Shown: positions 1 to 21,628 of the stretch, piece by piece
Position numbering within the stretch: the first letter of the stretch is position 1
Layout of the letters: each line of letters opens with the position of its first letter
NCBI GenBank assembly: GCA_964592405.1
Contig: CAZQBY010000013.1
Location: 1-21,628, forward strand
DNA length: 21,628 bases
Direction of reading: 5' to 3'
DNA from: an uncultured archaeon
GTDB taxonomy: Archaea; Altiarchaeota; Altiarchaeia; JAFGQM01
Translations under genes and position numbers: made by a program
The notes under the pieces: generated by a model
Databases searched by the model: none
What the model was told of the DNA's origin: nothing
What the model saw: only the letters and a program-made list of their open reading frames with translations

Positions 1-107
1 TGTAGTTGTCCTTTCTTGTAGTTGTGTTTTTTGGTTTTTGTTTTGGTCTGGTTTTGGTCTGCTTTTTGTTTTGCTTTTTGGTTTGTTTTGGTTTGTTTTG
101 GTTTTTG
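1..107. repeat. Low-complexity G/T-rich tract with short tandem units (TGTAGTTGT x2, TTTTGGTCTG x2, GTTTGTTTTG x2)
   Basis: Read directly. The + strand has no A between positions 21 and 107. Confidence 0.75.
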
Positions 108-128
108 ATATATTTATAGTTATTCGGG

Positions 129-725
129 CTATTCGACACATGTGTGTTTTCGTCTCATTTCCATTTCATCCTTTCCAAGGCGCTGCATAAGTTCGGCTAT
201 CAGGCCGTCGAAAAATACCATGGCAGTGTCCTCAAACAGTGTCCCCATGGGGGCCAGCGTGACACTCTGACCTTCTATCTGCCGCTTTTCATAATCCTCC
301 TTTGAGATATCAAGTTTGGTCTTTCCCTTGAGTGTAACAACAAAATCGGCCATTTTCCCCAAAGTAGATTCTGGATAGGAGGTTATTGCAACGACCATGA
401 CTCCTGCCTTTTTGGCGGAACGTGCATAGTCTATGACAGAGGAGGTTTCTCCACTGCCGGATATGCAGATGAATAAATCCTTGGGATGAGTGGCAGGGGT
501 TATTGTCTCACCAATGACGAATGTTGGTATATCCAGATGCACCAGTCTCATGGCAAAGGCGCGCGCAGCCAGACCGCTCCTCCCGGCCCCATAGATGAAT
601 ATCCTGCGGGCCTTTAATATACTCCTCAAGAGTTTCTCGACCGATTTCTCATCCACTGACTCCACGGCATTGATGATAAAATTCGCTATGCCGCGCACTG
701 TATGTTTTAAAACAGTCTCGCCCAT
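129..725 (-). CDS. hxlB: 6-phospho-3-hexuloisomerase (SIS domain, ribulose monophosphate pathway)
   Basis: 198 aa. Motifs IFIYGAGRSG, FAMRLVHL, GETITP, ISGSGET, APMGTLFE and the C-terminal RKHTCVE are typical of PHI/HxlB. Confidence 0.93.
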   Translation of the reverse strand: MGETVLKHTVRGIANFIINAVESVDEKSVEKLLRSILKARRIFIYGAGRSGLAARAFAMRLVHLDIPTFVIGETITPATHPKDLFICISGSGETSSVIDYARSAKKAGVMVVAITSYPESTLGKMADFVVTLKGKTKLDISKEDYEKRQIEGQSVTLAPMGTLFEDTAMVFFDGLIAELMQRLGKDEMEMRRKHTCVE

Positions 726-736
726 ATTAGTTTAAG

Positions 737-774
737 GACAGGAGGAATAAAAACCAAGACAGGAAGAATAAAAA
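737..774 (-). promoter_or_regulatory. Duplicated TATA-like element upstream of hxlB (21-bp period)
   Basis: GACAGGAGGAATAAAAA (737-753) and GACAGGAAGAATAAAAA (758-774). The minus strand reads TTTTTATT 21-28 nt upstream of the hxlB ATG. Confidence 0.55.
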
Positions 775-877
775 AGCAGAAGATCCTGCAACATTTGGGA
801 CTTTTATTGGATGTAAATCAAAATACCACTGCATCAACTTGGGCGGTTGCCTGTTTAGCAAGCCGCCAAGCAGTTGT

Positions 878-1077
878 GGGCCGGTAGATCAGTCCGGTTA
901 GATCGCCTGCTTTGCAGGAGCCCTTTCTTTCAAAAAGAAAGGTGCGCGAGGTTCGCGAAAGCGAACCTGCGCCCAAGTTCACAAAAGTGAACTTCGGGCT
1001 TCGCCCCAAAGAAAGGAGTGCTGAGGAATGGGTTCCAAATCAGCAGGAGGCCCCGGGTTCAAATCCCGGCCGGTCCA
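878..1077 (+). tRNA. tRNA-Ala(UGC) with intron at 37/38 (exons 878-916 and 1042-1077)
   Basis: Acceptor GGGCCGG/CCGGTCC with the G3:U70 Ala identity pair. D-stem GATC/GATC. Anticodon stem CCTGC/GCAGG with anticodon TGC at 913-915. T-arm CCGGG-TTCAAAT-CCCGG. Discriminator A1077; CCA not encoded. Confidence 0.95.
917..1041 (+). other. 125-nt archaeal tRNA intron with strict bulge-helix-bulge splice motif
   Basis: Central helix TTTG(911-914)/CAAA(1036-1039). 3-nt bulges C-A|G and T-C|A. Outer helix GAGCCC(918-923)/GGGTTC(1030-1035). Splicing restores the 7-nt loop TTTGCAA. Confidence 0.9.
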
Positions 1078-1256
1078 TCTCATTCGCAGCGGCTCGGCAT
1101 CGATGGCCCGGCCTTATGTCAAGACGGTTACTGGGCTGATGAGTCTTAACATCCCGGCCGGTCCACTCATAGGCATAAAGGCAATATCGTGTACCGTCCT
1201 TATGCCAGGAAGCAAAGGCTAAGGAAGTAACTTCCTGTCATCCCGGCCGGTCCACT
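1063..1256 (+). repeat. tRNA-3'-end-anchored tandem array: ATCCCGGCCGGTCCA x3 (1063-1077, 1151-1165, 1240-1254), period 88/89 bp
   Basis: Exact 15-bp copies of the tRNA-Ala 3' end. The intervening segments are diverged homologs of each other, and each folds into a long imperfect hairpin. Confidence 0.9.
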
Positions 1257-1257
1257 A

Positions 1258-1307
1258 CAACCTTTTAGGAAAAGGTTGATCAAAAATGGCGGGTTACGAT
1301 GTGACCC
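1258..1307. repeat. Palindromic element CAACCTTTT-AGG-AAAAGGTTG(ATCAAAAA) plus hairpin GGGTTAC-GAT-GTGACCC
   Basis: Perfect 9-bp inverted repeat 1258-1278 and a 7-bp stem 1291-1307 with one G:T pair. Confidence 0.65.
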
Positions 1308-1319
1308 ACCGAGCTTGGC

Positions 1320-1331
1320 TTTTTTAATAAA
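1320..1331 (+). promoter_or_regulatory. Putative TATA box of tRNA-Lys
   Basis: TTTTTAATAAA about 25-30 nt upstream of the tRNA 5' end at 1355. Confidence 0.55.
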
Positions 1332-1354
1332 GCAGAGCTAAATAGTCGCTTCAT

Positions 1355-1429
1355 GGGCCCGTAGCTCAGTCTGGTCAGAGCACCTGGCTTTTAACCAGGG
1401 AGTCGCGGGTTCGAATCCCGTCGGGCCCA
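1355..1429 (+). tRNA. tRNA-Lys(UUU), intronless
   Basis: Acceptor GGGCCCG/CGGGCCC. D-stem GCTC/GAGC. Anticodon arm CCTGG-CTTTTAA-CCAGG with TTT at 1390-1392. T-loop TTCGAAT. Discriminator A1429. Confidence 0.96.
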
Positions 1430-1540
1430 TTTCGTTTTGTGGATATCACTAAGCACATGAGACCGGATAATTTCGAGCAAAGATTTTAAACCATAGTTTT
1501 GTAATTAAAGCCTGTTTTCAATTTCTAAATGGTGCTGAGA

Positions 1541-2923
1541 ATGGAGACAAAATATATTCTGGATGAGAACGAGATTCCAAAAAAGTGGTATAATATTCTA
1601 CCTGACCTGCCAAAACCGCTGGAGCCGCCAATAAACCCCGGGACCATGAAGCCATTGGGGCCAAAGGATCTGGCGCCCCTTTTTCCCATGGAGCTCATCA
1701 AGCAGGAGATGAGCATGGAGCGTGAGATACCAATACCCGCCGAAGTAAGGGATATTTACACCATGTGGAGGCCATCTCCCCTCTACAGGGCACACCGGTT
1801 GGAGAAGTTTCTGAAGACTCCAGCCAAGATATTCTACAAGTGGGAGGGTGTCAGCCCGCCGGGGAGCCACAAACCAAATACGGCAGTAGCACAGGCATAT
1901 TATAATGTGAAAGAAGGCACCGAGAGGATAACCACCGAGACAGGTGCCGGTCAGTGGGGATCCTCGCTGGCATTCGCATGCAAGATGTTTGACCTGCAGT
2001 GCAAGGTTTACATGGTGAGGTGCAGCTTCGAACAGAAGCCCTACCGGAAGATAATGATGAAAACGTGGGGTGCAGAATGCGTTGCCTCGCCGAGCAGGGA
2101 CACAGAAGCCGGCAGGAAGATACTGGCAGAGGACCCGGACTGCCCCGGCTCACTGGGTATAGCCATAAGTGAGGCGGTGGAGGATGCGGCCACTCACGAC
2201 AACACGCACTACTCACTGGGCTCCGTCCTCAACCATGTGTTGCTCCACCAGACTGTCGTTGGTCTTGAGGCAAAGAAGCAGCTGGAGATGGCCGGAGTAG
2301 AGAGTCCGGATATCGTCATTGGATGTGTGGGCGGTGGTTCAAACTATGCAGGACTGGCGCTTCCTTTTGTCAGGGACAGGATAAAGGAGAAAAAGGACAT
2401 AAAGTTTATAGGTGTGGAACCGGCTTCCTGCCCCACAATGACCAAGGGGCCATTCACCTATGACTTCGGTGACACCGCCAAGATGACCCCGCTCCTGAAG
2501 ATGTACACGCTCGGGCACGGATTTATACCGCCAAGCATACATGCCGGCGGACTAAGATACCATGGTATGGCACCGCTGATCAGCGCACTGACCAAAGAGG
2601 GGATAATAGAGGCGCGCGCGGAACACCAGCTTGGGTGTTTCAAGGCTGCAGTGGACTTCGCTAGGACAGAGGGCTTCATAGTAGCACCGGAGACCTCACA
2701 TGCGGTGAAGGCGGCAATAGACGAGGCAGTAAAGGCCAAGAAGGAGGGTAAAGAGAAGGTAATAATCTTCAACTGCTCAGGTCATGGCAACCTTGATCTG
2801 GCAGCATATGACGACTACTTTGGCGGCAAGCTGAGGGATTATTCCTATCCGGAAGAAAAGATCAAAGAGGCCCTGAAAGATGTGCCGGATACAAGCGCGC
2901 TCTGTGAGAAGGGGCTGGGGTAG
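1541..2923 (+). CDS. trpB2: TrpB-like PLP-dependent enzyme, type 2 tryptophan synthase beta chain
   Basis: [16 protein letters not shown] (PLP lysine), [33 protein letters not shown]. Start is 1541 (GGTG just upstream) or 1529. Confidence 0.93.
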
Positions 2924-2980
2924 CGGATATGATTTGGGGGAAGACACAATTTATATTCCACGAACGGGAAGTTAAGCAGT

Positions 2981-3985
2981 ATGAACCCGCGCATGGCCTA
3001 CCTCGTAGTCATAGGTCTTGTTCTTCTTCCACTAGCGCAGGCAACATCACGCTGTCCTGCTAATGATCCCCATGTAGGCCCATATAACCGTGTGGAGATA
3101 CTGCCCAAGGGCTACAAACTTGTTGATGTCGAGTTTACCGTGAAGGCAGTGCGGGTAGATGGCAGGGAAGAGACGCCTCTCTCTGGCCGGCCCGTCAGGA
3201 TATACCGCTATGAGGGGGCCAGAAAGGTGTTAATAGACAGTGGAATCACCAACAGTCTGGGGGAGTATAAATACACGCCCACCAAGCTGGGGAGGTATAT
3301 GGTAGAGTGTGCCGGAAAGGCCCCAACCTTCGAGGTCAAGAGGCTCCTGGACGACCCGACCGATTTTGGCGCTGTCTGCGGAAACGGCATCTGTGAGAGC
3401 GATAAGATGGAGAATAATGAGAACTGTCCGGATGACTGCGCCATCTGCGGAAACGCCATATGTGAGCAGGGTGAGGACAAGGAGAACTGTCCGGATGACT
3501 GTATAATCTGTGGAGATGGTATTTGCGACCCGCCTGAATATTCCCCTGAAGCCTGTAGCTGCAGAGAGGATTGTATAATCTGTGGAGACGGCAGATGTGA
3601 TCTGGCCCATAATGAAGTGTGTCCAGAAGACTGTGGTGGAGATGAGGAGGAAATGCCCAAGCAGGGGTTATTGGAGACATATTGGTGGGTCATAGGAGTA
3701 ATTGTCATAATCATCATAAGTTTCCTGATTGGCAGGCTGAGAGGAGAAAGGGAAGGCAAGAGTGGCGGGAAGGAGGATAAAAAAACGGCCGGAGGCAGCA
3801 GGAGTAGCAAGGCTAGGGGCAGGGAGAAAAATCTGGAGGATGACAGAGAGATCGAAGAGATAATCCAAGAGCTCATGGACAACGGGTTCTCAGACAAGAG
3901 GATACGGGGCAAGCTCGTGGAATTTGGACTTGACGCCAAGGAAGCTGACAGGCTGATAAAGAAGGCGAAGAAAGGCCGGAAATGA
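2981..3985 (+). CDS. Cys-rich single-pass membrane protein (signal peptide, beta-rich domain, 4 CG(N/D)xxC...CxxDC repeats, TM helix, charged cytoplasmic tail)
   Basis: N-terminal hydrophobic signal; repeats such as CGNGICES..ENCPDDC; TM segment YWWVIGVIVIIIISFLIG; TATA-like TTTATATT about 25-30 nt upstream. Confidence 0.85.
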   Translation: MNPRMAYLVVIGLVLLPLAQATSRCPANDPHVGPYNRVEILPKGYKLVDVEFTVKAVRVDGREETPLSGRPVRIYRYEGARKVLIDSGITNSLGEYKYTPTKLGRYMVECAGKAPTFEVKRLLDDPTDFGAVCGNGICESDKMENNENCPDDCAICGNAICEQGEDKENCPDDCIICGDGICDPPEYSPEACSCREDCIICGDGRCDLAHNEVCPEDCGGDEEEMPKQGLLETYWWVIGVIVIIIISFLIGRLRGEREGKSGGKEDKKTAGGSRSSKARGREKNLEDDREIEEIIQELMDNGFSDKRIRGKLVEFGLDAKEADRLIKKAKKGRK

Positions 3986-4290
3986 GATACGGCACTATGG
4001 CAATTGCGCTGGTTGTGGCGATGATGTTCCTAGTAACAACCAGTGCTGTTGAATGTCCGTTCAGCAGATACCGTCCAAAGGATTACTCCGATGTCAGGAT
4101 ATCTCCCATTGAAAAGTATGTGGCAGAGGAGATCATCTTCAGAATAAAGGATGTCAGCAAGGAAGGTGAGGAATTTCCGGCTCCTGGCAGGGTTCTTCTC
4201 GTGGATGCTGGACAAATCAGGAGTCGTTTAGTTTCTCAAGGATGGAGCTGCTTGAGTAGAAGCCTCCCTCGAGCTTCTTTTCTATCCTGA
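3982..4290 (+). pseudogene. Truncated paralog of the N-terminus of the 2981-3985 protein
   Basis: ATGA-coupled to the previous gene; has a signal peptide. ECPFSRYRPKDYSDVRISP..FRIKDVSKEGEEFPAPGR aligns with RCPANDPHVGPYNRVEILP..FTVKAVRVDGREETPLSGR. The frame then runs 74 nt antisense into ribL. Confidence 0.6.
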
Positions 4291-4633
4291 CGATACGGGC
4301 CTTGGAGCCCAGAGCAGAAAGCTGCTCCCTCAGCCAGTCCTCGTCTATGTCCTGGTCATGGCCCAGGGCGATCACGTCCGGCTTGATGACTGATATTAGC
4401 TTCATCGGGTCCTTCTCATCCCCCACGAAGACCCTGTCCACAGGCTTCAAAGCCCTCACCATCTCTGCCCTCTGTTCCTGCGGCAGGATGAAGCCCTTTT
4501 TGAGCTTCTTGGTTATGGCATCGCTGGAGACTATGACATCCAGCTCGTCCCCCAGCTTCTTCGCCTCTTCCAGGAAAAACAGATGGCCCGGGTGGAGTAT
4601 GTTGAACACGCCGGCCGCCAGGACTTTCGTCAT
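4217..4633 (-). CDS. ribL: Archaeal FAD synthase (cytidylyltransferase-like, HxGH family)
   Basis: VLAAGVFNILHPGH, LEEAKKLGDEL, QRAEMVRALKPVD, IKPDVIALGHDQ, YSSSSI. Confidence 0.85.
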   Translation of the reverse strand: MTKVLAAGVFNILHPGHLFFLEEAKKLGDELDVIVSSDAITKKLKKGFILPQEQRAEMVRALKPVDRVFVGDEKDPMKLISVIKPDVIALGHDQDIDEDWLREQLSALGSKARIVRIEKKLEGGFYSSSSILEKLNDS

Positions 4634-4645
4634 GGTGATTTATTA

Positions 4646-4688
4646 CATGACCAAATAAATATACTGCATGACCAAATAAATATACTGC
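4646..4688. promoter_or_regulatory. Perfect 21-bp tandem duplication CATGACCAAATAAATATACTG in the divergent ribL/thiL promoter
   Basis: Copies at 4646-4666 and 4667-4687, each containing TAAATATA. TGCTCAAATGA is also repeated at 4686-4696 and 4700-4710. Confidence 0.8.
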
Positions 4689-4706
4689 TCAAATGATAGT
4701 GCTCAA

Positions 4707-5699
4707 ATGAAACTCAAAGAGCTGGGGGAAGACAGGATAATCGCCTGGATCAGGGAATTCCTGGGCAAGCCGCGCGGAGTGGCGGTGGGCGCGGGGGACG
4801 ACGCTGCCGTGGTTAAGCTGGGGGACACCTACCTGACCATAGGGACTGACATGATTCAGGAGGGCAGCCACATCTACAAGGGCATGACCCCATATCAGGC
4901 CGGGCGGAAGGCGGCAGTCGTCAACTTCTCCGACCTGGCCTCGATGGGCGCACAGCCCCGGGGTTTTCTCCTGTCCATAAGCATAAGCGAGAAGGAGGAC
5001 TTCTCTAAGTTCAAGGAGATATTCCACGGGGTTGAGGCAGCCTGCCAGGAGGCGGGCGCGAGGTTCATCGGCGGGGACATGAACAGGGGCCGGAGGCTCG
5101 TGCTGGACGGGGTCGCCTTTGGGACCCTAAAGAAGAAGGAGATTATGCGGAGGACTGGCGCGCGGCCCGGGGACATAGTCGCGGTGACAGGCCATCTGGG
5201 CTCAGCAGCCTGCGGGTGGCAGATACTGGAGAAGGGCCTGGATCTCAGGAGGTTCGATGAGGAGACGCGGACAAGGATTGAGAAGAACATCATAAGCCCC
5301 TGCCTCGAGCCGAGGGCCCGGGTGAAAGAGGGGAGGATAATGGCGAAGAGCGGCTGCGTCACGTCATGCACCGACATCTCCGACGGGCTGGCCTTCTCGC
5401 TCGGCTACATGCGCGACGGCTATGGCTTTGAAATCTTCGAGGAGAAGGTGCCTGTCAGAAGGGAATTTAACCTGGTCTGCGACGCGTTCAAGCTGGACAA
5501 GGACCTGCTGAGATATCACATAGGCGAGGACTTCGAGCTGCTATGCACGGTCAAGCGCAATAGGTTCAGATACCTGAAGGAGAAGATCCCGAGCCTGTCG
5601 GAGATTGGGGTAGTCACTGAAGGCAGCAGGATAAAAATAAGGAAAGCGGACGGCAGCACCGAGACCCTGAAGCCGTCCGGCTACAACCACTTCTCTTAA
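4707..5699 (+). CDS. thiL: Thiamine-monophosphate kinase
   Basis: LKELGE, GAGDDAAVV, NFSDLASMGAQP, IGGDMN, GARPGDIVAVTGHLG, DISDGL, GEDFELL, GYNHF. Confidence 0.95.
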   Translation: MKLKELGEDRIIAWIREFLGKPRGVAVGAGDDAAVVKLGDTYLTIGTDMIQEGSHIYKGMTPYQAGRKAAVVNFSDLASMGAQPRGFLLSISISEKEDFSKFKEIFHGVEAACQEAGARFIGGDMNRGRRLVLDGVAFGTLKKKEIMRRTGARPGDIVAVTGHLGSAACGWQILEKGLDLRRFDEETRTRIEKNIISPCLEPRARVKEGRIMAKSGCVTSCTDISDGLAFSLGYMRDGYGFEIFEEKVPVRREFNLVCDAFKLDKDLLRYHIGEDFELLCTVKRNRFRYLKEKIPSLSEIGVVTEGSRIKIRKADGSTETLKPSGYNHFS

Positions 5700-5719
5700 T
5701 TCTCCTACCCTTAATTCCT

Positions 5720-6661
5720 CTAGATGTACTCTATAGTGCTCGGCGGCTTTGGAGTCAGGTCATAGACCACCTTGACGACACCGGGGACCTCCGCGCATAT
5801 CCTCTGCTGAAGCCTCTCCAGCTTGTCCCAGCCGAGCTTTGTGACGCCTGCAGTGACCGCATCCCTGCTCTCGACGCAGCGGACGGCGATTATCTGGCCG
5901 AAGCGCCTTTTCCCGTCCTCGGTTATGCCGGTCGCCCGGTCCTTGAAGAGGACGGCCAGATACTGGAACGCCCCGCTGTCCCTGAGCTCCTCCTCAACTA
6001 TCTTGGTGGCCTTCCTCACGGTTTCCACCCTCTCGGGAGTCACCTCCCCTATGACGCGCGCGGATAGGCCGGGACCGCAGAAGGGCATCCGGTTGTAGAC
6101 GGACTCCGGCAATCCAAGCGCCTTGGCGACCATGCGGACCTGGGGCTTGTAGAGCTCTATCAGCGGCTCCATGACCTTCTCCAGCCCCCAGCTTGAGGTG
6201 TCAAGGCCTATCTGCTCCAGGACATTGTGCTGGGATTTGACTCCCCCGACAGTCTCCTTTATGTCGGCGGCTATGGTGCCCTGGAACATGAACTTGGCGC
6301 CGCTCTCCTTGACTATCCTTCCCAGGACTGTGTAGAAGATGTCCCTGAATGCCTTCCGCTTCTCCTCCGGGTCCTCCTTGCCCTTGAGGGCTGCGAAGAA
6401 CTCGTCGGCAACGTCTTTTATCTCCACGTCTATGCCGTATTTGGCAAAGGTCTCCTTCACCTGCTCCGGCTCGCCCTCCCGCATCAAGCCGTCCTGCAGA
6501 AAGAAGCACTCCAGCTGATCGCCTATGGCCTTGTGGGCCAGCATCGCCACTACCGAGCTGTCCACACCTCCAGAAAGTGCGCATATGGCCTTCTCGTCGC
6601 CTACGGTCTTCTTTATCTCATCTATCTTCTCCTCTATGAATGAATCGGTATCAAGCTCCAT
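5720..6661 (-). CDS. guaAB: GMP synthase subunit B (ATP pyrophosphatase subunit of the split archaeal enzyme)
   Basis: ALSGGVDSSV PP-loop, DPEEKRK, QGTIAAD, VKSQHNV, PFCGPGLS, VVYDLTPKPPSTIEY. No glutaminase domain. Confidence 0.93.
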   Translation of the reverse strand: MELDTDSFIEEKIDEIKKTVGDEKAICALSGGVDSSVVAMLAHKAIGDQLECFFLQDGLMREGEPEQVKETFAKYGIDVEIKDVADEFFAALKGKEDPEEKRKAFRDIFYTVLGRIVKESGAKFMFQGTIAADIKETVGGVKSQHNVLEQIGLDTSSWGLEKVMEPLIELYKPQVRMVAKALGLPESVYNRMPFCGPGLSARVIGEVTPERVETVRKATKIVEEELRDSGAFQYLAVLFKDRATGITEDGKRRFGQIIAVRCVESRDAVTAGVTKLGWDKLERLQQRICAEVPGVVKVVYDLTPKPPSTIEYI

Positions 6662-6665
6662 TTTT

Positions 6666-6989
6666 TCACCAGTTTATGCTGAACGAGTCGAACTCGCCGG
6701 TTGGCTCCTCCCATTTGGTGTCGACGCTTTTCACTTCAGCTCCGGGCGGTCCCCGCGCGCACCACTGGAGCATCCTCCCGACGGCCTCCCTGCTTCCCTC
6801 AAAGACCGCCTCGACTCTTCCGTCGGGCAGGTTTCTGACCCAGCCGGTCAGACCAAGTCTCGTGGCCTCGTCGCGCGTCGTGGCTCTGAAAAAGACCCCC
6901 TGCACGACTCCTGATATGAATACATGAGCCCTAGCCCGGCCCTTATGATCCTTATGATGAAACATTATGAGAATCAGCTCACTTCTCAA
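6666..6989 (-). CDS. acyP: Acylphosphatase
   Basis: ISGVVQGVFFR, LGLTGWVRNLPDGRVE, GPPGAEV. Start codon uncertain. Confidence 0.92.
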   Translation of the reverse strand: MRSELILIMFHHKDHKGRARAHVFISGVVQGVFFRATTRDEATRLGLTGWVRNLPDGRVEAVFEGSREAVGRMLQWCARGPPGAEVKSVDTKWEEPTGEFDSFSINW

Positions 6990-8067
6990 TGTAGACTGTC
7001 TGCGTCGGGAAGGCTATCTCAATACCGGCTTTGTCGAGGCCCTTGAGTATTCTCAGGTTTATCTCATGTTTGGTTGTGCCCCAATACTTTAGGGACTTTA
7101 TCCAGTAGATACACAGCAGGTTGAGGGAAAAATCGCCGAATTCCGTAAACCACACCAGCGGCTCATCATCTGCTACCCCCTCAACACCCCTTATAGCCTC
7201 TTTTATTATCCTAACAGCCTCCTCAACCTTCTCCGGCTTGGTGCCATATGTGAGGCCCAGTTTGAAGCTCTGCTTTATCTTTTTTGTTGGCCGGGCATAA
7301 TTCTCGACAATTGATTTTGAAAGCAGGGAATTCGGGATTATGATTATGTTGTTGTCTAGATTCTTTATCTTGGAGCTCCGCAGGCCTATGTCCACGACAT
7401 CGCCGTATATCTTGTCATCTATCTTCACCCTGTCGCCTATTGCAAAGGGCCGGTCCATGAAGATGGACAACCCGCCAAACATGTTGCCCAAGGTGTCCTG
7501 TGCCGCCAAGGCTATTGCAATACCACCAATGCCCAGTCCGGTTATAACGGCCGTTATGTCATAACCATAGTTGCTGGCAATGGACATTATGCCGAATATT
7601 ATTACGAGGGCCTTGAGTGTCTTCTTTATGACAGGTATCAGCTGTTCATCAAGCTTTGTCTCGGTTCTCTTGGCAAACGGGTGCATGTATTCATCTATCA
7701 GAACATCAATAAGTCGCAGGACAAACCAAAGTATTGTGAGGGATATAAGAACAGAGAGCACTGTATCTACGAAACCCCCGATTTCCTGTGGCATGACCAG
7801 AAAATCCAATCCTATTCCAAGGCCCATGAGGACAATGGCCAGAACCAGCGGACCTTGCAATATTTTTATCAACAGGTCATCTAGGCGGTTATGAGTCCTC
7901 TTGGCTGCCGCCTCAAGCCTGTATTTTAGGAGGTAGTATACAGTCTTTCCTATGAGAAACGAGAGGGCAAGAGTTATGAAAAAGAGCATATACTGCCAAA
8001 GCGTATTGCCAAAAAATGCCGTCTCCGTCAGGAATCCCAGATGGATAGAAACGGGGTCAAAAGCCAT
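6979..8067 (-). CDS. mscS: Small-conductance mechanosensitive channel (MscS family)
   Basis: Several TM helices, GLGIGGIAIALAAQDTLGN, DRPFAIGDRV, IIIPNS, FGDFSLN, GIEIAFPTQTV. Confidence 0.93.
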   Translation of the reverse strand: MAFDPVSIHLGFLTETAFFGNTLWQYMLFFITLALSFLIGKTVYYLLKYRLEAAAKRTHNRLDDLLIKILQGPLVLAIVLMGLGIGLDFLVMPQEIGGFVDTVLSVLISLTILWFVLRLIDVLIDEYMHPFAKRTETKLDEQLIPVIKKTLKALVIIFGIMSIASNYGYDITAVITGLGIGGIAIALAAQDTLGNMFGGLSIFMDRPFAIGDRVKIDDKIYGDVVDIGLRSSKIKNLDNNIIIIPNSLLSKSIVENYARPTKKIKQSFKLGLTYGTKPEKVEEAVRIIKEAIRGVEGVADDEPLVWFTEFGDFSLNLLCIYWIKSLKYWGTTKHEINLRILKGLDKAGIEIAFPTQTVYIEK

Positions 8068-8089
8068 AGGGATATGTTAGATTAGCCCA

Positions 8090-8146
8090 TTATAAAAATC
8101 ATTCGTTATAAGAATTATTCCATTATAAGAATTTATAAGAATTATT
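8090..8146. repeat. Four copies of TTATAA(G/A)AAT in the mscS / Cys-rich gene intergenic region
   Basis: Copies at 8090, 8106, 8123 and 8133. The first is positioned like the mscS TATA box. Confidence 0.7.
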
Positions 8147-8184
8147 ATGATAGATTTAAATGGTTTTTCCTTCTGTTTATTAAG

Positions 8185-8838
8185 ATGAATAGAAAAGGGT
8201 CAAATCTGATTATTATTGCAATCGTATTTGCAGTTTTAATTATCGGGGTTTTTTCTTATTTTGCTTTTGTTCCAGAAGAAAAAAATAACAAAGAACAATC
8301 AGAACAAAGCGATGGCGCGCCTCAAAACGAGCAAAGCCAAACATGTGTTGAAAACTGGATTTGCGGAGACTGGACTAGTTGCCAAAACGGAATCCAAACA
8401 AGAACATGCACCGACTCCAACAACTGCGGGACTCAAAACAACAAACCCCCAGTCTCTCAGACCTGCGAAGAAGAAACAGATACATGCGGGGATGGACATT
8501 GCAATTTTCCTGAAGAAAATTGGTATTCCTGTTGGCAGGATTGTAAACCAGATTTTAATACCGGTGATTTTGAAACATCAAGAAATTCTCCAAAAACGTG
8601 TTCTGGAAGCCCAGCTGAGCCAGATTGTTGTTCAACTGAGGCACAATACACCCAATATGACTCATATTATACCTGTGATTACATTGGCGGCTGCGAGAAT
8701 GACTTCACATTTTGTAGTGAAAAATGTAAAGAAGCAGGATATGATAAACCAACTGTTGTCGGCTATACATTTGATTTAGAAACTGGAAAAGTCGTAGGAA
8801 CAAAAACATTTATTCAGTGTAGTTGTAAGGCATGTTAG
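8185..8838 (+). CDS. Membrane-anchored Cys-rich protein with a TSP1-like module (CxExWxCxxWxxCxxGxQTRTC) and a CGDGxC..CxxDC module
   Basis: 217 aa with an N-terminal TM anchor after MNRKG and many Cys. Visibly more AT-rich codon usage than flanking genes. Confidence 0.85.
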   Translation: MNRKGSNLIIIAIVFAVLIIGVFSYFAFVPEEKNNKEQSEQSDGAPQNEQSQTCVENWICGDWTSCQNGIQTRTCTDSNNCGTQNNKPPVSQTCEEETDTCGDGHCNFPEENWYSCWQDCKPDFNTGDFETSRNSPKTCSGSPAEPDCCSTEAQYTQYDSYYTCDYIGGCENDFTFCSEKCKEAGYDKPTVVGYTFDLETGKVVGTKTFIQCSCKAC

Positions 8839-8965
8839 AAAACTCGCACTTCCCACCCATTTAGGCAATCACGGCCCCATCGCTCATTTCATTCGCTCGG
8901 TTGCACCTCGCTCCACCCAAACTCCCCACTTTGTTCGGAACTTCTCTTAATCGCATATGTTATTG
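8839..8965. mobile_element. Possible degenerate integron attC-like site
   Basis: C-rich, G-poor top strand right after the stop codon, ending in ...AACTTCTCTTAATCGCATATGTTAT. Partial bottom-strand pairing. No intact RYYYAAC left box. Confidence 0.3.
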
Positions 8966-9182
8966 GATTCTGAATTGATTTTATTAGTATTTATTAGTAT
9001 TGAAATCTGGTCTATTCTATAAGAAATTTATTGAGCCTGCTCTACTCAAAGCATATTTTCTTAAAATTTCAGAAAGAATTTATAACTCAGGAATCAATAG
9101 ATTTATCAACTTTGCTATCCTGATATAATATAATTTTTGAAGTCTATTTTAATTGGTTGGGTTATTATATAGGCGGGTGGAA

Positions 9183-10313
9183 ATGAGAGACATCTTTGGT
9201 ATGGGAATTCTGGCAGTTGTCCTTGGGCTTATTCTGGCAGCAATATTCATACTGGAAGGCATAGTTTCGCCAGCTCCTCCCGGCTTCTTCTGCAGATCCG
9301 GATCAGACTGTGAGGGTCTGAGCCATGAGGATTGTGAGGGGAAGTGGGCCTGTATCAACCAATACTGCTCGTGGGAGTGTGAAGAGCCTCCCGACACCTC
9401 CTGCGCGACGGCCGGCGACTGCGAGGATTTGAATCTCCCGCACATAATGTGCGAAGGCGAATGGGAATGTGAAGAAGGCAGATGTGCATGGATATGTGAA
9501 ATTGAACAGGAAGAGCCGGAGCTGGAATACATAGTTGGCGAGTGTGAAGAGGGTATCAGGGGTGAAGACTATGTCAGTATAAGACCGGCTGCTGATGGAA
9601 TACAGCTGAAGCAGCTGCTGAACTATGCCTGCTGTGGCGATATAGAACTGGAGATGGATATAAACGGCAACCTGATAACGATAACCGAGGTGAACAGGGG
9701 GGAAATGTGCAGGTGCATGTGCAACTACCCTATAGACGCCAAGATAAAAGTCCTGCCGGGCAAGTATAAGGTTGAGGTCTATGGGGTGGAATTTCCGGGA
9801 CAGGAAGTCGAGAAACTGGGTGAGAACTGGGTCACGGTAGGCAGGACCGACACCAGGGTTCTTTTCATAGAGCAGCACACAAACACAGACGGCAGGATTA
9901 TAGCCGGAGATTATCCGTTCACATTCATAGATTTTCCAACATACTTCTTTGATGAAGAGGAACGCACACTGAAAGGTTCAATAGATTTTGATGTGGATGA
10001 TGTAGTAGCGATATACGGCAGTGGCCGGAGCCTGAGCGGTGATGCAGGCAGTGGAGCAGCCACCAGTTTATGGCCGATCTATTCCATACCTGCAGAGGCT
10101 GGTGGAGACCGGATAACGCGCTTATGGGATGATGGCAAAGTGGCAGTAGAGCATGCCGGCAAACTTATAATCCTCAAACCCGGTGAAACCTGGAAAAATA
10201 TAACAGTTGAGGAAACAACAGGAGGATACAATACAGGACTCATAGAACTGACCGTGACAGATATTATAACAAACCACGGCTTCATCGAGAAGGAGGATGT
10301 GGGGGTGTGGTGA
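9183..10313 (+). CDS. Membrane-anchored Cys-rich surface protein (2 CxxxxDCExL...CEGxWxC...CxWxC repeats, a CC...CxCxC domain, C-terminal beta-rich domain)
   Basis: N-terminal TM helix. ATG 9183 has GGTGG upstream; the ORF track start at 9153 is TTG. Confidence 0.8.
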   Translation: MRDIFGMGILAVVLGLILAAIFILEGIVSPAPPGFFCRSGSDCEGLSHEDCEGKWACINQYCSWECEEPPDTSCATAGDCEDLNLPHIMCEGEWECEEGRCAWICEIEQEEPELEYIVGECEEGIRGEDYVSIRPAADGIQLKQLLNYACCGDIELEMDINGNLITITEVNRGEMCRCMCNYPIDAKIKVLPGKYKVEVYGVEFPGQEVEKLGENWVTVGRTDTRVLFIEQHTNTDGRIIAGDYPFTFIDFPTYFFDEEERTLKGSIDFDVDDVVAIYGSGRSLSGDAGSGAATSLWPIYSIPAEAGGDRITRLWDDGKVAVEHAGKLIILKPGETWKNITVEETTGGYNTGLIELTVTDIITNHGFIEKEDVGVW

Positions 10314-10559
10314 ATGGACCGGAGTGTCATATATGCGGCGATCATACTCGTGCTGGCATTCCTTGCCCTGAATGTGCTCGAGAGCATGATTGAGGAGGAG
10401 CCTCTGGAGGGAGTCTGTCTGATACCGTCAGACTGTGAGGGCCTGCCGCCGGGAGAGTGCGAGGGGAGATGGGAATGTGTCAAGAACTTCTGCACTTGGG
10501 AGTGCAAGACCGGGGATGCAGGCGCCGAAAACTCATCAGAGGAGCCTGAGGGGCCCTGA
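10314..10559 (+). CDS. Small membrane-anchored protein with a single Cys-rich repeat
   Basis: Starts immediately after the previous TGA, with GGGGTG upstream. CLIPSDCEGLPPGECEGRWECVKNFCTWEC matches the repeats of the preceding gene. Confidence 0.8.
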   Translation: MDRSVIYAAIILVLAFLALNVLESMIEEEPLEGVCLIPSDCEGLPPGECEGRWECVKNFCTWECKTGDAGAENSSEEPEGP

Positions 10560-10670
10560 GTGCCTGCACCAGCAAGCATCCCATGCGCCAAAAGGGATGC
10601 CATGGAACGGTTTTCGGCCGAGCGTTCCACAAAAGGCTTTAATATGGTTCCTGCTTTATAATACCTGAAA

Positions 10671-13196
10671 ATGAAACGGATGCTCGCGCTGGTCGCGCTA
10701 TGTGTGGTTTTGCTGAGTTTGGACGCTTATGCAGACGGCATAATAATCCCCGAGCCGAGGCCTGATTTGCCACGACCGGAGTATCTAGAGGTGAAATACC
10801 ACCATGTGAACATCACAATCAATAACCAGTTTGTTGAGACATATATAGACCAGGTCTTCCACAATCCCAACTACTGGGATATTGAGGGCACATACCTCTT
10901 CCCCCTGCCGCCGGGCGCATCCATACAGAAGTTCTCCATGTATGTGGAGGGTGAAGAGCTCAAGGGTGAGATACTCGAAGCGGATGAGGCGCGCGAGATA
11001 TATGAGGACCTGGTGAGGAAGCTGATAGACCCGGGATTGCTGGAATATGTGGACCGCAACACCTTCAAGGCAAGGGTCTACCCCATCGAGGGCAGGGGCG
11101 ACAAGCGCGTCAAAATGGACTACTCGGAGGTTATATCCTGCGAGAGCGGCGTCTGCGAATACACATATCCTTTGGACATAGAGCGGTTCACCTCGGCGGA
11201 CATGGAGGAAGTCGTTATAAGCGCGGTCGTAAAGTCCAACATCCCGATAAAGAGCGTCTACTCACCGAGCCATGAAATTGAGGTAAGGCGCATAAGCGAC
11301 TACAAGGTTGAGGTAAGCTACGAGGCCGAGCACGTCAGGCCCGACACGGACTTCAAGCTCATATACACCATCTCGGATGATGATATCGGCGTCAACCTGA
11401 TAACCCACAAGGAGGGTGATACAGGCTACTTCCTGTTAATGCTCGCCCCCAAGTTCCAGCTGGACGAGGGCGACGTCATTGAGAAGGATGTCGTGTTCGT
11501 CCTTGACAAATCAGGCTCAATGGCCGGGGAGAAGATAGAGCAAGCCAAGGATGCGCTCAAATTCACGCTCAACAGTTTGAACGAAGGTGATAGATTCGGC
11601 ATTGTTACCTTCAGCACAGGGGTGACCAGCTACAAAGACTCTCTTGAGCCTGCAAGCTCTGCCAACATAGCCGATGCCATAGATTTCGTAGATGAGATAA
11701 AAGCACTTGGCGGGACAGACATACACGGTGCACTCCTGAAAGCTCTGGATATGCTGCCGTCCGACGACCGGCCCAAGATGATAATCTTCCTTACGGACGG
11801 GGAGCCGACCGTGGGAGTAACGGATATAGAAGAGATTTTAAAGGATGTCGCAGATGAGAATGATGGCGCCAGCATATTCGTCTTTGGGGTTGGGTATGAC
11901 GTCAACACGCACCTGCTGGACAAGCTGTCCATCCAGAACCATGGCGTTTCTGAATACGTTGTGGAGGGTGAAAACATAGAGGTCAAGGTCAGCCGGTTCT
12001 ACGAGAAGGTGAGCAACCCCATATTGTCCGACATATCGCTCGACTTCTCAGGCATAAGGGTCATGGAGATGTATCCAAAGGAGCTCCCGGATGTCTTTAA
12101 AGGGACGCAGATACTTGTCTTCGGGCAGTATGAGGGCAGTGGGCAGGCGGAGGTGAGTCTCATGGGCGAGGTGGCGGGCGTGCCAAACATGTTGCGCTAC
12201 AGCCTATACTTCCCTCCCTCAAGGAGGAGCAACGACTTCCTGCCGAGGCTCTGGGCTACAAGAAAGATAGGCTACCTGCTGGATGAAATCCGACTGGAGG
12301 GTGAAGATGAGGAGCTCATAGACGAGATAGTAGAGCTGTCGAAGAGGTATGGGATAGCCACCCCATACACATCATTCCTGATACTTGAGGACGAGCCCAC
12401 GGATGTCTGGCGGAGAGAGCTGCAGGAGAGCCTCGCTCCACAGGCCGGCTTCGAGGCAGTTACGGCCAGTCAGGACATAGGAGCCTACAAGGGTGCAAAC
12501 ACTGCTGGAACGGCTGGGAAGACTATCTATGACACGGAGGGCAGGGCTGTCAGCATACGCTACGTTGGCAAGAAGAGTTTTATTCAGAAGGACGGGTTCA
12601 TGACAGATACGGAGTATGAGGGCGGGACCACACTGAATCTCAAATACGGCAGCAACGCATATTTCAGTGCGCTGGCCATGAACCCCGGGCTTGGACAGTA
12701 CTTTGCAGTCGGCAAGAACGTCATAGTCTGTGTTGGGGGTACCTGTATCAAGGTGGACGAGAACTACGCCGGTACGGAGGACACAATAGGCGAGCTGGAT
12801 TTAGGCGAAGAAGAGGCTGAGTGGCAGTGCGGCACCGACTCAGACTGCGAGCTGAGCTGCGCCTGCACCTGCGGAGAGCCCGGCTCCGTACAGTGTATAA
12901 GGCAGGCCGACTGCCGGGAGGAACAGGGGATAACCGGCTGCAAGTGCATTGAGGGAGTCTGCATCCCGGTCAGAGACCCGAACTGGTCGCCCCCTGATGG
13001 TGGACCCGTCTGCGGCAACGGTGCCTGTGAGAGTGGAGAGAGCGCAACAAGCTGCCCAAAGGACTGTGAGGTCATAGGTAAGCCACCGGCTCAGCAGGAG
13101 GGCGACTTCACGACCCTGCTGATACTGGCAGTGGTCGTAATCGTGCTGGCGACGATATTCGTTTCATTCAGAAAACTGAAACGGGAGAAAAGATGA
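10671..13196 (+). CDS. Secreted, C-terminally anchored VIT + vWA domain protein (inter-alpha-trypsin inhibitor heavy chain-like) with Cys-rich stalk
   Basis: Signal peptide; VIT-like FHNP..IEGTYLFPLP; MIDAS VFVLDKSGSM and FLTDGEPT; RLWA and TPYTSFL; Cys-rich region; C-terminal TM plus basic tail. Confidence 0.9.
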   Translation: MKRMLALVALCVVLLSLDAYADGIIIPEPRPDLPRPEYLEVKYHHVNITINNQFVETYIDQVFHNPNYWDIEGTYLFPLPPGASIQKFSMYVEGEELKGEILEADEAREIYEDLVRKLIDPGLLEYVDRNTFKARVYPIEGRGDKRVKMDYSEVISCESGVCEYTYPLDIERFTSADMEEVVISAVVKSNIPIKSVYSPSHEIEVRRISDYKVEVSYEAEHVRPDTDFKLIYTISDDDIGVNLITHKEGDTGYFLLMLAPKFQLDEGDVIEKDVVFVLDKSGSMAGEKIEQAKDALKFTLNSLNEGDRFGIVTFSTGVTSYKDSLEPASSANIADAIDFVDEIKALGGTDIHGALLKALDMLPSDDRPKMIIFLTDGEPTVGVTDIEEILKDVADENDGASIFVFGVGYDVNTHLLDKLSIQNHGVSEYVVEGENIEVKVSRFYEKVSNPILSDISLDFSGIRVMEMYPKELPDVFKGTQILVFGQYEGSGQAEVSLMGEVAGVPNMLRYSLYFPPSRRSNDFLPRLWATRKIGYLLDEIRLEGEDEELIDEIVELSKRYGIATPYTSFLILEDEPTDVWRRELQESLAPQAGFEAVTASQDIGAYKGANTAGTAGKTIYDTEGRAVSIRYVGKKSFIQKDGFMTDTEYEGGTTLNLKYGSNAYFSALAMNPGLGQYFAVGKNVIVCVGGTCIKVDENYAGTEDTIGELDLGEEEAEWQCGTDSDCELSCACTCGEPGSVQCIRQADCREEQGITGCKCIEGVCIPVRDPNWSPPDGGPVCGNGACESGESATSCPKDCEVIGKPPAQQEGDFTTLLILAVVVIVLATIFVSFRKLKREKR

Positions 13197-15433
13197 TAGA
13201 CAAGAACGAGATTATGGCTCTGGCGGCGATTGCCGCCATCATAGTCGTGCTGGCAATAATGGTCAGCATAGTGCCCCAGGACGAGCTCCTAGGAGGGGGC
13301 GACATAGGCTGGGTGGACGACGGGAAGGTGGACGAGACCTTGAAGAAGTTCGAGTCGCAGGCCGAGCTCAGCTCGTTCATCAAGTACTCGGCCGAGAGCA
13401 GTTATGGCGGTTACGGCGGGAGGGGTGTCATGATGGAGACCACCATGGCCATGGCTGCTGACACAACCATGGGAGCTCCTGCACCGACGGTCGGGAAGGC
13501 ATATGCCGGGGCGGAGGAGTTCTCAACCACCAACATACAGGTGGAGGGCGTTGACGAGGCAGACATTGTCAAGAACGACGGCAAGTACATCTATTTGGTC
13601 AGCGGCAACAAGGTCGTCATACTGGACGCCTATCCGCCGGAGGACGCCAAGATACTCTCGGAGATAGAGTTTGAAGGCGAGTCGCCATTGGAGATTTACA
13701 TAAACGGAGACAGGCTGGTTGTCTTCACGCAGGATTATGATTACGGAGCAGGTAAAATCGGAGTATACCCTTATTATCAGGGCTCTGGAAGCAGGGCAAT
13801 GGTCTATGTCTACGACGTCTCGAACCGGGAAGAGCCCGAGCTGAAGCAGGAAATCGGTGTGAAAGGCGCGTATTTCAATTCGCGCATGATAGGCAACTAT
13901 GTTTACGTCATAGTCAACGAGCCCATTTACTACCGGCCCTGCTACGGCTACTACTACGGCAGTGATGAGGTCAATCCGCTGGAATGCCTCACCAGGGAGA
14001 TAGAGGTTCCCGAGGTGACGGTTGACGGAAAGGCTATGGATGAGGGGTTCCCGGACGTCTACTACTGGGACATACCCGACAATTCATACCGCTTCACGAC
14101 AGTGCTGGCCGTCAACACGCAGACTGACGAGAGCCCGAGCAAGAAGTTCTTCGTCATGGGGGCTGCGCAGGACATGTACGTCTCCATGGACAACATCTAC
14201 GTCACAAGGAGCAGGTGGATGAGCGAGCGGGAGCTCATGGACAGGGTATACGATGAGGTGGTGATACCCAACCTGCCGGAGGAGCTGCAGGATGAGATAG
14301 CGGATATTGAGGCCTCGGACAAGGGCGAATATGCGAAGAAGTTTGAAAAGCTTCTGGTGATAAAGGAGTATATCGCCAATCTGGGCGAGGAGGATGCCCA
14401 AGAGTTCCGGGAGGCGATAAGCGACGCGATGCAGGAAATGCGCGAAGAGTTTGAGAGGATGAGGGAGCAGACAGTGGTCAGCAGGATAGCGATAGACAGA
14501 GGGAAGATAACGCCGAAGGCCACGGGCAGCATTCCGGGAACCGTCCTGAACCAGTTCTCCATGGACGAGTACGGCGGCAACTTCAGGATAGCGACTACTG
14601 TGGGCCATGTCAGCCGCTCCGGAGGCGGCTCCAGCAACAATATCTATGTCCTGAACAGCGACATGGAGATAATCGGCAAGCTGGAAGACCTTGCCCCCGG
14701 CGAGCGCATCTATTCGGCGCGCTTCATGGGCGACCGGTGCTATCTTGTAACCTTCAAGAAGGTGGACCCGCTATTTGTCATAGACCTGTCAGACCCGGAG
14801 AACCCGGGGGTTCTGGGCAAGCTGAAGATACCCGGCTACTCGGACTACCTCCACCCATACGACGAGAACCACCTTATCGGCATAGGTAAGGAGACGGTCG
14901 AAGCAGAGGAGGGAGACTTCACCTGGTACCAAGGCGTGAAGCTGTCGCTGTTTGACGTCACGGACGTTGAGAATCCGAAGGAGCTGGACAAGTACGAGAT
15001 AGGCGACCGGGGGACGGACTCCAACGCCCTGCATGACCACAAGGCGTTCCTGTTCAGCAGATCGAAGAACCTGCTGGTTATTCCGATACTGCTGGCAGAG
15101 ATAGATGAGGAGAAGTACCCAGGCGGCGTCGAGGACAACACCTACGGCGACTACGTCTGGCAGGGCGCATACGTCTTCGATGTGGATCTGGACGGATTCA
15201 GGCTGAGAGGCAGGGTGAGCCACGCTGATGAGAGCGAGTTCGAGAAGAGCGGATATTACTACAGCTCTCCGAACTCGGTCAAGCGCTCGCTCTACATGGA
15301 CGACATCCTCTACACGATATCGGACAGCAAGGTGGTCATGAGCGATCTGAACGTGCCGGCTGAGAAGATAAACGAGGTCGAGCTTCCTTACGATGGAGGG
15401 GGCTACAATTATCCAGAGCCGTTTCTTGTCTAG
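13193..15433 (+). CDS. Membrane-anchored beta-propeller domain protein (Beta_propel / COG4880-like)
   Basis: FSTTNIQVEGVDEADIVKNDGKYIY, LNQFSMDEY, GERIYSARFMGDR, VDPLFVIDLSDP, GKLKIPGYSDYLHP. ATGA overlap with the previous gene. Confidence 0.9.
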   Translation: MIDKNEIMALAAIAAIIVVLAIMVSIVPQDELLGGGDIGWVDDGKVDETLKKFESQAELSSFIKYSAESSYGGYGGRGVMMETTMAMAADTTMGAPAPTVGKAYAGAEEFSTTNIQVEGVDEADIVKNDGKYIYLVSGNKVVILDAYPPEDAKILSEIEFEGESPLEIYINGDRLVVFTQDYDYGAGKIGVYPYYQGSGSRAMVYVYDVSNREEPELKQEIGVKGAYFNSRMIGNYVYVIVNEPIYYRPCYGYYYGSDEVNPLECLTREIEVPEVTVDGKAMDEGFPDVYYWDIPDNSYRFTTVLAVNTQTDESPSKKFFVMGAAQDMYVSMDNIYVTRSRWMSERELMDRVYDEVVIPNLPEELQDEIADIEASDKGEYAKKFEKLLVIKEYIANLGEEDAQEFREAISDAMQEMREEFERMREQTVVSRIAIDRGKITPKATGSIPGTVLNQFSMDEYGGNFRIATTVGHVSRSGGGSSNNIYVLNSDMEIIGKLEDLAPGERIYSARFMGDRCYLVTFKKVDPLFVIDLSDPENPGVLGKLKIPGYSDYLHPYDENHLIGIGKETVEAEEGDFTWYQGVKLSLFDVTDVENPKELDKYEIGDRGTDSNALHDHKAFLFSRSKNLLVIPILLAEIDEEKYPGGVEDNTYGDYVWQGAYVFDVDLDGFRLRGRVSHADESEFEKSGYYYSSPNSVKRSLYMDDILYTISDSKVVMSDLNVPAEKINEVELPYDGGGYNYPEPFLV

Positions 15434-15438
15434 GCAAG

Positions 15439-15849
15439 CTATGGGCAGGAGAGCTCGACTGTGAGCTTTCCTCCCTTCCTCAGTTCTTTTATCAAGTTCC
15501 TGTCCAGGTCAGCAGCAGCCTTGTCCGCGCGCACGCAGATGGTTCTGGGACATATGAAAGAGCTTCTCCTTATGACTAGTGAGGTAGGATCTGTGAGAGT
15601 GAGTTCTGGATGACCATATGCTCTCACAATATCCTTTATACCATTGCACTCCAAGGTTATAATTATCCCCTTTTCGTTCCTGAGACTGTCCTTCAGCCGG
15701 TTATCAAGGTCTGCACATGCCTTCTCGCATTCAACACCTATTATACAGTCTCCAGCCGGTGTCAGAGACGGCTCTTTTGTTAGCTCCATGGTAGTCCTAT
15801 GTGTAGCAGAAATATTTGGGTGGCCACAGGCGCTGAAGCAGAACTCCAT
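15439..15849 (-). CDS. DUF371 family protein
   Basis: GHPNISATHRTTMELTKE, LTPAGDCIIGV, SLVIRRSSFICPRT, ADKAAADLDR. Confidence 0.88.
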   Translation of the reverse strand: MEFCFSACGHPNISATHRTTMELTKEPSLTPAGDCIIGVECEKACADLDNRLKDSLRNEKGIIITLECNGIKDIVRAYGHPELTLTDPTSLVIRRSSFICPRTICVRADKAAADLDRNLIKELRKGGKLTVELSCP

Positions 15850-15850
15850 C

Positions 15851-16204
15851 CTAGAACAGGCGTATTGTACTATTGTAGCGACCGGATTTTGCCCTGACCA
15901 TCACATATTTGGGACCATTGAGGGGGCAGTCCACAGATACCTCAAAGGGAAGTTTATCTGAGTAGCTTCTTATCTTGTTTTCAAGATAGGTGCAACGCGC
16001 CTGAGCATCTGGTAGTGTGGGGTTTATACTGGGCCATATTGTCTGGAGGTTTTTGGCCATGTGGGAGATCTTCATCATGGTTATCCTGTCATAATTAGAC
16101 GCCTGCATGACTGAAACGGACTTCATGTTGGTAATGGCTATGATGAAAACGGCTACAAATATCAGGAAGACCAGCAGTCCATAGACATATCCTTTCTGTT
16201 TCAT
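15851..16204 (-). CDS. Pilin-like protein (atypical class III signal peptide)
   Basis: MKQKG|YVYGLLVFLIFVAVFII: basic leader, KG, hydrophobic helix; lies in the pilin operon. Confidence 0.7.
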   Translation of the reverse strand: MKQKGYVYGLLVFLIFVAVFIIAITNMKSVSVMQASNYDRITMMKISHMAKNLQTIWPSINPTLPDAQARCTYLENKIRSYSDKLPFEVSVDCPLNGPKYVMVRAKSGRYNSTIRLF

Positions 16205-16207
16205 TTT

Positions 16208-16633
16208 CTATATGCCAACCTTTACGGTCAATAACTTTAGCTCACCTGATGCGTCAGTCAGGAATCTCCTGGCGGTCGCCATCTCTCTGACATCATCTAT
16301 GGAACCGTATTCCATGGTGACTCCGCCTTCTACCTGGACAAACAGGTATATGCCAGTCTCTGAGACTATATTCCGAAGGGAGATACCTAGATTGTCAAGA
16401 TACTGCGGGTCGATGTCATTCTTCCAGGCAATATCCGGTTGTGCCGCATCTGGCACCATGCTTGCACCTATTGCATCAGCAAGGTCCTCTGCCCAGACGT
16501 TGAGTGTGTATGTGCTTTTTATATCGGCCTCATTTGTATTGGTCATCAGCAGGACAACCAGACCTATCAGGGTAAATGCCACGGCATATGCCAGCATGGC
16601 ATCCAGCATTGCTACCAAACCCTTGCTTTTCAT
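16208..16633 (-). CDS. Class III signal peptide protein (minor pilin-like)
   Basis: MKSKG|LVAMLDAMLA. Start 16633 overlaps the upstream stop (ATGA). Confidence 0.78.
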   Translation of the reverse strand: MKSKGLVAMLDAMLAYAVAFTLIGLVVLLMTNTNEADIKSTYTLNVWAEDLADAIGASMVPDAAQPDIAWKNDIDPQYLDNLGISLRNIVSETGIYLFVQVEGGVTMEYGSIDDVREMATARRFLTDASGELKLLTVKVGI

Positions 16634-17172
16634 GGTTTGTCCTCCCATACAATGAATGACACTCCGGCTATGCGGCCCGGTTCCGGGTTTCCGCTATCAT
16701 CAGATTCAAGCATAAACCTGAGTTCCGATGCCATGGTGTTTTTAAAAAATTCCGGCGCATTTTCTGACCTGGGGCCAACAGGCAGCAGGTTAGACCAGAG
16801 GCGGTTTTCATCACCCTGTATATTATCATCGGGGTTATGACATCTTTTTATTCCATCAATATAACTTACTGCCCTCACATGGTATACATATCCAGATGGG
16901 AGAGGATAATTTCTCAGAAGATCACTCAGTTCCCTGCAGTTTGTTTCCCTAAGAGGTGGTTGCGGGTCCGCTGATATTGTGTTCTCTGCCATACCCTGCA
17001 CCAGGGTCTCCAGATAGCTGTTCTCTGATAGCCCCTTCATCTGCTCCTCACTCAGATAGAGATACTGAAGACTTGCCCCAATTATCATCATTATTGGCAA
17101 CAGGGAGAAAAGCACATCTATTGAGAAAACCTGCGCCCTTTTTCCGAGGTTTTTTTGTATGTTTGTTCTCAT
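16630..17172 (-). CDS. Class III signal peptide protein (minor pilin-like)
   Basis: KRA|QVFSIDVLFSLL followed by a hydrophobic helix. Confidence 0.82.
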   Translation of the reverse strand: MRTNIQKNLGKRAQVFSIDVLFSLLPIMMIIGASLQYLYLSEEQMKGLSENSYLETLVQGMAENTISADPQPPLRETNCRELSDLLRNYPLPSGYVYHVRAVSYIDGIKRCHNPDDNIQGDENRLWSNLLPVGPRSENAPEFFKNTMASELRFMLESDDSGNPEPGRIAGVSFIVWEDKP

Positions 17173-17187
17173 AGTATTTTCATGTTG

Positions 17188-17541
17188 TTATTGTGTGCAC
17201 GGTTCCAGTCCGCTGTAGAGGCACTGCTGGCAGTTCCATTGATTGATAAGGTTTGAAATGCGTGCAGAAAAGGCTGTCTGGGCCTCTGTACAGTTCTCAG
17301 ACACAACATAGAGATCGGCCTTGTGATCAGCCTCGTCTATCCTTATCAGGTGGGTAGTTGTGCCGCGCGCAGACAGCGCAAGGGCAATTCCCTGTGCCTC
17401 TACCCTTACCCGGGACATCTGGCTGATTTCACTGTTGTAGCGTATTGCCCTGGAAGAAATGGCCCATACAGCCATAATTATGAACAAGACTACGAATGCT
17501 GTTTCAAGCGCTGTTTGGCCCCTTTTATCAATCCGAATCAT
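17188..17541 (-). CDS. Class III signal peptide protein (pilin-like)
   Basis: MIRIDKRG|QTALE (Q+1, E+5). Start 17541 overlaps the upstream stop (ATGA). Confidence 0.85.
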   Translation of the reverse strand: MIRIDKRGQTALETAFVVLFIIMAVWAISSRAIRYNSEISQMSRVRVEAQGIALALSARGTTTHLIRIDEADHKADLYVVSENCTEAQTAFSARISNLINQWNCQQCLYSGLEPCTQ

Positions 17542-18038
17542 GGTGTGCACTCCCCGCAGTTTATATTTCCTCCGGAGAGGTGACATTCCTTAAGGGTTAT
17601 GACATCTCCTGTCTTGTAAGTTCCCAATGCACCCGTCTGGCAGTTTATGTCAAACCCCAGATACCTGACAACCGCTCTGGCAGGGTTGTTTGCATCAGTA
17701 AATATTACCTGCTGCTGGTTAAAAGTAAGCTGATAACTGAGATTGTATCTGGAGCCTGTCTGACCGGGGGCTGTGAAAAGATATTCATCCAGAAGATCCA
17801 GAGAGTAGGTTACGGTGCTAGAACCTATGGAATTGCGGAGGGCATTCAGGTTGCCGACAGTGTAGTCAGCTATCATGTTCAGCCCTGTCAGGGCTCTGCC
17901 ATCCTGTATGGAAATCTCTGATGTCCGCCAGTATGTTATGAGGGAGGAAAAGATTATCAAAGCCATTATTATTGCAAAGCCCAAGTCAAATGAGAGCTGT
18001 CCTGTGACGCCGATTCCTTTCAGAACCCTGTTTTTCAT
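17538..18038 (-). CDS. Class III signal peptide protein (pilin-like)
   Basis: MKNRVLKGIGVTG|QLSFD then hydrophobic helix. Start 18038 overlaps the upstream stop (ATGA). Confidence 0.8.
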   Translation of the reverse strand: MKNRVLKGIGVTGQLSFDLGFAIIMALIIFSSLITYWRTSEISIQDGRALTGLNMIADYTVGNLNALRNSIGSSTVTYSLDLLDEYLFTAPGQTGSRYNLSYQLTFNQQQVIFTDANNPARAVVRYLGFDINCQTGALGTYKTGDVITLKECHLSGGNINCGECTP

Positions 18039-18793
18039 CTTGTCCTTCTCCAATCACCCGGTATGTTGTAGTAGTATCTGCTGAGAATCTCAACCTTGCG
18101 GACATCGGCAGGATACTTTCTGGCAAAAAGGTGAAGATTGAATCCTGCATCCTTGCAAAACTTTATCGGCCTGCCCTCAACATCCAGAAACTGGGTTGAG
18201 GGTCCGCGGGAGATTGTTGAATCCTCTCTCTCTCGAATGTCGCATGTCGCAATGGATTTGTAGAGGAAGGAGTCCGAACTCGGCCAGCGTCCGCGTTCGG
18301 CAGAAAAGTTGAGAGTATTAAGGGGGAACTTCAGCTTCTTGGTGAGCGTCTTATAGAGGAAGGGGGTATTGGGCAGTTCATTCGGACCCACCTCCCAAGG
18401 TGTATACCATATCGGATATCCTGTTGAGTTTACTGAATATTGCGAGAACCCCTCCCCCCCGGGCATCGTGAGATTTGTATAAAGAAGCACGGATATGTTT
18501 ATATGCGGACCTATGCTCTCTCCGTATGTTATGTCAACTGTGTTGTAGGGTATGTGGGCCACAAAGTCATACTTCTCACCAATACCACTCATGCCGGCAA
18601 TCTCCACAGCCGATGCCACAGTATCCAAAAAATGTTCGGCCAGTATAAGATCATTGGTGTCAATGCTTTTCTCTGTTGACTGCTGGATTGGGCCCCCAAG
18701 CCAGATGGATACCAGGACTATGAGTATGAAGAGGAGGAGGATACCTGCCTCTAGGGATATCTGCCCTTTTCCAGATTTGCAGGGTCGGTTCAT
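18035..18793 (-). CDS. Class III signal peptide protein (minor pilin-like)
   Basis: [10 protein letters not shown]|QISLE. Start 18793 overlaps the upstream stop (TAATG). Confidence 0.83.
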   Translation of the reverse strand: MNRPCKSGKGQISLEAGILLLFILIVLVSIWLGGPIQQSTEKSIDTNDLILAEHFLDTVASAVEIAGMSGIGEKYDFVAHIPYNTVDITYGESIGPHINISVLLYTNLTMPGGEGFSQYSVNSTGYPIWYTPWEVGPNELPNTPFLYKTLTKKLKFPLNTLNFSAERGRWPSSDSFLYKSIATCDIREREDSTISRGPSTQFLDVEGRPIKFCKDAGFNLHLFARKYPADVRKVEILSRYYYNIPGDWRRTR

Positions 18794-20457
18794 TATGATG
18801 TTGGACATGGATGGGTACAGCCGCCGTCCCACGCCATGCTGTCGTTCCAGTGCACTGCTGTATCACAGTAATTGCCAAAGCCTGTATTGTTGTGGTCAGG
18901 GGGTTCATCATTCCTTATATCCACAGGGTTGTTTGAACATATTGTATTAAATTGAAGCTTATTTCCAGATGATCCCCCAAATATGTGGACACCTCCTACA
19001 GGGAGGCCTCCAAGTGAAGCCAAAAAGGTGTTTCTAATGATTAAGTTGTCATCTGAGTTGCTTATAACGAGGTTACGCCTGTTGCCCTCCGCAGTGCAGT
19101 GTGAAACCGTAATATCTGAACTTCTCAAGATTAGTATGCCATTACTATACATATTGTTTGAAACGCAGTTGACAATTTCGCTGTCCCGGCTCTGCCGGAA
19201 GACTATGCCATGCGAAAAACCAGTAAGATTACAGTTTCTTATCCTAACATCCTCAGCATTGTGGAAATATATGCCGCCATACCAATCTTGGCCGAGGTGG
19301 TAATGCCCCGTCAGTTTATGGTCTTGGCAGTCCAAGGTCTTACCAGAAATAAGATTAAAATTAGGAGCTATCGCAACCACACATGAACCACCGTTCACGT
19401 CATCAATATCGCCTTCCAGCAGCACTGTATGGCAACCCTCGTCCAAAAGTGCCTGAACAATGCAGTTACATGCATCAGTCTCGCCTCCCCTGAGGTTCTG
19501 TGGGTCCACAAAGCAGTGGCCACTCAGAAGCTTCATATAACATGTCGGGGAAGGTCTTGAGGAGCATGTGCAGTCGTCCCTGCAGAAGCGGCCGGTACCA
19601 CATGGAGCGTCATCACCGTCGCATTCCTCAACCCCCTCCCAGACATATCCGTCGCCGCAGTATGCGTTCATGCAGTTGACACACTCATCGGTGTTGTCAC
19701 TGTCGCCGTCGTCGCACTCCTCGTAGCTCTCATCATCCCGCCGGACATATCCGTCGCCGCAGTATGCGTTCCTGCAGTTGATGCAGCTATCGTTGTTGTA
19801 AGTGTTGCCGTCGTCGCACTCCTCAAACCCGGCCCGGACATATCCGTCGCCGCAGTATGCGTTCCTGCAGTTGATGCAGCTATCGTTGTTGTAAGTGTTG
19901 CCGTCGTCGCACTCCTCGCCCGGATCCAGCTTGCCATCGCCACAGAACGGACCGGGTGGTGCTGCCCATGTGCACTCCTCGGCTGCCATAATCCTGACCC
20001 TGCCGCCATCGTTCTCAAAGGTGAAACAAGCCTTGTAGTTCCTGTCGAGGTCCAGCCCAGTGAAATCGCAGTCCAAATCAAAATCCACAGGCCTTGAATA
20101 GTCCTCCTGGGCGGTCCTCAGAAGGGCAGTCACACCAAAAGCACCGGGATTATCGACGTTGGTAACATCATAAAGTCTGAATTCTGCCTTGATGGAGTCA
20201 CCAGTACACTCAAGGGTGTCAAAATCCCTCCGCATATCTATAATGACATAGTCCCTTGCACCATCCCCGCTTATACCGACAAGATTTGCTTTTTGGGATA
20301 TTGTATCCACGGCCTTGACAGCAAGGGCTGCAGTGCCAACGGTGGTTGATGCAGCATAGCCAACCCTGGCAAGGGGGGAAGATATAAAGGCATAGATGTT
20401 GATAACCACCAAAAGGAGAACTACTATTTCCAAGGTTATCTGTCCCCTGCTTCTCAT
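18793..20457 (-). CDS. Pilin-adhesin fusion: class III signal/pilin domain + Myxococcus-type Cys-rich repeats + right-handed parallel beta-helix
   Basis: MRSRG|QITLE; CGDG...EECDDGN repeats; [11 protein letters not shown] then GIYF/GIVF/GILI..N repeats (NosD/CASH-like). Confidence 0.85.
19642..19917. repeat. Intragenic tandem repeats encoding Cys-rich units
   Basis: Identical 84-bp copies at 19741-19824 and 19834-19917 (93-bp period); a diverged copy at 19642-19722. Confidence 0.9.
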
Positions 20458-20480
20458 CGGGTTCTATGATATTAATGGGC

Positions 20481-21194
20481 TTAGAATAAAAAGGATGAGG
20501 CTATTGCTATGCACACGGACAGTGCAAGAAGACCAAGGGAGTCCCTTATGACCATAAAAAAGCCTCTGCTCCGCCACTCATGTCTGATTATAGCAAATGA
20601 GAGAAGTGCTCCGGCAAGACTTGTAAGGAAGAAGGCAAGAAGCTGTGGCATATAGGCTATGAATATGGCAGGACTTGCAGAAGAAGCAGTCACGAGGGCG
20701 GATGCATCCCATGCAATAATCAGTACGGCCCCTGCTGCAAAGGCCACAGAAAGGACAAAACAAAGGAGGATAAGACCTATTATACCAGACAAAGTACGGT
20801 TTTTGAGATACTCCAGCTGGGGAGAAAAGAGGGCTTCCCGGCAGGGCAGGGAGCCAGAGCAACGATTCCCGTTGTAGGTCCTGTCGGAAGGCAGAACAAC
20901 AAACCAAAACAAGAAGGAGAGATAAAGACCAATGATTATGACGACCATTATCTGGAGGATATTTCCATACTTATCAAGGAATCTTGTTCTCTTTCTGCTC
21001 TCTGCAACCACAGCCTCTTCATTGGCCATAAGGCTGTAGAGTGGAGGGGTGAGGCCTATGACCAGAAGGGTAATGGCCAGCACGGAACTCTGGGAGGGGA
21101 ATATGAAATATGAGAAGAGCACTGAAAAGGATGTGAATGCAAATATGAGAAAAAGCCACCTAATATGCTCCCGACTGAGAGAGATTTTCACCAT
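20481..21194 (-). CDS. Polytopic membrane protein, SpoIIM/DUF95-like
   Basis: About 6-7 hydrophobic segments; LSVAFAAGAVLIIAWDAS and LAGALLSFAIIRHE patterns. Family call is from pattern recall only. Confidence 0.65.
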   Translation of the reverse strand: MVKISLSREHIRWLFLIFAFTSFSVLFSYFIFPSQSSVLAITLLVIGLTPPLYSLMANEEAVVAESRKRTRFLDKYGNILQIMVVIIIGLYLSFLFWFVVLPSDRTYNGNRCSGSLPCREALFSPQLEYLKNRTLSGIIGLILLCFVLSVAFAAGAVLIIAWDASALVTASSASPAIFIAYMPQLLAFFLTSLAGALLSFAIIRHEWRSRGFFMVIRDSLGLLALSVCIAIASSFLF

Positions 21195-21208
21195 GGACTG
21201 TTTGACTG

Positions 21209-21379
21209 CTAGGTGAGTATCCAGTCGATGACCTGACCGCGGGTGGTGTCTATCCTACCGCCCAGCCCCGTCCCGATCTGCTCAACATAGCCTATCATAG
21301 TCAGGACGAGGATTAGAAGTGTCAGTACAACAGCTATCATAAGCATGTATTCCAGCGCTGTCTGTCCTCTCCGCTTCAT
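21209..21379 (-). CDS. Small class III signal peptide pilin (56 aa; not in the ORF track)
   Basis: Manual translation: MKRRG|QTALEYMLMIAVVLTLLILVLTMIGYVEQIGTGLGGRIDTTRGQVIDWILT*. Confidence 0.88.
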   Translation of the reverse strand: MKRRGQTALEYMLMIAVVLTLLILVLTMIGYVEQIGTGLGGRIDTTRGQVIDWILT

Positions 21380-21413
21380 TTTATTTTATGATTCAAACAA
21401 CTATGCACACAGC

Positions 21414-21628
21414 TCACGGGCCTGTCTGACAGAACCCGGAGGCTATGTCACACCGTCCGGAGTCTCCCCCACAGGCAGGTATCTTGCACTGGCTGTCATC
21501 AGTGCACTCCGTGGTGACGCATATGACATTGCCGGCCCGGTTTATTGTCGTATCTTCCACATTACTGGAAAAGGACTGGTTCCAGACCACTATGATAACC
21601 ACGACCGCTATGACCAAGGCAACTATCA
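21414..21628 (-). CDS. 5'-truncated probable pilin-like protein with Cys-rich C-terminus
   Basis: Frame open to the window edge: IVALVIAVVVIIVVWNQ...CVTTECTDDSQCKIPACGGDSGRCDIASGFC. Confidence 0.7.
   Translation of the reverse strand, partial: IVALVIAVVVIIVVWNQSFSSNVEDTTINRAGNVICVTTECTDDSQCKIPACGGDSGRCDIASGFCQTGP

What the first reader, a model, noticed from the sequence alone, without database searches (positions are those of the whole stretch)
1063..1256. tRNA-anchored array of structurally conserved hairpin units, each ending in the tRNA-Ala 3' end
Seen: after tRNA-Ala come two units (1078-1165, 1166-1254), each ending in the last 15 nt of the tRNA. The units are sequence-diverged but share one fold. 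Unit 1: TGGCCCGGCC-TT-ATGTCAAGAC-[17 nt]-GTCTTAACAT-CCC-GGCCGGTCCA (1104-1165). Unit 2: GTGTACCGTCC-TT-ATGCCAGGAAG-[18 nt]-CTTCCTGTCAT-CCC-GGCCGGTCCAC (1189-1255). Both have an outer stem antisense to the tRNA end, a TT/CCC internal loop, an inner stem with compensatory changes, and a loop containing GGCTRAKGA. Both 23-26-nt linkers contain CTCAT near the start and run into ATCG. Established: tRNA 3' ends are tyrosine-integrase targets; integron attC sites are folded ssDNA with two boxes, an unpaired spacer and a variable loop; E. coli tyrT has tRNA-end-containing repeats. Inference: either an integron-like system stacking mini-cassettes at a tRNA via folded att sites, or co-transcribed small RNAs that mimic or sequester the tRNA 3' end. 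No integrase is present in the window.
Basis: partly seen in the sequence, partly recalled or inferred. Interest (0 to 1): 0.85.

Follow-up and report, generated by a model that had tools for sequence, protein, structure and literature searches.

The report
tRNA-matched hairpin cassettes behind tRNA genes
In one family of small-genome Altiarchaeota, about half of all tRNA genes are followed by one or more ~90-base hairpin units whose outer stem is copied from the end of that same tRNA; this kind of tRNA-anchored repeat did not turn up in the literature I searched, and its role is still open.

Summary
The window holds tRNA-Ala(TGC) (878-1077, with a 125-nt intron). It is followed by two units (1078-1165, 1166-1254) that both end in the tRNA's last 15 nt.

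In this 1.13-Mb genome at least 16 of 33 predicted tRNA genes carry such units. In every case the arm is antisense to that tRNA's own 3' end.

A covariance model built from 12 units finds 4-19 copies in 8 of 8 genomes of the same family (4 genera). It finds none in 53 genomes of the other families of the phylum. Every copy lies directly 3' of a tRNA or of another unit, on the tRNA strand.

Both stems covary (0 of 500 shuffles reach the observed values).

Units turn over quickly. Congeneric genomes differ in unit number and type. Cores are swapped between a conserved linker/arm and the tRNA-end copy. Some units are decayed.

No integrase, Cas1 or reverse transcriptase accompanies them. RNase Z and RNase P RNA are present. 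No RNA data exist.

Best reading (0.45): a self-renewing palindromic cassette family that lives in tRNA 3' trailers and is tolerated there because it can be trimmed off. The integron-like reading is not supported. A functional acceptor-stem mimic RNA is not excluded.

The parts
878..1077 (+). tRNA-Ala(TGC). Exon 1 runs to 916, a 125-nt intron covers 917-1041, and exon 2 covers 1042-1077 with the discriminator A at 1077.
   Evidence: ARAGORN with -i300-1079 (tgc), intron i(41,125). Acceptor and T arm were read. Default ARAGORN and Rfam miss it.
1063..1077 (+). Reference copy of the repeated tRNA 3' end: end of the T loop, T-stem 3' strand, acceptor 3' strand and discriminator.
   Evidence: An exact 15-mer occurs 3 times in the window and once on C16. 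It is family D1.
1078..1103 (+). Linker 1: the pyrimidine-rich native trailer of the tRNA. Its last two bases (GA) extend the arm's complementarity into the trailer.
   Evidence: antisense match 11 of 12 at +24. The same linker follows tRNA-Ala(GGC) on C16.
1104..1113 (+). Arm 1: reverse complement of tRNA nt 64-73, matching 9 of 10, with a C.U mismatch opposite U70.
   Evidence: and outer-helix covariation.
1114..1152 (+). Core 1 (type I): TT, then a 10-bp inner stem with one C.A mismatch, then a 17-nt loop.
   Evidence: Folds; inner-helix covariation across 45 units.
1153..1165 (+). tRNA-end copy 1 (13 nt; identity to the tRNA starts at 1151).
1166..1189 (+). Linker 2.
   Evidence: covariance-model match 1166-1254.
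1190..1199 (+). Arm 2: reverse complement of the tRNA end with two mismatches. G1189 can also pair with C1255.
1200..1241 (+). Core 2 (type I): TT, an 11-bp inner stem and an 18-nt loop.
   Evidence: Inverted repeat I4; fold.
1242..1254 (+). tRNA-end copy 2.
1355..1429 (+). tRNA-Lys(TTT), the next gene. It carries no unit in this genome, but its orthologue in congeneric genome G002 does.
   Evidence: L029.

Best explanation
The two units are one locus of a lineage-specific family of small palindromic cassettes. These cassettes exist only directly behind tRNA genes in one family of Altiarchaeota.

Each unit has four parts:
1. the tRNA's own pyrimidine-rich trailer (the linker, about 24 nt)
2. 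an arm that is the reverse complement of the last 10-12 nt of that particular tRNA, plus 1-2 trailer bases
3. a conserved but exchangeable core hairpin (at least three types)
4. a fresh copy of the tRNA's last 13-15 nt.

I read them as DNA-level, self-renewing repeats rather than as individually required genes.
- New units arise and multiply in tandem by slippage or unequal recombination between the repeated tRNA ends.
- The arm is templated from the tRNA-end copy across the palindrome, by fold-back or quasi-palindrome template switching.
- Cores are exchanged between loci by short-tract conversion.
- Old units decay.

They persist because they sit in the tRNA 3' trailer, between the discriminator base and the terminator. 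Each unit ties up its spare acceptor 3' strand in its own hairpin, so it cannot compete with the true acceptor stem. Each unit also re-creates an acceptor-like stem plus discriminator, so RNase Z (and possibly RNase P) can clip the units off the pre-tRNA.

Shown here: anatomy, covariation, strict tRNA linkage, phyletic range, turnover, core swap, decay, and presence of RNase Z and RNase P RNA.
Inferred: co-transcription, processing, and the recombination and template-switch steps.
For: Strict tRNA linkage:
- 12 of 33 predicted tRNAs have a repeat of their own 3' 12-mer within 400 nt downstream. Four more have a diverged copy detected by the model.
- All 14 strong own-genome model hits lie directly 3' of a tRNA or a unit. 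Cores match nowhere else in the genome.
- In 24 of 27 loci from 8 genomes an ARAGORN tRNA ends within 2 nt of the first unit. The other 3 read as tRNA 3' ends by eye.

Phyletic range: 8 of 8 genomes of family f1 have hits, and 0 of 53 genomes in the rest of the phylum.

The arm tracks the tRNA:
- Outer helix 83.7% paired against 64.7% in shuffles, with 92 double-change cells against 31; 0 of 500 shuffles reach either value.
- An antisense match of at least 10 of 12 occurs at +22 to +26 in 8 of 32 tRNAs. Controls give 0 of 32 and 1 of 32.
- Arms are a perfect 10 of 10 for very different tRNA ends: L030, L044, L048, L038. This argues for templating rather than stepwise adaptation.

Birth and death:
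- Identical tandem copies occur behind Val, Ser-GCT and His.
- Truncated or decayed units occur behind Thr-GGT, Phe and Ala-GGC.
- Where the unit's own copy differs from the true tRNA end, the arm fits the tRNA end better in 11 cases and its own copy better in 2. Eight rows without a usable upstream tRNA end were dropped first.
- The Ala(TGC)-Lys locus has two type-I units in G000 but one type-II unit in G002, where tRNA-Lys also has a unit.

Core swap: at tRNA-Arg(TCG), 33 of the first 40 aligned columns (tRNA-end copy, linker, arm) are invariant in three congeners. The cores that follow are unrelated. Conversely, cores at different tRNAs and genera are 0.78-0.86 identical while their linkers are 0.27-0.67 identical.

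No sign of RNA-level wobble tolerance on the tRNA strand: 20 G.U against 38 A.C.

Processing enzymes are present: RNase Z in 5 of 5 genomes and RNase P RNA in 4 of 5.

T runs of 5 or more are rare inside arrays (3 in 3723 nt, about 6 expected). They occur within 60 nt after 8 of 33 arrays, about 3 expected. This is weak evidence.
Against: - No enzyme that could drive a dedicated mobility mechanism is consistently present. The generating steps therefore rest on general replication and repair, and none of them was observed.
- No RNA data exist, so co-transcription and trimming are untested.
- Core sequences and three position-specific irregularities are conserved across four genera: pyrimidine-pyrimidine mismatches at arm positions 3-4 (unpaired in 15 and 21 of 46 units), the TT/CCC internal loop, and a mismatch at inner-stem position 4 (17 of 46 units). 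This looks more like a recognised structure than like junk.
- The complementary strand folds more stably in 36 of 45 units with RNA parameters and in 38 of 45 with DNA parameters. My model does not explain this.
- MAGs that are 57-87% complete and often lack mobile elements cannot exclude an unbinned recombinase.
- Copy numbers of identical tandem units in a short-read MAG are uncertain.
Confidence: 0.45

Rival explanations
1. The units are functional small RNAs. They would be co-transcribed with the tRNA and released by RNase Z and RNase P as hairpins that mimic the acceptor end of the cognate tRNA. They would act as decoys, sponges or substrates for an acceptor-end-binding factor (CCA-adding enzyme, synthetase, nuclease or toxin), or their conserved core loops would bind a protein.
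For: - Same strand as the tRNA, and each unit starts exactly after the discriminator base in all loci.
- Both stems covary.
- Core loops are 0.78-0.86 identical across genera and across tRNAs.
- The irregularities are conserved.
- RNase Z and RNase P RNA are present.
- There is a precedent in a DPANN archaeon: dicistronic tRNA-C/D sRNA precursors cut by RNase Z in Nanoarchaeum equitans (PMC3491384, abstract and section 10 read).
Against: - No expression data.
- No excess of G.U over A.C on this strand (20 against 38), and the opposite strand folds better.
- Units are lost, replaced and decayed between congeners.
- Mismatches fall at positions 2:71 and 3:70, which would destroy acceptor identity elements. 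For Ala this gives C3.U70 instead of G3.U70.
- No Rfam family matches even at E<=1.
Confidence: 0.25
2. An integron-like site-specific system. Units would be mini-cassettes inserted at tRNA ends through folded single-stranded att sites. The outer stem would mimic the duplex of the tRNA gene end, and a recombinase would recognise the conserved core and internal loop.
For: - The two-stem hairpin has an unpaired spacer and position-specific mismatches.
- There is a strong strand asymmetry of folding (36 of 45 and 38 of 45), as in attC bottom strands (recalled).
- Cores behave as exchangeable cassettes between fixed arms.
- Identity between the unit's copy and the target tRNA end is what homology-dependent strand exchange would need.
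Against: - PF00589 is found in 1 of 5 genomes (none in G000), serine recombinase in 1 of 8, Cas1 in 0 of 8, RVT_1 in 0 of 5, Y1_Tnp in 3 of 5, and TnpB above cut-off in 1 of 8.
- There is no cargo.
- No common core site is shared by all units.
- No units occur away from tRNAs.
- No unit was found in 117 viral loci pulled out with unit motifs.
Confidence: 0.1
3. The units are neutral scars: leftover att duplications from repeated integration and excision of tRNA-targeting plasmids or viruses, or simple tandem duplication as downstream of E. coli tyrT.
For: Direct repeats of a tRNA 3' end are the classic footprint of integrative elements (PMC9897764, abstract seen; PMC3293823, abstract seen). 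Many units are decayed.
Against: - Scars would not carry a conserved core hairpin with covarying stems in four genera.
- Scars would not carry an antisense arm matched to each of more than 14 different tRNAs.
- Scars would not show a fixed 22-26-nt spacing.
- The spacing between repeats is 67-103 nt, not kilobases.
- Integrases are absent in 4 of 5 genomes.
Confidence: 0.07
4. The units are intron-like. The true tRNA 3' exon would be the last copy, and the intervening sequence would be spliced out by the archaeal endonuclease.
For: - This lineage has many long introns.
- It has inserts in the T loop at the very position where the repeated segment starts: the Pro-TGG repeats and L041.
- Intron modules are shared between tRNAs.
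Against: - The first copy already completes a normal tRNA.
- The covariation-supported structure has a 2x3 internal loop and no second 3-nt bulge four base pairs away, so no bulge-helix-bulge motif is visible.
- Splicing would change nothing in the product.
Confidence: 0.03

Closest known systems
Integron attC sites and cassette arrays
   Same: Both are folded single-strand hairpins with two stems, an unpaired spacer and unpaired or mismatched bases. Both show strand asymmetry, form tandem arrays at a fixed anchor, and have exchangeable middle parts.
   Different: There is no integrase, no gene cargo and no shared core sequence. There are many anchors, one per tRNA, each with its own matching stem. 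The attC features are recalled, not tested against a model.
Dicistronic tRNA-small RNA genes (Nanoarchaeum equitans tRNA-C/D box sRNA; plant tRNA-snoRNA)
   Same: A small structured element starts immediately after the tRNA discriminator on the same strand, so RNase Z cleavage would free it (PMC3491384, section 10 read). RNase Z is present here.
   Different: There are no C/D boxes and no Rfam match. The units carry a copy and an antisense copy of the tRNA end, occur in arrays, and turn over rapidly.
Tandem repeats downstream of E. coli tyrT that contain the tRNA 3' end
   Same: Head-to-tail repeats behind a tRNA gene, each ending in the tRNA's 3' terminal segment.
   Different: That case is a single locus, with longer repeats and no antisense arm or hairpin architecture. 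Here more than 14 tRNAs per genome are affected, across four genera.
Miniature palindromic repeats: MITEs, REP elements, and repetitive hairpin elements of mitochondria
   Same: These are also short, non-coding and hairpin-forming, occur in many copies, are lineage-specific, show birth and death, and are possibly processed like tRNA punctuation. A very high MITE density is reported for Ca. Altiarchaeum (PMC11602168, one passage read). Repetitive hairpin elements are reported in sponge mitochondria (PMC2800124, search listing only).
   Different: These units are not dispersed. Every copy abuts a tRNA 3' end. The terminal inverted repeat is not a property of the element but is copied from the host tRNA. 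No target-site duplication of the usual kind was seen.
Transposed or shared tRNA introns of Thermoproteales (Fujishima et al. 2010; seen only as a reference entry in PMC4390854, and as a search term)
   Same: Related sequence modules sit in different tRNA genes of one genome. Here the introns of tRNA-Trp, Thr(GGT) and Ala(TGC) share the same two hairpins.
   Different: The units lie outside the mature tRNA, have no visible BHB motif, and duplicate the tRNA end.

Membership tests
Integron (attC cassette array) | Tyrosine recombinase (IntI-type) in the genome or next to the array | tested here: not met
   PF00589 has no hit in G000, G002, G005 and G007, and hits only in G003. That is 1 of 5 genomes, which are 80-87% complete. 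No integrase is among the 10 window proteins scanned.
Integron (attC cassette array) | Cassettes carry a gene | tested here: not met
   Units are 67-103 nt long.
Integron (attC cassette array) | Conserved inverted core sites shared by all attC (recalled: RYYYAAC / GTTRRRY) | tested here: not met
   The outer stem differs with each tRNA. 9 of 10 outer pairs show changes on both sides.
Integron (attC cassette array) | Folded two-box hairpin with an unpaired spacer and strand-specific irregularities | tested here: met
   This is a resemblance of form only.
MITE / REP-type dispersed palindromic repeat | Copies dispersed in intergenic regions | tested here: not met
   All 14 strong own-genome hits abut a tRNA or a unit. 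Cores have no other significant match.
MITE / REP-type dispersed palindromic repeat | Cognate transposase (for example Y1/RAYT) in the genomes that carry the repeat | tested here: inconclusive
   Y1_Tnp is found in 3 of 5 genomes. The G000 hit is a 49-position fragment with a stop at a contig end. G003 and G005 have none but carry 15 and 11 units.
Archaeal tRNA intron | Bulge-helix-bulge (or relaxed) motif at both boundaries | tested here: not met
   This rests on inspection of the covariation-supported structure only: a 2x3 internal loop, with no opposed 3-nt bulges 4 bp apart. No dedicated BHB search tool was available.
Archaeal tRNA intron | Interrupts the mature tRNA sequence | tested here: not met
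   The first copy completes acceptor and T stems.
[quoted passage not shown] | C/D and C'/D' boxes | tested here: not met
   No Rfam match at E<=1 for 15 units. A CTGATGA string occurs in unit 1 only; it is not conserved in unit 2 or in the C16 copy.
[quoted passage not shown] | Starts directly after the tRNA discriminator on the same strand, with RNase Z present | tested here: met
[quoted passage not shown] | Detected as a processed RNA | not testable with these tools
   No RNA holder is listed for the locus.
tRNA gene fragment / att scar of an integrative element | Direct repeat of the tRNA 3' part flanking a kb-scale element with its own genes | tested here: not met
   The repeats are 67-103 nt apart and the next genes are housekeeping genes.
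tRNA pseudogene / tRNA-like cloverleaf | Match to the tRNA covariance model | tested here: not met
   The Rfam tRNA model does not match any of 15 units at E<=1.
CRISPR- or casposon-type insertion with target duplication | Cas1-family integrase | tested here: not met
   PF01867 is found in 0 of 8 family genomes.

The most novel reading that the evidence does not exclude
The core hairpins are a new kind of mobile cassette, or a new kind of tRNA-linked RNA gene, whose flanks are not fixed. On arrival behind a tRNA the element would acquire an inverted and a direct copy of that tRNA's last 13-15 nt. Every tRNA would thus get a cognate acceptor-end hairpin. This would be a structure-directed, target-templated insertion mechanism without a recognisable transposase. 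Its products could double as tRNA-specific acceptor-stem decoys released by RNase Z and RNase P.
Probability: 0.25. Interest if true: 0.85.

Novelty: new variant of a known kind. Interest (0 to 1): 0.72.

Why it matters
tRNA genes are the classic landing sites of archaeal mobile elements and the place where introns, split genes and permuted genes arise. How these disruptions are generated is still an open question.

Here a whole family of organisms shows about half of its tRNA genes carrying small cassettes whose stems are templated by the host tRNA. The cassettes show visible gain, loss, tandem growth and core exchange between close relatives. This gives a natural system for studying how sequence modules move among tRNA loci without an obvious enzyme.

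The same genomes share intron modules between different tRNAs.

If the units are transcribed, they would be the first tRNA-specific set of acceptor-stem mimics encoded next to their tRNAs. That bears on minihelix recognition by RNase P, RNase Z, the CCA-adding enzyme and the synthetases.

On the practical side, the units and long introns make tRNA finders miss or mis-bound genes in these genomes.

Tried and rejected
- **Linker-loop pseudoknot.** I saw CTTAGC in linkers and GCTAAG in type-I loops and tested it. The longest linker-loop helix averages 4.29 bp for cognate pairs, 4.16 for non-cognate pairs and 4.14 for shuffled loops. Helices of 6 bp or more occur in 5 of 45 cognate pairs (11%) against 11% and 7%. 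Rejected.
- **Hammerhead or C/D box.** I considered these because of CTGATGA in unit 1. The string is not conserved in unit 2 or in the C16 copy, and there is no Rfam match.
- **Arm as a copy of the tRNA 5' acceptor strand.** At wobble positions (Glu position 6; Ala and Arg position 3) the arm does not follow the 5' strand. Only a few informative sites exist.
- **Intron reading.** No BHB motif was seen.
- **Casposon- or CRISPR-like target duplication.** Cas1 is found in 0 of 8 genomes.
- **Guide-RNA idea.** Cores have no significant complement elsewhere in the genome. One 18-nt match lies inside a protein-coding frame and I take it as chance.
- **Viral carriage.** The model found 0 units in the 34 loci and 0 in the 83 loci I gave it, which were 3 plus the 80 listed.
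- **Metagenome scan.** Of the 80 listed, 1 (L233) holds real units, again directly behind a tRNA-Ala(GGC).
- **Expression.** No RNA holder is listed for the locus.
- **Copy-number variant.** One joint in DNA run X3 (1111 to 1198, skips 86, depth 3.1, side 23) would be a one-unit variant. It is below the tool's own reliability guide, so I do not use it. Contigs X1-2 and X2-10 carry the linker differences of the C16 paralogue and probably come from that locus.
- **T-run analysis in G000 alone** was uninformative.
- **A GTCTTCAGTCTT-like motif** seen after arrays in relatives is not tRNA-linked in G000 (2 of 39 hits).
- **Supplementary files** of papers were not consulted.
- **Literature.** Searches found no description of tRNA-appended hairpin units with tRNA-matched arms. 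This covers only the open-access library searched.
Full report
**1. Observation**

Every string and coordinate in the finding is present. The anchoring gene is tRNA-Ala(TGC). Default ARAGORN and Rfam at gathering threshold report only tRNA-Lys at 1354-1430.

The 20-nt 3' end (1058-1077) recurs at 1146-1165 and 1235-1254, with 88- and 89-nt spacing. The exact 15-mer occurs only at these three places and at the end of tRNA-Ala(GGC) on another contig.

The z-scores are -2.14 and -1.78. With the tRNA-derived 15 nt kept fixed, 10 of 1000 and 110 of 1000 shuffles fold as well. On the window alone the case would be weak.

**2. It is genome-wide**

The window is part of a 1.13-Mb, 22-contig, 49% GC assembly that is 87% complete. 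Of its 33 ARAGORN tRNAs, 12 have a second copy of their own last 12 nt (at most 1 mismatch) within 400 nt downstream. Four more (Phe, an Arg-like tRNA on C1, Gly-GCC, Ala-GGC) have a diverged copy. Three more have a unit cut by a contig end or truncated.

The trailers share one plan:
- a pyrimidine-rich linker of about 24 nt
- an arm antisense to that tRNA's 3' end
- a conserved CTTATGYC entry into a stem-loop
- CAT
- the tRNA's T-stem 3' strand, acceptor 3' strand and discriminator.

An antisense match of at least 10 of 12, including two trailer bases, lies at +22 to +26 in 8 of 32 tRNAs. The upstream control gives 0 of 32 and the reversed control 1 of 32.

Variants exist. A Ser type has a different inner stem. 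His and Gln have 67-nt units. Pro-TGG has a 240-nt repeat that includes a T arm with an insert in the T loop. Arrays reach four or more units (Val-TAC, Ser-GCT, His). Some stretches are masked as N.

**3. It is family-wide and family-limited**

I aligned 12 units (A2) and built covariance model R1 with 19 base pairs.
- In the window's genome it finds 14 strong hits. All are directly 3' of a tRNA or of another unit, on the tRNA strand.
- Across the 61 genomes held for the phylum, 8 of 8 genomes of the window's family (four genera; 4 to 19 hits each) have hits at E<=0.001. None of the 53 genomes of eight other families does; these are 57-97% complete and were scored with stricter filters.
- The nearest named relatives of a window protein are Altiarchaeota MAGs at 81-88% identity.
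- In 24 of 27 loci an ARAGORN tRNA ends within 2 nt of the first unit. In the other three the upstream sequence reads as a tRNA 3' end: one contig edge and two tRNAs with interrupted T loops.
- A metagenome contig found by motif (L233) shows the same arrangement behind tRNA-Ala(GGC).

**4. Structure**

I aligned 47 model matches from 34 sources (A3).
- Overall, 86.9% of cells pair against 68.8% in shuffles. There are 173 double-sided changes against 58.7. No shuffle of 500 reaches either value, and slid controls pair 30-50%.
- The outer helix alone pairs 83.7% against 64.7%.
- The inner helix alone pairs 90.4% against 73.3%.

So the arm truly covaries with the tRNA end, and the inner stem is maintained through AU/GC and UA/AU exchanges.

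Three irregularities are position-specific:
- Arm positions 3 and 4 (opposite tRNA nt 71 and 70) are unpaired in 15 and 21 of 46 units.
- The internal loop is TT against CCC.
- Inner-stem position 4 is unpaired in 17 of 46 units.

After dropping 2 misaligned rows, mismatches are mostly pyrimidine-pyrimidine (61) rather than purine-purine (12). G.U pairs (20) are fewer than A.C (38). The complementary strand folds more stably in 36 of 45 units with RNA parameters and in 38 of 45 with DNA parameters. I cannot explain this asymmetry. It argues against simple RNA-level selection on the tRNA strand. It is the one feature that recalls strand-specific single-stranded DNA sites.

**5. Dynamics**

Units are not stable genes.
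- The tRNA-Ala(GGC) unit is a 93%-identical copy of window unit 1, but its 3' copy has decayed.
- Where a unit's own copy differs from the true tRNA end, the arm fits the tRNA end better in 11 cases and its own copy better in 2. Eight rows with no upstream tRNA end were dropped first. This is what independent decay of arm and copy predicts.
- Arms can still be perfect for very dissimilar tRNA ends (L030 Glu, L044 Trp, L048, L038 Arg), which points to templating.
- At the syntenic Ala(TGC)-Lys locus, G000 has two type-I units. Congener G002 has one type-II unit and an extra unit behind tRNA-Lys. G004 has its own unit type.
- At tRNA-Arg(TCG), the tRNA-end copy, linker and arm are invariant in 33 of the first 40 aligned columns among three congeners. 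The cores that follow are unrelated.
- Conversely, cores at different tRNAs in different genera are 0.78-0.86 identical while their linkers are 0.27-0.67 identical.

Linker and arm are therefore local and vertically inherited. Cores are exchangeable.

**6. Context and enzymes**

The window's genes are housekeeping genes: SIS, a PLP enzyme, a PurM-like protein, a GMP synthase domain, MscS and VIT-VWA.

Among unit-rich genomes:

| Gene family | Genomes with a hit |
|---|---|
| Tyrosine recombinase (PF00589) | 1 of 5 |
| Reverse transcriptase (RVT_1) | 0 of 5 |
| Y1 transposase | 3 of 5 |
| Cas1 | 0 of 8 |
| Serine recombinase | 1 of 8 |
| TnpB above cut-off | 1 of 8 |
| RNase P RNA | 4 of 5 |
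| RNase Z | 5 of 5 |

T runs of five or more are rare inside arrays (3 in 3723 nt; background predicts about 6). They lie within 60 nt after 8 of 33 arrays, where about 3 are expected. This is weak support for transcription through the array.

**7. Interpretation**

The data fit a birth-and-death repeat family confined to tRNA 3' trailers. I propose three DNA-level processes:
- tandem growth and loss by recombination between the repeated tRNA ends
- templating of the arm across the palindrome
- short-tract exchange of cores.

I further propose that the units are tolerated because the spare acceptor strand is tied up in a hairpin that RNase Z and RNase P can remove. None of these steps was observed. 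My confidence is 0.45.

A functional acceptor-mimic RNA (0.25) is kept alive by the conserved cores and irregularities, and by the Nanoarchaeum precedent of tRNA-sRNA precursors (PMC3491384, abstract and section 10 read). The integron-like model (0.10) keeps the architecture and strand asymmetry but lacks an enzyme, cargo and a common core site. Scars (0.07) and introns (0.03) fail on architecture.

**8. Known systems and novelty**

Seven literature searches found nothing that describes such units. The nearest published items are:
- tRNA gene fragments from integrative elements (abstracts only)
- shared introns in Thermoproteales (reference entry only)
- high MITE density in Ca. Altiarchaeum (one passage).

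I file the units as a new variant of short palindromic repeat elements. What sets them apart is strict anchoring to tRNA 3' ends and stems copied from the host tRNA.

Caveats: the genomes are incomplete MAGs, some tandem stretches are masked, copy numbers of identical repeats are uncertain, and there are no RNA data.

Noticed in passing
window 917-1041; G000 C1:69571-69612, C1:77194-77235, C13:951-992: The 125-nt intron of tRNA-Ala(TGC) is built of hairpins. Two of them (GTTCGC-GAAA-GCGAAC and GTTCAC-AAAA-GTGAAC, 26 nt apart) recur in the introns of tRNA-Trp and tRNA-Thr(GGT). Of the 9 such palindromes in the genome, 8 lie in tRNA introns or tRNA 3' flanks. Intron modules are therefore shared between different tRNAs.
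   Followed up: partly
window 836-845 and 970-979: A 10-nt stretch of the tRNA-Ala 5' leader is perfectly complementary to a stretch inside the intron (inverted repeat I2). Its meaning is unknown.
   Followed up: no
G000 genome-wide: Many tRNAs have very long introns, for example Trp 204 nt, Ala 125, Thr 121, Glu 97 and Gly 94. Default tRNA finders miss them, as they missed the window's tRNA-Ala.
   Followed up: partly
G000 C6:7025-7500; L041 (G007:C86) upstream of 1501: Behind tRNA-Pro(TGG) lies a ~240-nt tandem repeat that holds a partial tRNA (T arm to 3' end) with a ~60-nt two-hairpin insert in the T loop. A tRNA in G007 has a similar T-loop insert at the same position.
   Followed up: no
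G000, G002, G005, G007 whole genomes: There is no Phage_integrase-family hit at all in 4 of 5 genomes, so even a XerA-type recombinase was not found. This may reflect incompleteness (80-87%) or real loss.
   Followed up: no
G000 C1:66-212: A fragment of an IS200/IS605-type Y1 transposase with an in-frame TAG sits at a contig start. Full copies occur in G002 and G007.
   Followed up: no
L029, L030, L039, L040, L041, L045 (relatives), just after the unit arrays: Tandem GTCTTC/GGTCTT-like hexamer runs (for example GTCTTCAGTCTTG) follow many arrays in related genomes. In G000 the motif is not tRNA-linked: 2 of 39 hits lie near tRNAs.
   Followed up: partly
window 1316-1330: The T-rich/TATA-like stretch (TTTTTTAATAAAG) after the array lies about 28 nt before tRNA-Lys. 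It is more likely that gene's promoter than a terminator of the array.
   Followed up: no
window 10671-15433: Two large adjacent ORFs (841 and 746 aa). The first has VIT and VWA domains. The second was not scanned.
   Followed up: no
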